64,000 nucleotides of DNA from an uncultured Nitrososphaerota archaeon (GTDB taxonomy: Archaea > Thermoproteota > Nitrososphaeria > Nitrososphaerales > Nitrosopumilaceae): NCBI GenBank assembly GCA_963701075.1, contig OY969559.1, positions 1,664,001 to 1,728,000 on the forward strand, in the 5' to 3' direction. Each line of letters opens with the position of its first letter. Positions within the stretch are counted from its first letter, which is position 1. This document shows positions 1 through 64,000 of this stretch, piece by piece. The notes below the pieces were generated by a model. It had not been told where the DNA came from. It saw only the letters and a list, made by a program, of their open reading frames with translations, and made no database searches. Made by a program: the position numbers and the translations under genes.

Positions 1-143
1 AGGCCCACACAGGCCAGATTCATATCGAAATTATTCTTTGCCAATACAAAAAGATTCATCTAATTTCAACTTTCAACTTGTCTGGATCTGGTTATTTGCA
101 TACATCAAAATTCTTCCTACAATGAATCTTGTAAAAAATCTAT

Positions 144-386
144 ATGTGGCAAAAGTTCCCTTGTGCAAAGAAGAGATTTGAACCAATAATGGACAGATTA
201 ACTAAATTTGGTATAACTTTTCTGATATGCGGTTTAGGGGCGTTAGCTTTAGAGTATTTTGCATTGTTTTCTACAATGAACTCTGCTCTAACAAGATATA
301 CCTTGGCTCTTTTCTCCGACATTTTCTTCCTGATTGGTTTTGGTTGCTTTATTGTCAGAATTGTTCAATCTATCAAAAGTCATTAA
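144..386 (+). CDS. small membrane protein (2 TM), hypothetical
   Basis: 80-aa ORF with two hydrophobic stretches; true start may be the internal Met (MDRLTK). Confidence 0.45.
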   Translation: MWQKFPCAKKRFEPIMDRLTKFGITFLICGLGALALEYFALFSTMNSALTRYTLALFSDIFFLIGFGCFIVRIVQSIKSH

Positions 387-514
387 TTTACGATAATGTG
401 CTTTACAATTGGCAGTACACAAGTTCGTTTTTTGTCCCTGTCATGTATTGACATTTGACAATTTGATTGAGATGATTTCAGGAACCTTTTAAATGATATG
501 TCAGGTACGATGCA

Positions 515-1078
515 ATGTTGGAGTTAAAAGTAACGCCACAAGAGTATGTAGAAAAATTATCTACCAATAAACACATGATGCTGGTATATGATGACGAAAA
601 ATACGGCAAGGAGGTCCAGTTGCTTTTTATCAAAAAAGGTTTGGAAAAAGGAGAATGTTGCATATACCTAGTTCACCATGAAGAAAGATTTACCATATCA
701 GAGATGACAAGTTATGGCATTGATGCAGAAGAACAGATCAAGAAAGGAACCTTGCACATAATTGATACTGACAATTTTACAGACAGGATGCAGGGCATGG
801 CAGAATTGCAAAAAATGTGTTCTGCGGGTCCACAGGTAAGAATTGTTGGCAGGTGGATTCCCTGCATAGATACTGTTGAGGGAATATCATCAGAGTTAGA
901 TGCAGAAAAGGAGTTGCACAAATCATTTCACAACTTTCCTGGGTCTGTGTTATGCACATATCCTGTTGACAAGATCTGCAAAAAAGATCAAGCGCAACGG
1001 ACCATCGAACTTATGAATGCACATCAAACAGTAATTTTACTCACAGAATATGGAAAGGGCACCATACATGAGTTTTGA
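515..1078 (+). CDS. MEDS-domain (DcmR-type sensory) protein
   Basis: HMMLVY..FIKKGLEKGECCIY, VRIVG and LCTYP motifs typical of MEDS domains; TTTTAAA TATA-like box at about 487. Confidence 0.8.
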   Translation: MLELKVTPQEYVEKLSTNKHMMLVYDDEKYGKEVQLLFIKKGLEKGECCIYLVHHEERFTISEMTSYGIDAEEQIKKGTLHIIDTDNFTDRMQGMAELQKMCSAGPQVRIVGRWIPCIDTVEGISSELDAEKELHKSFHNFPGSVLCTYPVDKICKKDQAQRTIELMNAHQTVILLTEYGKGTIHEF

Positions 1079-1116
1079 TTAGCTCTGTCTTCAAAATTTA
1101 CAATACAGTGTCTTGG

Positions 1117-1413
1117 CTAAACATTTACTGTATGATCGTGTCTATAGCCACATGATTGACACAAGAATACCTGATGCAAGTCTCCTTTCATATCTTTTTT
1201 AATTTCGGAAACTAGTTTGTCCATGGCAAGCCCCTTTCTTGGGCAGTCAGCATTGGGGCATGGCATATCATAATCTAGTACATGGTCCAGACAAAAGTAT
1301 CCTCGCTTTGAAGAATAATTTCCTTCTTTACCGCACTTTACTTTCTCACAAAATCTTTTCTTGTAAACAGAATCTTTTGGGATTCGGTTTGCCGGTATAT
1401 CTAATTCATCCAT
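1117..1413 (-). CDS. Cys-rich zinc-finger protein
   Basis: CEKVKC, CLDH, CPNADC and CQSCG motifs in 98 aa. Confidence 0.6.
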   Translation of the reverse strand: MDELDIPANRIPKDSVYKKRFCEKVKCGKEGNYSSKRGYFCLDHVLDYDMPCPNADCPRKGLAMDKLVSEIKKDMKGDLHQVFLCQSCGYRHDHTVNV

Positions 1414-1465
1414 GGTTATCTATTTGATAATTTTGGTATTTTTCAAATGTTTCCACTAGACAAAA

Positions 1466-1627
1466 TTACTTTTCATCTTCATAAAACTCAGGACGTATCC
1501 TGCTCCCATACAAAGCAGATTCCTTGGCTTCCTTTCTTCTTTTTAGCCACAAATGAATTCCGCCAAATAGCATTGCCCCCAAAAGAACCATTCCAGGAAT
1601 TAGCCACATCGCACCAAGTACCATCAT
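1466..1627 (-). CDS. small single-TM protein (53 aa, below ORF-track cutoff)
   Basis: Manual translation MMVLGAMWLIPGMVLLGAMLFGGIHLWLKRRKEAKE...: TM helix followed by a basic stop-transfer patch. Confidence 0.4.
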   Translation of the reverse strand: MMVLGAMWLIPGMVLLGAMLFGGIHLWLKRRKEAKESALYGSRIRPEFYEDEK

Positions 1628-1670
1628 GATACATCGACATCATTATACCATAAAAGGTTCTGCAATCATT

Positions 1671-1773
1671 TCAAAATAATCGTCTACAGTTTACACTGGG
1701 ATTCAAAATAAAATGAATCGTCGTATAGTCTCGATGTATGTGACTGAACCGATGTATTGTGTTGTTAGTGACG
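1671..1773. repeat. direct-repeat copy A of the 23S rRNA 3' end and trailer
   Basis: Matches 2609-2713 with about 5 substitutions and one 2-bp indel (TCAAAATAATCG...GTTGTTAGTGACG). Confidence 0.9.
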
Positions 1774-1828
1774 ACTAGAACAATGTGAGTGCGTCATGTT
1801 CTCATTGCTATATTTATATCATACCATA

Positions 1829-1846
1829 GTCATACTATAGTATGAC
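1829..1846. promoter_or_regulatory. perfect 18-bp palindrome over the RHH start codon (probable autoregulatory operator)
   Basis: GTCATACTATAGTATGAC is self-complementary; TTTATAT TATA box at about 1813. Confidence 0.6.
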
Positions 1847-2045
1847 AAAAGTAAAGAGGACAATTACCCTTAGTTCAGAATTAGACAACATCATTGCAAT
1901 GCTTGCCACTGGAGCAAACCAAAACACTTCAGAGTTCATAGAGTATAGACTCAGAGAAGACGAGCAGATCAAAAAAATGCTGCAAAAAATTAGAAATGCA
2001 AAAGATCCTCCAGAGTACAAGATTGGGAAAAAACTTACTATCTAG
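1842..2045 (+). CDS. ribbon-helix-helix (CopG-like) DNA-binding protein
   Basis: KVKRTITLSSELDNII...NTSEFIEYRLR beta-alpha-alpha pattern. Confidence 0.7.
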   Translation: MTKVKRTITLSSELDNIIAMLATGANQNTSEFIEYRLREDEQIKKMLQKIRNAKDPPEYKIGKKLTI

Positions 2046-2569
2046 AACTTTTTTTCCATCGGAGTTAGCATTCCCCACACATTGCTAAATTCTGAAGGTC
2101 CAATTATTTCATATCCATTTGACTTCCAGTACCCGATTCGATTTTGAACAGAATTTAATGTGATTTTAGAATAACCAAACTGTAAAGATACAAGCTCAAG
2201 TAGTGTAAACAGCGAATATCCCGGATGAATCTCATCGCAAAGTTTGTCGTGTATTCTATTTACGGCAATCATATCAATATGAAAGTGATCACCTTCATCA
2301 ACAAAAGATAAAAAAGCCAATATCTTGCTGTCAGATTCAAAGACCCAGACATGATAGTTGTCTTTATTTTCAATGTAGAGTTTTTGCAATGTAATATTTT
2401 TTGCAGATAAAAGTTCATTGTCAAAGTCATGTGATATATCAGTAGAAAGAATCTCCCTGTAAGGTAGGTTGAGCTTGAATTTTTTTCGCTCCAACAAGTT
2501 TTGATTACTAGAGTCACTAATAAGATCTTGATTTGAAATTATTTCTAGCTGCAGTGTATCATCTTTCAA
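2042..2569 (-). CDS. GNAT-family acetyltransferase
   Basis: FHIDMIAVN motif A region and ITLNSVQNRIGYWKSNGY motif B. Confidence 0.7.
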   Translation of the reverse strand: MKDDTLQLEIISNQDLISDSSNQNLLERKKFKLNLPYREILSTDISHDFDNELLSAKNITLQKLYIENKDNYHVWVFESDSKILAFLSFVDEGDHFHIDMIAVNRIHDKLCDEIHPGYSLFTLLELVSLQFGYSKITLNSVQNRIGYWKSNGYEIIGPSEFSNVWGMLTPMEKKF

Positions 2570-2608
2570 GATATTTTTTCAGATAAAAATAATTTTCTTC
2601 ATACAGCA

Positions 2609-2688
2609 TCAAAATAATCGTGTACAGTTAACACTGGGATTCAAAATAAAATGAATCGTCGCATATAGTCTCTATGTATGTGACTGAA

Positions 2689-2713
<25 letters not shown>
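2609..2713. repeat. direct-repeat copy B (native 23S 3' end, 3' processing-stem arm and trailer)
   Basis: Matches 1671-1773; 2651-2694 is the inverted complement of 6011-6060 (23S processing stem). Confidence 0.9.
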
Positions 2714-6010
<3,297 letters not shown>

Positions 6011-6018
<8 letters not shown>

Positions 6019-6163
6019 CATATTCAGTCACATATTACACGACTATACACGACGATCATCGCTAGTGCCGGGTCTCGACTACCAGCTTCGTCCTTCACCG
6101 GATAGTTTCCTATCCAGTTGCATCTTTTGTGAAGAAAGTGTGTGAACCCACACAACCCAATTA
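6011..6163 (-). other. 16S-23S spacer with processing-stem arms; no tRNA
   Basis: 6011-6060 complements 2651-2694; about 6128-6163 (GAAGAAAGTGTGTGAA..CCCAAT) complements about 7702-7736. Confidence 0.75.
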
Positions 6164-6168
6164 TTTTC

Positions 6169-7640
<1,472 letters not shown>

Positions 7641-7872
7641 CGTTTTAATCGGTACTGTATTTCAAGTACCTTGTCGAAGTACGACTTTAATTCACACTTG
7701 TATTGGGAATTGGTGGATTCACACACTTTCTTCAAATTTCAGATAAAACCGTTAGGTCATACCCACATCTTGTATGCGTAACTGGAGGCCTGTAAATCAT
7801 ACGATGGCATAATACCAAGTTGTCATTACAAGCGCCGCCTTGCTGTTACGTATGCAAAGAGGGGATCAAAGC

Positions 7873-7888
7873 GAAATAATATAAACCA
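7873..7888 (-). promoter_or_regulatory. probable rRNA operon promoter (TATA box)
   Basis: Minus-strand GGTTTATATTATTTC about 235 nt upstream of 16S. Confidence 0.5.
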
Positions 7889-7918
7889 TTCAGAAGTGAT
7901 GCCTAAAATCTGAATTTT

Positions 7919-9262
7919 TTGGGATCAATAATATTGGTCCTCATTCTAGTTTATGCATTGTCTTCTGCAGTTGAAATCTACAAGAAAAAAACTAGAAAAT
8001 CTGCCCGTGTTTTTGAAAAGTCAAAAAAGTTTCATGTCAACGGTGTAAGCCATAACATAAGATTTTTCAAACCGTATCCATTTGTTACCAAGTCTGCAAA
8101 GGGCAAGTCCATTTCAGACATAGACGGAAACCGCTATACAGACTACTGGATGGGGCACTGGAGTCTTATTCTGGGACATGCCGCACCACCTGTTGCAAGC
8201 CTTGTCAAAAAACAGCTGCCGTCATGTTGGATACATGGCACTGTAAACGAGATGACAGTATTATTTTCCGAAGTCATACAAAATGCAGTACCAGTAGCTG
8301 AGAAGATTCGTTATGTTTCCACCGGTACCGAATCCACAATGTATGCAGTAAGAATTGCAAGAGCTTTTACTGGAAAAAAGATAATTGCCAAAGTAGATGG
8401 GGGCTGGCATGGATACACCACAGACCTGCTCAAGTCAGTCAACTGGCCCTTTGAGCAACCAGAAAGTAGTGGTCTGACAGATGATTCGCATATCATATCA
8501 ATACCATACAACGATCTTGAAAAATCGATTCAGATATTGCAATCAGTAAAAGATGATCTTGCAGGTGTAATCATTGAACCAGTTTTGGGGGGAGGAGGAT
8601 GCATTCCTGCAACAAGAGAATATTTATCCGGAATACAGGAATTTGTACACAAAAATAATGCACTGTTCTTGCTTGATGAAATTGTGACAGGATTTAGATT
8701 TTCATTTGGATGCATGTATGATACTATGAAGCTAGACCCAGATATCGTAACGCTTGGAAAGATTGTGGGCGGTGGATTTCCAATTGGTGTGATATGTGGA
8801 AAAGAAGAGATAATGAAAATTTCTGACACACATACACACACAAAACTTGATAGATCATATATCGGCGGTGGAACATTTTCTGCAAATCCCATTACAATGA
8901 CTTCAGGCAGGGCAATGTTGCAATTCCTCAAGAAGAACCCTGTTGTGTACAAGAAGATAGGACATCTTGGAGAGATGGCAAGAAAGGGACTTGGTAAAAT
9001 TTTTGACGGAAAAGCTGTCATCACTGGAAAAGGCTCTCTTTTTATGCCACATTTTTTGGCAAATGGAATAACCGAGATTAAAAATGCATCAGATGCTGCA
9101 AGGTGCAACACTGATCTATTGCATCAATATCACTTTGAGATGATTGCAAGAGATGGAATATTTTTCCTTCCCGGAAAGCTTGGGGCAATCTCATATGCAC
9201 ATAATGAAGCAGACATCAAGGCCTTGCTAGAGGCATCTAGAAGGTTCTTGGACTTTGCCTAA
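7919..9262 (+). CDS. hemL: glutamate-1-semialdehyde 2,1-aminomutase (class III aminotransferase)
   Basis: [59 protein letters not shown]; real start probably about 7958. Confidence 0.85.
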
Positions 9263-9447
9263 ATGTGAACTTTTTTTCACAGAAGAAAAATACAAAGTTT
9301 GGTCGAAGAACTATACAGAGTAGACAATTCATACTGTTTCTCTTTTCCATACCATTCATACAGATCTTTGTCACTTTTTGCCAGATTGCATTTGGGACAT
9401 GCCTCATCAGATAACGAGGCAATTGCACGGAACGGCTCAATCTTTAA

Positions 9448-9879
9448 TTGTATAACATTGATTCAAAAAATATGACTAATCTTACCAAAGAACTGATTAT
9501 TGAAATCAATAGAGGCATAATACAAGAATGGTTAGAACAAAATCCCACTGCATTTGAGGCTATCAGCGCAAATCAAGATGAATTGAAAAAGATTTTGAAA
9601 ATGGTCGATAAACAAGAAAACCTCATAATGAAGGCATCTTATCTTTTAGGTGGAATATCATGGGCACAGCCATTTAGTGGCGGAAATAAAAGGACTGCGT
9701 TTGTATGTGCAGATACACTTTTGCGCCTGAACGGTTATAGATTATCCGTTGATAATGAAGAAGAACAAGAATATCTCCGAAAACTGCTTTTTGAGATTCA
9801 GGATGAGAGGTCTAAATTAAACGAAGAGACAATGGCTAAAATAATTTTATATGTATCAAAAAGGATTAGAAAGATATGA
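9448..9879 (+). CDS. Fic/Doc-family protein with the catalytic His replaced (QPFSGGNKRTA)
   Basis: Doc-type motif HxFxxGNKR with H to Q; probable ATG start at 9472. Confidence 0.8.
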   Translation: MYNIDSKNMTNLTKELIIEINRGIIQEWLEQNPTAFEAISANQDELKKILKMVDKQENLIMKASYLLGGISWAQPFSGGNKRTAFVCADTLLRLNGYRLSVDNEEEQEYLRKLLFEIQDERSKLNEETMAKIILYVSKRIRKI

Positions 9880-10106
9880 ATCAAGAAGCACTACAAGTAG
9901 CAAAGGCAAGTATGAGGGATAATCACAAGTTGCTTACTGCGCTGGGTAATGAAAAACCAGTTAAACTGAGTTATACTCCTAAAGAGGAATCAGTTTTATC
10001 ATCAATATTGGATTTACTTCCAAAATCGACAGAAGGAAAAATTGCCTTAGCTGGTTTAATAGCGCTAGTTGTTTGGGATCTAGTTCGTAAAAAAGATTCA
10101 AAATAA
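9876..10106 (+). CDS. small protein coupled to the Doc-like gene; possible antitoxin with C-terminal TM helix
   Basis: ATGA overlap with the Fic gene; N-terminal amphipathic helix; C-terminal IALAGLIALVVW. Confidence 0.5.
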   Translation: MNQEALQVAKASMRDNHKLLTALGNEKPVKLSYTPKEESVLSSILDLLPKSTEGKIALAGLIALVVWDLVRKKDSK

Positions 10107-10333
10107 AATGCGCTCAATTGATAGGAGATCTTTTAACGCAAATCAATGGCAGATATCAAGATGTGATAGGTTGTAGCCTGTGCAGATATTTCCATGACCC
10201 ATAGAAGGAGACAGTTACCGTTTCACAGATAAATCGGTCTAACCGAGTTTATCTTCTCGAGTAATTGGTTTGACAAAATGATCGTTTTTTTCCATAGCGA
10301 TATTTATTAACTAATATTTCTAGAGTCGTTCTC

Positions 10334-11137
10334 GTGTATAAGATAGCCATAGCCCTTGCAGCAGTAGTTTTGCTGATTCCTTTTGCATCCCACTCTTTTG
10401 CATCAAATATAGAGATAGATATCCATGCAGGCTCTGCTGACCAAAATCAGCACCTAACGTTTTACCCCCCTACATCATCGGCATATGTTGGAGATGTCCT
10501 GGAGTTTGGAAACGGCGATACAGTTACTCATGAGATAGTCTCCGGAACCCCCGACGCAGGATCTGATGGCAAGTTTGACAGCGGCACACTAAACCCAGGC
10601 CAGTACTTTACATACAATGTTACAGAGTATGATGTCGGCACACTCAGTTTTTACGACAAGTCATACCCATGGATGACGGGCAATGTCATAGTTCAGGAAG
10701 CACCCACAGGATACAAGGTAATTCATAATGTTGGTGCAGATGTCGGAGACGGCAAGACAACGTTTGATGTCCAGTACCAATCAATAAAAAATATCATCTC
10801 TGCTGAAGTGGGGGTAAAGGACAAGTCCCTCAACTTGGTACTTGTAGGGCAGACAAACCAGAGTAGCACCCTAGTGCTTAACCTTCCAACAGATCTTATC
10901 GCTACCCCATTATTGGGAGTACAAGTTGACGGTGCGTTTACAACGAACTTTACTGAGACAGACCTGAAAGGTATGACGGTTCTTACAATACCCATTACGC
11001 CAGTTACAGAACAAGTCAGCATTATAGGAACACAGGTAGTGCCAGAGTTTGGTCCAATTGCGGCCCTAGTTCTTGCAATATCTATTTTCACACTAGTACT
11101 GTTTACGAAATTTATGCCAATCCGTATACCGGGATAG
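10334..11137 (+). CDS. secreted cupredoxin-like PEFG-CTERM protein
   Basis: Signal peptide; N-D-x-x-x-H, FDSG and YPWMTG cupredoxin pattern (Cys and second His ligands absent: FYDKSYPWM); VVPEFGPIA plus TM. Confidence 0.8.
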   Translation: MYKIAIALAAVVLLIPFASHSFASNIEIDIHAGSADQNQHLTFYPPTSSAYVGDVLEFGNGDTVTHEIVSGTPDAGSDGKFDSGTLNPGQYFTYNVTEYDVGTLSFYDKSYPWMTGNVIVQEAPTGYKVIHNVGADVGDGKTTFDVQYQSIKNIISAEVGVKDKSLNLVLVGQTNQSSTLVLNLPTDLIATPLLGVQVDGAFTTNFTETDLKGMTVLTIPITPVTEQVSIIGTQVVPEFGPIAALVLAISIFTLVLFTKFMPIRIPG

Positions 11138-11831
11138 CTGCTCCGTTTATCGGTCTTGCATCATCTGACGCCAAAAAGAGAATCACTTTTGAAATATCAG
11201 TAGGTGTTACCCATTTTGCATGATCAGCATTTGGCATTGCTTTCCTGTTTTCTCCAGTATCAATAATGCTTGGCATGATGCAGTTGACATTGATTCCTTT
11301 TGACTTGACTTCTTCTGAGAGCGACTCGACTAGTCTTATCACACCGCTCTTTGATGCAACATATGCTGCATCATGTCCTGCACCCTTGAGTCCAGACCTT
11401 GCCGCAACATGAATCACTTTGCCGCCAGACTGTTTTGTCATCTGTGCAACAACATGCTTGCTTAACAAAAATGCTGTCTTGAGGTTGATATCCATCATAT
11501 GATTCCAGTCATTTTCGTCTATCTCAGTCACGGGTTTTCCCGCAATGTATCCGCCAATCACATTTGCAAGCACATCTATCCTTCCAAATCTCTTTACTGC
11601 CTCAGAGACCAGAATTTTCACATCATCTTCTTTTGTAAAATCTCCCCTCAACAAAAATGTGTTTTTTGCCGTACCGCAGATCTTTTGCAACGATTGAAGA
11701 GAATCACTAGAATGGTATGTCAGGACAATAGATGCTCCAGCCTTGAGAAAGGCCTGGGCCACCTCAGTTCCCAGTCCCCCACTGCTACCAGTAACGAGTA
11801 CAATTTTTCCTGAAAAATCATAATTGTTCAT
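11112..11831 (-). CDS. short-chain dehydrogenase/reductase
   Basis: TGSSGGLG, YVASK catalytic motif. Confidence 0.9.
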   Translation of the reverse strand: MNNYDFSGKIVLVTGSSGGLGTEVAQAFLKAGASIVLTYHSSDSLQSLQKICGTAKNTFLLRGDFTKEDDVKILVSEAVKRFGRIDVLANVIGGYIAGKPVTEIDENDWNHMMDINLKTAFLLSKHVVAQMTKQSGGKVIHVAARSGLKGAGHDAAYVASKSGVIRLVESLSEEVKSKGINVNCIMPSIIDTGENRKAMPNADHAKWVTPTDISKVILFLASDDARPINGAAIPVYGLA

Positions 11832-11916
11832 AATGAAGCAACTACAAGGAGGATTAAAAAAGAATCTTTTCTCGTGGCATGATCACCTTTATCAAATGAT
11901 ATGACAATACAATATC

Positions 11917-12267
11917 ATGTCAAAAGACAACAAAACCCCAGATTGGGAAGAGATGTGGACTGAATACACCCAGACACTAAAAAAATGGATGCAAAATCTA
12001 GAGGCTCTGCAAAAGACAAGTGCCGAAGTACAAGAAAAGTACAATGAGGTAATGGCAAAAGCAATCAATGACTCAAGCCAGAAGACAATAAAGGAATTTC
12101 AAGATAACTGGCAAAAGGCCATGACCAAAGCAGGCGCATCTGCCTTCAAGCAATTTGGCGAAAGCTGGCAAAAATCAATCAGCGAGTCAGGACTAGGTCA
12201 GCTCCAGACATATGGAGACATGATGAGCAAGTTTGCCGAGACATGGCAAAAGATGTGGCGAAGTTAA
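11917..12267 (+). CDS. hypothetical helical Q/W-rich protein
   Basis: 116-aa ORF with repeated amphipathic F-x-E/D-x-WQK helices. Confidence 0.65.
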   Translation: MSKDNKTPDWEEMWTEYTQTLKKWMQNLEALQKTSAEVQEKYNEVMAKAINDSSQKTIKEFQDNWQKAMTKAGASAFKQFGESWQKSISESGLGQLQTYGDMMSKFAETWQKMWRS

Positions 12268-12287
12268 AAACATCTAAAGATAAGAAT

Positions 12288-12986
12288 TTAGCTCTTGTCG
12301 ACTTGTTCGCTGCCAGTCTTGGACTCGACCTCATCTGCCATCAGATCAAGCTCTGAGGTATCTCCTAGTTTTTGATATGTCATTTTTTCAAGTGTCTTGA
12401 GTATACTTTTTGCAGAACGATACTGCGGAAGTTTTGGCTCGTTGAGCTCTGCATACAGACCAATTCCCTGAATGCCGTTCATCTTTGCAAATCCCAGGAT
12501 TAGGCCGTTAAATCCAGTAATTATCGAGGCCTCGGGCGTTGTCTCAATTCCAAGTTTTCTTACCTGGTCTGTCATCTCTAATGATGTCGTAGTGACAAAT
12601 GTCTTGGGTTCTTTTCCAATTGGTTTTTTTGTATGAAACCCTCCAAGCGTGTAGATGAATCTTGTTGAATATTTTTTTGCGACATTTATGACATCTTGGC
12701 ACAACACATTGAGTTCCTCTGTTGAAGATGGCTGGCCAGAACCACCTCCGAAGACTATGGTGTCCTTGCCAAATCGGTATTCCCATTTTTCTTCGGGCAG
12801 ATCAATGTAGCCGCCATTATCTATAACATAAGCAGGATAAGATGGAAGAACTTCACGAAATACAACAGTTTCTAGATTTTCGTTAATAAAATCAATCACT
12901 ATGCTTCCCACGTCTCCCATATCTTGCATTGCGGCAATCATCATAGGCTTTTGCAGATCTGGCTCTCTTATTTGCGAAAACTTCAC
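12288..12986 (-). CDS. PAC2-family proteasome assembly chaperone
   Basis: MQDMGDVG, YTLGGF, ITGFNGLILG, GLYAE motifs. Confidence 0.85.
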   Translation of the reverse strand: MKFSQIREPDLQKPMMIAAMQDMGDVGSIVIDFINENLETVVFREVLPSYPAYVIDNGGYIDLPEEKWEYRFGKDTIVFGGGSGQPSSTEELNVLCQDVINVAKKYSTRFIYTLGGFHTKKPIGKEPKTFVTTTSLEMTDQVRKLGIETTPEASIITGFNGLILGFAKMNGIQGIGLYAELNEPKLPQYRSAKSILKTLEKMTYQKLGDTSELDLMADEVESKTGSEQVDKS

Positions 12987-13068
12987 TCTAGTTCTTTACT
13001 TTTATTCTGATTAATACCTTGCATTCGTTCTACATGAGATATAAGTAGAGTTTTTTAAAATTCAAGGC

Positions 13069-13693
13069 ATGGGTAAGTATGAACTGCCTCCTCTTCCATA
13101 TTCCTACGATGCACTAGAACCGTACATCGATGAGACTACCATGAAGATCCATCACACAAAACATCACCAAGCCTATACAGACGGACTAAATGATACTCTT
13201 GCAAAGATAAACGCGCTATCACATAAAAATTACATTATTGGGATTTTGTCCGATATTAGTACAGTTCCAGAAAATGCAAGAGATGCAATCAACTTCTACG
13301 GTGGTGGATATGAAAATCACAAGATGTTCTGGGACAGTATGAAGCCAAATGGTGGCGGCAAGCCTGGTGGGAGGCTAGCAGACGAGATAGGGGTCTATTT
13401 TGGAAGTTTTGACGAGTTCAAGAAAAAGTTCTCAGAAGGGACGATATCAATACAGGGAAGCGGCTGGGGATGGCTAGTGTATAACCAGACATATGCAAAA
13501 TTGGAATTTATGACAACTCCCAATCAGACAAGCCCTTGGACCCAGAGGCGCATTCCTCTCTTGGGCTTGGATGTCTGGGAGCATGCATACTATCTCAAGT
13601 ATCAAAACAAGAGAGCGGCATATGTTGAATCATGGTGGAATGTTGTCAACTGGTCCGAAGTTGAAGAGAGATTTATCAGAGTGAGCTTCGTAA
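13069..13693 (+). CDS. sod: Fe/Mn superoxide dismutase (appears fused to the next gene through a probable 1-nt insertion)
   Basis: LPPLPYSYDALEP, HHTKHH, GSGWGWL, DVWEHAYY; deleting one T at GTGAGCTTCGTAA restores a stop that overlaps the next ATG (TAATG). Confidence 0.9.
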
Positions 13694-14301
13694 TGACATA
13701 CTCCAAATCATTTGGTTCCAAGAAAAAAACTGTAATTGTGACAGGTATAGTAATACTGCTTGCAATTTATTTTGCGTCAGCCAGTTATTTCTTTCCGCAA
13801 TTTTACCTCTCACTTGTACAGCAATATCCAAGACCAGTTATTTCAGATGTAAAAATTTCAAACTCTACCATACACCTTGGGCAGTCATTTGAGATTACAG
13901 TTGTAGGAACAAACAAAGGAGTAACGTCTGACATGCAGACATTGTCGGTATCATTTCCTAACATGACAGGTATAAAGGGAATATCCATCAAAGATGATAA
14001 CTTTACGCAGCATCCCATAATTATCAATACAGGACAAGAGGTCGGGTCACATTATCAGGGAACTCAGTATCCAGTGTACTCACAGTATCCAGCAGTGGAA
14101 TCATACAACAGACCATGGGAAGCCGGAGCGTCTCATGCAGTCTCTATAGATATCACGCCAGAATCTGCAGGAAAGTTTCTAGTATTTGTCAAAAGCGTGG
14201 TCTTGCCTCGCATCGATATTATTCATTATCCAATGAATGGAACTGAAGACCAGCAAAGCGAGTATGTTCTTCCCTATTCTGTAAATGTCACAGATCATTA
14301 G
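13693..14301 (+). CDS. membrane-anchored secreted Ig-like protein
   Basis: MTYSKSFGSKKK plus TM anchor then a beta-rich domain; second half of ORF 13069..14301. Confidence 0.65.
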   Translation: MTYSKSFGSKKKTVIVTGIVILLAIYFASASYFFPQFYLSLVQQYPRPVISDVKISNSTIHLGQSFEITVVGTNKGVTSDMQTLSVSFPNMTGIKGISIKDDNFTQHPIIINTGQEVGSHYQGTQYPVYSQYPAVESYNRPWEAGASHAVSIDITPESAGKFLVFVKSVVLPRIDIIHYPMNGTEDQQSEYVLPYSVNVTDH

Positions 14302-14333
14302 TTATAAAAATCAGGCAATGAGAAGATAATCAA

Positions 14334-15419
14334 ATGGCAACTATTGGCCTCAAGGGTTTTCAAAAATATCACATGGATAGATTTTTTGCAGGCTCTCTCC
14401 TTGTTTCAATCGGAATCTTACTTACAACAACTGGCGGAAGCTGGGACATTACAAATCATCTCATAAACAGGCCAGAGACATTTTTTTCCATACCTCATAC
14501 GGTACTGTATTCGGGGGTACTAGTTGCAATAATTGGCTCTATCATAATGCTGCAAGCTTACAGATGCCAAAGAGATCCTCTCAAGTCGCTTTCTACAAAG
14601 ATGGCTGTAATTGGAAGCTTGTTGCTAGTTGTAGCAGGCCCTGCAGATTTTGGCTGGCACCAAGCGTTTGGGCTTGATGGATTACTCAGCCCAACCCACA
14701 TGACGCTTGTTGTAGGAATGCTCTGCTCAAGTCTTGGCGGCTTGTTTGGAATAAGACGCTCAATTTCTGACAAGACAAATCCAAAACCGATGCTCACAAC
14801 AGTTCTTGCCATGCTTCCCACATGGCTTGCTGCAGCAGGCATGCTTGATATGCTCTCCCTTCCATTCTCAAATACAATTCATTTCAAGTTTAATCCAGAT
14901 CCAACTCTTGCTGTGATACTTGCAACTGTAGCGTTCCCATTTCTGAGCGCAATTATTTTAATATCAATCTCTTCCATGTCACAGCGAAGGTTTGGATACC
15001 TCTCTGCACTTGGGGCAAGTTTTGTTGCTGTTGCGATACTGACTACCATAATACCTGATGACAAGATCAGAATTTCAATTCCGTTTTACCTGATAAACTT
15101 GATACCAATAGTGGTTGCAGACATCATACTATCAGTTTCACAGAAAAAATCCCTGACATACTTGGCAGGTGCAATACTTGGTCTTGGCTTTTTCACGCTG
15201 TACTTCCCATTGATTACGCATGTATACAACGAGGTACTGACAACGGCACCTGTCTGGCCAAGTGCGATAATTGATACTTACTTTGCAGACCTTGCCAAGT
15301 TCTATCCAATTGTTTTTCTGCCGGCTATTGTGATTGGAGTTCTTGGAACAATTGCAAGCAAGAGACTGGTCGGTAAGGGGTCAAATTCTAACACTTTAGA
15401 AGATGTCAGACAGCCTTGA
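14334..15419 (+). CDS. polytopic membrane protein with duplicated D-x3-H...P-x(0,1)-H motifs
   Basis: SWDITNH..ETFFSIPH and PADFGWH..DGLLSPTH; about 9-10 TM segments. Confidence 0.7.
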   Translation: MATIGLKGFQKYHMDRFFAGSLLVSIGILLTTTGGSWDITNHLINRPETFFSIPHTVLYSGVLVAIIGSIIMLQAYRCQRDPLKSLSTKMAVIGSLLLVVAGPADFGWHQAFGLDGLLSPTHMTLVVGMLCSSLGGLFGIRRSISDKTNPKPMLTTVLAMLPTWLAAAGMLDMLSLPFSNTIHFKFNPDPTLAVILATVAFPFLSAIILISISSMSQRRFGYLSALGASFVAVAILTTIIPDDKIRISIPFYLINLIPIVVADIILSVSQKKSLTYLAGAILGLGFFTLYFPLITHVYNEVLTTAPVWPSAIIDTYFADLAKFYPIVFLPAIVIGVLGTIASKRLVGKGSNSNTLEDVRQP

Positions 15420-15665
15420 GTTGAGAAATGATAACTCTCAATAACTAAAGCCATACGTTGAAACCAAAAAGGTGTTAACATTGATCACACCAGTGGTTCT
15501 TGCATTCTGTTATGACGGGGTGATTGAAAATGAATTAAATGTTTGGCATTAAATTTAGCAAAAATCTGTAATTACAAGAATTTCATATTTTACAGAATTA
15601 AACATGTTATGTTTAAAAGGATTCAGCCAATTATCTCGTCGTGAGTAAACAGGGTTATCACTAAT

Positions 15666-16325
15666 ATGATGAATATGAGCAAGTTAACAGTCGTATCCGA
15701 TTTTGATGGAACTATATCTTTACATGAACTTGGAGAGATCATTTTAAAAAAATTTGCACCAGATGACTGGGAAAAATTTTATTCACAAATGATACGTGGA
15801 AATCTATCTTTTGATGAATGTATCACAAAACAATATTCATTAATCTGTGAGAAAAACCGTGAAAAAATCATAAATTCAATCCAAGACAAATGTGAATTGA
15901 GGAAAGGTTTTAGAAATTTCGTAGATTTAGTAAATAAAAACAACAGTCAGTTTCTCATAGTTAGCGGCGGCCTTGATTTTATTGTAGACTATTGTCTGCA
16001 GGGCAACAATATATCTAATGTACAATACATAGCTCCACGAATAAAATTGGATAGTCGTGGCGCAACGTTACTACCACCTAGTAGGGCAATTGTAAATTTT
16101 GGCCGTTCTAATTTCAAAATGGATCTAGTTGTAAGATTAAAACTCTCTGATAGGAAGGTGTTATACATTGGAGACGGTATTAGTGACTTTGCACCAGCAT
16201 CAATTGCGGATATGGTGTTTGCTGTCAAAGGTTCTACTCTAGAAAAAAAATGTCGCAATGATGGAATGGCATACAGATCATTTAGCGATTTTGAAGAAGT
16301 GAAGAATTTCATAATTTCTAGCTGA
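15666..16325 (+). CDS. MtnX-like HAD-IB phosphatase
   Basis: DFDGTIS, VSGG, YIGDGISD motifs. Confidence 0.85.
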   Translation: MMNMSKLTVVSDFDGTISLHELGEIILKKFAPDDWEKFYSQMIRGNLSFDECITKQYSLICEKNREKIINSIQDKCELRKGFRNFVDLVNKNNSQFLIVSGGLDFIVDYCLQGNNISNVQYIAPRIKLDSRGATLLPPSRAIVNFGRSNFKMDLVVRLKLSDRKVLYIGDGISDFAPASIADMVFAVKGSTLEKKCRNDGMAYRSFSDFEEVKNFIISS

Positions 16326-16502
16326 TCGAACCTGCAATGAAAGTATGAATGATTCAATTGTTATTGTGTGTCTAAAATCAAGTAAAACCTACAGTAGGAG
16401 GGGTCCATTATTGTCGCAATGCCGTACAAGATACTTTAGTAGGTTCCCTCTCCCACACTATCATGTTTTAAAACGATTTAAGGCATTTCTATGAAATTAC
16501 TA

Positions 16503-16528
16503 GAAATTCTAGAATTTCCAGAATTTAC
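16503..16528. promoter_or_regulatory. tandem about 10-bp boxes (TTCYAGAATT), copy 1
   Basis: GAAATTCTAGAATTTCCAGAATTTAC, reverse-complement similar to 17452-17476; lies upstream of TTATAAG at about 16550. Confidence 0.45.
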
Positions 16529-16589
16529 AATAATTAGTGAGATATTGATTATAAGCACAGGATAGTATATCAAGACAAGAAGATCAAAG

Positions 16590-16745
16590 GTGAAATTGGA
16601 AGATAAATACAATTCCAGTGGAAAAAACCTAGAACGATGGAAATGCTACAGGTGTAATTTTATTTTTCTAAATGAATCAATCGCAAAATTACATGAAGAT
16701 CTTCTCAAGCACCAGGTCTACAAGATAAGATCAATTAATTATTGA
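16590..16745 (+). CDS. C2H2-type zinc-finger microprotein (51 aa, not in ORF track)
   Basis: GTG start; WKCYRCNFIFLNESIAKLHEDLLKH; paralogue of 29360..29560. Confidence 0.6.
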   Translation: MKLEDKYNSSGKNLERWKCYRCNFIFLNESIAKLHEDLLKHQVYKIRSINY

Positions 16746-16790
16746 GCAATTTTTCCATAAATTAACTGGTCAAATGTCTCATGCTAGTAA

Positions 16791-17420
16791 TTATTCTTCG
16801 TCACTAGCATATCCTCTTTCTACAAGGAATTTCTTGAATTCGTCAGACTCTGTTATCATAAGATCTATGGATCTAAGCAGGCTTGCATAAAAGAATTCCA
16901 TTGCCTCATGACTTCGCTGACAGTTTGGACAAACATTGGTATTCTGAGTTGGTAAAAATTTTCGTAACTCTTTGTTTTTTTCAAACTCGCTTCGTAATTC
17001 CTTGAATATTTTTATTATTGGTTGACGAAGCTCCTCTGTCATGTAAGCCATCATGCCACTCATCTTTAATGCTGCATCGAATTCTCTGTCTATGCCGTAT
17101 TTTCCCCAAGTGCCTTTTTCACAAACAAAGCGTTTCTTTCGGTCCCCTTTACTTTTCTTGTCTCTTGGATACAAGAAGATGAATTCTAACCTGTAAAGTT
17201 CTTTTAAAATTGAATAAACAACACTTGCCGGAATTTTTTCTTTTTCAATAATGTCTTCAGCCGTTATTCCATTTGCTCCAGCTTGTCTGATATCATCCAT
17301 TATTTTCCATGCTAATTCTTTTGACAGTATGTCTGCTTCAAGATAAGATTCAACTGGAAAGTGAGTCAGATAGGTCTTGATATTCTTGGGTTTTGTATTG
17401 TTCAATACCAAAGTTTGCAC
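16791..17420 (-). CDS. winged-helix transcription regulator-like protein with C-terminal CxxC-x3-H
   Basis: GITAEDIIEKEKIPASVVYSILKELYR HTH; VCPNCQRSHEA. Confidence 0.65.
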   Translation of the reverse strand: MQTLVLNNTKPKNIKTYLTHFPVESYLEADILSKELAWKIMDDIRQAGANGITAEDIIEKEKIPASVVYSILKELYRLEFIFLYPRDKKSKGDRKKRFVCEKGTWGKYGIDREFDAALKMSGMMAYMTEELRQPIIKIFKELRSEFEKNKELRKFLPTQNTNVCPNCQRSHEAMEFFYASLLRSIDLMITESDEFKKFLVERGYASDEE

Positions 17421-17451
17421 TTTTCACATTTTTATATGTTTCACAGAAACC

Positions 17452-17476
17452 GAATTTCTGGAAAATCTGGAAATTC
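17452..17476. promoter_or_regulatory. tandem about 10-bp boxes, copy 2 (divergent promoter)
   Basis: GAATTTCTGGAAAATCTGGAAATTC between the regulator and the DUF1059 gene. Confidence 0.45.
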
Positions 17477-17553
17477 ACATAATTCGGTTTTTACTTACCA
17501 ATTGTTTAAGTTTACACATTACAAGTGAGAGACAAATGTACTCTGATCTCAAG

Positions 17554-17727
17554 ATGGTAAGTTTCAGGTGTGCAGAAATGGGAACGAATTGTAGCTATAC
17601 ATTGGTTGCACGCAGCAAGGAGGAACTGTTTCGGGATATCCGAAACCATGCACTAAGAATTCATGGAATGGAGAATTTGCCTGCAGATCTTGCCAAGAAG
17701 ATCGAGTCTGCCATCAAAGTTGGTTAG
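17554..17727 (+). CDS. DUF1059-family small metal-binding protein
   Basis: FRCAEMGTNC...EEL...HALRIHG pattern; start probably 17536 or 17554 rather than 17377. Confidence 0.8.
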   Translation: MVSFRCAEMGTNCSYTLVARSKEELFRDIRNHALRIHGMENLPADLAKKIESAIKVG

Positions 17728-17900
17728 ATGTGAATCTAGGCCAGTTATGACAATTATGAGCACGTGGTTTTTCCAGATTCCTAAATCCTGAATTTTTCAA
17801 ATTTATGTAAATTCAGAACAATTAAATGTCATAAAACGGGGCATAGCTCAAGATATAGCACATGATTGGCGTTTTCATAGAAAGTGAGAATTAGAATCCG

Positions 17901-19958
17901 TTGATTTCCATGGTGGACAGTTTTACATTATTTCAAGCTGCAATCTTACTTTATGCGGTAGGAGCCATCTTGGGGCTTCTTTCAAGAAATGCCAAATTGA
18001 CCAGAACTCTAACATTTGTGCCTCCCATAATGGCCTCTGTTCTACTTGTTGTTTTTTCCAGCAGCGTAATAATGAGCGGGAAATCATTACAACTTGTAGC
18101 ACCAGGTACACTTTCTTTCTTTAATTTTGAAATTCTCATAGATGGTATCTCAGCATTTTTCATTTTGATTATAGGCATAGTTTCATTTGCAGTATCACTG
18201 TATTCAATAGGCTATTCAAAAGAATATGAAACTAAAAAAAGAACATCGGCTCTGGGATTTCTTTTCAATATTTTCATACTTTCTATGGTCCTAGTGGTAG
18301 CATCAAACAATGCATTTTTCTTTTTAATATTTTGGGAATTGATGTCGTTGGTATCTTTCTTCCTAGTGATTTATGATCATGATAAAGAAGAAAATCTCAA
18401 GTCTGGAATGACTTATCTTGTTATGACACATTTTGGAACTGCATTCATCTTTGCCTCATTTTTGTTAGGCTACATCCAAACAGGGAGCTTTAGTTTTGAT
18501 TCGTTTCGCAATTCCTCCGCAGCATTTCCTTTATTGATAAAAGATCTTGTTTTTGTTTTTGCGTTCATTGGATTTGGAACAAAGGCAGGAATGGTGCCTT
18601 TGCATATGTGGCTGCCTAAAGCTCATCCATCTGCACCAAGCAATGTGTCTGCTCTCATGTCAGCAGTTATGATAAAAATTGGCATCTACGGAATAATAAG
18701 GACGGTTTTTGATTTTAGTGGATTTGGTATGTCCCCTGATTTTGCATGGTGGGGAATGCTCTTGGTTACTGCTGGCTCTGTATCAGCTCTGATAGGAGTT
18801 CTTTATGCGGTTGTGGAACGCGACATCAAGCGAGCCCTTGCATTTTCCAGTATAGAAAACATTGGGATAATCCTAATTGGCCTTGGACTGTCTGTTGTTT
18901 TTGCATCGTTCCATCTTACGGCACTTTCTGTGCTGGCACTAGTGGCAAGCATGTATCACACCATTAATCATGCAGTCTTCAAGGGCTTACTCTTTATGGG
19001 AGCAGGCTCTGTGGTGTATGCAACAAAAACAAAGAACGTGGAAGACTTGGGCGGTCTAATAAAACAAATGCCATGGACTGCTTTGTTGTTTTTGATTGGG
19101 GCAATTTCAATTGCAGGTCTGCCGCCATTTAATGGATTTGTCAGCGAATGGTTGACACTGCAATCCTTACTGTCCAGTTATCAGATTCCATCAACCATAC
19201 TGCAAATCTCTATTGCTTTTGCAAGCTTGCCTTTTGCACTGACAATAGGAATTGCCGCTGCAACGTTTGTCAAACTGTTTGCCATGACATTTCTTTCAAA
19301 AGCAAGAAGCAAGCATGCCATAAACATCAGTGAGGTTCCGCGCAGTATGATTTTAGGAATGTCTATTCTTGCTGCCATTTGTGTATTGCTTGGCGTAATT
19401 CCATTCCTAGGAATTTCACTGATATCTACTGCGTTTCATTTGTCTTCCCAACCATCTAGTCCGTTTGATGCTATGACAGTACAGAACAGCTCTGGAATGA
19501 GTTTTGCAAGTCTTTCCATGCCTGTTGTTCTAATAATAATATCATCAGTTGCAATTGCAATTTTTGGTTTCATTCACGTATTGAGCGGCCATACCAGGAA
19601 AACCACGTATGGGACATGGGATTGCGGGTTTGGCAGCCTTGATTCCAGAATGGAGTACACTGCAACATCGCTTTCCCAGCCAATACGTGCTGTTTTCAAG
19701 GTTTTTTTCAAACCTCATAATCAAACCGAGAAAGAATCTTTTGGAGAAAAAAATTCCTACATGTTAAAGACAGTAAAAATTGAAACTGTGATAAAAAACA
19801 TTTTTGAAGATATGCTTTATTTGCCAATAGTATCCTCCTTTGTTTTCTTTTTTGACAAGATACGCAGACTTCAGACTGGAAAGATAAACGCATACTTGCT
19901 CTATATGATGATAACAATAGTTCTGCTTCTTTTGTTTGCGAGGTTAAGCAATGCATAG
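17901..19958 (+). CDS. hyfB: HyfB-like antiporter (NuoL/MrpA-type) subunit of an Ehr complex
   Basis: FWELMS, KAGMVPLHMWLPKAHPSAPSNVSALMS, LAFSSIEN, TWDCG, MEYTA. Confidence 0.9.
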   Translation: MISMVDSFTLFQAAILLYAVGAILGLLSRNAKLTRTLTFVPPIMASVLLVVFSSSVIMSGKSLQLVAPGTLSFFNFEILIDGISAFFILIIGIVSFAVSLYSIGYSKEYETKKRTSALGFLFNIFILSMVLVVASNNAFFFLIFWELMSLVSFFLVIYDHDKEENLKSGMTYLVMTHFGTAFIFASFLLGYIQTGSFSFDSFRNSSAAFPLLIKDLVFVFAFIGFGTKAGMVPLHMWLPKAHPSAPSNVSALMSAVMIKIGIYGIIRTVFDFSGFGMSPDFAWWGMLLVTAGSVSALIGVLYAVVERDIKRALAFSSIENIGIILIGLGLSVVFASFHLTALSVLALVASMYHTINHAVFKGLLFMGAGSVVYATKTKNVEDLGGLIKQMPWTALLFLIGAISIAGLPPFNGFVSEWLTLQSLLSSYQIPSTILQISIAFASLPFALTIGIAAATFVKLFAMTFLSKARSKHAINISEVPRSMILGMSILAAICVLLGVIPFLGISLISTAFHLSSQPSSPFDAMTVQNSSGMSFASLSMPVVLIIISSVAIAIFGFIHVLSGHTRKTTYGTWDCGFGSLDSRMEYTATSLSQPIRAVFKVFFKPHNQTEKESFGEKNSYMLKTVKIETVIKNIFEDMLYLPIVSSFVFFFDKIRRLQTGKINAYLLYMMITIVLLLLFARLSNA

Positions 19959-20896
19959 CATACAGGAGATCATAATCGGATTAATTCAAGTGTTGGTCAT
20001 ACTATCACTTGCTCCTCTGTTAACTGGAATCATACGAAAAACAAAGGCAAGGACACAGAAAAGAATTGGCGCCAGTGTTTTGCAGCCATACTATGACATA
20101 CTAAAAATGATACAAAAGAACGAAGTTGTATCAGAACAGAGCTCTTGGGTTTTCAGAGCATGTCCGTGGGTTAACTTTGTAGCAATGGGCACTGCCGCAT
20201 TTTTCATTCCAGTGTTTTTGGTGTACACGCCATTTGGGTTGGTAGGTGATCTTATTCTTGTCATCGGTCTTTTTGCCCTTGCTAGATTTTTTACAATGCT
20301 GGCAGGATTAGATGTAGCCAGTTCCTTTGGTGGACTTGGAAGTAGCAGGGAGATGATGATCTCCGCTCTTTTAGAGCCTGCGCTTTTTTTGAGCATATTC
20401 GTTGTAGCCATAACATACGGAGGAACGAATTTGAGTACACTGATAAGCGCATCCTCAAATTCATCATTTTTACCCCATCCGCAAATCATCTTTGCAGCAA
20501 TAGGCATGTTCATCATCATATTAGGCGAGACAGGCCGCTTGCCATTTGACAATCCTGCCACCCATCTTGAACTTACCATGGTTCATGAGGCAATGATCTT
20601 GGAATATTCAGGCAAAAGTTTAGCCTTTGATGGAATGGTCGCAGTCAATAAAACAAATCATACTTTTCACACTAATGGTAAACATCTTTGTTCCGTGGGG
20701 AATTTCGTTATCTATTTTATTGCCAACACTTGCGGTCGGATTTCTGCTGTTTGTTGGAAAAATTTCCTTGTTTGGAATTCTTGTTGCTTTTCTAGAATCA
20801 TCTGTTGCAAAGTGGCGGCTATTTAGAATACCTGACTTGATTGCCATAGCTGTTGCAAGTTCGATGATAGGCATAGTGTTCTGTTATCTTTATTGA
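19951..20896 (+). CDS. hyfC: HyfC (NuoH-like) subunit; frameshift in TTT run at about 20626
   Basis: QPYYDILK, GSSRE, ETGRLPFDNP, ELTMVHEAMILEYSG then LMEW...ESSVAKWRLF in the next frame. Confidence 0.85.
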
Positions 20897-21567
20897 TCTT
20901 TATGGAAACAATACAACTAGATTTTTTGACAATTTCTGGCGCCATATTGTTGCTAACTACGTTTGGGATTGTCGTAAGACGAGGATTTCTAGATTGGTTA
21001 AATGCATATCGCTATCAATCGATCGTTCTTTCAGGAGTAACTGCCATCATAGGATACGTGACAGGAATTTGGGAAATTTACATTGCGGCTGGTATGACAC
21101 TGGTAATAAAATCAATCATCATTCCCAAAGTTCTGATATATGTTACCAGAAAACTTGAAATTGAATTCAAGCTAGAAACCAATCCTTACGTTAGTATTCG
21201 TGCGTCAGTAATAATTTCTGCGTTACTTGTGACTCTATCTTATTTTCTTACTCAACAAATTCCATTCAAGTCTGATCAAATTGTAAATGTATATCTGCCT
21301 GTTTCAATGGCTCAGTTTTTCATAGGACTCTTTGTGCTTGTAAACAGAAGAACCGCCCTGAACCAGATAGTGGGGCTTCTCATCATAGAAAACGGCCTCT
21401 TTCTCTTTACCATGGCATTGACGCATGGCGTATCTTTGCTAATAGAGGTTGGAATATTCGTGGACATTCTTGTTGGCATTGTAATCTCTTCCATACTGCT
21501 CTTTAGAATAAGCCTCACGTTTGACAGTCTGGACGTAGGAAAGCTAGAAAATTTGAGGGATGACTGA
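20893..21567 (+). CDS. hyfE: HyfE-like membrane subunit
   Basis: YRYQS, IKSIIIP, QIVGLLIIENG, EVGIFVD. Confidence 0.85.
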   Translation: MIFMETIQLDFLTISGAILLLTTFGIVVRRGFLDWLNAYRYQSIVLSGVTAIIGYVTGIWEIYIAAGMTLVIKSIIIPKVLIYVTRKLEIEFKLETNPYVSIRASVIISALLVTLSYFLTQQIPFKSDQIVNVYLPVSMAQFFIGLFVLVNRRTALNQIVGLLIIENGLFLFTMALTHGVSLLIEVGIFVDILVGIVISSILLFRISLTFDSLDVGKLENLRDD

Positions 21568-23060
21568 TGGATGATTTAATATCTAATTTGACAATTCTAT
21601 TCCTTCTTTTGCCTCCCATGGTGGGGGCTGTGCTAGTAACAATTTTGAAAAAGAAAAGGACAATTGGAATCATAACAATATGCGCCTCATCTTTGATATT
21701 GATTCAGGTGTTTTTTTTAGTATCAAGAATAATAACTGAAAAATCCATTTCGGCATTTGGAAATACGTTCTATGTTGATTCTCTAAGTGCTGTAATTCTA
21801 ATTTCAATTTCGGTCGTAGGTTTTGTTGCAGCACTGTATTCAAAAAACTACATGGGCAGGCAGTATGACAATGGCATCATAGATGACAAGCATATTGTGA
21901 GATATTATCAGGGCTTTAACGTATTTTTGCTAACAATGCTAATAGTTCCAATAGCAAACAACCTGGGAATAATGTGGGTGATGGTAGAAGCTACTACTCT
22001 GGTATCAGTTCTCTTGATAATGCTTTACTTTAAGGAAAATGCAATCGAAGCTGCCTGGAAATATTTGATAATTGCAACAGTGGGTCTTTCCTTTGCGCTT
22101 ATTGGAACAGTGTTTTTCTATTATGTAAACATCAATTCTGGTTCCACTGAAGATGCCATGAACTGGACAGGAATGGTTCACAATTCAAAATTTTTTAATC
22201 CTAATTTGGTCAAGATTGCTTTTGTTTTCATACTGGTAGGATTTGGAACCAAAGCAGGTCTTGCCCCAATGCACACTTGGCTTCCTGATGCACATAGCGA
22301 AGCACCAACGCCTGTAAGCGCGATCTTGTCTGGAGTACTTTTGAATTGTGCATTTTATGCAATAATTCGTTTTCATATAGTAAGCAGTGTTTCCATAGGA
22401 CCTGGATTTTCAAGCCAGCTTTTGATAATACTTGCTGTCGTTTCTATTGCCATAGCAGCTGCGTCAATGTACTTCCAAAAGGACATGAAAAGACTGCTTG
22501 CCTTTTCCAGCGTAGAGCACATGGGTTTGATATCGCTAGGCATTGGCTTTGGCGGCCTGCTTGGAATCTATGGGGCAATACTTCAGATCATCAATCATGC
22601 CATAGTAAAACCGCTGATGTTTTTTGCAAGTGGAACTGTCAGCCAGAAATACGAAATGAAAGACATGTCAAAAATAAAAGGAATAATCAGGAGTATGCCA
22701 GTTACCGGTATTTTGTTTTTGATCGGAGGACTGGCTCTTGTAGGCATGCCACCGTTCAACATTTTCCTAAGCGAATTTATGATTCTAAGTTCAGGTTTTA
22801 AGAGCGGACAGTTTGTTGCAACATCACTAGCAATTTTGTTTCTGGTTGTTACATTTGCAGTCTTTTTGAGGCATCTGATAAAAATGATTTTTGGAAATCC
22901 ATCTCCAGAAATGAAAAAGGGCGACATGGGTAAACTTGCTATAATCCCCATGGCAATACTGTGTTCGCTTGCGGTTATTTTTGGCATCTACATACCTGTA
23001 CAATTGCAGACACTGATTCATAACACATCAACCATAATTAATGGAGGTGGCTTTGCATGA
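21567..23060 (+). CDS. hyfF: HyfF-like antiporter subunit
   Basis: WVMVEATT, EAAWKY, KAGLAPMHTWLPDAHSEAP, LAFSSVEH. Confidence 0.9.
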   Translation: MDDLISNLTILFLLLPPMVGAVLVTILKKKRTIGIITICASSLILIQVFFLVSRIITEKSISAFGNTFYVDSLSAVILISISVVGFVAALYSKNYMGRQYDNGIIDDKHIVRYYQGFNVFLLTMLIVPIANNLGIMWVMVEATTLVSVLLIMLYFKENAIEAAWKYLIIATVGLSFALIGTVFFYYVNINSGSTEDAMNWTGMVHNSKFFNPNLVKIAFVFILVGFGTKAGLAPMHTWLPDAHSEAPTPVSAILSGVLLNCAFYAIIRFHIVSSVSIGPGFSSQLLIILAVVSIAIAAASMYFQKDMKRLLAFSSVEHMGLISLGIGFGGLLGIYGAILQIINHAIVKPLMFFASGTVSQKYEMKDMSKIKGIIRSMPVTGILFLIGGLALVGMPPFNIFLSEFMILSSGFKSGQFVATSLAILFLVVTFAVFLRHLIKMIFGNPSPEMKKGDMGKLAIIPMAILCSLAVIFGIYIPVQLQTLIHNTSTIINGGGFA

Positions 23061-24667
23061 ACAAAACCAATCTAGAAAAATATGCAAAAGAAATTGAAGC
23101 CGAGTTTTCAAATAAAATAACAAAGACTTACCAAGACAATAATGAGATACATTTCAATGCAGAATTAAACGACATGCCAGAAATTTGCGATCATGTTTAT
23201 AAAAATTTGAACGCACGGCTTGCAACAATGATTTGTTCTGATGAGAGAAAAAATGGCATGGGTTTTACAATTCGCTATGTTTTTGAAAAAGATGATGTTT
23301 TTATTTTCATCATAGTTTCCACAGGTCAAGGTTTTTCTTTTCCAAGCATTGCTTTACGCATTCCTGCCGCGGCACTTTATGAACGGGAAATAAAAGACAT
23401 GTTTGGATTAATTCCAACTGGGAGTCCAGATACAAGACCGCTAGTTTTGCATGAGCATTGGCCTGATGGCATTTTCCCCTTGAGAAAAGAGTTTGAACTT
23501 CATACCAAGGCAAAAAGACAAGAAAAAGAATACCCATTTTTAAGAGTACAAGGTGAAGGAATCTGCGAAATTCCTGTCGGTCCCGTGCATGCTGGAATCA
23601 TAGAGCCAGGTCACTTTAGATTCAGCATCTTGGGAGAGAATATCATCAATCTTGAAACCCGTCTTTTTTACACGCATAAGGGAATTGAAAAACTTGCAGA
23701 GTCTATGAAACTTGATGACGTCTTGCTTTTATCAGAACGCATAGCTGGGGATGAATCTGTGGCAAATTCATCAGCATATTGTCAAGCAATTGAAAAGATA
23801 GCGCAGGTAGAGATTCCAAAAAGGGCAAAAAAGATTAGGTCAGTTTTTGGAGAGATGGAGCGAATCTATAATCACATAGGAACATTGGCAGGAATCTCAA
23901 CTGATGCAAGTTTTCCTTTTGGTTCTGCAAGATTGAATATTCTAAAGGAAAGATTGATGCAGCTTAATGAATCACTTTGCGGTAGTCGCATTCTCTTTGG
24001 AGTTAACAGGATTGGAGGAGTACGGTGCGATATCACAGATGAAAATAAAAAATTAATTCTTGAAACTTTAAGTGAAGTCTCAAATGATTTTGAAAAGATC
24101 ATAACCCTTCTAAAATCAAAATCATCTTTCATGGATAGATTGCGTAATACTGGTACCATACCAAAAAAAGCTGCACATGATCTGGGAGTAGTGGGAGTAG
24201 TTGCCAGATGCGTAGGAATAGATGTCGATACAAGGCGTGATCATCCGTATGCCAGTTATTATTTGCACAATAACAAGACATCACAACAAAAGATGCAATA
24301 TCAAGTTGAGATGGAGAAACGATCTGGTGATGCCATGGCACGGTTTGAAATTCGTATAAAAGAGGTAAGAGATTCATTTGACATCGTTAAAGAATCACTT
24401 GATCTTGATGATGGCACTCTGTTTGTAAATATCTCAGAGCATCTTGAGCCTTTTAGATCAGCACTTGGCTATGCCGAGTCTCACAGAGGACAAACGCTTC
24501 ATTGGGTTATGATTGGAGAGAATAATTCCATATCTAGATACAAGGTTAGGACTGCATCATTTTGTAACTGGCCTATTATTGAGCAGGCTGTGTTGAATGA
24601 TATCGTACCTGATTTTCCACTAGTCAATAAAAGTTTGGACCTGTCCTATTCGGGAAATGACCTATAA
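23057..24667 (+). CDS. hyfG: HyfG/EhrL large subunit (NuoC-NuoD fusion) lacking NiFe cysteines
   Basis: YEREIKDMFG, GPVHAGIIEPGHFRF, HKGIEK; ERIAGDES replaces RxCGxC; DLSYSGNDL replaces DPCxxC. Confidence 0.9.
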   Translation: MNKTNLEKYAKEIEAEFSNKITKTYQDNNEIHFNAELNDMPEICDHVYKNLNARLATMICSDERKNGMGFTIRYVFEKDDVFIFIIVSTGQGFSFPSIALRIPAAALYEREIKDMFGLIPTGSPDTRPLVLHEHWPDGIFPLRKEFELHTKAKRQEKEYPFLRVQGEGICEIPVGPVHAGIIEPGHFRFSILGENIINLETRLFYTHKGIEKLAESMKLDDVLLLSERIAGDESVANSSAYCQAIEKIAQVEIPKRAKKIRSVFGEMERIYNHIGTLAGISTDASFPFGSARLNILKERLMQLNESLCGSRILFGVNRIGGVRCDITDENKKLILETLSEVSNDFEKIITLLKSKSSFMDRLRNTGTIPKKAAHDLGVVGVVARCVGIDVDTRRDHPYASYYLHNNKTSQQKMQYQVEMEKRSGDAMARFEIRIKEVRDSFDIVKESLDLDDGTLFVNISEHLEPFRSALGYAESHRGQTLHWVMIGENNSISRYKVRTASFCNWPIIEQAVLNDIVPDFPLVNKSLDLSYSGNDL

Positions 24668-25476
24668 TGAAGAAATCAAGAAAGGACATAGTTGGAAATG
24701 GCGTAGAAACGATCAAGGATTTTGCCAATTCATTCACAAGTAAAAATTATCGTGGGAGTGTAACTTTCAAAACATATCCTACAAATGATCAGAGAAAAAC
24801 ACTTGAGGATTCTTGCCCAACAAAAGCATTATTCCCAATCAAAGAAAATGGCGCGATGGGTTTGGACAATGGTAAATGCATCATGTGCGGTCATTGTAGT
24901 GAGGCTGCATCAGAAATAATTGAAATTCATAGCAACCCCGCCATTCCTACAAGAAACAGGAATCAGATGATTGACTATTCCAGTCCACAAATATTTCCTA
25001 CAGAAAAACCATATGAACAAATTGGAAATGAATTAAAAGAAAAAATCCAAAAAATGTTCGGCCGATCACTTGCAATACGTCAGGTTGATGCCGGTTCGTG
25101 CAATGGTTGTGAAATTGAAATTGCCGCTCTTAACAACCCGATTTATGATATTGAAAGATTTGGAATACATTTTGTAGCTTCTCCCAGACATGCAGATGTC
25201 TTGCTAGTAACTGGACCTGCATCAAAAAACATGGAAGTTGCATTGTTACGAACCTATGAAGCAACACCTGATCCTAAAATTGTGGTTGCGGTAGGCGCTT
25301 GTGCATGTAGTGGTGGAATATTCGGTGACACATATGCAACAACAGGCGGAATTGACAAGATTGTTCCTGTAGATGTTTACATTCCTGGGTGTCCGCCAAG
25401 GCCACAAGTACTTCTTCAAGGATTGCTATTGGCGGTCAACAGGTTGAAACCTGAACAAATTAATCGTTTAAGGTGA
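24667..25476 (+). CDS. hyfI: HyfI/EhrS small subunit (NuoB-like) with N-terminal ferredoxin-like segment
   Basis: CPTKAL..CIMCGHC; GSCNGCEIE, SPRHAD, GACA, IPGCPP. Confidence 0.9.
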   Translation: MKKSRKDIVGNGVETIKDFANSFTSKNYRGSVTFKTYPTNDQRKTLEDSCPTKALFPIKENGAMGLDNGKCIMCGHCSEAASEIIEIHSNPAIPTRNRNQMIDYSSPQIFPTEKPYEQIGNELKEKIQKMFGRSLAIRQVDAGSCNGCEIEIAALNNPIYDIERFGIHFVASPRHADVLLVTGPASKNMEVALLRTYEATPDPKIVVAVGACACSGGIFGDTYATTGGIDKIVPVDVYIPGCPPRPQVLLQGLLLAVNRLKPEQINRLR

Positions 25477-25548
25477 GAGTACGCAACATTTGACAAATTC
25501 CCCAGTGGATCTGAAATTGTTTAATGTAGTAACTAGATCTTAGTGGAT

Positions 25549-25722
25549 TCAGACCTGCGAGGCTTGTAACCCATTTTCCATCTTTGCAATTAGTTTCTCT
25601 AGTTTTTCAGCGTCAACATCTACCTCTTGACTAACACTGCCTAGAGGGCATGCAGTTATGGAAAATTGCATTATTGCTGTAAGGATCTTGATTTCTTCTT
25701 CGTTAAGATCTATTGAAACCAT
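25549..25722 (-). CDS. small hypothetical protein (57 aa, not in ORF track)
   Basis: Manual translation MVSIDLNEEEIKILTAIMQFSITACPLG...; TTTAAA box about 25 nt upstream. Confidence 0.5.
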   Translation of the reverse strand: MVSIDLNEEEIKILTAIMQFSITACPLGSVSQEVDVDAEKLEKLIAKMENGLQASQV

Positions 25723-25872
25723 AATCAGTTTATGCTACCATTTGATTTAAAGAATAAACACGATTTTCATATCCTGCATGACTTATTGTTTCTGATTACT
25801 CATCTCATTAGGATCAAAATCTGCGAAATATGTTGCCTCACACTTTGCACATTACTTGCATGAAAGAATGCC

Positions 25873-26409
25873 TCAGATGAAATGCATGATAATTCCATGA
25901 TGCCACCTTGTAATTACGTGTAAAACAACTAATGTCACTAGCAATGCCGCAAGAATGGCTTGGCCGTGAACTAGTCTACTGAAGAATTTTAAATTTTTAC
26001 CAGATGTGAATTTAAGTATTATGCCACTAATCATTGACACTGTCATGACTATGACCAATGAAAGTGATATGTAGTCCAGTCCTCGAATGAGCATGAATCC
26101 ATGCGATAAACCAGCAAAGAATCCTACTGAATTTAGCATGATGTGGAAATTCAATACAGGTTGGTACATTGATGTCAAACTTTGCGAGATGCTAGACCCA
26201 CCAATTAATTTCATGACAGGCATCTTCTTTATCATTTTGAATATGACAAGCGAGAGATTTGCTGCTGTCCCACAGCCAATGGCTAGCCAGCCAAGAGTAG
26301 CAGCTGTGCTAAATCCTCCATCATCATCAGCATAGGCTAGAGTAGGAGCAAATGCAAGCGCTATCAATATTGATATTTTCAAATAAGAACTGGTAGAAAA
26401 AATTTGCAT
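25873..26409 (-). CDS. membrane protein with His pairs (cytochrome b/ferric-reductase-like)
   Basis: Signal peptide plus 4 TM; FHIMLN..LSHG and VHGQ..VLHV His spacing. Confidence 0.55.
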   Translation of the reverse strand: MQIFSTSSYLKISILIALAFAPTLAYADDDGGFSTAATLGWLAIGCGTAANLSLVIFKMIKKMPVMKLIGGSSISQSLTSMYQPVLNFHIMLNSVGFFAGLSHGFMLIRGLDYISLSLVIVMTVSMISGIILKFTSGKNLKFFSRLVHGQAILAALLVTLVVLHVITRWHHGIIMHFI

Positions 26410-26414
26410 AAAGA

Positions 26415-26666
26415 TTATGTCACTCTCATTTTAGCAGCCTTTCTTCTTATCTTGTATACTTTCCAGACTGAATATCCAACTACGCCAAGTATTGCAGAGA
26501 TGGTAACGTATAATGTTAAACTAAAGATTGTCAGGATCATCATGTTTGGCTGACCGCCTCCTTTGTTCTCATATTGTGCAAGAGCTAGTGTTGGCGCACT
26601 TGTGGCAAGTATGACAAGTGTCATCAGTATGTATGAATATATTTTCATAGAATAATTAATATTCAA
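26415..26666 (-). CDS. small secreted/membrane protein
   Basis: Signal MKIYSYILMTLVILATSAPTLALAQ (near-identical to that of 32385..32816) plus C-terminal TM. Confidence 0.65.
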   Translation of the reverse strand: MNINYSMKIYSYILMTLVILATSAPTLALAQYENKGGGQPNMMILTIFSLTLYVTISAILGVVGYSVWKVYKIRRKAAKMRVT

Positions 26667-26684
26667 GTCAGAATAAAACTGGTT

Positions 26685-26712
26685 CTACCATTTTTATCGA
26701 TGAGAACGGTAA
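26685..26712. promoter_or_regulatory. 28-bp palindromic operator, copy 1
   Basis: CTACCATTTTTATCGATGAGAACGGTAA in a divergent intergenic region. Confidence 0.75.
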
Positions 26713-26747
26713 CAAGTGTTTTATTAAATCTGTAGCACAGTTATGTC

Positions 26748-27119
26748 ATGATGCTGACTCAATCAGATACGCTTGAATCTATTTGTGGCAAGATTCTCAA
26801 CTTGGATTCCAAAATAATGTTTGTTGGAATAATTAACGATAAGGGCAGACTGCTTGCTGAAAATAAAAGAGAAGGGGCAGAGATACTTGCAGATCCAAAA
26901 GATCAGGAGATATTTTTAATGGAAATTGCATTAGGTATAAGGATGCGTAGCGAGCATGACGGGCATCTTGGACCAGCAAAATTTACCATATCATATGGAG
27001 ACAAGGTTATTTCAATGATCTTTCCTTTGGACGAGAAAATATTGTATGTCTCTGCAGAAAAAGAAATTGATATGTTAAAAGCAACTTTCCTGATATTACA
27101 GATTTTGGAAACAAAATAA
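26748..27119 (+). CDS. roadblock-like thaumarchaeal protein (DUF6659-type)
   Basis: C..ILNLDSKIMFVGIINDKGRL..LG; similar to 54745..55155. Confidence 0.7.
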   Translation: MMLTQSDTLESICGKILNLDSKIMFVGIINDKGRLLAENKREGAEILADPKDQEIFLMEIALGIRMRSEHDGHLGPAKFTISYGDKVISMIFPLDEKILYVSAEKEIDMLKATFLILQILETK

Positions 27120-27140
27120 AAATAAAAGTTGGTTCTTAAA

Positions 27141-27356
27141 TTATGGCCCGGATTCACTTGATTCGGTAGATCCAGATCCTGTTGATTGGGCTGTTGCATT
27201 TGTTGTATTAGATTCTTGAATATGCAATGCACTTTCTGTGTTTTCCTCTCCAGGTATCTCTGTTGCTTTGTCTCCTGCGATTGCCTTGACGCCCACTATA
27301 GCCATAGCAATCACAAGTATCGCAATGCCTGCACCAAAAACAATCTTTTTGTTCAT
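27141..27356 (-). CDS. small membrane-anchored acidic protein
   Basis: MNKKIV TM, EIPGEENTESAL, ESSESGP; paralogue of 30810..31058. Confidence 0.7.
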   Translation of the reverse strand: MNKKIVFGAGIAILVIAMAIVGVKAIAGDKATEIPGEENTESALHIQESNTTNATAQSTGSGSTESSESGP

Positions 27357-27390
27357 GATGTACTTTTTTTGTTGTCTTATAAGAGGCTAG

Positions 27391-27418
27391 TTCCCATTCC
27401 CATCGTTAAGAATGGTCA
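27391..27418. promoter_or_regulatory. 28-bp palindromic operator, copy 2 (degenerate)
   Basis: TTCCCATTCCCATCGTTAAGAATGGTCA. Confidence 0.6.
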
Positions 27419-27454
27419 TATTAATTAAAAACAAAAAGTTTTACGACAACTAGC

Positions 27455-28525
27455 ATGTTCTCACACTCAAAGTATGGATTCAATTTTTACTCTGTAGATA
27501 AATCATCCAGATTTCAGAGTTTTGTAACCGTGAAATCCATCATTAAACCAACAGTCATCACAAGTTTTCTCGTGTTTCTCTTATTTGCTCCGCTTGTCAA
27601 GGCAGAAGCAGATGGCGGATCGGGCATAGTGCCAAGTTGGATCAAACATGATGCACTATGGTGGGCGCAGGGAAAAATCTCTGATAATGATTTTATCAAT
27701 GGAACGCGTTGGTTAGTGGAAAACAAAATTCTTCCAGTAGAAGATCTAATTGAGGAAACAGATAACAATTTAACACCTGATTCAGTAAAAAAGATTGCAT
27801 ATTCCTGGAGTCAAAACCACCTTCCTGATTCTGTCTTTCTTGAGGGAATTCAATATTTGATCAAAAACGGAATAATGGAATTAAATAACAATGTAGCAAT
27901 TGAAATTACAAAGGAAAGGTTGGATCAAGTTTCGGTATGGAATGATACAAAGAAATCAGTTGTGATAATTCCAGTGTTCACTGCAAATGCGTATTCAGAT
28001 CGTGGATTTTATTTGTACTATGTTGGCAAGTGTGATTCAACTTGTCTTACCTCAATGATAAATACTAATGCATCATTGGGGTATACTGCAAGTCAACATG
28101 CAGTAGATGTTTTGCGATCACTGGGTTATCACACTATAACTGATATTGACGTAGACAAGCATCCATGGATTTTATCTCAATATGACAAGGTAATTGTTCT
28201 ACATAATGAATATGTGACACAAAAAGAATTTGATGCAATTACCACTCATCCGCATGTAATCTACCTATACCCAAATTCGTTATATGCCAAGATAGCAGTA
28301 AATTATGATCAGAATATGATTACGCTTCTTAGAGGTCATAATTATCCTGAATCAAATATAAGAAATGGTTTTGGCTGGAAATTTGACAATTCACAATTTG
28401 AATATGATGTATCATGCAATAATTGGAAATTTAATGAAATTATGAATGGGATTATGCTTGATTGTTATCCTGAGAATCATCTAGCATATAACATTCCACT
28501 ACTCAAAGCAATAAAAGATTACTAG
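27455..28525 (+). CDS. secreted protein with thaumarchaeal VPSWIK/WW repeats and a conserved C-terminal domain
   Basis: VPSWIKHDALWWAQGKISDNDF repeat; VLHNEYVT, YLYPNSLYA. Confidence 0.75.
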   Translation: MFSHSKYGFNFYSVDKSSRFQSFVTVKSIIKPTVITSFLVFLLFAPLVKAEADGGSGIVPSWIKHDALWWAQGKISDNDFINGTRWLVENKILPVEDLIEETDNNLTPDSVKKIAYSWSQNHLPDSVFLEGIQYLIKNGIMELNNNVAIEITKERLDQVSVWNDTKKSVVIIPVFTANAYSDRGFYLYYVGKCDSTCLTSMINTNASLGYTASQHAVDVLRSLGYHTITDIDVDKHPWILSQYDKVIVLHNEYVTQKEFDAITTHPHVIYLYPNSLYAKIAVNYDQNMITLLRGHNYPESNIRNGFGWKFDNSQFEYDVSCNNWKFNEIMNGIMLDCYPENHLAYNIPLLKAIKDY

Positions 28526-28622
28526 ATCCTTACAATAATTTTTAAAACGGTCTAGTCTTACAGAATTTTGAACGTTAATGGGTAGGGCTTGTCAGTTCCA
28601 TTTGCTTTGAGTACACTAGGTC

Positions 28623-28910
28623 TTAGAATCGTATCTTGATTTCCTGTGTCTTTTCTATGAATTTCTGTAGCTGTTGAAAAAATTGTATTCCCTTTTCTGT
28701 AATGATAAAAGTACGGTTTCTGTTGTCATGGGTGGATTCTACCAATCGTGAATCTATTAACCGCTGGCATTTCTCCACTACTGCATAATGAGACAGATTG
28801 GCTCTTCTAGATATGGACGATATTATTGCCCCATGTCTTCCACAATCCATTATTATAGATAAAATATCTGAAATTATGCCTAGTTCGGATCTGTATTGAT
28901 GTTTTGACAT
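28623..28910 (-). CDS. winged-helix transcription regulator (ArnR1/HTH_45-like)
   Basis: YRSELGIISDIL..ISRRANLSH..FIITEKG. Confidence 0.8.
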   Translation of the reverse strand: MSKHQYRSELGIISDILSIIMDCGRHGAIISSISRRANLSHYAVVEKCQRLIDSRLVESTHDNRNRTFIITEKGIQFFQQLQKFIEKTQEIKIRF

Positions 28911-28950
28911 GTTCTTCTATTCCTGTATTTGAAATGAAATAAAATCAGTT

Positions 28951-28978
28951 CTACCATTCTTACCAATAAAAATGGTAG
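28951..28978. promoter_or_regulatory. 28-bp palindromic operator, copy 3
   Basis: CTACCATTCTTACCAATAAAAATGGTAG. Confidence 0.8.
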
Positions 28979-29013
28979 TTAGGCAATTAAGTACAGAATC
29001 CCATATTATAAAC

Positions 29014-29130
29014 ATGGAAACCACAAACCAAATTCCAAAAAATCGCGTATCAGAAAAACAACATGAACACAGATGGACTGTAATCACATCACACTGGCAA
29101 TGTGAGATCTGTGGGAGGACTTTTGGCTAA
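29014..29130 (+). CDS. HxH/CxxC zinc-binding microprotein (38 aa, not in ORF track)
   Basis: METTNQ...QHEHRWTVITSHWQCEICGRTFG*; ATG about 35 nt after operator 3. Confidence 0.55.
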   Translation: METTNQIPKNRVSEKQHEHRWTVITSHWQCEICGRTFG

Positions 29131-29359
29131 GATAGTGTGCTACAAATTGTTGCTATGTGCAGTAGCAATGTTTGTAATAGCAATTGGTCCAAGCCTCCTT
29201 ACTTCAGCCTTTGCATTGACAGTCAGCAATGGTTACTACTCCCATTCACATGTGACGGCCCTGACAGATCCTAATCTAGTATGCGGAAACCAACTGTGCA
29301 CTCCAGGTGAAATGCCTCACCATCCGATAGTAGTGGTACCTGCTAAGGGGATTCAATAG
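29102..29359 (+). CDS. small secreted His/Cys-rich peptide
   Basis: Signal ending SAFA, then HSH, VCGNQLC, HH; start likely downstream (about 29136-29168). Confidence 0.55.
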   Translation: MRSVGGLLAKIVCYKLLLCAVAMFVIAIGPSLLTSAFALTVSNGYYSHSHVTALTDPNLVCGNQLCTPGEMPHHPIVVVPAKGIQ

Positions 29360-29560
29360 ATGATGAGCAGGCTATACGAGATAGGGGCAGTAAACCATCC
29401 GCATACTTCCACCGCTTTTTGGATATGCTACAGGTGTAACCTGACTTTACATGAAAAATCCTCAGTATCGTTACACAATGAAATAACAAATCACTCTGCA
29501 AGAAAGATTGAATTTTCAGTGTCAAAGGAGAATGAAAATTGTCGTCAATCAGAACAGTAA
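29360..29560 (+). CDS. C2H2-type zinc-finger small protein
   Basis: WICYRCNLTL..LHNEITNH. Confidence 0.65.
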   Translation: MMSRLYEIGAVNHPHTSTAFWICYRCNLTLHEKSSVSLHNEITNHSARKIEFSVSKENENCRQSEQ

Positions 29561-29673
29561 ACCGTCAAAGTAAAAACATCTTGAAAAGATTAGTGATAGT
29601 TCTGAGATATTTTGTATTGGATTTCTAATAACCAAATAAACAAATCATTATTCAAGTCAGAATAAAACGGATG

Positions 29674-29701
29674 CTACCGTTTTCATCAACGAGAATGATA
29701 G
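29674..29701. promoter_or_regulatory. 28-bp palindromic operator, copy 4
   Basis: CTACCGTTTTCATCAACGAGAATGATAG. Confidence 0.75.
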
Positions 29702-29736
29702 TTAGGCAATTAAATAACAAATACAGATTACAAACA

Positions 29737-30162
29737 ATGAAAAAATCTGTACAACAGTTCATCATGATTGCAGTAATTCTAGTACTTGCAAACAGCGGAA
29801 TCTATTTTGTTACTGCCTATTCCCAAATGCAAGAATCAAGTGATGTTCCAAGTCAGGTCCAGACAATGCTTTTTACAACTGCTGCAATAGTATACTTGCC
29901 ACTAGGAATATGGATGATCAAGAACAACCTTCACAGTAGAGCTCCGTATGTCATAGCAAGCCTGATCTCAATTGCCTTGATCGGACTATATGTCGTATCA
30001 AGAACTGTTAGTCTTCCAATAGTCGGCATACAAAATGATGTAGGTCTGGTGGATATACTAAGTAAGGTCACTCAGGGCTCCATAGTTGTGGTATCTTTGC
30101 TGCTTTTACGAAACTGGAACAAAGAAAAGATCAAAGTATCACAAATCAATTCATTTTTCTGA
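29737..30162 (+). CDS. 4-TM membrane protein
   Basis: Start moved to MKKSVQ (downstream of the operator); YVVSRTVSLPIVG..VGLVDILSK. Confidence 0.7.
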   Translation: MKKSVQQFIMIAVILVLANSGIYFVTAYSQMQESSDVPSQVQTMLFTTAAIVYLPLGIWMIKNNLHSRAPYVIASLISIALIGLYVVSRTVSLPIVGIQNDVGLVDILSKVTQGSIVVVSLLLLRNWNKEKIKVSQINSFF

Positions 30163-30492
30163 GAATTTCTCCCAAAGCCTTTGTATCTTTTCATCCATGG
30201 CAAATTTTTCAAGTTTACAGGAAATCTGGCCATCTCTGAACTTTACTTCTATGCCTGAGACCAAACTCTTGTAGTAACTTTCGTCAAGACCCTCAAGCGT
30301 ACGAATAACTTTGGTCTTCTTTATGAGACCCAGACTTTCCAGATTCTTGACCTTTCTGTAGGTAGTCGAAGCAGGAATGCCAAGTTTTGCTGATATTTCT
30401 TGGGCATTCAACTCATTTTTTGCAAGTATTGAGAGTATCTTTCTGCCATATTCATCTCCCAGTATTGCCAAGATATCATCATCATTTGTCAT
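30151..30492 (-). CDS. ArsR-like winged-helix regulator
   Basis: ILGDEYGRKIL, AQEISAKLGIPASTTYRKVKNL, C-terminal KIQRLWEKF. Confidence 0.85.
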   Translation of the reverse strand: MTNDDDILAILGDEYGRKILSILAKNELNAQEISAKLGIPASTTYRKVKNLESLGLIKKTKVIRTLEGLDESYYKSLVSGIEVKFRDGQISCKLEKFAMDEKIQRLWEKFSEK

Positions 30493-30496
30493 TTTT

Positions 30497-30766
30497 TCAG
30501 CTTTTCTTGACTGCTATGATTAATACGATAAATCCAGCTATCTCAAATCCTTCTTCTATTATTCTTTGCAAGTCCTCGCCAGCAAACGAAAATGCGTATT
30601 CCATGACAGTCTCTCCAAGGACTAGAAGTGTAAAACCTATGACTAAAAGTGCCATGGGCGGATATTTTGTCCTCTTGAACGCTTTAGCAGCAAAGAAGAC
30701 AAGTAAAAACCCAACTATGAGATGAGCGGCAAGAAGCACATAGTGGGTAATTGATGATTCAACCAT
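30497..30766 (-). CDS. 3-TM membrane protein co-encoded with the wHTH regulator (haloarchaeal-type partner)
   Basis: AAKAFKRTKYPPMALLVIGF, EIAGFIVLI; 4 nt upstream of the regulator. Confidence 0.7.
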   Translation of the reverse strand: MVESSITHYVLLAAHLIVGFLLVFFAAKAFKRTKYPPMALLVIGFTLLVLGETVMEYAFSFAGEDLQRIIEEGFEIAGFIVLIIAVKKS

Positions 30767-30809
30767 TGTCTACATCAACTTGTCACATTTGGCTCTAATA
30801 GATACTTTG

Positions 30810-31058
30810 TCATGGGCCAGATTCTGTCGACTCGGAAGAACTTGACTCATTGCCAGTAGATTCTCCAGTTGGTGATTTGATCTGTGATTGATTGTTCTCT
30901 TGTAGGTTTAATGCCTTTTCGGTGTTTTCTTCGGCGGGTAGTTCTATTTTCTCTCCCATGATTGATTTTACACCAAACGTTGCAGCAATAATGACAACCC
31001 CAACTGCAATTCCTATGATGATTTTTTTATTCATGACACTCAGTTCTTTATGATGCAT
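30810..31058 (-). CDS. small membrane-anchored acidic protein
   Basis: Paralogue of 27141..27356; likely start at MNKKII (31034). Confidence 0.7.
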   Translation of the reverse strand: MHHKELSVMNKKIIIGIAVGVVIIAATFGVKSIMGEKIELPAEENTEKALNLQENNQSQIKSPTGESTGNESSSSESTESGP

Positions 31059-31061
31059 AAT

Positions 31062-31103
31062 ATGCTAACTACCATTCTCATTGACGGGAATGGTAGTTAG
31101 CAT
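31062..31103. promoter_or_regulatory. palindromic operator, copy 5 (extended arms)
   Basis: ATGCTAACTACCATTC-TCATTGACGG-GAATGGTAGTTAGCAT, 16-bp perfect arms. Confidence 0.85.
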
Positions 31104-31128
31104 TAAAAAACACAAATAACAATAATTC

Positions 31129-31614
31129 TTGTTGTCCTCAAATACTACAATAATAACGCTAGGTCTAGCTATTGCCGCAATTACTATTGTTATAATTGCT
31201 GTAACAATGCTTATCCTCCCCACATCACAAGCAACAAACCAGAACACGCTTCAAACAAGCAACACTCAACATTACACAGGAGAAAAGAGGGAATTTTGGC
31301 TATTCAATAGTGAGATCCCGGGTTTTAATGAGACTCAAATGGGAATGCCACATGATGTTTACAGCATGCCTGTCATGGCAGTCTTCAAAGGTGACAAAGT
31401 GATAATCCATTTTTTTAACATTGAACAACCTGGAGGAGACAATCATTCATTTACTATCTTGGACAAACCATACAATATCAATGTCATTTTACATCCAGGC
31501 GAGAATAAAACCATAACATTTGATGCAAATACCACTGGAACATTTACCTATTATTGTACATTTCACTACCCCACCATGAGAGGCCAGCTCATAGTACAAC
31601 TTCCTCCATACTGA
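31129..31614 (+). CDS. membrane-anchored cupredoxin (type-1 Cu)
   Basis: NHSFTI and YYCTFHYPTMRG supply the His/Cys/His/Met ligands. Confidence 0.85.
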   Translation: MLSSNTTIITLGLAIAAITIVIIAVTMLILPTSQATNQNTLQTSNTQHYTGEKREFWLFNSEIPGFNETQMGMPHDVYSMPVMAVFKGDKVIIHFFNIEQPGGDNHSFTILDKPYNINVILHPGENKTITFDANTTGTFTYYCTFHYPTMRGQLIVQLPPY

Positions 31615-31695
31615 AATAATTTCAGATATGTTACAACTACAATTCATGCAAATCAAGATAAGGAGAACATAATAGGAAAGAGTGACTAATTAAGT

Positions 31696-32148
31696 ATGTT
31701 GAACAAAAAGAACATTTCCATTAGTATGATGAGGGTTCTACTGGGTTTGTCTTCATCTTTAGCCATCCCATCTGCATTTGCAAGTGGAGGTTCTATGATT
31801 GCAATCATTGTTACAACAGACGATCCCACTCTGGGAAATGATCTTGCAACATACGATGCTCAATACGGTCTTCCTGCCTGTACCATCTCAAACGGCTGTC
31901 TTGAGATTGCTACACCATTTGGCATCTCAAACTCAAATCCCTCCACAGCTTCAGATGTCTCGCTTTATGTGGAGCAAGCACATCAGGCAGCCCCTGGTGC
32001 AAAAATACTTGTAGTGGAAGCAAAATCAACTAGCTGGCAGGACAGATACAATGCGGCACATTATGCAGAAAGTCTGCCCCAAGTGGCTGCAGTTTCCTCG
32101 GCTTCTGATTCCAAAGTTATCATGGAAATTAGTCTTGTATTAAAGTAA
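31696..32148 (+). CDS. truncated S53 (sedolisin)-like secreted protein
   Basis: DLATYDAQYGLPACT..GC, APGAKILVVEA; catalytic E-x3-D degenerate and Ser domain missing. Confidence 0.55.
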   Translation: MLNKKNISISMMRVLLGLSSSLAIPSAFASGGSMIAIIVTTDDPTLGNDLATYDAQYGLPACTISNGCLEIATPFGISNSNPSTASDVSLYVEQAHQAAPGAKILVVEAKSTSWQDRYNAAHYAESLPQVAAVSSASDSKVIMEISLVLK

Positions 32149-32215
32149 AGTTAACGATATGTCTCTTTTTTCAAGGAATCATCTGTTTTCACTAAAGTTG
32201 CTGGAATAATACCAA

Positions 32216-32816
32216 TCAAAAGAAGTGCGCTCCTTGTAGGTTTGTCCAAGATAGGTTTGCTCCTTGTAGGTTTGCTCCAGACAGGTTTGCTCCTTGTAGG
32301 TTATCCCCTTGCATATTAGCATCTTGAAGGTTATCACCTGAGAGGTCATAACCTGCTAGATTACAATAAGGAATATTTGCTCCCTCAAGATTCAGCTCCT
32401 CCTTTGTTCGGTACCGGGCAATTATGATTGTATACAGTTTGTGTAAGTGTCTTAGTACTCGCTGCATAATTTGTGTCGCCTGAATATGTTTCGGTAATGG
32501 TATGTAATCCTGCAGATAAGAAGTATATGGAGAGTGTTGCAGTACCGCCTAATACTGGTACAAATAGTTGAGCTGTTCTGTCAATTGTAAATATTACATA
32601 ACCAGAGGGTGTGACAGAGCCAGAAGAGGGTGTAACTGTAGCTTTGAATGTAATAGAGTTACCAAACGTAGATGGATTGGCTGAGGAAGAGAGTGATGTT
32701 GTGGTAGAGATCGGGTTTGTAGCCTGTGCAAGAGCCAATGTTGGTGCACTTGTGGCAAGAATGACAAGTGCCATCAGGATGTATGAATATAATTTCATTG
32801 GATGATCAATATGCAA
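32216..32816 (-). CDS. secreted Ig-like (Big_3-type) plus pentapeptide-repeat protein; 1-nt frameshift at about 32393
   Basis: SSSANPSTFG, GLHTIT.TYSGDTNY; GANLEGAN/LQGAN repeats join after removing one base. Confidence 0.75.
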
Positions 32817-32834
32817 GTTGAAATAAAACCGGTT

Positions 32835-32862
32835 CTACCATTCTCATCAACGGGAATGGTAA
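32835..32862. promoter_or_regulatory. 28-bp palindromic operator, copy 6
   Basis: CTACCATTCTCATCAACGGGAATGGTAA; flanks near-identical to copy 1. Confidence 0.8.
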
Positions 32863-32896
32863 CAAGTCTTTATTGATTCTCTGACGTAGTTATACC

Positions 32897-33355
32897 ATGC
32901 TTAATCACAAAAAAATAATAATTCCAGTAATTGTGGCTTTGATAGCTGTTGCGGTAACTCCATACGCAATACATCCTGCAGAAGCTCACATTCTAAAAAC
33001 TTTCAACAATGTTTCAGTAAAGATTGGGTGGCTAAATGAGCCACCACTTGTTGGCGATACAAACCAGATTGACATCTTTGTTTACAACGGTACTAACGAT
33101 AGTGCTCCCCCAATATCGAATACGGGCCTAGATAACCTGACTGTGACAATACAGTATGGAGGACAGACTAAAGATATCACCTCATATTTTACTGCAAGCG
33201 ATGATACTCCAGGATTGTACACTGCGGCTATCATTCCTACGCAGCTTGGAACATACAATGTGATTATCAAGGGAACCATAGACGGAGTGAGTATTCCACC
33301 TACCACATATCCAATGCAAGAAGTTGAATCCAAGTACAAGTATAGTTTTCCTTGA
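32897..33355 (+). CDS. secreted protein with predicted N-terminal His after signal cleavage
   Basis: PAEA|HILK, IGWLNEPP, GLYTAAIIPTQLGTY. Confidence 0.65.
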   Translation: MLNHKKIIIPVIVALIAVAVTPYAIHPAEAHILKTFNNVSVKIGWLNEPPLVGDTNQIDIFVYNGTNDSAPPISNTGLDNLTVTIQYGGQTKDITSYFTASDDTPGLYTAAIIPTQLGTYNVIIKGTIDGVSIPPTTYPMQEVESKYKYSFP

Positions 33356-33504
33356 GACTCATCTAAGACCAATTTGTTCGTGTTTTAAAGTGGGGAACTA
33401 AACTAATAAACAAAACCCATCAGTTTACTAGTGCTATCTCTGATTCTCAGTTATGATATTTTACTTGAGATCTTATAATATCAAAGACAACACTATGACA
33501 TCAA

Positions 33505-33909
33505 ATGCTAGAAAGAAAGGATCAAAGTTTTAGTTATACTGTAAAGACTCAAAAGACCATAAACCAAGCAGTAGATGATATCACAGCTAGTCTTAAGGAA
33601 GTAGGGTTTGGTGTTTTAGGCACTCTAAATTTTAAGGAAATTTTGCAAAAGAAGGGACTAGATTTCAAAGATGAATACAGATTGTTAGAAGTATGCAATC
33701 CTTCCGCTGCAAAACAAGCCTTGGAATCAAACCCTGAAATAGGTTTGTTGTTGCCGTGTACTATTGCAGTATATCAGAAAAATAACGAGAACTGGATCAG
33801 CTTGGCAAGACCCACATCGCTTCTTGCAAACATCAATGATAGACAATTAGATAAATTTGGGGAAGAGATTGAACAAAAACTTGTCTCAGCCATACAAAAG
33901 GTGAAATGA
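33505..33909 (+). CDS. DUF302-family protein
   Basis: GFGVL, LEVCNP, IGLLLPC. Confidence 0.85.
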   Translation: MLERKDQSFSYTVKTQKTINQAVDDITASLKEVGFGVLGTLNFKEILQKKGLDFKDEYRLLEVCNPSAAKQALESNPEIGLLLPCTIAVYQKNNENWISLARPTSLLANINDRQLDKFGEEIEQKLVSAIQKVK

Positions 33910-34283
33910 TGGACCCACTTGTTTCTAAAAGTCTAGGAATAACTAATGAAGAGCTATATGACTTGCTTTCTAGTGTAAAATCACTACTTGTCTATGACAT
34001 ACGAACTAAAGAACAGTTCGAGTCGGGCCATATTCGGGGTTCTATCCACGCAGTTTGTGATTTTGATGTCAAACAAACCGTTATGCCTGATATTCCACGA
34101 GGTTCCAAAATAGTTCTAGTTGATGATGATGGTGCAACATCTTCTGAATTAGCTGTTGTGATGCATTCGTTTGGATTTGACAGTTATTTTCTAAAAGGAG
34201 GCATTAGGAATTGGAAGGGAAACCTAGTAAAGAAAATCTCTGGTGAAATACACAGTCCAACTTTTTGCATAAGACGTGGTTGA
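33906..34283 (+). CDS. rhodanese-like domain protein (no catalytic Cys)
   Basis: YDIRTKEQFESGHIRGS, LKGGIRNW. Confidence 0.75.
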   Translation: MMDPLVSKSLGITNEELYDLLSSVKSLLVYDIRTKEQFESGHIRGSIHAVCDFDVKQTVMPDIPRGSKIVLVDDDGATSSELAVVMHSFGFDSYFLKGGIRNWKGNLVKKISGEIHSPTFCIRRG

Positions 34284-34810
34284 ATGATGGATGAAAAAGT
34301 ATTCTTTGAATTATTACGCAAGAGGCGTTCGATTAGGTCTTTCAAAGAAGAGCCTATCGAGGAATCTAAACTAAATAAGATCCTTGAAGCGTGTAATTTA
34401 GCACCATCTTCTGGTGGTTTACAAACTTTTGAAATATATCAGGTTAAAAACAGGGAAATGAAAGAAAAACTTGTATCAGCTGCAAAGGATCAATCCTTTG
34501 TTGCTCAAGCCCCATTGTTGCTTGTATTTTGTGCAAATCCATCTCGTTCCATAGAAAAATTTGGAGAAAGGTCTCAATTGTTTTCTGTCCAGGATGCTAC
34601 AATAGCTGCTACTTATGCTCAGCTGACTGTGCATCTTTTGGAATTGTCTACAGTATGGGTTGGGCATTTGACGAAAAGAAAGTGTCAGAAATACTGCAAT
34701 TACCACAAGGACAAAGACCCATAGCTATGCTTCCAATAGGTTATGAGAATGAAAAACCAAAAGAAAAAGTAACGAGAGGAATTAAAGATCTGCTACATAC
34801 AATAAATTAA
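34284..34810 (+). CDS. nitroreductase family protein; frameshift in G run at about 34662
   Basis: RRSIRSF, LAPSSGG, TVWVG then AFDE..PIAMLPIGY in the next frame. Confidence 0.8.
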
Positions 34811-34889
34811 TTTTTGGCTGTAGATTTGAGTCAGAGCCTTACTTGACGATCAAAATTTTTGGAAATTTATTTTCAAACTAAAGCATAAT

Positions 34890-35180
34890 TTAAAACTGTG
34901 AAAATTTCAATCTAGTTCTTGTTGAAATAACTATGATAGATATGATGGAAATAGCAAGGATTGCTAATGCTACTGGACCAAATTCTGGAGCTGCGTGTGT
35001 ACCTACTATTTCCACATGACTAGTGCCGTTTGGAGTTACGACAGTTATGACTGTGTCAGTTCCAAAGGCTGTGGAGGTAGCATATCCTTTTTCATGACCA
35101 TCAACAAAAACTGTAAAATTCTCATTATTGCCTGAGATGATTCCACTGTCAAAACCTACAGATAGCTCGTCGTTTGTCAA
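34890..35180 (-). pseudogene. PEFG-CTERM protein C-terminal fragment
   Basis: VEIVGTHAAPEFGPVAL plus TM; no signal peptide; possible frameshift at AGCT about 35200. Confidence 0.55.
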
Positions 35181-35394
35181 GATATTATCGAGTGTAATTA
35201 GCTTGTATCCTTGTTAGGTTCCATTGATATAGAGGAAATCTTGCCTACATAATCCATATTGGATATGTCGGGATTGGATGTATTCAGGTTATGTAAGAAA
35301 TAGAAGATAGTGTGGGTTTTGTTATTTAATGTAAGATAATACTTGTTTGAGATTTTCAGAAGAGCTAGACCTTATCTTAATTGATTTCACTAAA

Positions 35395-36225
35395 ATGGTG
35401 GCAGTGAAGGAACACTATGTTACAGTCGATGGCAACAAGATAAGATATCTTGAGGAAGGCAATGATGGAACACATGTTGTTCTAATACATGGCCTTGGCA
35501 GCCAAGCTGAGAGGTGGCAACAAGTCATTCCACACCTAAGCCGGAATCACAGAGTCATAACTCCAGACTTGATAGGATTCGGTAAAAGTGAGAAGCCGCA
35601 GGTTGACTATACGCCAAAATATTTTGTAAAGTTTGTCTTTGATTTTTTAGAAGAGCTTGGTATTAGCAAGACCATCATGATAGGATCTTCCCTTGGAGGC
35701 CAGATTGTAGCAGAATCTGCAGCGGCCTCAGAAAATGACACAATCCAAAAAATAATTCTCGTCTCCCCGACAGGTACCATGCGTACAACAAATCCTACGC
35801 TTGATGCATATATCATGGCAGCCCTGTATCCGCAGCATGATCTGATCAAGACAGCATACCAGATGATGGCAGGCAAGCAAAAAGATGTGGATGATTCAAC
35901 CATCGAGAGATTCCGCAATGGTATGTCCCAGCCAAATGCAAAAATGTCTTTTTTGTCTTCAGTCATTAGCTTCAAGCACTGGCCAGCAATAACTGATAGA
36001 TTGCAGTTGATCTCAATACCAAGTCTGGTTATTTGGGGAAGAGATGATACCATGATTCCAATTAATCATGCAAATGACTATGTATCAAATCTCAAGGATT
36101 GCAAGTTTGTCGTAATGGAAGGATGCGGGCACAGGCCACATGTAGAAGACTCTGAAAAGTTTTCTCAGATCATGCTAAAGTTTCTAGGCAACAAGATGCA
36201 GATTGCACAGCAAATTACAGCGTAA
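35395..36225 (+). CDS. alpha/beta hydrolase
   Basis: IHGLG, PDLIGFG, GSSLGG, WGRDD, GCGH. Confidence 0.9.
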   Translation: MVAVKEHYVTVDGNKIRYLEEGNDGTHVVLIHGLGSQAERWQQVIPHLSRNHRVITPDLIGFGKSEKPQVDYTPKYFVKFVFDFLEELGISKTIMIGSSLGGQIVAESAAASENDTIQKIILVSPTGTMRTTNPTLDAYIMAALYPQHDLIKTAYQMMAGKQKDVDDSTIERFRNGMSQPNAKMSFLSSVISFKHWPAITDRLQLISIPSLVIWGRDDTMIPINHANDYVSNLKDCKFVVMEGCGHRPHVEDSEKFSQIMLKFLGNKMQIAQQITA

Positions 36226-36272
36226 TTGTACGACTGAATATTTTTATACACTGTTAATTTTTCCAATGTAGA

Positions 36273-36527
36273 ATGGACGCATATCTTGAAGAAGAGTTGT
36301 ATGACCTGATGACTTTTTGCGTGCAAAATGCATCAACATCTCCTGATTATGATTCCAAAAAAGAAAGGATTCGCGAGATAGGCAAGGAGATTCATAGCGA
36401 CGGAGGAGCAGATGCAATGGAGAACATGTATTTTGCGATACAAAATAGGATAAAAGAAGAGATTCAAAAAGATGCCAAGCCCTATCGCTCATGGTGGAAT
36501 GGCATCACAGATGAATGGAAGTACTAG
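36273..36527 (+). CDS. hypothetical protein
   Basis: EIGKEIHSDGG...WWNGITDEW; compact ORF. Confidence 0.7.
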   Translation: MDAYLEEELYDLMTFCVQNASTSPDYDSKKERIREIGKEIHSDGGADAMENMYFAIQNRIKEEIQKDAKPYRSWWNGITDEWKY

Positions 36528-36567
36528 ATTAATCAGTTAGATACTACAGTATGACACCAATTATCAA

Positions 36568-37494
36568 TTAGTTTTGGCTACACAACCCTGCAGGACTTGA
36601 TAGACCTGCCTGGTTATTTTCGCATATGTTGTTATCATATGTATTGCCAGTACTATCAGGATCAGCTAAAAATCCAACATGGTTATTTGTTTCAGCATCA
36701 TTGTTGACAAGATTGTTGTTTGTGCTTACAAGTAGCAGATATCCCACCATGCCATTATCAATAGAGGTGTTATTTTCAAGATTTATTCCAGTGCTTCCAA
36801 AAAGTGCAAAGCCGCTGTAATTATTCCCTATGGCTTGGCTATTTTCCAACACATCGCCAGAACTTGAGCTAATTATAAAGCCGTCCTGTAAATTTTCGTA
36901 TGATTTATCATTTTCAAATGTGGTATCATTAGATCCAGTCAGGGCAACAAAGCCAGCTTTTGCATTTCCACTTGAGAGATTATTATCAAGTTGATTTTTG
37001 CCGGAGCTTGACTCGATGACAAACCCATAGCCTCCATTGTGAGCAGCTTCTCCATTGGCTAGTTGGTTGTTATTTGAATTTGACATTATGTCAAAGCCAT
37101 AGTTACCGTTATTGTCTGCCTTGTCAGAGATCAGATTATTATTTGAGGAACCGGATCGTACCACAAAGCCGTTGTTAAAGTACATTACATGACAGTTCTT
37201 TACTGTCACTCCATTTGCATTCACGAGTGTTATGCCGTTAAGGCCAGTCATACCATTAGGAGAAGAAAATGGTCCTGTTATGGTGTGCCCCGCACAGTCC
37301 AGAACTATATTGTTGGCGCCAATTGATATGCCGTCGGTGCCGCTATCCATACAATTAAGGTCAGCCTCAAGAGTTACCGATTGGGTAATTGTCTGGCCGC
37401 ACGTAATGGTTTGTGCGTTTGCGTTGTATACTGGGCTTGCGATAATAACCAACGCTAAAACAGCAAACATTGGAAGAATGAGAATTTTTTTCAT
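36568..37494 (-). CDS. secreted right-handed parallel beta-helix (NosD-like) protein
   Basis: Signal peptide, TCGQTIT..DLNC, LDCAGHTI, Asn-rich repeats. Confidence 0.8.
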   Translation of the reverse strand: MKKILILPMFAVLALVIIASPVYNANAQTITCGQTITQSVTLEADLNCMDSGTDGISIGANNIVLDCAGHTITGPFSSPNGMTGLNGITLVNANGVTVKNCHVMYFNNGFVVRSGSSNNNLISDKADNNGNYGFDIMSNSNNNQLANGEAAHNGGYGFVIESSSGKNQLDNNLSSGNAKAGFVALTGSNDTTFENDKSYENLQDGFIISSSSGDVLENSQAIGNNYSGFALFGSTGINLENNTSIDNGMVGYLLLVSTNNNLVNNDAETNNHVGFLADPDSTGNTYDNNICENNQAGLSSPAGLCSQN

Positions 37495-37531
37495 GCTATG
37501 CGATAATTTACCGATAGCGTCCTATAAAGAT

Positions 37532-38808
37532 GGTTCTATCAACTTGATGGCTCATCCAACAAGTAGACTCGGTGCAATCTGCTCCACATCTTTGAACTGC
37601 TTCATAGCTTCACCTTGCACTGCGTCAGGCTCGAACCGTGCTGGTTCTTTCTGCTCCAGCATTGCCAAGCCTCTAGCCAGAATGTTCTTGCTGGCGTTGT
37701 TGTCCCTGTCTGTGGTAACACGACAGGTAGGACATCTCATCATTCGGCGCTCTTCGGGTATCATTTTTGACCCACATGCCGCACACTTCGATGAGGTTCC
37801 ATTTGGTTTTACAAAAATTACTTCAAGGCCATTACAATCAACTGACTTGTATTCGATCATCTTTTGCAACTTGAATCTTGACCATGAGTTTAACCTGAAT
37901 CTAAATTTTTCCCTGACCATTTCCTTTTCTGTATAATCTTCTTATTCCGGTGAGATTCTCCATTATGACTTGTCTTCCTTGCGATATAATCTCCTTTGAT
38001 TTCTGGTGCAGGAATGTATCTTCCTTGTTTTTCTGCTTCTTGCCATATTTTTGTGCTAGATTCCTTCTGATCCTGTGGTCATTTCTTGTAAAGTGCGACA
38101 GTGTATCTCTGTATTTTATTTTCATTGATACGATATCAGATGTATCTACTATTGTAGTGATATCGCTTTCATCTGTACCAGTTGCGTTCTCAAGATTCAT
38201 GTCAATTCCAATGTATCCAGCCGGTTCCTTTCCTGATACCTCTCTTGTATAGGATATTGAGAGTTTTTCACCAGTTAATGTAACCTCGCCTAGTTTCAGA
38301 CCTGGTTGCAACAAAACATTACAGGTATGGTGATTTAGGTGAATGTAGACAAACTGTCTTGGTCTAACCGGAAACTTGAGATGGTTGTGGATTATCTCGT
38401 ATCTCTGGTTATCAATTACTAGTATGCATCTTTTCATAAATGGTATCTTTACACTTGCATTCTTCTTTTTTGCTCGACGATAGTTTTTGAGCATGGTACA
38501 GGCCTTCCAGATTGCAGTATAGACATATCCAGAATACATCGTCTTGTTTAACCTTGGGTAGACAAGACTACGCAGTTTGAATCGTGAGGTGATATCATGT
38601 TCGATACCAAGCCTTATTGCCTCGTTTACAACAAACCTGAAATCCTCCATCACTGGTAAAATCTCGGTACAGCGATGATTCTGTGTTGCACACTTGACTG
38701 ATAGCACGGCAGGCTTTTGATATCTCTGATCTTCTTAAAAAGAAGGTAATTGTGATATACCACAAAAAGTTTGCAATGCCTGACCATGAGCCATCAATTG
38801 ACAGAACC
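37532..38808 (-). mobile_element. non-autonomous tnpB-only element bounded by 23-24-bp terminal inverted repeats
   Basis: 37532-37555 GGTTCTATCAACTTGATGGCTCAT versus reverse complement of 38786-38808 GGTTCTGTCAA-TTGATGGCTCAT; no transposase; no target-site duplication seen. Confidence 0.75.
37552..38707 (-). CDS. tnpB: TnpB RNA-guided nuclease; frameshift in A run at about 37906-37910
   Basis: RuvC I GIDMN, RuvC II MENL, TSSKCAACG/CPTC zinc ribbon, RuvC III DRDNNASKNI. Confidence 0.9.
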
Positions 38809-39379
38809 TAATTTCAACAATATTTTTGCAACGCTGGCACCAATCATTTTGACTTGCTCTTCTTGTTTTTTGTCCTTTAGTGTTCCATCCGCATTAAAGG
38901 CTTCATGGGCTTTTCCAATAGCAACCTGGTCTGGCATAACAAGTACTCCTATATTTCCAAGTATGGATCTGGCATGAACTAGCCCTCTAAGACCGCCTAG
39001 TCCTCCAGGAGAAGCACTCATGATACCTGCAACTTTTCCTTTAAAACAAGCTAAACTCAGCTTCACCTTCAGACTGGCGCGATGTCCAGTCAATTGTATT
39101 TTTGAAAACAGCAGAGACCGAGCTGTTGTATTCTGGCGAAGAGATGAGAAAGCCTTGATGTGTCAACATCAGGTCCTTTAGCTTGCGCGCATTAGGAGGT
39201 AGCCCTTCTCGCTGTTCCAAGTCACCATCATAAAGGGGCATAGGAAAATCTCTAAGATCAACCACAGTCACATCCGCACCTGTTTCTGTTGCACCAGTTA
39301 CGGCTATCCTGATTAGTTTTTTATTAAATGAATCAGTACGGGTGCTTCCTGCAAATGCAAGTATTTTTGGTTTTGGCAT
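38794..39379 (-). CDS. NAD(P)H-dependent FMN reductase (ChrR/SsuE-like); 1-nt frameshift at about 39058
   Basis: FAGSTR..SFN, SPEYNSS, KNTIDW, SASPGGLGG. Confidence 0.85.
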
Positions 39380-39526
39380 CACAGCATCATCTGTTGATAT
39401 ACTGTTTGACACATTATTCAACATTTCACGAGCCCTAACCCATGAAATTCTAGTCCTAAAGACGTGGACTTGAACTCATTATCAGAAATGGTAATCTCGC
39501 CATTCTATAATAACTGAGGAAAAATA

Positions 39527-39793
39527 ATGAAAACTGCCGTGCTGCCTGAAAAACTATCTTTAGATGAGATGTGGAAATTCATAGATGAAATAATGCGCCC
39601 CAACGAACTGATTCCTGACAAATCTAGTCTTACCTACGAGCAGGTGTTTTCAATATATTCAAAACTATATGAAATTGATAGGATATTCAGAGAGATTGCA
39701 CAAATTAATATGTTAAAAAAAGAACTAGCCAAACAGGAACACGGTAAATATTCATTGCCTGTGAGACCATCTAAACAAGTATTGAGTTTTTGA
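39527..39793 (+). CDS. hypothetical protein
   Basis: 88-aa ORF preceded by GAGGA. Confidence 0.55.
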   Translation: MKTAVLPEKLSLDEMWKFIDEIMRPNELIPDKSSLTYEQVFSIYSKLYEIDRIFREIAQINMLKKELAKQEHGKYSLPVRPSKQVLSF

Positions 39794-39953
39794 AGCAGGT
39801 CTAATGATGGAATTCAACTCGCTAAAAAAGCAGAAAAGATCTGGAGAACGTTCTTTTCCTTTCACGGTTCAAAGAATTTTCCTCTGTTCAAATGAATTAG
39901 CATTTACTACTGCAATCTAAAAAAAAGAGTATGTAGAAAATCAAAGACGAAAA

Positions 39954-41246
39954 TTATTGTTTCCATACAAGTGGAGCTGCAAAGATCACAATCACAGATA
40001 CTCCCAGAATTATGATAGTAATCCAAACAAGAGTATTTGATAGCAATCCATTTGTCTTGCTACCAAGGACTTTCTTATCATTTGAAATCTTTAACAACAT
40101 TACAAGCAGAGGAACTGAAATTATTCCGCTAATTATCGATGCGTAAACGAGGGCTTTTATTGGATCTATGTTCACTAGATTAATCCACAAGCCAATGACC
40201 GTAGATCCAATGATGATCAAGTAGAATCCCTTTGCTTGCCTAAATTTTTTACTGAGACCTTCTTTCCATCCAAAACCATCTGACAAAGCATAAGCAGAAG
40301 ACCCAGCAAGAACAGGAATTGCAAGCAGACCCGTGCCAACTATTCCTGATGCAAAAAGAATTTCAGCTATTTTACCCGAGTCTGGAAAGTTGTGAACCAG
40401 CGGTTCCAATGCTTTTGCAGCTTGGGCTGCAGTCTGGATGTCAGTTATGTTATTAATATGCAAAGTATTTGCTGTGGCAATTATTATAAACCACATAATT
40501 ATTTGTGAAAAGGCCATTCCCACAGCAGTATCTGCTCTCATAAGGCGCATCTCTTTTTTTGTTATTCTGGGCTTTCCCTCGCCAATTTCTTTTATTTTGT
40601 TTTTGAGAACATCTTCTTCTGCTTCCTCAGATGCTTGCCAGAAAAATGCGTAAGGAGAAATTGTCGCACCAAAGATCGCCAGAAATATCATTAAAAAACC
40701 TGCATTCAACTCAAAATGAGGAATAAGAGTAGACCAAATTATCTTGCTCCAATCCCCACTTACTACAAATGCGGTAATGACATATGAAAAAAGAGCCAGT
40801 GTCATGTACTTTAACATCTTTGCGTATCTTTTGTATGAAAAGATAACCTCTGTAAATAAAATAAAAGCGGCAAAAGAGGCAGTTATCAAAACAGTTGGCA
40901 CCTTTGGTATGATTAGTTGAACTGAAGACCCCATGGCTCCAATGTCTGCGCCAATGGTTATTGTATTGGCAATCAACAGCAGTCCGACAATAAAGATTGT
41001 TATCTTTTTGGAATACTTTTCCTTTATGACACCTACAAGACCTTTTCCAGTGACAAGGCCGACTCTTGCACACATTTCCTGAATTGCCATCATAAGTGGA
41101 TACTGAAATAATGCAAGCCACGATACACCTAGCCCAAATTGTGCACCGCCTTGTGAGTATGTAGCTATTCCTGACGGATCATCGTCAGCGGCACCACTGA
41201 TTAGTCCAGGCCCAAGAATCCGAAATAGTGATTTTATAGACTTCAT
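39954..41246 (-). CDS. NRAMP-family divalent metal transporter
   Basis: GPGLISGAADDDPSGIATYSQ, GATISPY. Confidence 0.9.
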   Translation of the reverse strand: MKSIKSLFRILGPGLISGAADDDPSGIATYSQGGAQFGLGVSWLALFQYPLMMAIQEMCARVGLVTGKGLVGVIKEKYSKKITIFIVGLLLIANTITIGADIGAMGSSVQLIIPKVPTVLITASFAAFILFTEVIFSYKRYAKMLKYMTLALFSYVITAFVVSGDWSKIIWSTLIPHFELNAGFLMIFLAIFGATISPYAFFWQASEEAEEDVLKNKIKEIGEGKPRITKKEMRLMRADTAVGMAFSQIIMWFIIIATANTLHINNITDIQTAAQAAKALEPLVHNFPDSGKIAEILFASGIVGTGLLAIPVLAGSSAYALSDGFGWKEGLSKKFRQAKGFYLIIIGSTVIGLWINLVNIDPIKALVYASIISGIISVPLLVMLLKISNDKKVLGSKTNGLLSNTLVWITIIILGVSVIVIFAAPLVWKQ

Positions 41247-41391
41247 ATTGGCATGTTTGTTTTAAGAGAAGATAAATCTAGACATAATTATTATTCGTGA
41301 TAAAGTCAAAAGTAGGCCATATTTTGGCAGTAATTTTCTTTTCGCACAAATATGTTCATCAATTATTCAAAAATACTGTTGCCTTTTGTGA

Positions 41392-41718
41392 TTACAAAAG
41401 TTGAATACCGTGAGCTCTCCTATGAGTCAACAATTCTTCTTCGTTTGAAACTACATATCCACACATCTCACATCTAAGAAAACCAAAGTCTTCAATTGGC
41501 ACTTCTTTTGCCAACAAAAAATTCGTAGGATCAATGTTACGTACTTTGTAGCCCCGTCGTTTTGTTTCTACAAGAAAGGATTCCAGAATTTGCTCCACAT
41601 TTGCTTCATTTACCATCACCGATGATTCTTCCATCTTTGCCTCGATGTGGTGATTCTTTAAATAATTTGTCAGATCTACTGCGATTTCACTATCATTTGC
41701 ACAATCGATTATTATCAC
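41392..41718 (-). CDS. C-terminal C2H2 zinc-finger protein
   Basis: CEMCGY..EEELLTHRRAH. Confidence 0.75.
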   Translation of the reverse strand: MIIIDCANDSEIAVDLTNYLKNHHIEAKMEESSVMVNEANVEQILESFLVETKRRGYKVRNIDPTNFLLAKEVPIEDFGFLRCEMCGYVVSNEEELLTHRRAHGIQLL

Positions 41719-42336
41719 GATATAATTTCAAGACTGGTGCTCTCAATATGTCTTGCTAGAAGATTCAGAAAATTATTGCGGTTTGATTTCAAACTAGTTA
41801 ATGCTCTAGCTTTACTCCTTTTGACAGATCGTCAGTTTTAGTATTTTTGAGTGTATACGCATCTATCAGCATGGCTATTTTCAGGAGAAAAGTTGCTCCA
41901 AACTCTTCATCCTTAGAAGAAATAGATCTCCAGATTGTGATATAATCCCAATAATTTTCCTTATCAATAGAATGTCGGGCAGCAAGACTCCCATAGCCTT
42001 CTAGCAAGATCAGTGGTTTCCTCAGTTTTATCTGAATTTGACATGTTATCTTTGTCAATTTTCTATATCTTATACCCCCCTTCAGATTATCAACATTGGA
42101 AATAAAAAAGGCAACAACCTAAGCAGGATTCAGATCTTGATGATCCTTTGGTCACCAGTTTTCTTCAAAACACATTCCTTTCGGATCTGTTTTTTCTTGC
42201 TTGGTTATTACCTATACATTATACCACATTGATTAATAAAACAATGATCTAGATTTTCATTTTTGATAATCAGCGATGCAGCAAGGAACAAACTCTTACA
42301 GGCCTGAACCCTGTAAGACTCAAGCATACCAACATC

Positions 42337-42471
42337 TCAAAGCGATGGAGCAGTTGCAATGCCATCGCATTTGGTACAACGTCGTGATGTGAATGGCTCT
42401 CCAAGTTTCATAGTTACATCAAACTGATTTTTACATTTACCACATGTGTATGGAACTTGGATTGTAGTCAT
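42337..42471 (-). CDS. zinc-ribbon microprotein (44 aa, not in ORF track)
   Basis: MTTIQVPYTCGKCKNQF...RCTKCDG. Confidence 0.6.
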   Translation of the reverse strand: MTTIQVPYTCGKCKNQFDVTMKLGEPFTSRRCTKCDGIATAPSL

Positions 42472-42588
42472 ATTCGATAGAAAACTTCGCCTTTATTTGC
42501 ATAAGAATTAGGAGGGAAATTATCAAAAGTGGAATTCAACAAATATGGAACCCCGTAAGACTCTATCTTCGTCTCTGAAATTAGCATT

Positions 42589-43005
42589 CTACCTTACAAC
42601 CATTACGGGACAGTTAGCATGATGCATCACCTTTTGTGATACACTGCCAATTAACAGTTCTTGAAAAGATGACCTGCCTCTTGTCCCCATAATGATAAGA
42701 TCGTAGCTTTTTGCTTTTGCTAGTTCAATTATGACCTTGGCAGGATCTCCTTGCATTATCGTTATTTGCATAGATGTGTTACTTTTTGCAGCTTCAATCC
42801 TGTATTCTTCTAACATTTTCATGGCCTTGTCTTTGAGATCCTCAATTATCTCAAATGTATTAGCGCTGTCGCCCCCTACCTCGCATTGTACTACATGAAC
42901 TAGATCTAGTTTCGAATTGCATTTTTGAGCAAGATAGATTGCTCTCTGAAATGCTTTATTTGCCGATTCAGAACCGTCCACTGCTACCAGTATGTTTGAG
43001 AACAT
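42589..43005 (-). CDS. universal stress protein
   Basis: ILVAVDGSE, GDPA, IIMGTRG, IGSVSQKV, CPVMVVR. Confidence 0.92.
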   Translation of the reverse strand: MFSNILVAVDGSESANKAFQRAIYLAQKCNSKLDLVHVVQCEVGGDSANTFEIIEDLKDKAMKMLEEYRIEAAKSNTSMQITIMQGDPAKVIIELAKAKSYDLIIMGTRGRSSFQELLIGSVSQKVMHHANCPVMVVR

Positions 43006-43253
43006 TGGATTGATACGTGGTTGTATCTAATATTGTTGATCCTGTTTATCGTATGATCAGTATCTTTTTGTGCTAGTTTGTCCATATTAGAGATAAGACA
43101 TGAAGAATAAACCACATTTGGTGGGCTACGAACCCATCATGGTGGAAATTTGTTCTAGTCTTTAATTTTTTTATTTTTCACATTTTTTGCAAGTAAGACT
43201 TGGCAAGGCCTGAAGATTTAGACTCCACAGGTCTGAATTCAATTTGTTAATTT

Positions 43254-43520
43254 TTACCAATAGGCACTTTCACTTTGTGTAGAAGAAGAATCTTTTCTAT
43301 CCATATTGACATATTCTCTGACGCCTTCAAGATCCTTGAATATGCCTTCAGGAGCAAAAACAGAAGGAGCTTTTGTAGTCGGGAGATCACCACAGCAACT
43401 TTCAGCAAATTTTCTCATGTCATATTCAACATACTCGATCCCGCTAGTTTTCAAAAGAATTACAGCTTCCTGTGATTTCTCTGAACCGTCTATCAGTAGA
43501 ACAGGTTTACGCTTTATCAT
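43254..43520 (-). CDS. glutaredoxin-like small protein
   Basis: Start at MIKRKP; ESCCGDLP..APSVF. Confidence 0.5.
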   Translation of the reverse strand: MIKRKPVLLIDGSEKSQEAVILLKTSGIEYVEYDMRKFAESCCGDLPTTKAPSVFAPEGIFKDLEGVREYVNMDRKDSSSTQSESAYW

Positions 43521-43564
43521 AAAAATTAAACCATCTTGCAAAAAATTAAGGTTTCCTAAAACCT

Positions 43565-43981
43565 TTACTTCACTGTCCAAATATAATCGTCAAACCTGAG
43601 GAAGCTGTCGTACCATTTCAACGTTTTTCGGTGTCCCGCTAGGGAATATGTGACATCCCTGTGGTGTCCATTCCAGTGTTGCACAAACTCTTCTTTTGTG
43701 TCCTCTAGTTCTCCGAATTGGTTTTTGACAAAGTGTGATTCAAAATCAAGGCTAAACTTGTTGCACTTGTCACAATCACGAGCATAATGAGAAGTAAAGC
43801 CATAGGCCTCTCCCACAACGCATGTGTCTCGATTGTGAATGTCTAAAAACCACTTTATTTTAGTCAGAAATGGCACGGGCAATTTTGACAATCTTTGACT
43901 CCATGTAGGAGCAATCTGACTCAAGCCAATTGTAGATTCTTGGACCAGCTTGTTAGAATAGATTGCATTTGATTGCGCCAT
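43565..43981 (-). CDS. hypothetical protein
   Basis: CVVGEAYGF, CDKC, FVQHWN motif set. Confidence 0.65.
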   Translation of the reverse strand: MAQSNAIYSNKLVQESTIGLSQIAPTWSQRLSKLPVPFLTKIKWFLDIHNRDTCVVGEAYGFTSHYARDCDKCNKFSLDFESHFVKNQFGELEDTKEEFVQHWNGHHRDVTYSLAGHRKTLKWYDSFLRFDDYIWTVK

Positions 43982-44082
43982 AGTTCTTTATGGCACAGAA
44001 ATTATTTAACATATGGACCTTATTATCATCTATGGTATCTATCTTAACATTATTTAATAATTAGAAGAATATCAATAACTCC

Positions 44083-44667
44083 ATGACTAAAGGAGAAGTT
44101 CCGAACATTGTCGCCCTTGAAGTCCTAAAAAAGAACGGTGTAAACATAGAGAAGTTGAAAGAACTAATCACTAAAGGAGTAGGTGCAGAGTTTACGACAT
44201 ACTACTACTATACCATACTTCGTATGCACTGTACAGGACTTGAAGGAGAAGGCATAAAGGAAATCGTAGAAGACGCCAGAATAGAGGACAGAAACCACTT
44301 TGAAGCAATGGTGCCCAGATTGTACGAGTTGGGCGGAAGCCTGCCAAGAGACATTAGAAAGTTTGCAGACCAGGCAGGTTGTCCAGATGCTTATCTACCA
44401 GACAACTGGGAAGATATCAATTCCATCCTGAAAGTACTGCTTGAGGCAGAACAGTGTGCAATACGCTCATGGGGAGAGGTCTGCGATATGACCACAGGAA
44501 AGGATCCCAGAACGTATGACATTGCACAGAGAATAATGCAGGAAGAAGTGGAGCACGAAGCATGGTTCATAGAATTGTTGTCCAAGAGGCCGTCAGGACA
44601 CTTTAGAAGAAAATTCGCTGGACAATCACCGCATACTGGATCGCAAGGCGGTATGATACACCTCTAA
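44083..44667 (+). CDS. dps: DPS-like (DpsL) ferritin-family protein
   Basis: [44 protein letters not shown]. Confidence 0.9.
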
Positions 44668-44709
44668 GAATTGACTTAAATATTTTCCAATTTTTTATTT
44701 TTTATAATC

Positions 44710-45081
44710 ATGACAGATTTTACCAAAATGACTCGATATCCGGTCTGTAAAAGTGGGGAATTGGCTGACAATACCATGCAAAAAGCCACCATCAATACCA
44801 TCGATGTTCTAATAGGAAGAAAAAATGGAAAATTATTTGCATGTAACAACTCTTGTCCTCACAAGGCGGCCTCTCTTTCAAAGGGACATTTTAGCGGAGA
44901 CAACATAGTGTGTTACATGCATGGATACGAATACAATCTTTTTACCGGAAAGCTGGAAAAAATGAGTTCGTGGAAAAAGGAAGATACATGGGTTGAGCAG
45001 GATCCAGAATGGAGAAAATCAGGGGATTTAGTTTTGTATTCCATTTCAGAAGAAGACGGGATGGTTTATGTCACTCTATAG
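44710..45081 (+). CDS. Rieske [2Fe-2S] protein
   Basis: CPH...CYMH. Confidence 0.85.
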   Translation: MTDFTKMTRYPVCKSGELADNTMQKATINTIDVLIGRKNGKLFACNNSCPHKAASLSKGHFSGDNIVCYMHGYEYNLFTGKLEKMSSWKKEDTWVEQDPEWRKSGDLVLYSISEEDGMVYVTL

Positions 45082-45148
45082 GCTGTGCAGAATTCTGTGA
45101 AAGGTCTGAATCCTCGATTGAATCCTATAAGACTTGTAAATCAAAATT

Positions 45149-45607
45149 TTACGCCAACGGGAATCTGAAATCTTCCTTAATCTTCTCTAAAACAATGTGA
45201 GTGTTTGTCCTGTAGACTGAAGGATTGTCCAATAATTCTTTTGTAAATTTGCCCAGTTCACTTGTATTTTTGAAGCTTCCAACTACTATACAATCCGAGG
45301 TTCCAGTAGTGTCGTATACCTCATATATATTGGAAATTTGTGCCATTTTTTTTTCAAGTTCTGCCAGATTCTTGGTTACTGTTATCTCGATTATGGCAGT
45401 TATATCATAGCCCAATTTCTTGTGGTCAACAACTAGGGAGTAGTTCTTTATTATTCCCCGAGATTCCATGTCTTTTACTCGTTTGAGCACGGTGTTCGGT
45501 GAAATTCCAAGAATGCCGGCTAGCTGATTGTATGAACGTCTTGAATTCTTTGAGAGTTCGCCAAGTATTTGCTCATCGATCTTATCAAATGTCATACTAA
45601 TATGCAT
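45149..45607 (-). CDS. Lrp/AsnC-family regulator
   Basis: DKIDEQIL..NSRRSY..TVLKRV, YDTTG. Confidence 0.9.
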   Translation of the reverse strand: MHISMTFDKIDEQILGELSKNSRRSYNQLAGILGISPNTVLKRVKDMESRGIIKNYSLVVDHKKLGYDITAIIEITVTKNLAELEKKMAQISNIYEVYDTTGTSDCIVVGSFKNTSELGKFTKELLDNPSVYRTNTHIVLEKIKEDFRFPLA

Positions 45608-45694
45608 GATTATGCAATAATTAAGTATTATTAGGGATATTTATATATCAAATTATCAGTTATCCGTATATTCACCCTCAACGTATTGTAATAC

Positions 45695-45907
45695 ATGCAA
45701 GTTCATTCAAGAAGACTTGACAGAGAGAACCGCGGGGGATCCCGTAAACTGTACAGATGGATAGGAATTGCCATAATCGTGGTTGCAATACTTGTGGCCA
45801 TAGGCATAGTAAGTATCCACTACGCAGAAGGTAATTCCCTTGTCAATCAGATATGCTACCACAAGGGCGCGCATTTCTGTTTCTTTCCAAAAGTGACGAT
45901 GCCATAA
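45695..45907 (+). CDS. small single-TM protein
   Basis: TM helix and a C-terminal Cys pair. Confidence 0.5.
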   Translation: MQVHSRRLDRENRGGSRKLYRWIGIAIIVVAILVAIGIVSIHYAEGNSLVNQICYHKGAHFCFFPKVTMP

Positions 45908-45924
45908 GAGGATCGAAATAGAAG

Positions 45925-46086
45925 ATGCAGTCTCCTGTTGTCAGACAGAACTATGCCTGGCTTCCAGTATTGCGCAAAGGAACTTGTTGGTTTTGCCAGA
46001 CATCATGCGATATGATCAGATACACTCATGAAGAATGCATATTGAATTATTTCAGAAAGACAAGATACGATAGATACATCTCGTGA
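45925..46086 (+). CDS. CxxC/HxxC microprotein (53 aa, not in ORF track)
   Basis: GTCWFCQ...THEECI. Confidence 0.4.
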   Translation: MQSPVVRQNYAWLPVLRKGTCWFCQTSCDMIRYTHEECILNYFRKTRYDRYIS

Positions 46087-46095
46087 TATTTTATC

Positions 46096-47646
46096 TCAGC
46101 ATCTAAAATTTTCTAATTGGTTTTGTAATGAGTTTAATTGATTATACATTTGCGTATCTTGTTGGTATTCTTGGTCAGAGGTGGCAACACTTGGTCTGCC
46201 ATCATATTGAGTCTTTAATGTATTATATTGTTGTTGCAATTGATTGTATTGAGTAAGCTGAGTCGAGGTGCACGCATAGTATACCTTGTTAGACTCGAAT
46301 CCTTCTGGAACCATTGGGGAAGATTTTGTTATCGAATATGATGTTACTGGAAATTGCCCCCCACTATCCTCCAAAAACACTACAACAGTGTAAACTCCCG
46401 GCTGTGTAACTAATGGAGAAAGGTCAAAGGAAACAGATACGTAATTGCCCTGTTGTGTCCATTTGTCAGCAACCTCAAAAGTTTCGTTACTTGGAGTATA
46501 ATATTCACCAGCTTGTGGCGGCGGCTGTATGATTGCAAGTTGATTTCCCATTTCGTAAGACCTGTCATTTTTATGCTCTTGATAAGTTTCAGGTGTTGGC
46601 AGGGGATCATAGTATATTCCAATGTTTTGAAAAGAACCAGATGTTAGATTCCCTGAAAAACTGACAGTCCCGTTGTTTTCTATAATTGGCAAAGTGTAGT
46701 CTATGTAATTATTTTCAAAGTTTTGTACCATGTAAAATGAATATTTAGCATAAGCAATTCCGATGCTTACATCTGTATGATGTTTATCCAATATGTTATC
46801 TCTATGATCCCAGTTAGAAGCTTGATCATTGTACATCATGGCATATTCTGATGAGTTTAGGGATTGTTTTGGATCGATTTGCGTGCAAATGACATTTGGA
46901 CTGCTGCATTGTGGTATGTTTTGATAGCCGTCAAAAGCTGCATTTTGTGCCACATACCCAAGCCCTCCAAATCTGGTATAAACCATATATGGTTTTTCAC
47001 CATCGCTTAGATAATGAGACAAGGTTCCCATTTTCAGCATGTCATCAGCATGAACTTGAGCGGCTTGATTGTTGCTAAGCGATACTGGATTCAGGCCATA
47101 GTTTGCTCGATCATTATTAATCAGTTTTAGAGCATAGGCGTACAATTGTTCCAATTGTGGAGAGATTTTCCCAACGGCGTTTGTTGGCGTAGAGACTGGC
47201 TCATTATTACCTAGCAAAGGCAAGGAGGAGTTTTGCAATGTACTACCTTGCGGTGTTATGTTTTGAGATGGTAAGACAGCATTATTTTCCGATATGCCGA
47301 TGGATATTATGCCATTATCTATCAGCCACTGAATGTCATGCAACAATTCATCGTTGCTAATATTTCCCTCGGTCCACCATCCGGCTATTTGTTTGAACCA
47401 AAATGGTATGTGCGTCGTTTGCGAATAACTAGTCTGTGGTATGTGGATCAATCCATGAATGCTAAGATACTGAATGTCTTTTGCAAAGTCGGTATCTTGC
47501 AAGGATCCTTGTATCCAATACATCACGTCATTTTTTATCGCAATTGGAAGCGATGTGTCACCAGAGGCAAAATTTTCGCCCCATGATGACGCAATAATAA
47601 TGGAAACTAGAAAGAGAATGACTATGGATTTGCTGTTTTTCAACAT
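46096..47646 (-). CDS. secreted CAP/SCP-domain protein with thaumarchaeal surface repeats
   Basis: IPFWFKQIAGWW; INNDRANYGL, AQVHADDM, HRDNIL, VSIGIA. Confidence 0.8.
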   Translation of the reverse strand: MLKNSKSIVILFLVSIIIASSWGENFASGDTSLPIAIKNDVMYWIQGSLQDTDFAKDIQYLSIHGLIHIPQTSYSQTTHIPFWFKQIAGWWTEGNISNDELLHDIQWLIDNGIISIGISENNAVLPSQNITPQGSTLQNSSLPLLGNNEPVSTPTNAVGKISPQLEQLYAYALKLINNDRANYGLNPVSLSNNQAAQVHADDMLKMGTLSHYLSDGEKPYMVYTRFGGLGYVAQNAAFDGYQNIPQCSSPNVICTQIDPKQSLNSSEYAMMYNDQASNWDHRDNILDKHHTDVSIGIAYAKYSFYMVQNFENNYIDYTLPIIENNGTVSFSGNLTSGSFQNIGIYYDPLPTPETYQEHKNDRSYEMGNQLAIIQPPPQAGEYYTPSNETFEVADKWTQQGNYVSVSFDLSPLVTQPGVYTVVVFLEDSGGQFPVTSYSITKSSPMVPEGFESNKVYYACTSTQLTQYNQLQQQYNTLKTQYDGRPSVATSDQEYQQDTQMYNQLNSLQNQLENFRC

Positions 47647-47840
47647 GGTGAACTACTAATGAGCACTTAGATAAGCTAAACTGCTCTTGCTTTAATGAAA
47701 GTTATCACAATGAAAAACTTGTTTTAATTATTGTTACACTAATGAATCATATTGAAAATGTTTAATGAGAATTAAACAGTAGGGCTCTAACTTTCCTTAT
47801 TATGGCCGATGTTTTTCAGATTGCATAAATTCGTAACTTG

Positions 47841-50291
47841 TTATTGGCGTGTCTTTATCTTGTTCTCTAGCAGCTTGTAGATTGGCCCCTTTGCAAAGTC
47901 AGTTACCAAAAACCATGCAAGTGCGTAACCCCAGACAAATAATGCGTTATACCACCCTATTGCAGGTACTAAAATTCCTTGTGCGGTAATTATTGTTGCA
48001 GTTGTTTGTGTTGCAATTATTGCCAAAAATAACTTGGATGCAGGCTTTACTGTCCAGAAATGACCGCGAGTTCTTGCAACAAAAAATAACAGATGACCTG
48101 CAACTGATAACTTCAAGTAAACTAACGATTGCAATGGCCCTGTTTTCAATTCGAAAACATTCATTCCTATGTAAAGTAGACCAAAGGAAGAGATAACTCC
48201 TATCAAGCCAAGCGCCGTTGCAATTCCTAAAACCTTTCTCATTTCCCATCTTTCAGGTCTATTTGATATTCGTACATTGTCATATGCAATGGTCATGATT
48301 GGAACATCGTTTAGGATAGCTAGTAAGACTATCATTAGTGGAGTTATCGGATAGAAATTGAGGATCAGTATTGAAGAAACCAAGAAGAAGAGAATCCTAA
48401 TTGTCTCGCTTATGCGATATATCGCATAATTTTTCATTCGCTGAAATATTTTGCGACTTTCCTTGATTGCATCTATGATAACCGAAAGCCCAGGTTGAGT
48501 CAGAACTATGTGTGCTGCAGATTTTGCAACATCGGTTGCACCAAAAACTGCAATTCCAACGTCTGCCTTCTTTAGTGCAGGTGCATCGTTTACCCCGTCT
48601 CCAGTCATGCCAACAATGTGTCCCTTTGCCTGAAGCATCTCTACTATCTTGTACTTGTGCTCTGGAAAGACCTGTGCAAAACCGTCAGCTTGTTCTACAA
48701 TGCTTTGGATCTCCGTATCTGTCTTGTCAATTAATTGAGAGGCAGTTTGTATGTCAGTACCAAGATTCAACTCTCTTGCTATCTCTTTTGCGATATCAAT
48801 ATGATCCCCTGTTATCATCTTGATATCGATGCCCATAGTTTTGGCTTTCTCGATGGTATCCTTGGAATCTTCTCTCGGGGGATCATGCAATGAGATAATT
48901 CCTACAAACTCCCAGATTCCTTGCAAGTTTGTCCTTGCCACTCCAAGAGAACGGAATCCTTTTGATGCAAGTCTTTTTACACTCTCATCTACCTTTGCGG
49001 ATATGCCATCTTTGTTTAGCACAAGTGCAAGTATGGCCTGAGGTGCACCCTTTGACACCAACAATTCACTTCCCGAGGGATCTTCGACCTTTGATTCAAC
49101 CCTTTTTATTACAGGATCAAACGGTTTGAAAGAAAGTAGTTTGTAAGACTCGGATCTATCCAAGACATTTGAGGCCTTGGCTTTTGTAATTATTGCGTTA
49201 TCTATATGATCTCTGTCTTCACCCCTTGAGGCCAGAGTGGCAAACATCAACAGATCAGAGTCTGTGAATCCATCAAATATCACAAGATCTGCTACACTTA
49301 GATCATTTTTTGTCAGCGTTCCAGTCTTATCTGCACATAAAACATCAACACCTGCCATCTCCTCTATGGCCACAAGTTTGCTAACAAGTGCCTGTTTTTT
49401 TGCAAGCAAGGTAGCACCCACCGCCATTGTAACAGACATAACCGCAGGAAGTGCCGCAGGAATGGCAGCAATCATCAACACCACCGCAAATTGGAGCGTT
49501 TCAAGAAGACTCTCGTGTCTGAATATTGCTACCAGAAAGACAAGCGCGATTAGTCCGATTGCAAGGGCAATAAGGTAATTCCCTATTTTTATCAGGGCTT
49601 TTTGGAAATGACTTTTGGTCTTTGCTTCCACAACAAGTTTTGCAGTCTTTCCAAAGAATGTTCTCATCCCTGTGGAAACCACAAGTGCATTCATCTCGCC
49701 TTTTTGCACAATAGAGCCAGAATAGGCAACATCTGCAACATATTTTTCCACAGGCAGTGATTCGCCAGTAAGAGCAGATTCATCAACCGAAAGGTATTCG
49801 CCGTCAAAAAGTTTAATGTCTGCTGGAATGATGTCGCCAAGACGGACTCTTATTACATCAACCGGAACAAGCTCTTGTGAGGCAAGTTCAGCCCATTTAC
49901 CATCTCGTAGTACCCTAGCTTTGATGGCCAGCTTTTGTTTTAGAAGATCAATCGCATTATCTGCCTTATGTTCCTGAAAAAAGCCTACTATGCAGTTCAA
50001 CAATAAAAGTGCAATAATTACCCAGAAATCCTCCCAATGGGAAATAAGGGCAGAGATGGCAGAGGCAATTTCTATCATCCACGGAATTGGACCCCAAAAA
50101 TAACCAAGAATCTTTCTTAGTGGGTTTATCTTTTTTTCTTCAATCTTGTTGTAACCGTATTTTTCTAATCGATTCTTTGCTTCCTGCGAGCTTAAACCCT
50201 TATTGTCGCTTGAAAGAGAAGAAAATAGGGCTTCCAGCGAAGTATTTCTTATCTCGTCAACCGTGGGAGTCTTGTTATCCAGATCTATCAT
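47841..50291 (-). CDS. plasma-membrane proton-efflux P-type ATPase (P3A)
   Basis: GPIPWMIE, TGES, DKTGT, PFDP, KGAP, DPPR, TGDGVND, ILND..IMTIAYD. Confidence 0.93.
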   Translation of the reverse strand: MIDLDNKTPTVDEIRNTSLEALFSSLSSDNKGLSSQEAKNRLEKYGYNKIEEKKINPLRKILGYFWGPIPWMIEIASAISALISHWEDFWVIIALLLLNCIVGFFQEHKADNAIDLLKQKLAIKARVLRDGKWAELASQELVPVDVIRVRLGDIIPADIKLFDGEYLSVDESALTGESLPVEKYVADVAYSGSIVQKGEMNALVVSTGMRTFFGKTAKLVVEAKTKSHFQKALIKIGNYLIALAIGLIALVFLVAIFRHESLLETLQFAVVLMIAAIPAALPAVMSVTMAVGATLLAKKQALVSKLVAIEEMAGVDVLCADKTGTLTKNDLSVADLVIFDGFTDSDLLMFATLASRGEDRDHIDNAIITKAKASNVLDRSESYKLLSFKPFDPVIKRVESKVEDPSGSELLVSKGAPQAILALVLNKDGISAKVDESVKRLASKGFRSLGVARTNLQGIWEFVGIISLHDPPREDSKDTIEKAKTMGIDIKMITGDHIDIAKEIARELNLGTDIQTASQLIDKTDTEIQSIVEQADGFAQVFPEHKYKIVEMLQAKGHIVGMTGDGVNDAPALKKADVGIAVFGATDVAKSAAHIVLTQPGLSVIIDAIKESRKIFQRMKNYAIYRISETIRILFFLVSSILILNFYPITPLMIVLLAILNDVPIMTIAYDNVRISNRPERWEMRKVLGIATALGLIGVISSFGLLYIGMNVFELKTGPLQSLVYLKLSVAGHLLFFVARTRGHFWTVKPASKLFLAIIATQTTATIITAQGILVPAIGWYNALFVWGYALAWFLVTDFAKGPIYKLLENKIKTRQ

Positions 50292-50377
50292 CTTGTAGAT
50301 CTGTTTATTGGTATTAAAAAGATGATTTTGGAAGAATTATCAAAGTTTGTGTCTATAAGATTAGGAACTGATTTCAA

Positions 50378-50497
50378 CTAGTTAGCAGCAGCAACCAGTG
50401 GCGCTTCTTCTACTGGTTCCTCATGTAGTTCTTTTCGTGCTCTTGCCAGTACCATCCTGAGATGCTCAATTTCTATCTCATCAATCATTTCGCACAT
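50378..50497 (-). CDS. 39-aa microprotein (not in ORF track)
   Basis: MCEMIDEIEIEHLRMVLARARKELHEE...; CTTAAG box about 25 nt upstream. Confidence 0.35.
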   Translation of the reverse strand: MCEMIDEIEIEHLRMVLARARKELHEEPVEEAPLVAAAN

Positions 50498-50539
50498 GGA
50501 TGCAAATACCAATACCTGATACTTAAGGTATATGAAAAT

Positions 50540-51202
50540 TCATGCAAGAATTCTAGATGTTTCCCCTTTTAGTGAAACAAGGTTTGTGCAGTATTCCTTC
50601 CACTGGTGTGTAAAGAGAATTTCCTTGTCTCCGTGGACATGACATCCAGTGAGAAATTTGTTTCCATCCTTTAATGAAAAGTCTACAACAAACTTTTCCT
50701 GCTCGTCGACTTTTCTAAAATACGTAGGTCGCAGTCCCATTGAATAAAGATCAATTACAAAGCTAAACGGGTTTGTTGGTTGCAGTTTGTCTTTTGCAGA
50801 TTCATATGCAATGTATCTTGCGGCATATTTTGCAGCGTCACGTGCTGCATCTCGTGCGGATTCACCTAAGACATACCCTCCACCATACCAACCATAGTTG
50901 TCGCGTGCACTGTAGCTTGCTTCTTTCCATGCATAATCCCATGCGGCGTCCCAGGTATTTGGCCTGCCAGATTTTACTGCTGCAATTCTTGCAAGGTCCC
51001 ACAAGGAATCGCTTGCATGTTGGATAGTATCACCGTCTCGCTGCCACGGTGCAAGCGCCTTGACATATTTATCTATGGCTTCGTTAACCTTTGGAATAAT
51101 TGAGTTTGCCTCATCGATAGTTCTTGCAGGAACAAAATACTTTATCGATTTTAGCTTGGATAGATGATCATTTATTGAAAGCGTTTCATTTGGTTGAGAC
51201 AA
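50540..51202 (-). CDS. hypothetical protein with AAWD/AARD helical repeats
   Basis: WDAAWDYAW, SARDAARDAA. Confidence 0.7.
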   Translation of the reverse strand: MSQPNETLSINDHLSKLKSIKYFVPARTIDEANSIIPKVNEAIDKYVKALAPWQRDGDTIQHASDSLWDLARIAAVKSGRPNTWDAAWDYAWKEASYSARDNYGWYGGGYVLGESARDAARDAAKYAARYIAYESAKDKLQPTNPFSFVIDLYSMGLRPTYFRKVDEQEKFVVDFSLKDGNKFLTGCHVHGDKEILFTHQWKEYCTNLVSLKGETSRILA

Positions 51203-51243
51203 TTCAATATCAGAACTTTTTGAGTTTTATATTAAGGCACCGT

Positions 51244-52005
51244 CTATTTGCAGACAGAATTCTGTCCTGGATACAATTCCCAATTTCCTCCGGCATTTTT
51301 CTTAAATTCTATCATTTGTTTACCAATGGCATCATGAGTGTATTTAGTAATTATCTTACCAGTCACTTCTGAATACGGCGCAAAATAATATTCGGAGCGT
51401 ATGAAAAGATATGTGTTGTTTGAGTTTTGAGTTTTGTTTAATGTAGGCAAAAGTTGTAATATGTGTAATTTTTCTTCAACAGGATCAACCAGTTCTGGAT
51501 TTGAATCATTTCCTAGAGTTCCCACTTCATCTCCAGTGGTTTGATTTTCGTTATCAGTTGGAAGAGTGTAATACCTAAAAAGAGTGGTTAACATGAATTT
51601 CAGTGTTACAGGATCACCATTTTTATTTAAAATAATTGTGGAATATGCAATATCATTATCATCTGCTTCATAATTACAGTAAGAAAGATCAGTCTGGAAT
51701 GGAGTCTCGTCACTATATTCTTTCATGATGGTTTGTTGTGATATGTTAGAAGACGTACTGTTTTGAACTTGTATTAATTGATCAGTTCTGTTGACCAAGG
51801 TATCCAAACCTGCGGTAGACTTTTGCATTTCTGTTAACAAGTTATCAGTTTTGTTAAGTAACATGGTCAAACTTGCTGTCGTCTTTTACGTATCAGTATC
51901 AATCTGATTAAAATGATATACTTCAACGATGGCAATCACGAATAAAAGAATTGCAACTATAGTGCCACCTATTGTAAATTTGTGCGCTAGCCCTTCTAGA
52001 TGCAT
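51244..52005 (-). pseudogene. membrane-anchored secreted protein with an in-frame stop at 51886-51888
   Basis: MHLEG..TM..DTDT*KTTASLTM continues in frame into ORF 51244..51870. Confidence 0.55.
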
Positions 52006-52104
52006 ATCAAGTTATGAGTATGGAACATGTATTAAATACCCTAAGAATTCAATAAACCATTTTTCATTACATTTGACAACAATTGATGCATGATGTATCA
52101 TCAA

Positions 52105-52275
52105 TCATTTTTTGGTACCGTCATTGTCATTCAAATCAGAATCCTTCGGTTTTTTCTTGTCCTTTGGCAACCATAGCCTTGCAACAGCGCCCATCATGAA
52201 TCCGCCAACAACAACTATCGCAATTCCACTGATTATCAGAACGATTGCTCTTACAACAGATTTGAAAGATGTCAT
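52105..52275 (-). CDS. small single-TM protein (56 aa, not in ORF track)
   Basis: MTSFKSVVRAIVLIISGIAIVVVGG..KDKKKPK. Confidence 0.5.
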   Translation of the reverse strand: MTSFKSVVRAIVLIISGIAIVVVGGFMMGAVARLWLPKDKKKPKDSDLNDNDGTKK

Positions 52276-52418
52276 GCATTAGATAGCTTGTCTCCTGTTA
52301 AATAGGGATTGGCAAAATTTACAAGGTATGCACCGTGTAACAGTTCTTTTCATCTGTTTTGATCTTTGACAGAACTGCAGTGTCACCCTTTAAATTGAGC
52401 AGATCTGAGGTTAGATGA

Positions 52419-53228
52419 ATGTCAGACGATACAATTAGACTAGTTCAGTCACTTATTGATTCTAAAAAAGGAGATGCAGGTAGATTACAACAAATTTTGG
52501 ATACATTACAGCAAGGCAAGTCTCTTGACATTTCTGATCAAAATTACTTGCAAGAAATTTCCGCAGAACCACCAAAACAGCCAGATGAAGGCCCTGCAAT
52601 GGTTTCCGGCATTCCCGAAGATGAAACTTCGGACAAGCAAGAGTCTTTTGATTCTCTAGAATCTGCTCCCAAAGAGGAAGAGACCAGCGAGGCCCTCGAT
52701 GATGATGCCGGAATACGAGATGCCAGAAATGCACCTTCAAGAAAAAAGATTGCAGTGGTGGCAGCGGTGATTGTTGCGATAGTTGTGGCATATGTAGGAC
52801 TTGATTCCTATGCAGTAAGTACGCTCCAGTTCCGCCCTGATGCAGAAAATCAATATCAAATGTCGCCCACGCAGATCCACATACAGGCAGATGTGTGCAA
52901 TCCTTCCTTCTTTCCCGCAAGTTTTAACAAGTATGAGATAACCGCATTTTACAATTCAAGTGTCATAGAAACGGCAGAAATGGGCGGAGCCACATTATCT
53001 TCCAAGACCATGTCTACTGTCGATGGCGTCTTTTCATTAAATGCAGATGCCATACTCAAACTAAAACAAGAGAATGCCACATTTGATCCAACATTGGCAA
53101 AGATTACCACTAGTGTTGATGCCCCAATATTTGGAATAATTCCATTTTCTGTGGTAAAGCAATATTCTGCGCAGCAATTCCATGATGTACTCAAAAATGG
53201 CCCTCCTGGTTCTTTTAGTTGCGACTAG
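52419..53228 (+). CDS. membrane protein: GDxxRL N-terminal domain, TM, LEA_2-like domain
   Basis: KGDAGRLQQIL; TM; VCNPSFFPASF. Confidence 0.7.
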   Translation: MSDDTIRLVQSLIDSKKGDAGRLQQILDTLQQGKSLDISDQNYLQEISAEPPKQPDEGPAMVSGIPEDETSDKQESFDSLESAPKEEETSEALDDDAGIRDARNAPSRKKIAVVAAVIVAIVVAYVGLDSYAVSTLQFRPDAENQYQMSPTQIHIQADVCNPSFFPASFNKYEITAFYNSSVIETAEMGGATLSSKTMSTVDGVFSLNADAILKLKQENATFDPTLAKITTSVDAPIFGIIPFSVVKQYSAQQFHDVLKNGPPGSFSCD

Positions 53229-53732
53229 TTAGATTTTTCCTCGTTCCTTGAGTCTTTGCAGCATTCTCTTCTCACCGTCATCAAATCTTTGCCTGTCTTC
53301 CTCGGTTTCAAGTAAAAGCGGCGGCACTTCAGCCGTCTTGCCATTAGGTCCCAGTGCAACAGTCGTAACATAGGCGGTATTTGTCAGGGTTCTAGTTCCA
53401 GTAATCAAGTCTTCTGCCTCTACCTTGATCTCTATTTCCATCGAGGAGCGATGAACATAGTTTAGCCTCGCATTGATAATTAGTGCATTTCCAACATAGA
53501 CAGGCTTGAGAAAATTTACCCGGTCTATGCTTGCTGTCACAGCATTGGTTCGCGAATGCCTCTGCGATACAAGTCCTGCAATCAGATCAATCTGTTTTAG
53601 TATCTCGCCACCAAAAACGTTCCCTGCAGGATTGGCATCAGATGGAAACATCCTGACAGTCATTTCTGCTTTTGACTCGTTTGGACTCTTTGGTGGAAGA
53701 ACCATATTGTTGTCAAAAATCAAAACATGCAT
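53229..53732 (-). CDS. hotdog-fold acyl-CoA thioesterase
   Basis: PSDANPAGNVFGG, VTASID, FLKPV. Confidence 0.9.
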   Translation of the reverse strand: MHVLIFDNNMVLPPKSPNESKAEMTVRMFPSDANPAGNVFGGEILKQIDLIAGLVSQRHSRTNAVTASIDRVNFLKPVYVGNALIINARLNYVHRSSMEIEIKVEAEDLITGTRTLTNTAYVTTVALGPNGKTAEVPPLLLETEEDRQRFDDGEKRMLQRLKERGKI

Positions 53733-53948
53733 TTATGAGTTGTTTTTCTTGTTGTTCTCGTTGTCTACTGATGAGCTAGTACCAGACTCGTCGTACGAGT
53801 ACAAAGAGTCATCTCTCACATAAGTTCCGTTGTCGGCAAACTTGCTTGAATTGTCTCCCCCCTTCTTTTTGTACCAGAACCTGAAAATCACTGTAAGAGG
53901 ACCTCCAACGAGTCCAATGAACAAAGGAATGGTCCAATCAATGAACAT
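53733..53948 (-). CDS. small membrane protein
   Basis: N-terminal TM plus polar tail. Confidence 0.5.
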   Translation of the reverse strand: MFIDWTIPLFIGLVGGPLTVIFRFWYKKKGGDNSSKFADNGTYVRDDSLYSYDESGTSSSVDNENNKKNNS

Positions 53949-54072
53949 GTGTCAACTCACCTCAAACTCTAATATCAATGTCGTGGCCCTGTGACATCTT
54001 AGTGTAGGATCATACTTAAACTGCAACAAAGCCTAAAAATGTCTTTATTGGACATAAGGCAATCATGACCTG

Positions 54073-54282
54073 ATGAAATATTTTTGGTGGAGGCTCTTAG
54101 ATTATGCAACTGGAGTCTTTGTCGGCGGAGGAGTTGTATTTCTTATTTCCAAGTTTGTTTGCCACAGGTGTCTTGGATCATATACCACTATTTTGTTTCT
54201 TGCAGTATGGATTGGTTTTATGCTTTTAGTGAATTTTGTATTTCAGAGAGCAAAGCCGCAAAGCATGTCAAAGGATAACTAA
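54073..54282 (+). CDS. small 2-TM protein with CxxC loop
   Basis: TM-CHRC-TM. Confidence 0.5.
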   Translation: MKYFWWRLLDYATGVFVGGGVVFLISKFVCHRCLGSYTTILFLAVWIGFMLLVNFVFQRAKPQSMSKDN

Positions 54283-54344
54283 CGTTTGCAGTGTAGTGCA
54301 CTATATTCCCAGTCTTTATCATTGGTAGACACCATACAAGAACC

Positions 54345-54701
54345 ATGCAAGCAAAATTAGTTACAAATGAATATGATCCATCCAAGGTAAGATATTCACT
54401 GGACAGACTCTTGATAAACAGGAGCAACGAGTTTCATGAGATTGCTCATGCAATTGGATATCCCATCACACAGCAGTGCTGGGAGGAATTCATACTAAGG
54501 TTCTGCCTTGAGTTTGATGACTGTTTTAAGATGTGGTCAGACAAGGAAGATTATGTCAATCACAATAAGGTCCACAAGTGCATGACAATGATGAGACAGA
54601 TTGCAGTGGGAAAGCAAAACATGACTGAGGTTACCAAGCTTCAAAACGCCGCATACAGAATTGCAGAAGACTTCAAAATACTGTACCACAGACTCAAGTG
54701 A
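54345..54701 (+). CDS. hypothetical protein
   Basis: 118-aa helical ORF. Confidence 0.7.
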   Translation: MQAKLVTNEYDPSKVRYSLDRLLINRSNEFHEIAHAIGYPITQQCWEEFILRFCLEFDDCFKMWSDKEDYVNHNKVHKCMTMMRQIAVGKQNMTEVTKLQNAAYRIAEDFKILYHRLK

Positions 54702-54744
54702 CTTGCCAGAAAACAAATATAGCTACTGATAATATTCCTAGTGA

Positions 54745-55155
54745 ATGAACATATTTGAAGAGTTTTGCAGGGAGGTAGTTGAACTGGATCCCAAAATAAG
54801 ATTTGCGGGAATTGCAGATGTGGATGGAAAGCTAGAGTCCACAGCAGATAGAAAAGGACTTGTGCCATTGCTAAGTGCGGAAGAAAGGGCCCAGTATGCA
54901 ATCACGGCTGCAACAAGACAGTATACCAGATTAAGGTGGGAATACAGGCTTGGGAAGATATCATATGCAAGTTCGCATTATACAAAATTGATTAGAGCTA
55001 CTATTCCCATTGCAGACGAGAACAGCAGACTAGCACATGTGTTATTGCTCTCATTTGATGCCGATGCGGACAATTTTCACCAGATAATCACAAAGAAGAT
55101 CATCCCTCTAGTCGCAAAAAACATGGGTAAATTTCTCAAGGCTACAGAAAAATAA
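54745..55155 (+). CDS. roadblock-like thaumarchaeal protein
   Basis: C..VVELDPKIRFAGIAD..GK..LG. Confidence 0.75.
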   Translation: MNIFEEFCREVVELDPKIRFAGIADVDGKLESTADRKGLVPLLSAEERAQYAITAATRQYTRLRWEYRLGKISYASSHYTKLIRATIPIADENSRLAHVLLLSFDADADNFHQIITKKIIPLVAKNMGKFLKATEK

Positions 55156-55191
55156 CAAAACCGATAATTACTAAATATTTTATAGTAAACT

Positions 55192-56052
55192 ATGCCTGCA
55201 TCAACAGACAGTAGTCCGGAAGACATACTAAAAGCAGAACAACAGTTTTCCAAACCACACCGTAAAACTCTACGTAAGGAGTTCTACACTCTTGCGATAA
55301 AATTCATTGTGGTATCAGTAGGTTCATGGATTTCTCTTCACCTGTTTGAATTATTTGTGGCACCGTCGCTTGGTGTCACACACACTCACATTCAGATTGT
55401 AAGTGTCATAGCCATAGTAATCATATCATTTGCCGTAATCAAAGCAACAAGACGTCTGCTTAAGGAATTTGCAAGAAAAACGCACCCACAGTTTTCTGCC
55501 AGCTTGTCATTTTTTATAATAATATTTGTCTCCCTTATTGCAAGTTTTGCCATTTTGCATCAATTAAACGTCAACCCACAAGAGATCCTAATCAGTGGGG
55601 GTGTAGCTGCAATCATTTTAGGTATCGGAGTATCCACCATCATAGGAAACATACTTTCAGGCGGATTGATACTTACAACTTATCCTGCCAAGATTGGAGA
55701 TACCATTCATGTTGTAGGTGACAACATTCGAGGAAAGATTGACGAGATCAACATGTTTTACACAAAAATACAGACTGATGAAGGCAAAGAATACATCATA
55801 CCAAACAACGCAATAATACAAGGCAACGTCAGAATACTAAAGGACATTCCAATTACAGAACAGTTGCCCTATTCTGAAGGCGACGTAGTAGAGATAACAG
55901 GTTCACTTGAAAAATATATTGGAACAGTAATCAGAATCACATCAAAATTTACTACAATCCTAAATGACGAGCGAACCAAAGAATACATCTTGGCAAACAG
56001 CATGGTTTTGCAAGGCAATTTTACCATAGTAAAACATAGGACAAAATCCTAA
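55192..56052 (+). CDS. MscS small-conductance mechanosensitive channel
   Basis: GNILSG, KIGDTI, GKIDEINMFYT, IPN. Confidence 0.85.
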   Translation: MPASTDSSPEDILKAEQQFSKPHRKTLRKEFYTLAIKFIVVSVGSWISLHLFELFVAPSLGVTHTHIQIVSVIAIVIISFAVIKATRRLLKEFARKTHPQFSASLSFFIIIFVSLIASFAILHQLNVNPQEILISGGVAAIILGIGVSTIIGNILSGGLILTTYPAKIGDTIHVVGDNIRGKIDEINMFYTKIQTDEGKEYIIPNNAIIQGNVRILKDIPITEQLPYSEGDVVEITGSLEKYIGTVIRITSKFTTILNDERTKEYILANSMVLQGNFTIVKHRTKS

Positions 56053-56054
56053 GA

Positions 56055-56411
56055 TTAATTGCTGCCACCGTTGACTTTAATCTGAGCCATGTTGCGCTGC
56101 TCAACATACATCTGTACCCTAGTATCTGAACAAAACGGATAGGTTTGCTCCTGGCCCTTGTTTTGCTGACAGAATTCCGATATCTGCAACATTTCTTGGT
56201 CACAATCAGATGTGGGGTTTGATACACACGAGTCGATATCGCTTGCAATTGTGCTTATCGTATCAGGAGATTGCATACTAGAAGAAAACTGCGAGTTTCC
56301 CTGATCACTTGACGGTTGATTGAAAAGTGGAAACCCAATGAAGATGAAGAAAAAAGCTGACGATATAGCGAGTATGACTCCAGTGATAATTCCTCCCTTT
56401 TTGTTCATCAA
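56055..56411 (-). CDS. membrane-anchored Cys-containing secreted protein
   Basis: TM plus four Cys. Confidence 0.6.
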   Translation of the reverse strand: MMNKKGGIITGVILAISSAFFFIFIGFPLFNQPSSDQGNSQFSSSMQSPDTISTIASDIDSCVSNPTSDCDQEMLQISEFCQQNKGQEQTYPFCSDTRVQMYVEQRNMAQIKVNGGSN

Positions 56412-56449
56412 ATTTGTTTTATCTCCTCCAAATTATAACCGATGTGGAA

Positions 56450-56872
56450 CTAGGTTACTGTTATCTTCATGGTAAGAGGCGATGACAAGGCATCAGGATT
56501 GCTTATCCCTGACCAAACATAAATCTGCGCGGTATAATTTCCAGGTACTGTCGGCGTCCAAGATTGCGACGGGTTAAGTGTCTGTCCAGCACTTAGTGTT
56601 CCTGTAATCCATGAAAGCTGAACTGCAACTCCATTCTTGTCTATCACTTGAACGATATACGCAAATGGTTGGTCTGTGTTAAGGCCACTTGTTAGATCGG
56701 CTGTAATTTGCACTTGCTTATTTGTAGGAACTGTCCAGACCCCGTTTTGCAGGCTGGCTGACACTCCAGAAAGCTGTGAATGTGCCAAGGGTATTGTCGA
56801 GGATAGGGCAAATAGAATCATGACTGAGAAGGCAATCCATCTTTTCATTAGATTACTTTTCTCTAGTCCCAT
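56450..56872 (-). CDS. secreted Ig-like thaumarchaeal protein
   Basis: QPFAYIVQV..LSWITG..SWTP..GNY..IYVW. Confidence 0.75.
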   Translation of the reverse strand: MGLEKSNLMKRWIAFSVMILFALSSTIPLAHSQLSGVSASLQNGVWTVPTNKQVQITADLTSGLNTDQPFAYIVQVIDKNGVAVQLSWITGTLSAGQTLNPSQSWTPTVPGNYTAQIYVWSGISNPDALSSPLTMKITVT

Positions 56873-56896
56873 TTTTTAGCGTTTGTTATTTTGTGA

Positions 56897-57379
56897 CTAG
56901 TTCTTTCTTCGTTTGATTGAGAGGGTTTTCTGTACTTCGTTAATACTGCTCAGAAACTTTTGCTTTGCCTCATACTCGTCTGTTACCTTGATCAAAATCT
57001 CAGTAGGAGAAAACATGACGTCTTTTACAAGTATGGGCAAGCTCAATCCCAAAAGCTCGCTTAGTATGTCAAATATGTTTCTAAACGTGGAACCGCCTTT
57101 GTACTTGAAAAGAGTGTTACCATCTGCAATCTTTGGATTTGGTTCCAGTGGAATCACAAGTTCTTGCGATGTGAATTCGGTGATAAATGTAGAAATGTCT
57201 TCGTTTATCTTAGTTGTTAGAGTTTCCTTTTCTCCCATGAGCTTTTCCTTTGCAGATTCCAACTCTTTTGTGGAATCGTTGTATTGCTCACCTATCATCT
57301 TTGCAAAATTTGATTCAGTTGATATTTTGAGTGGAATTTCATGAATTCTAAAATTTATTGCAGATAGACTCGGTTTCAA
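56897..57379 (-). CDS. hypothetical protein with coiled coil, downstream of tubulin
   Basis: 160 aa; heptad segment KELESAKEKLMGEKETLTTKI. Confidence 0.7.
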   Translation of the reverse strand: MKPSLSAINFRIHEIPLKISTESNFAKMIGEQYNDSTKELESAKEKLMGEKETLTTKINEDISTFITEFTSQELVIPLEPNPKIADGNTLFKYKGGSTFRNIFDILSELLGLSLPILVKDVMFSPTEILIKVTDEYEAKQKFLSSINEVQKTLSIKRRKN

Positions 57380-57451
57380 CGTCAGTTAGTCGCTGTCTAT
57401 TTTTCTTAATTTGGGTTGCAACTTGTTCCAAGAAATTAAAGTCTGCCATAC

Positions 57452-58847
57452 CTAAGCACTAAACTGATGAACGACGTCCATTAGGCTTTGTTTGAACTCT
57501 TCATTTGTTAGTCCCCATTTGCCATATTCTTCCTTGTAACTATCCCAGGAGGCTTCTGCCTCGCTTGCAATTTCCAAAATCTTGGGCCCAATTGCCTTTG
57601 TGTTTACAAGTATTGTGACATTAGCTTGCTCTGTCTCCAGTATAGGAATCTTGACAAATATCATTCTAGAGTCTTCAATATGGAACCTGTCCTTTATCAT
57701 GTTCTTTAGGATCTCTCTTTCTTTTACATCAAATTCTCCTTTGATTTTGACTAGTGCGACACAAGAATCGCGTTGTCCTCCCTTATCTCTGATATCATTT
57801 TCGTCGATATCAAACAATACTGCATCATCTTTTTTGTGAATGTGATCTGTAATTGCATCCATGGTATTTCCCTTGCCTGCAGACATCAAGTCATTTCCCC
57901 ATTGCTTTTCCTCTGGGACAACTGGAATCACCCATGGTACTGCAAATCTTGGCATCTTTGTTGCAAGCCATGTCCTATAGTTTGACATGTCCCACTCGGT
58001 CTCTCTTGCAAATGATGCAATAAACATGGACATTGCGTTTGCGGCAATCAGGTTCATGCCTTTGTAATCCTTCCAGCCTATTTCATGTTCTTTTGGAAGA
58101 TCATCAATGATTGACTGTATTTTTTCAATTTTTTTCTCATTTTTGTGAGCAACCTCCCTTAGTCTCTTGTTTGAGAACAGGATCGCGCAATCACTGTACT
58201 TTATCTGGTATTCAAGATTCATCACTATGTTGATTGCAGCTGCCTCAAAAATCACCGGGTCCCATCCAAATTCTGGCAAAAGTCCAAACGATGCTATTGT
58301 TGCATGTTCCTTGGAATCCTTCTTTATGTATTCCATAAATGCACTGGCAAATGAACTCCCAGTTCCTCCGCCCATTGCAAAAGGTATTGTAAAGCCCCTG
58401 ACAGGTTCAGGCGATAGCCCTGACAGTTGTTTTTGCAAATCATACTTTTGAGTTACATCAACAGTAAACCTGCTTCTTCCTTCAGCCCAGTTTCTTGCAG
58501 CACCACCTGCTCCATGGATTACATGTTTATCGCGAAGTGCAAACAGATCAGGATATGATTGCAGTATCAGATTCAGCTGCCCTTGGGTCCAAATCAACCA
58601 ACAAGGCCCTTGGAATCAGCGGAATATCATGTCCTCCATAAGAAGTTGGAAATCGTAAAATTGTGCTGCCGTATCTTTTCAAAACACGAGACTCATCTTT
58701 TTCTCCTTTTAATGTAGGCTTGAGAGGATCAGCCCCTACATCAATCAATAATCTTCTGTATGCCTCTGCACCCAAACCTATTCCGCAATGACCAAAACAT
58801 GTCATCAATACTGGCGCTGGTGGTAGCGGGGCATTAAGATTTGACAA
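57452..58847 (-). CDS. eukaryote-like tubulin (artubulin-type); 1-nt frameshift at about 58574
   Basis: FGHCGIGLG (T1), PRALLVDLDP, GAGGAARNWAEG (T3), AMGGGTGS (T4), FSN (T6); about 464 aa when joined. Confidence 0.85.
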
Positions 58848-59027
58848 TACTAATCATCATACTACAGAGAACTGCTCACTTTAATCGGATAGTGTAAGAT
58901 TGTAAAGTCGATACTTGATTGTTATAGACATGCAAATAAGGTCAGTACGCTTGAATGCATCACACGTATGACAAATAATTCTTTTTTAAATTTAAAAATT
59001 AAGAAAAAATCATTCTTTTGAAAAAAT

Positions 59028-59330
59028 TTAGAATCCAGTTATGGCTTTTTTCAGGTCTCTGAATTCATCTATTGTTATTTTTCCTTCTGCAAGCCTTATC
59101 CTGAGAAGTTCTATCGGGGTATCGGCTTTTACCTCTTCTGGGACTTTTGACTTGATTTCGGTATTATTTTCCTGCGATTCCCCTGAAATTAGACTTTGAA
59201 TGTACTTGTAATCAGACATGTAGACGGGGTTTTTCTGTTTTATTGAATCCAATATTTCACGCAGTCTCTTTGTGTCTCCCTTGCCAGAGGCAAGAAGAGT
59301 TTTCACGTCTTTTAGCAAGTCTTCGGACAT
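59028..59330 (-). CDS. GDxxRL domain plus SHOCT domain protein
   Basis: KGDTKRLREIL; LRIRLAEGKITIDEF. Confidence 0.75.
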   Translation of the reverse strand: MSEDLLKDVKTLLASGKGDTKRLREILDSIKQKNPVYMSDYKYIQSLISGESQENNTEIKSKVPEEVKADTPIELLRIRLAEGKITIDEFRDLKKAITGF

Positions 59331-59333
59331 GTA

Positions 59334-60146
59334 TTACTTCACAACTGCTTTGAATCGTAGATCATCTTTTAGTCTATTAAATACCGAGTCCTTGACTGCC
59401 CATCCCTTTATCGTCTTTCCATAGTACAGTATTGCCTGCGCAAGCAATTCAAGTGCCTCACGGTCCTCTCCAAGTTCGGCCTTGCTTCTTGCCTTAGAAT
59501 AAATTACTGTGCCATTTTTTGGGTTGTCTTTTAGGACTTTATCAAACAGTACAATCGCATCTTGGTGTTTGCCAAGCTCTGCAAGACTTGTGGCCTTGTA
59601 AAACAAGGCTTCAAAATTTTCTGGTTCTTTTTCTATCACCTTGTCAAAACACAATAATGCGTCGCTGTGTTTCTTCTGTTTTCCAAGTACAAGACCCTTA
59701 AAATAAGTGGCAGAAACATTTTCAGGTTCAATAGACAAAGACTTGTTAAAACATAGAAGGGCTTCATCGTACTTTCCAACTCCAATTTCTGCAATGCCCT
59801 TGTTGTATAGAACTGGCACGTAAGTTGGATCCACTTTCAATGCCTTTTCGTATAGGTTTATCGCTCGTTCAAATTGCTGTTGTTCAGCATATGAATTTCC
59901 CAGATTGTTCAAAGCCAATACATGGTTTGGGTCTTTCTCAAGTATTTTTTCAAAACATGCAACTGCATCTTTGCTTTTCTTTAACTGAATAAGAGACATT
60001 CCTTTGTTGTATAATGCATCCACATTTTTCGGATCGCCCTTTAGAACCTTGTCAAAAAAAGATATGGCATTCTTATGCTTGCCTAGTTTGGCATAGCTCT
60101 TGCCTTCTGATACCATTCCAATAGACTCACTTTGATTTTGTGTCAA
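59334..60146 (-). CDS. tetratricopeptide repeat protein
   Basis: About 7 TPR repeats (ALYNKG..A..CF.K.L..DP). Confidence 0.9.
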   Translation of the reverse strand: MTQNQSESIGMVSEGKSYAKLGKHKNAISFFDKVLKGDPKNVDALYNKGMSLIQLKKSKDAVACFEKILEKDPNHVLALNNLGNSYAEQQQFERAINLYEKALKVDPTYVPVLYNKGIAEIGVGKYDEALLCFNKSLSIEPENVSATYFKGLVLGKQKKHSDALLCFDKVIEKEPENFEALFYKATSLAELGKHQDAIVLFDKVLKDNPKNGTVIYSKARSKAELGEDREALELLAQAILYYGKTIKGWAVKDSVFNRLKDDLRFKAVVK

Positions 60147-60223
60147 TTTGATACTATGATTAGTATTGATAGATTATTTGGTGATTTAAGTTTACAGCAA
60201 ATTCTTCATGATGGTATAATGAT

Positions 60224-61516
60224 TTATTGAGGTACAGTACTTTGAGGAAATGCTTTCTTGATGTACCTTGATAGCAACGGATACTGGACTATCAAAGACG
60301 AGAGAACTACTCCGAATGTTATGGGCTCCAAGATGTCCTTGAAATTGCTGTCTGGAAGAGTTGCTACAAGTGCAACAGACAGAGCGCCCCTCATTCCACC
60401 TAGCATTACCACATGTCTCCATGCATGTGGCCATTTTTCATGTGTAAATCTATTGGTTGCAGCAAGTATGGGATATGTAGATGCAGCTCGTGCTGCCAAT
60501 ACCGCACCAAATGCCATTGCAATCAATGGCAGGTTCTTGCCCAAGTCATGAACATCCATACTTAGTCCAAGATACAAAAAGGCTACCGAGTTTGCAAAAA
60601 AGGCAATCATCTCCCAAAAGTGCGAACTGTACATTAGTGTTTTTTCGCTCATTATTCCCTTTCCCTTCATAACTAAATTACCAAAATACAATCCAGCGGC
60701 AGCTGCTGCAACTAGACCAGAAAGTTGCAGTGCGTTTGCAACAACCACAGAACCAAACAAGACAGCAACAGAAAGAGCAGTCTCTGCAAGCGGCTCATCC
60801 ATGAGTTTGAAAAGGAATCTGGCACCCAGTGCAAATCCAAGACCTACAGCTATTCCACCAAAAAATACAATAGCAAAGTGTACCACCTGTTCTGGAATAT
60901 TGACATTTATCTGTCCAATAGTCTCAGGCGATGTCAGTGCAGAGCCTTGAGCTGCAGCTATTGCAATAATAGAAGAAAAGACGATAAGACCTGCAGCATC
61001 ATTAAAGCTGGCTTCTGATTCCATAAGCATTGTCAGCGGTCTTGGGACCTTGACTTGTTTGAATACTTGAATTACAATGGCTGCATCTGTAGGTGCAATT
61101 AGTGCTGCAAATGCGAACGCAACAATAATTGGCAAGCCTGCAACATATGAGAGCAGGAACCCGCCTACTAGGGTAGCAAGAACCACACCAAGAGTTGCAA
61201 GCAGTAAGGATGAAATTCGTATTGCCTTGAATTGTTCACGATCTATTTTCATCATGGCTTCGTAGATTAGAGGCGGGACGATAAAATACAGGATTAGTTT
61301 TGGGTCAACGTGGAACGTGGAAGTATTAAAAATGCCAAATCCTGATGTGTGTACAAGTGATACTGCTATTCCTATTCCTACCAGAACCATGGTATATGGC
61401 AACCTGATCTTTTTTGCAAGTAATGAGGCAAGGAAGATCATACCAAGAAATATGGGAATAATCCATTCTGTTCTAAGCAATGTGCCTATGCTTACGTCAG
61501 CCATCCCTACTTTCAA
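60224..61516 (-). CDS. nhaP: CPA1/NhaP Na+/H+ antiporter
   Basis: PPLIYEA, APTDA, ESEASFNDA, GMRGALS. Confidence 0.9.
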   Translation of the reverse strand: MKVGMADVSIGTLLRTEWIIPIFLGMIFLASLLAKKIRLPYTMVLVGIGIAVSLVHTSGFGIFNTSTFHVDPKLILYFIVPPLIYEAMMKIDREQFKAIRISSLLLATLGVVLATLVGGFLLSYVAGLPIIVAFAFAALIAPTDAAIVIQVFKQVKVPRPLTMLMESEASFNDAAGLIVFSSIIAIAAAQGSALTSPETIGQINVNIPEQVVHFAIVFFGGIAVGLGFALGARFLFKLMDEPLAETALSVAVLFGSVVVANALQLSGLVAAAAAGLYFGNLVMKGKGIMSEKTLMYSSHFWEMIAFFANSVAFLYLGLSMDVHDLGKNLPLIAMAFGAVLAARAASTYPILAATNRFTHEKWPHAWRHVVMLGGMRGALSVALVATLPDSNFKDILEPITFGVVLSSLIVQYPLLSRYIKKAFPQSTVPQ

Positions 61517-61590
61517 GGTAACAAATTATAAAAACAGTTCCAAAATGTCGTATAATCTCTTTTTATTTTTCTTTTTTTCGAATTTTGGTG

Positions 61591-61776
61591 TTATCGTTTT
61601 TTCTTCAGCTGTCGAAATCCCAAGAAGATTCCAAGTACGAGATTTATCACTCCAAGTGCAGCAAGAGGAAAACTCGGATTTTTGAAATAAAATATTCCCA
61701 TTGAGAGCCCCCAAGCACCGGCTACAAGAAACATTATCGATATTGCCCTGAGCTTTTGTGGAGATGGATTTGCCAT
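61591..61776 (-). CDS. small 2-TM protein
   Basis: Two hydrophobic helices and a basic tail. Confidence 0.55.
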   Translation of the reverse strand: MANPSPQKLRAISIMFLVAGAWGLSMGIFYFKNPSFPLAALGVINLVLGIFLGFRQLKKKR

Positions 61777-61831
61777 TAGCTTTTGCTGACTTTGACACTA
61801 TTAAAGCATTGAGAATTTTATTTCAGAAAAG

Positions 61832-64000
61832 CTATTGCCCAAATTCTTTTCGTACATTTTTGAGAAACTTTGCATGGATTCTGATCCTTTCAAGACTCTG
61901 AGCAAGTTTCATTTCAGTTCCTGGAACATGGTGTTTTACAAAAAAGATACGAACTTCTTTTTCACGTTCCATGTCTGCCATAACAGATACGCTTCCAATT
62001 ATCCTGTTAAGTAATGGATTACCTACACCAAATTTCTTGACAAGACTTTTCCAGTTCTTTTTAATCCATGGCCATACCAACTCTTTTCCATATGGATTTG
62101 CAACCATCCTTGCAACTGGCATAAAGAGATTCTGCGTCCTTACATCCTTTGATAATGTAAAGGCCAGAGTCTTGACAAGCAGTCGTTCTTCCTTAAAGTT
62201 TGAAAGTGAGCCAAGAAATCTTATCTTCTCTTCCTGTGTGGGCGCCTTGCGGTACAGGCCAACCATTTGTTGATACGTGCCAGGGTTTCCGTCCCATGCA
62301 ACAGTAGAGTATACTGCGCTTCTCAGATCTGGATTTAGCGAGCCTGATCTGAGAGTGTTTGAAAATCTAGACTGGGCCTCTTCCGTTATTTCTTTATCAT
62401 CTAGTTTTGCAAGGGAGCTTATCAGTCCGCTTCTCAATAGTGCATATGTAGGCTTTTCACCCTTGATTTTATCCCAGCCTATCCTTTGGAATACAACATT
62501 CATGAAATATCGATTGAATTCTTTTATCTCATCCCAGAACTTTTCCCCTGAGAGTAAGACATACAAAAAGTTCAGAAATCCAATGATGTCAGATAACACA
62601 ACATAGTCATCTTCTTCTTCGTAATGCCTTACAAAGTCCAGATAGTGCTTGAGAGGGTACTGGTTTGATAGCACCAGGGCAGTCAAGTCATGATGGATGC
62701 TCCAGCGGTCAAGATTTGATATCCTCTTTTCTTCTACTAGCTTTCCTAGTTCATCTAGCACAGCCTCATTGTATCTTACCCTGTAGAATCCCTTCTGGCC
62801 ATCATTTACCTTGAACCATCTGCCAGTATATGGCATAGTGACAGGTCCACGCATCATCTTTGTTACCACTTTATCTTCCATCCTAATTGAGATTGGAATC
62901 ATCCAGTTTCCTGGACGTGACTTGCCGTCATTTTCAAGCAAAAACCTCTTTTGCGATAATTTTATTTTTGAATCAACTGCTGTTGCCTCAATTATAGGAT
63001 ATCCAATCTGCCTTACCCATGTGTTCATCAACTGGCGCACAGGTTTTCTTGATGTAGCGCCCAGAGAATTCCAGAGATCTTCTGTTGTGGCATTAGAGTA
63101 TGCATGTTTTTTGAGATAGCTATGCATTCCCTTTTGGAAATTTTCAGGTCCAATGAAATTCTCTAGCATCATGAGAACGCTTCCTCCCTTATTGTAGCTA
63201 ATCTCGTCAAATATCTGCCGAACCTCTGCAGGACTTTTTACATCAACATCTATTGGATGAGAAGATTTTAGCGAGTCAAGACTTAGCCCTCCTGTCATCT
63301 CCGATATTAGGAATTGGTCCCAGAAATCCCATTCCGGATAAATCTTGTCTACTGCTTTTGTTGCCATAAAAGTAGCAAAGCTTTCGTTAAGCCAGAGATC
63401 GTTCCACCACTTCATGGTAACAAGATTGCCAAACCACTGGTGTGCAATCTCGTGCGCTATTACTTCAGCAATGTGTTGCATTGTATCAGTGGATGATGTC
63501 TTTGGATCATACAATAGTACGGTTTCCCTAAATGTGATTGCCCCCCAATTCTCCATTGCGCCAGAGGCAAAGTCTGGAATTGCTATCATGTCAAGCTTTG
63601 GTAACGGATATGAAATCTTGAAATATTTTTGGAAATATGACAGGAATTGTTTTGTAAATACAAGGGCCATCTTGCCTTGTTCTTTCTTTCCCTTGGTTGT
63701 GACAATTCTAACAAGGGTCTTGCCCAGCTTGCCTTGCAAGAACTCAAACTCTCCCACTGCAAGATACAGAAGATAGGTAGACATTACAGGGGTTGTGTTA
63801 AATCGAAATGATGTTTTTTTGCCAAGTTTCTTCTTTGATACAACAGGCATGTTTGAGAGAGCAGTTAGGTTATTGTCCACTATGAGCGATACATCAAATG
63901 TCGCCTTGGCTTCTGGCTCGTCCCAGCACGGAAACGCGCGCCTTGCATCTGCTGCCTCAAATTGGGTAGTTGCAAGGTGTTTTTCTTTTCCCTTGTACTC
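61832..64000 (-). CDS. M1-family aminopeptidase (5' end beyond window)
   Basis: ATTQFE..ARRAFPCWDEP, GAMENWG, HEIAH-x18-E, ERAP1-like C-terminus; frame open to the window edge. Confidence 0.95.
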   Translation of the reverse strand, partial: EYKGKEKHLATTQFEAADARRAFPCWDEPEAKATFDVSLIVDNNLTALSNMPVVSKKKLGKKTSFRFNTTPVMSTYLLYLAVGEFEFLQGKLGKTLVRIVTTKGKKEQGKMALVFTKQFLSYFQKYFKISYPLPKLDMIAIPDFASGAMENWGAITFRETVLLYDPKTSSTDTMQHIAEVIAHEIAHQWFGNLVTMKWWNDLWLNESFATFMATKAVDKIYPEWDFWDQFLISEMTGGLSLDSLKSSHPIDVDVKSPAEVRQIFDEISYNKGGSVLMMLENFIGPENFQKGMHSYLKKHAYSNATTEDLWNSLGATSRKPVRQLMNTWVRQIGYPIIEATAVDSKIKLSQKRFLLENDGKSRPGNWMIPISIRMEDKVVTKMMRGPVTMPYTGRWFKVNDGQKGFYRVRYNEAVLDELGKLVEEKRISNLDRWSIHHDLTALVLSNQYPLKHYLDFVRHYEEEDDYVVLSDIIGFLNFLYVLLSGEKFWDEIKEFNRYFMNVVFQRIGWDKIKGEKPTYALLRSGLISSLAKLDDKEITEEAQSRFSNTLRSGSLNPDLRSAVYSTVAWDGNPGTYQQMVGLYRKAPTQEEKIRFLGSLSNFKEERLLVKTLAFTLSKDVRTQNLFMPVARMVANPYGKELVWPWIKKNWKSLVKKFGVGNPLLNRIIGSVSVMADMEREKEVRIFFVKHHVPGTEMKLAQSLERIRIHAKFLKNVRKEFGQ

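Follow-up and report, generated by a model that had tools for sequence, protein, structure and literature searches.

The locus described here lies in a window of 64,000 nucleotides from an uncultured Nitrosopumilaceae archaeon (contig OY969559.1) and raises two questions: whether a gene that appears there as two overlapping reading frames is a working homologue of tubulin, and which of its neighbours, if any, belongs with it. The two ORFs occupy 58548-58847 (99 aa) and 57452-58597 (381 aa) of the minus strand. A first-pass annotation, made from the letters of the sequence, had joined them into a protein of about 464 aa; both are present as it described, and 464 aa result once one extra base is left out. 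The motifs that it had read in this protein (GHCG, PRALLVDLDP, AARNWAEG, GGGTGS and WDMSNY) are likewise all found in the ORF translations. The gene is intact, its apparent frameshift having arisen in sequencing or assembly. Table 1 collects the features of the locus.

Table 1. Features of the artubulin locus, in window coordinates
Feature	Position	Strand	Description
Conserved partner gene (candidate)	56897..57449	-	183 aa; ATG 2 nt past the artubulin stop
Second spurious extra base	57368..57368	-	missing in runs X1, X3, X4 and X5; removes the first 27 partner codons
Artubulin gene	57452..58847	-	464 aa without the spurious base; TTG start; tubulin/FtsZ GTPase domain
Spurious extra base within the artubulin frame	58574..58574	-	contigs of covering runs lack the base; homologues uninterrupted
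Conserved non-coding block	58879..58932	-	roughly 30-85 nt ahead of the artubulin start codon
SHOCT-like protein gene	59028..59330	-	100 aa; co-oriented, 180 nt upstream of artubulin
TPR protein gene	59334..60146	-	270 aa; 3 nt upstream of the SHOCT-like gene; TPR_1 at 1.2e-46

Artubulin family and its distribution

The gene encodes an artubulin, the Nitrosopumilaceae tubulin homologue of Yutin and Koonin 2012 (PMC3349469). Two sequences match the Pfam family Tubulin (PF00091), whose cut-off is 33 bits: the 381-aa piece with 43 bits (7.9e-11) and the full-length 464-aa homologue L015 with 64.4 bits (2.2e-17). Homologues at E ≤ 0.001 number 167 proteins; among the 120 of these that were listed, most are 447-478 aa long, with identities of 73-90% for the near-full-length ones as far down the list as P0095. 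The loci come from records titled Nitrosotalea, Nitrosotenuis, Nitrosopumilus and Nitrosarchaeum, and the mean column identity of the artubulin alignment (A2) is 77%. In thirteen Nitrosarchaeum-type loci of the family the gene just upstream is Snf7/CdvB, the arrangement in which artubulins were first described. As members of one family with these 13 loci, the window gene and the Snf7-adjacent artubulins of Nitrosoarchaeum are orthologous, and the assignment as artubulin-type in the first-pass annotation holds, the best solved relatives being tubulins.

Compared with the Nitrosoarchaeum genes of the 2012 description (PMC3349469), the window gene is of the same family, the Nitrosarchaeum Snf7-artubulin loci being recovered at about 80% identity, and, as in that description, an ordinary thaumarchaeal FtsZ-like gene is present elsewhere in the genome; the upstream gene, however, is SHOCT-like in the window and Snf7/CdvB there. 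The family is now far wider than the two genomes from which it was described (PMC3349469). Within the phylum, 16 of the 401 sampled genomes have an artubulin. Fifteen of them have a single match, and the two matches in G000 are two pieces of one gene. No paired A/B-type tubulin genes were found among the 16 artubulin-bearing genomes, so that artubulin, as a single gene per genome, differs from the eukaryotic and Asgard tubulins; in the same way, the window's genome has one tubulin gene where Prosthecobacter has BtubA and BtubB. The window artubulin itself belongs to a known family, and the supplements of PMC13394414 and PMC9871819 may already list artubulins of Nitrosotalea.

Relationship to tubulins, CetZ, FtsZ and TubZ

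Artubulins are among the few non-Asgard archaeal proteins that have been argued to be close to eukaryotic tubulin. By sequence, and by the fold of a low-pLDDT model, the artubulin is nearer to tubulins than to CetZ, FtsZ or TubZ. The T1, T3, T4, T5 and T7/H8 blocks of its GTPase domain are invariant. Residues GGTG (160-163), GGAARNWAEG (114-123) and 278-294 (bar positions 280 and 287) are the same in 33 of 33 sequences; the glycine-rich nucleotide-binding signature reads GGGTGS in the window, with G160, G161, T162 and G163 as its invariant part (33/33). When the family profile was compared with the PDB, the best 60 of 171 matches were all tubulins, including Heimdall AtubB (3.6e-22), Loki AtubA (3.9e-18) and gamma-tubulin (about 1e-14). 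Taken over the eukaryotic and Asgard tubulins (alpha, beta, gamma; AtubA/B; OdinTubulin), the N-terminal GTPase domain aligns at E-values of 1e-12 to 4e-22.

The structural comparisons likewise put tubulins first. All top Foldseek matches listed are tubulins or OdinTubulin. In VIA-align, the AlphaFold model of the artubulin (mean pLDDT 56.8, and below 50 in the N-terminal domain) scores Z 14.0-16.6 against seven tubulins, with 281-305 residues aligned, and Prosthecobacter BtubA (Z 15.4) is among the best matches of the modelled fold. With the same model, the scores against other members of the superfamily are clearly lower, at 10.2 and 8.7 for CetZ, 8.7 for FtsZ, and 8.1, 6.1 and 6.0 for TubZ. 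The tubulin-like rather than FtsZ/CetZ-like character proposed in the first-pass annotation is therefore borne out by sequence profile, Foldseek and fold scores, all of which place tubulins first. The other superfamily gene of the genome, encoding 317 aa, matches FtsZ entries only (50 of 50 matches). It is a regular FtsZ-like gene that coexists with the artubulin, whose similarity to tubulins exceeds that to FtsZ. We note that the weakest of those 50 matches is a CetZ2 entry filed as FtsZ.

By sequence, the resemblance is concentrated in the GTPase domain. No solved chain matched artubulin residues 235-464 in sequence at E ≤ 10, and no Tubulin_C or FtsZ_C match of Pfam was found in the full-length homologue at E ≤ 1; unlike eukaryotic and Asgard tubulins, moreover, the artubulin has no acidic tail at its C-terminus. 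A C-terminal half without detectable sequence similarity to tubulin is what one might expect if artubulins were a fast-evolving offshoot of TubZ, CetZ or FtsZ, with tubulin-like motifs that are convergent or a long-branch artefact, and published trees lend this ancestry some credit: as far as the accessible text of each paper goes, artubulins group with TubZ in all trees of PMC4202323, and sit on a very long branch, with their position not resolved, in PMC13394414. Such an origin nevertheless appears improbable to us, given that tubulins fill the 60 best profile matches, that about 4 Z units separate the seven tubulins from CetZ, FtsZ and TubZ in the model-based comparison, and that tubulins alone give fold alignments of the model (mean pLDDT 56.8) that run to its last residue, 464, so that the modelled fold appears closest to tubulins over its whole length; the accessible part of PMC9871819 also argues for a tubulin affinity of artubulins, from shared indels, and so sides with PMC3349469 against PMC4202323.

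The T7 region may carry one departure that bears on catalysis. In alpha-tubulin and FtsZ, residues E254 and D212, respectively, activate hydrolysis. The position is presumably occupied in artubulins by an invariant asparagine, N289, as judged from an alignment by eye. With an asparagine at the catalytic position, artubulin homopolymers may hydrolyse GTP slowly or need a partner.

The downstream candidate partner gene

Among the neighbours, the gene directly downstream is the best candidate for a working partner of artubulin, and from its conservation we infer that the two proteins bind one another. In every one of the 142 informative loci (142 of 142), the gene that comes immediately after artubulin is a homologue of it, at a distance whose mode is 2 nt (range -26 to +16). 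The linkage extends to a divergent clade, in which the artubulins are about 53% and the partners about 25-33% identical to those of the window, and where the partner follows in each of the 31 loci with room for it. The 16 genomes with an artubulin, among the 401 sampled, are also the 16 with a strong partner match, and the two genes are adjacent in each. The first-pass annotation had named a coiled-coil gene at this place as a candidate accessory factor, and the synteny survey shows it to be very strongly linked to artubulin (142/142). This conserved gene is the new point of the present analysis, although the supplements of PMC13394414 and PMC9871819 may already show a gene downstream.

From alignment A1 and a model, the partner is predicted to have a helical hairpin at its N-terminus and a small domain at its C-terminus, together with a basic tail; the AlphaFold model has a pLDDT of 63, with low confidence in the C-terminal domain. 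Neither a Pfam or NCBIfam family nor a DNA-binding domain was found for it in these two collections, and a search of the ESM Atlas gave no usable match. A wide structural search returned generic helical hairpins at Z of about 9-10.7, including SMC coiled coils, prefoldin and the hairpins of CHMP4B/Shrub. Kinship with ESCRT-III or prefoldin was considered and set aside, these matches being below the level that the tool treats as meaningful for helical models. A complex prediction for artubulin and the 183-aa protein (A2 with A1) scored 0.00, which amounts to no verdict and is evidence neither way. The two-gene logic of TubZ-TubR, a filament with a small adaptor, offers a possible analogy for the pair, with the difference from TubZ-TubR, CetZ and FtsZ that no DNA-binding domain is detectable in the partner of artubulin.

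Homologues of the partner are also found without an adjacent tubulin, which means that the family did not arise as a tubulin-specific one. In G353 the neighbour of one such homologue is a radical-SAM gene; in G389 a short form has ribosome-related neighbours, the short form of a Nitrososphaera-type genome lying beside ribosomal-protein and Nep1-like genes. Further homologues come from Nitrosocaldus, Nitrososphaera, Bathyarchaeota and Thermoprotei records; for the Bathyarchaeota protein (P0154), the genome-contig search found no locus. The 183-aa gene might accordingly be read as a tightly packed operon neighbour that serves a function of its own, for example one related to nucleic acids or ribosomes, and never touches artubulin. 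That homologues stand alone in genomes without artubulin, one of them in the ribosomal company just described, would suit this, as would weak winged-helix-like matches at the C-terminus of some 300-aa relatives (E 8e-4 to 8e-3, below the cut-offs). A chance neighbour would hardly be expected, however, to keep its place in 142 of 142 loci while artubulin diverged to about 53% identity and all other neighbours changed from clade to clade, nor to combine a spacing of 2 nt with a presence and absence that agree between both genes across 401 genomes. We regard mere proximity as unlikely and retain the 183-aa protein as the candidate partner.

Upstream genes and a conserved non-coding block

The upstream side of artubulin differs between clades. 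No Snf7 gene lies near the window artubulin, as the first-pass annotation had stated; the genome has three weak Snf7 matches, about 0.4 to 1.4 Mb away. Across the survey, Snf7 is upstream in only 13 of 84 loci, all Nitrosarchaeum-type, where the gene matches Snf7 at 6.2e-9 and CdvB1/B2 at 5.6e-42. A non-Snf7 neighbourhood is not in itself new, because the accessible part of PMC3835317 reported in 2013 an artubulin-like gene of Ca. Nitrosotenuis uzonensis N4 without an adjoining Snf7/CdvB gene. The two artubulins share this absence, and the Nitrosotenuis loci of our survey likewise have no co-oriented upstream gene; the window locus differs in genus and in its flanks, and the downstream gene goes unmentioned in that part of the paper. 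The Nitrosopumilus loci, too, have nothing co-oriented upstream of artubulin. The published picture is corrected accordingly: the Snf7 link, from which the cell-division hypothesis arose, belongs to one clade, and the universal link is to the gene downstream.

Of the 84 loci, 44 have the SHOCT-like gene upstream; they belong to Nitrosotalea and to one other clade, and in the latter different genes lie further upstream. Its C-terminal SHOCT match is weak in the window protein (0.0059) and stronger in the L020 orthologue (1.6e-6), and its N-terminal region of about 60 aa recurs in many further proteins encoded by the genomes of the family. We treat it as a candidate accessory gene of limited clades. 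The TPR gene is present in 37 of 84 loci only, all Nitrosotalea-type. Since NhaP and PepN are equally syntenic there, the TPR linkage looks like plain genus-level synteny. The locus of Ca. N. devanaterra (L064), a cultured Nitrosotalea, is laid out as in the window.

The model for a TPR protein as an accessory factor is BtubC, which accompanies the bacterial tubulins BtubA/B. If the two upstream genes of the window were genuine accessory factors of this kind, their common orientation with artubulin, the 3 nt between them and the recurrence of the SHOCT-like gene in a second clade (at least two of the clades surveyed) would find an explanation; the available figure legend of PMC3349469 also places a TPR gene beside bacterial tubulins, and the window shares with BtubA/BtubB and BtubC of Prosthecobacter the presence of such a gene near a prokaryotic tubulin. 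The TPR linkage of the window is nevertheless confined to one genus, and the protein is of the generic consensus type: its matches to solved structures are generic or designed TPRs, OGT and CDC27, with no BtubC-type protein among the 60 listed. A spacer of 180 nt with a conserved promoter-like block separates the SHOCT-like gene from artubulin, the SHOCT-like N-terminal module occurs in many unrelated proteins, and 27 of 84 loci have neither gene. Such a role for both genes is quite unlikely. The accessory candidates of the first-pass annotation thus fare differently: the downstream gene stands in all informative loci, the SHOCT-like gene stands in about half of those surveyed, and the TPR gene finds no support beyond the Nitrosotalea-type loci.

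The non-coding block begins with GTCTATAACAATCAAG and ends with a TTAAAG-like box. It is found at the same position in 59 locus records (duplicates counted), and is common to Nitrosotalea, a second Nitrosopumilaceae clade and Nitrosotenuis, whose loci differ in their upstream genes; it occurs just once, in the window as in the genome as a whole. The block is probably a promoter or operator that belongs to the artubulin-partner pair itself. A scan for bacterial-type promoters and terminators, which is ill-suited to archaea, gave nothing above shuffled sequences, and a tRNA scan of the window found none.

A proposed two-gene module

We propose, with fair assurance, that the locus is an intact two-gene module, artubulin plus the 183-aa gene, in a Nitrosotalea-type ammonia-oxidising archaeon. 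The two genes would be co-transcribed, with the conserved region ahead of artubulin as a promoter of their own. Artubulin would assemble head-to-tail into GTP-dependent protofilaments, with the T7 loop of one subunit acting on the nucleotide of the next, and the small protein would serve as a stoichiometric filament-binding factor, for instance a nucleator, a stabiliser or an adaptor to membrane or DNA. The clade-variable upstream gene (Snf7/CdvB in Nitrosarchaeum, SHOCT-like in Nitrosotalea and the other clade, or none) may couple this core pair to different cellular machinery.

A bolder version, possible but on balance doubtful, makes the two proteins an obligate two-component cytoskeletal system. 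The partner would have been recruited from an older archaeal family, with tubulin-free members in Nitrososphaera, Nitrosocaldus, Bathyarchaeota and Thermoprotei records, to become a tubulin-binding assembly controller of a new type that perhaps offsets the asparagine at the T7 catalytic position, while ESCRT-III/CdvB or the SHOCT-like protein would link the filament to division or other machinery. The accessible part of the artubulin literature holds no report of a function, partner, structure or polymer for these proteins. A partner gene so invariant and tightly coupled is a reason for expressing both proteins together, and it may explain any failed assembly of artubulin alone.

Reading frame and assembly errors

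The extra base, identified by comparing the window with its homologues, is a G on the minus strand. Full-length homologues run uninterrupted across the junction (...DLDPRAANLILQSYPDLF...), and the base is missing from the Logan contigs of three of three covering short-read runs (X1, X3 and X4; one contig each), which otherwise show no difference from the window in this region; X1 possibly represents the source sample, and X5 gives no cover at this position. The break is therefore an assembly error, and the read data bear out the suspicion of a sequencing frameshift at about 58574 that the first-pass annotation had voiced. Of 155 unique loci, 154 have artubulin in an unbroken frame; in the complete genome of Ca. 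Nitrosotenuis chungbukensis MY2 (L119) it forms three frame pieces. A 381-aa homologue (P0005) was considered as a second broken case and rejected, as its reading frame starts internally, on a contig of 5.9 kb, and its sequence runs across the junction. One could also take the artubulin gene for a genuine pseudogene, or assume that programmed +1 frameshifting takes place at 58574, but both views are largely refuted and hardly credible: the base does stand in the deposited assembly (a single 1.916-Mb contig) and the MY2 gene is likewise split, but contigs from three runs, identical in all else, lack it, the gene is uninterrupted in 154 of 155 unique loci, and a second one-base insertion in the same assembly is contradicted by four runs.

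The second insertion lies 1.2 kb away, at 57368, and is absent from the contigs of four of four runs, a sign that the assembly suffers from indel errors in general. The partner match in the host genome accordingly comes as two frame pieces that meet at this base. The true start codon is the ATG at 57449, and the product then has 183 aa, the same length as in L015; because of this artefact, the bounds of 56897-57379 that the first-pass annotation had assigned to the downstream ORF describe a truncated gene. Both genes of the pair thus look broken in the assembly because of two single-base insertion errors. For annotation, it matters that this assembly contains gene-breaking single-base insertions, and that artubulin, although intact, usually bears the wrong label 'cell division protein FtsZ' or 'tubulin gamma'.

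Reading frame of the artubulin gene

Two overlapping reverse-strand ORFs, 58548–58847 (99 amino acids) and 57452–58597 (381 amino acids), lie in different frames, and every tubulin-type motif quoted in the first-pass annotation is present in their translations. The longer piece matches the Pfam Tubulin/FtsZ GTPase model above its cut-off (7.9e-11), and a search of a 5.8-billion-protein collection returned 167 relatives at E ≤ 0.001. Among the 120 relatives listed, most have 447–478 residues, with identities of 73–90% for the near-full-length ones as far as P0095. The homologues are continuous across the ORF junction, reading ...DLDPRAANLILQSYPDLF...; in the window, an extra base at 58574 sits between the codon of the last A of this stretch and the codon of N.

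Logan contigs of four public sequencing runs (X1, X3, X4 and X5) were aligned to 57300–59000. The base at 58574, near which the first-pass annotation had suspected a sequencing frameshift, is absent from the sole covering contig of each of X1, X3 and X4, with no further letter differences; X5 has no cover there, and X1 is possibly the source sample and so not independent. The frame break is an artefact. A second spurious base, at 57368, is absent in all four runs, including X5, which comes from a different study. The loose ends of two contigs carry what we take to be letters of the Nextera adapter, so the run data are probably short-read. The gene lies in one frame in 154 of 155 unique loci from species-representative genomes, the exception being L119, from the complete genome of the cultured strain Ca. 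Nitrosotenuis chungbukensis MY2, whose copy (L119:6001–7389) is in three pieces corresponding to residues 1–74, 66–456 and 454–464 of the L024 protein, that is, with two frame breaks. Because the run contigs lack the base and 154 of 155 loci are uninterrupted, a real pseudogene or a programmed frameshift is very unlikely here. The two single-base insertions lie 1.2 kb apart, both contradicted by the run contigs, and other split or shortened ORFs of the window and genome may be assembly artefacts too.

Family membership and distribution

The window genome is a single contig of 1.916 Mb; its closest relatives are records titled Nitrosotalea, and the runs containing the window sequence are soil and peat metagenomes. 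Records titled Nitrosotalea, Nitrosotenuis, Nitrosopumilus and Nitrosarchaeum yielded members of the artubulin family, as did a divergent 'Nitrososphaerales' clade; the source databases label these proteins 'cell division protein FtsZ' (NCBI) or 'tubulin gamma' (JGI). In the Nitrosarchaeum loci, the gene directly 5' of artubulin matches Pfam Snf7 (6.2e-9) and NCBIfam CdvB1/B2 (5.6e-42), the arrangement on which Yutin and Koonin defined artubulins (PMC3349469). Since these loci belong to the same protein family, the window gene is an artubulin orthologue, as the first-pass annotation had it, and an additional member of a known family rather than a new one.

Loci of the thaumarchaeal type, with artubulin and its downstream partner, also occur on contigs filed as 'Gammaproteobacteria bacterium BBSC-SA02' (L029/L101, BMAH01000059.1) and 'bacterium isolate clean1925' (L170, DAIDAO010000036.1), their proteins being ~80% and ~69% identical to the queries, respectively; both are probably mis-binned or mislabelled archaeal DNA.

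Similarity to tubulins

A profile of 33 artubulins (A2) gave 171 matches at E ≤ 10 among all solved chains, the best 60 of which are tubulins throughout: Heimdall AtubB (3.6e-22), Loki AtubA (3.9e-18) and gamma-tubulins (~1e-14), then alpha, beta and OdinTubulin. The matches span positions 10 to 277 only, mostly to ~235. The C-terminal half alone has no match among the solved chains at E ≤ 10, nor do the Tubulin_C and FtsZ_C models match artubulin at E ≤ 1, in agreement with a reviewer's criticism published alongside the 2012 paper (PMC3349469).

The AlphaFold model built from A2 is mediocre (mean pLDDT 56.8), with the N-terminal domain below 50 and the C-terminal half mostly at 60–90. Foldseek with this low-confidence model found tubulins and OdinTubulin only among the matches listed (E ~1e-11, TM ~0.47). 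In a second search, which did not use Foldseek and covered 48,161 representative chains, ranks 1–7 are all tubulins, namely beta-tubulin 4ffb_B (Z 16.6, 289 aligned), OdinTubulin (15.7), BtubA (15.4), AtubB2 (15.2), gamma (15.0), alpha/beta (14.4) and gamma-TuSC (14.0), and all seven alignments run through to the C-terminal residue, 464. Lower in Z, and separated by a gap, are CetZ2 (10.2), FtsZ (8.7), CetZ (8.7) and TubZ (8.1, 6.1 and 6.0). Despite the mediocre model, the two fold searches agree in pointing to tubulins.

The other superfamily gene of the genome, on L001, served as an internal control: it matches FtsZ entries only (50/50), the weakest being a CetZ2 entry filed as FtsZ, and has only a 75-residue stretch in common with artubulin (E 3e-4). 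In that BLASTP alignment LAGKSG stands opposite the artubulin MGGGTG, so the FtsZ-like protein departs from the usual glycine-rich signature.

With tubulins filling the best 60 profile matches and the top seven folds, the window protein is, as far as similarity can say, closer in sequence and predicted fold to tubulins and does not fall with CetZ/FtsZ, which sustains the tubulin affinity first proposed for it. Published placements of artubulins disagree: sister to tubulins in one tree (PMC3349469), grouped with TubZ in another (PMC4202323), tubulin-related on shared indels (PMC9871819), and on a very long branch whose position is not resolved in trees (PMC13394414 and preprint).

Conserved residues

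The window artubulin is intact: every nucleotide-binding loop is present, as is an invariant element for the longitudinal contact. The T1 glycines (G-H-x-G-x-G-x-G), the T3 block GGAARNWAEG (114–123), GGTG (160–163), and P191, F193, G194, D196, P197 and N226 are invariant in 33/33 sequences of A2, as are 15 of the 17 positions of SF-x-RETEWD-x-SNYRTWL (278–294). The latter block forms a loop and short helix after the long core helix and, in the predicted model, occupies the place of T7/H8, which in every filament of the tubulin/FtsZ superfamily extends to the nucleotide of the adjoining subunit. In a by-eye alignment, D286 lies opposite the conserved T7 aspartate, and N289 at the position of alpha-tubulin E254 and FtsZ D212; if this placement is right, a homopolymer may hydrolyse GTP slowly or need help to do so. 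Filament formation is fairly probable, and artubulin would then assemble into GTP-dependent head-to-tail protofilaments.

A partner gene downstream of artubulin

The downstream coiled-coil gene of the first-pass annotation keeps its linkage and loses its boundaries: the ORF 56897–57379 is the 3' part of a gene with an ATG at 57449, 2 nt past the artubulin stop, whose frame breaks at the spurious base 57368; L015, a near-identical locus, encodes the complete protein of 183 amino acids. All fetched loci were translated in stop-to-stop frames and searched with profile HMMs of both proteins. Among the 155 unique loci with artubulin, 142 have its 3' end and at least 560 nt of downstream DNA (12 end too soon, and L119 was left out), and in 142/142 a same-strand partner starts between −60 and +300 nt. 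An earlier, cruder count had found it in 95 of 97, and tblastn gives a match where expected in L010 and L014, the two it had missed. The intergenic gap has a mode of 2 nt (range −26 to +16). The partner is also downstream in 31/31 loci with room in the divergent clade, where artubulin is ~53% and the partner ~25–33% identical to those of the window. When 401 genomes were sampled evenly across the phylum, artubulin (E ≤ 1e-10) turned up in 16; a strong partner match was present in exactly those 16, next to artubulin in each. The two-gene unit is found throughout the artubulin family. Pairwise identities of the two proteins over 24 loci correlate (r = 0.91; means 0.82 and 0.61), which shared ancestry alone could explain.

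The partner has no family in Pfam or NCBIfam, and exhaustively searching 1.84 billion representatives with its profile yielded no more than 53 relatives at E ≤ 0.001. Beyond the artubulin-linked forms, these include proteins of Nitrosocaldus (193–196 aa), Bathyarchaeota BA1 (229 aa) and Thermoprotei (308 aa) records; those of Nitrososphaera records (~143 aa) are without the middle of the hairpin, and 300-aa forms have weak, below-cut-off winged-helix-like C-terminal matches. Two sampled genomes (G353 and G389) carry a homologue without any artubulin, so the partner family predates its link with artubulin. The partner model (pLDDT 63) consists of a helical hairpin (4–52, 60–92), a small, mixed, low-confidence domain and a final helix, the C-terminus being rich in lysine and arginine; fold searches with it gave nothing specific.

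The two genes very probably form an operon, and would be co-transcribed, probably with coupled translation. A physical interaction of the two proteins is marginally favoured, in which the partner would bind polymer or monomer and control assembly, or tie artubulin to another structure. Coiled-coil proteins are frequent neighbours of archaeal tubulin-like genes, and Snf7 lies upstream of the Nitrosoarchaeum artubulin (PMC9871819). In the portions available of published work on artubulins and on tubulin in these genera, we found no mention of a conserved downstream gene; figures and supplements may show it.

Upstream genes and a conserved non-coding block

Nitrosarchaeum artubulin loci have Snf7/CdvB directly upstream, whereas the window has the SHOCT-like gene and then the TPR gene. 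Snf7 is absent near the window artubulin, as first noted: the three weak matches of the genome lie at 0.30, 0.33 and 1.31 Mb, and the window starts at 1.66 Mb. Such a non-Snf7 context was already reported in 2013 for Ca. N. uzonensis.

Of the 84 unique loci whose upstream sequence extends to 900 nt or more, 37, all of the Nitrosotalea type, have SHOCT-like and TPR genes, seven the SHOCT-like gene only (one on the opposite strand), 13 Snf7/CdvB, and 27 none of these. The TPR protein, proposed earlier as an accessory factor, is a generic TPR confined to those 37 loci and accompanied by NhaP and PepN in the same 33–45 loci; we read it as genus-level synteny. Recurrence in a second clade, where the genes farther upstream differ, makes the SHOCT-like gene the better candidate, although its N-terminal module is widespread. 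The upstream gene, which varies between CdvB in one clade and SHOCT-like in others, would adapt the core pair to different machinery.

The conserved block before artubulin has GTCTATAACAATCAAG at its beginning, a pair of ACAATC words 21 nt apart and, at its end, a TTAAAG-like box ~30 nt before the start codon. Occurring once in the genome, it is common to Nitrosotalea, second-clade and Nitrosotenuis loci, which have different upstream genes, and is partly present in Nitrosarchaeum. We infer that the artubulin–partner pair has its own promoter or operator.

Coordinates of the artubulin locus and related features (window positions unless a locus is given)
Feature	Position	Strand	Context
Artubulin gene	57452–58847	−	464 aa without the spurious base
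SHOCT-like gene	59028–59330	−	
TPR gene	59334–60146	−	
Conserved non-coding block	58879–58932	−	in the 180-nt spacer between SHOCT-like gene and artubulin
SHOCT-like N-terminal module copy	52419–52637	+	also at four other places in the genome (G000)
Regular thaumarchaeal FtsZ-like gene, 317 aa	L001:1279–2232 (G000:C1)		~20 kb past the window's end
Stand-alone partner homologue	L150:1435–2085 (G353)		directly after a radical-SAM gene
Stand-alone short partner form, 137 aa	L151:1486–1899 (G389)		among ribosomal-protein, RNase P-subunit-like and Nep1-like genes (named by eye)

Several larger proteins (190–600 aa) of this and related genomes begin with a module matching the first ~60–70 residues of the SHOCT-like protein. 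The module is an undescribed small domain family of Nitrosopumilaceae, with five matches in the window genome and matches in 47 of 121 family genomes, a tally that includes two unpublished genomes (G449 and G461), on neither of which any result depends.
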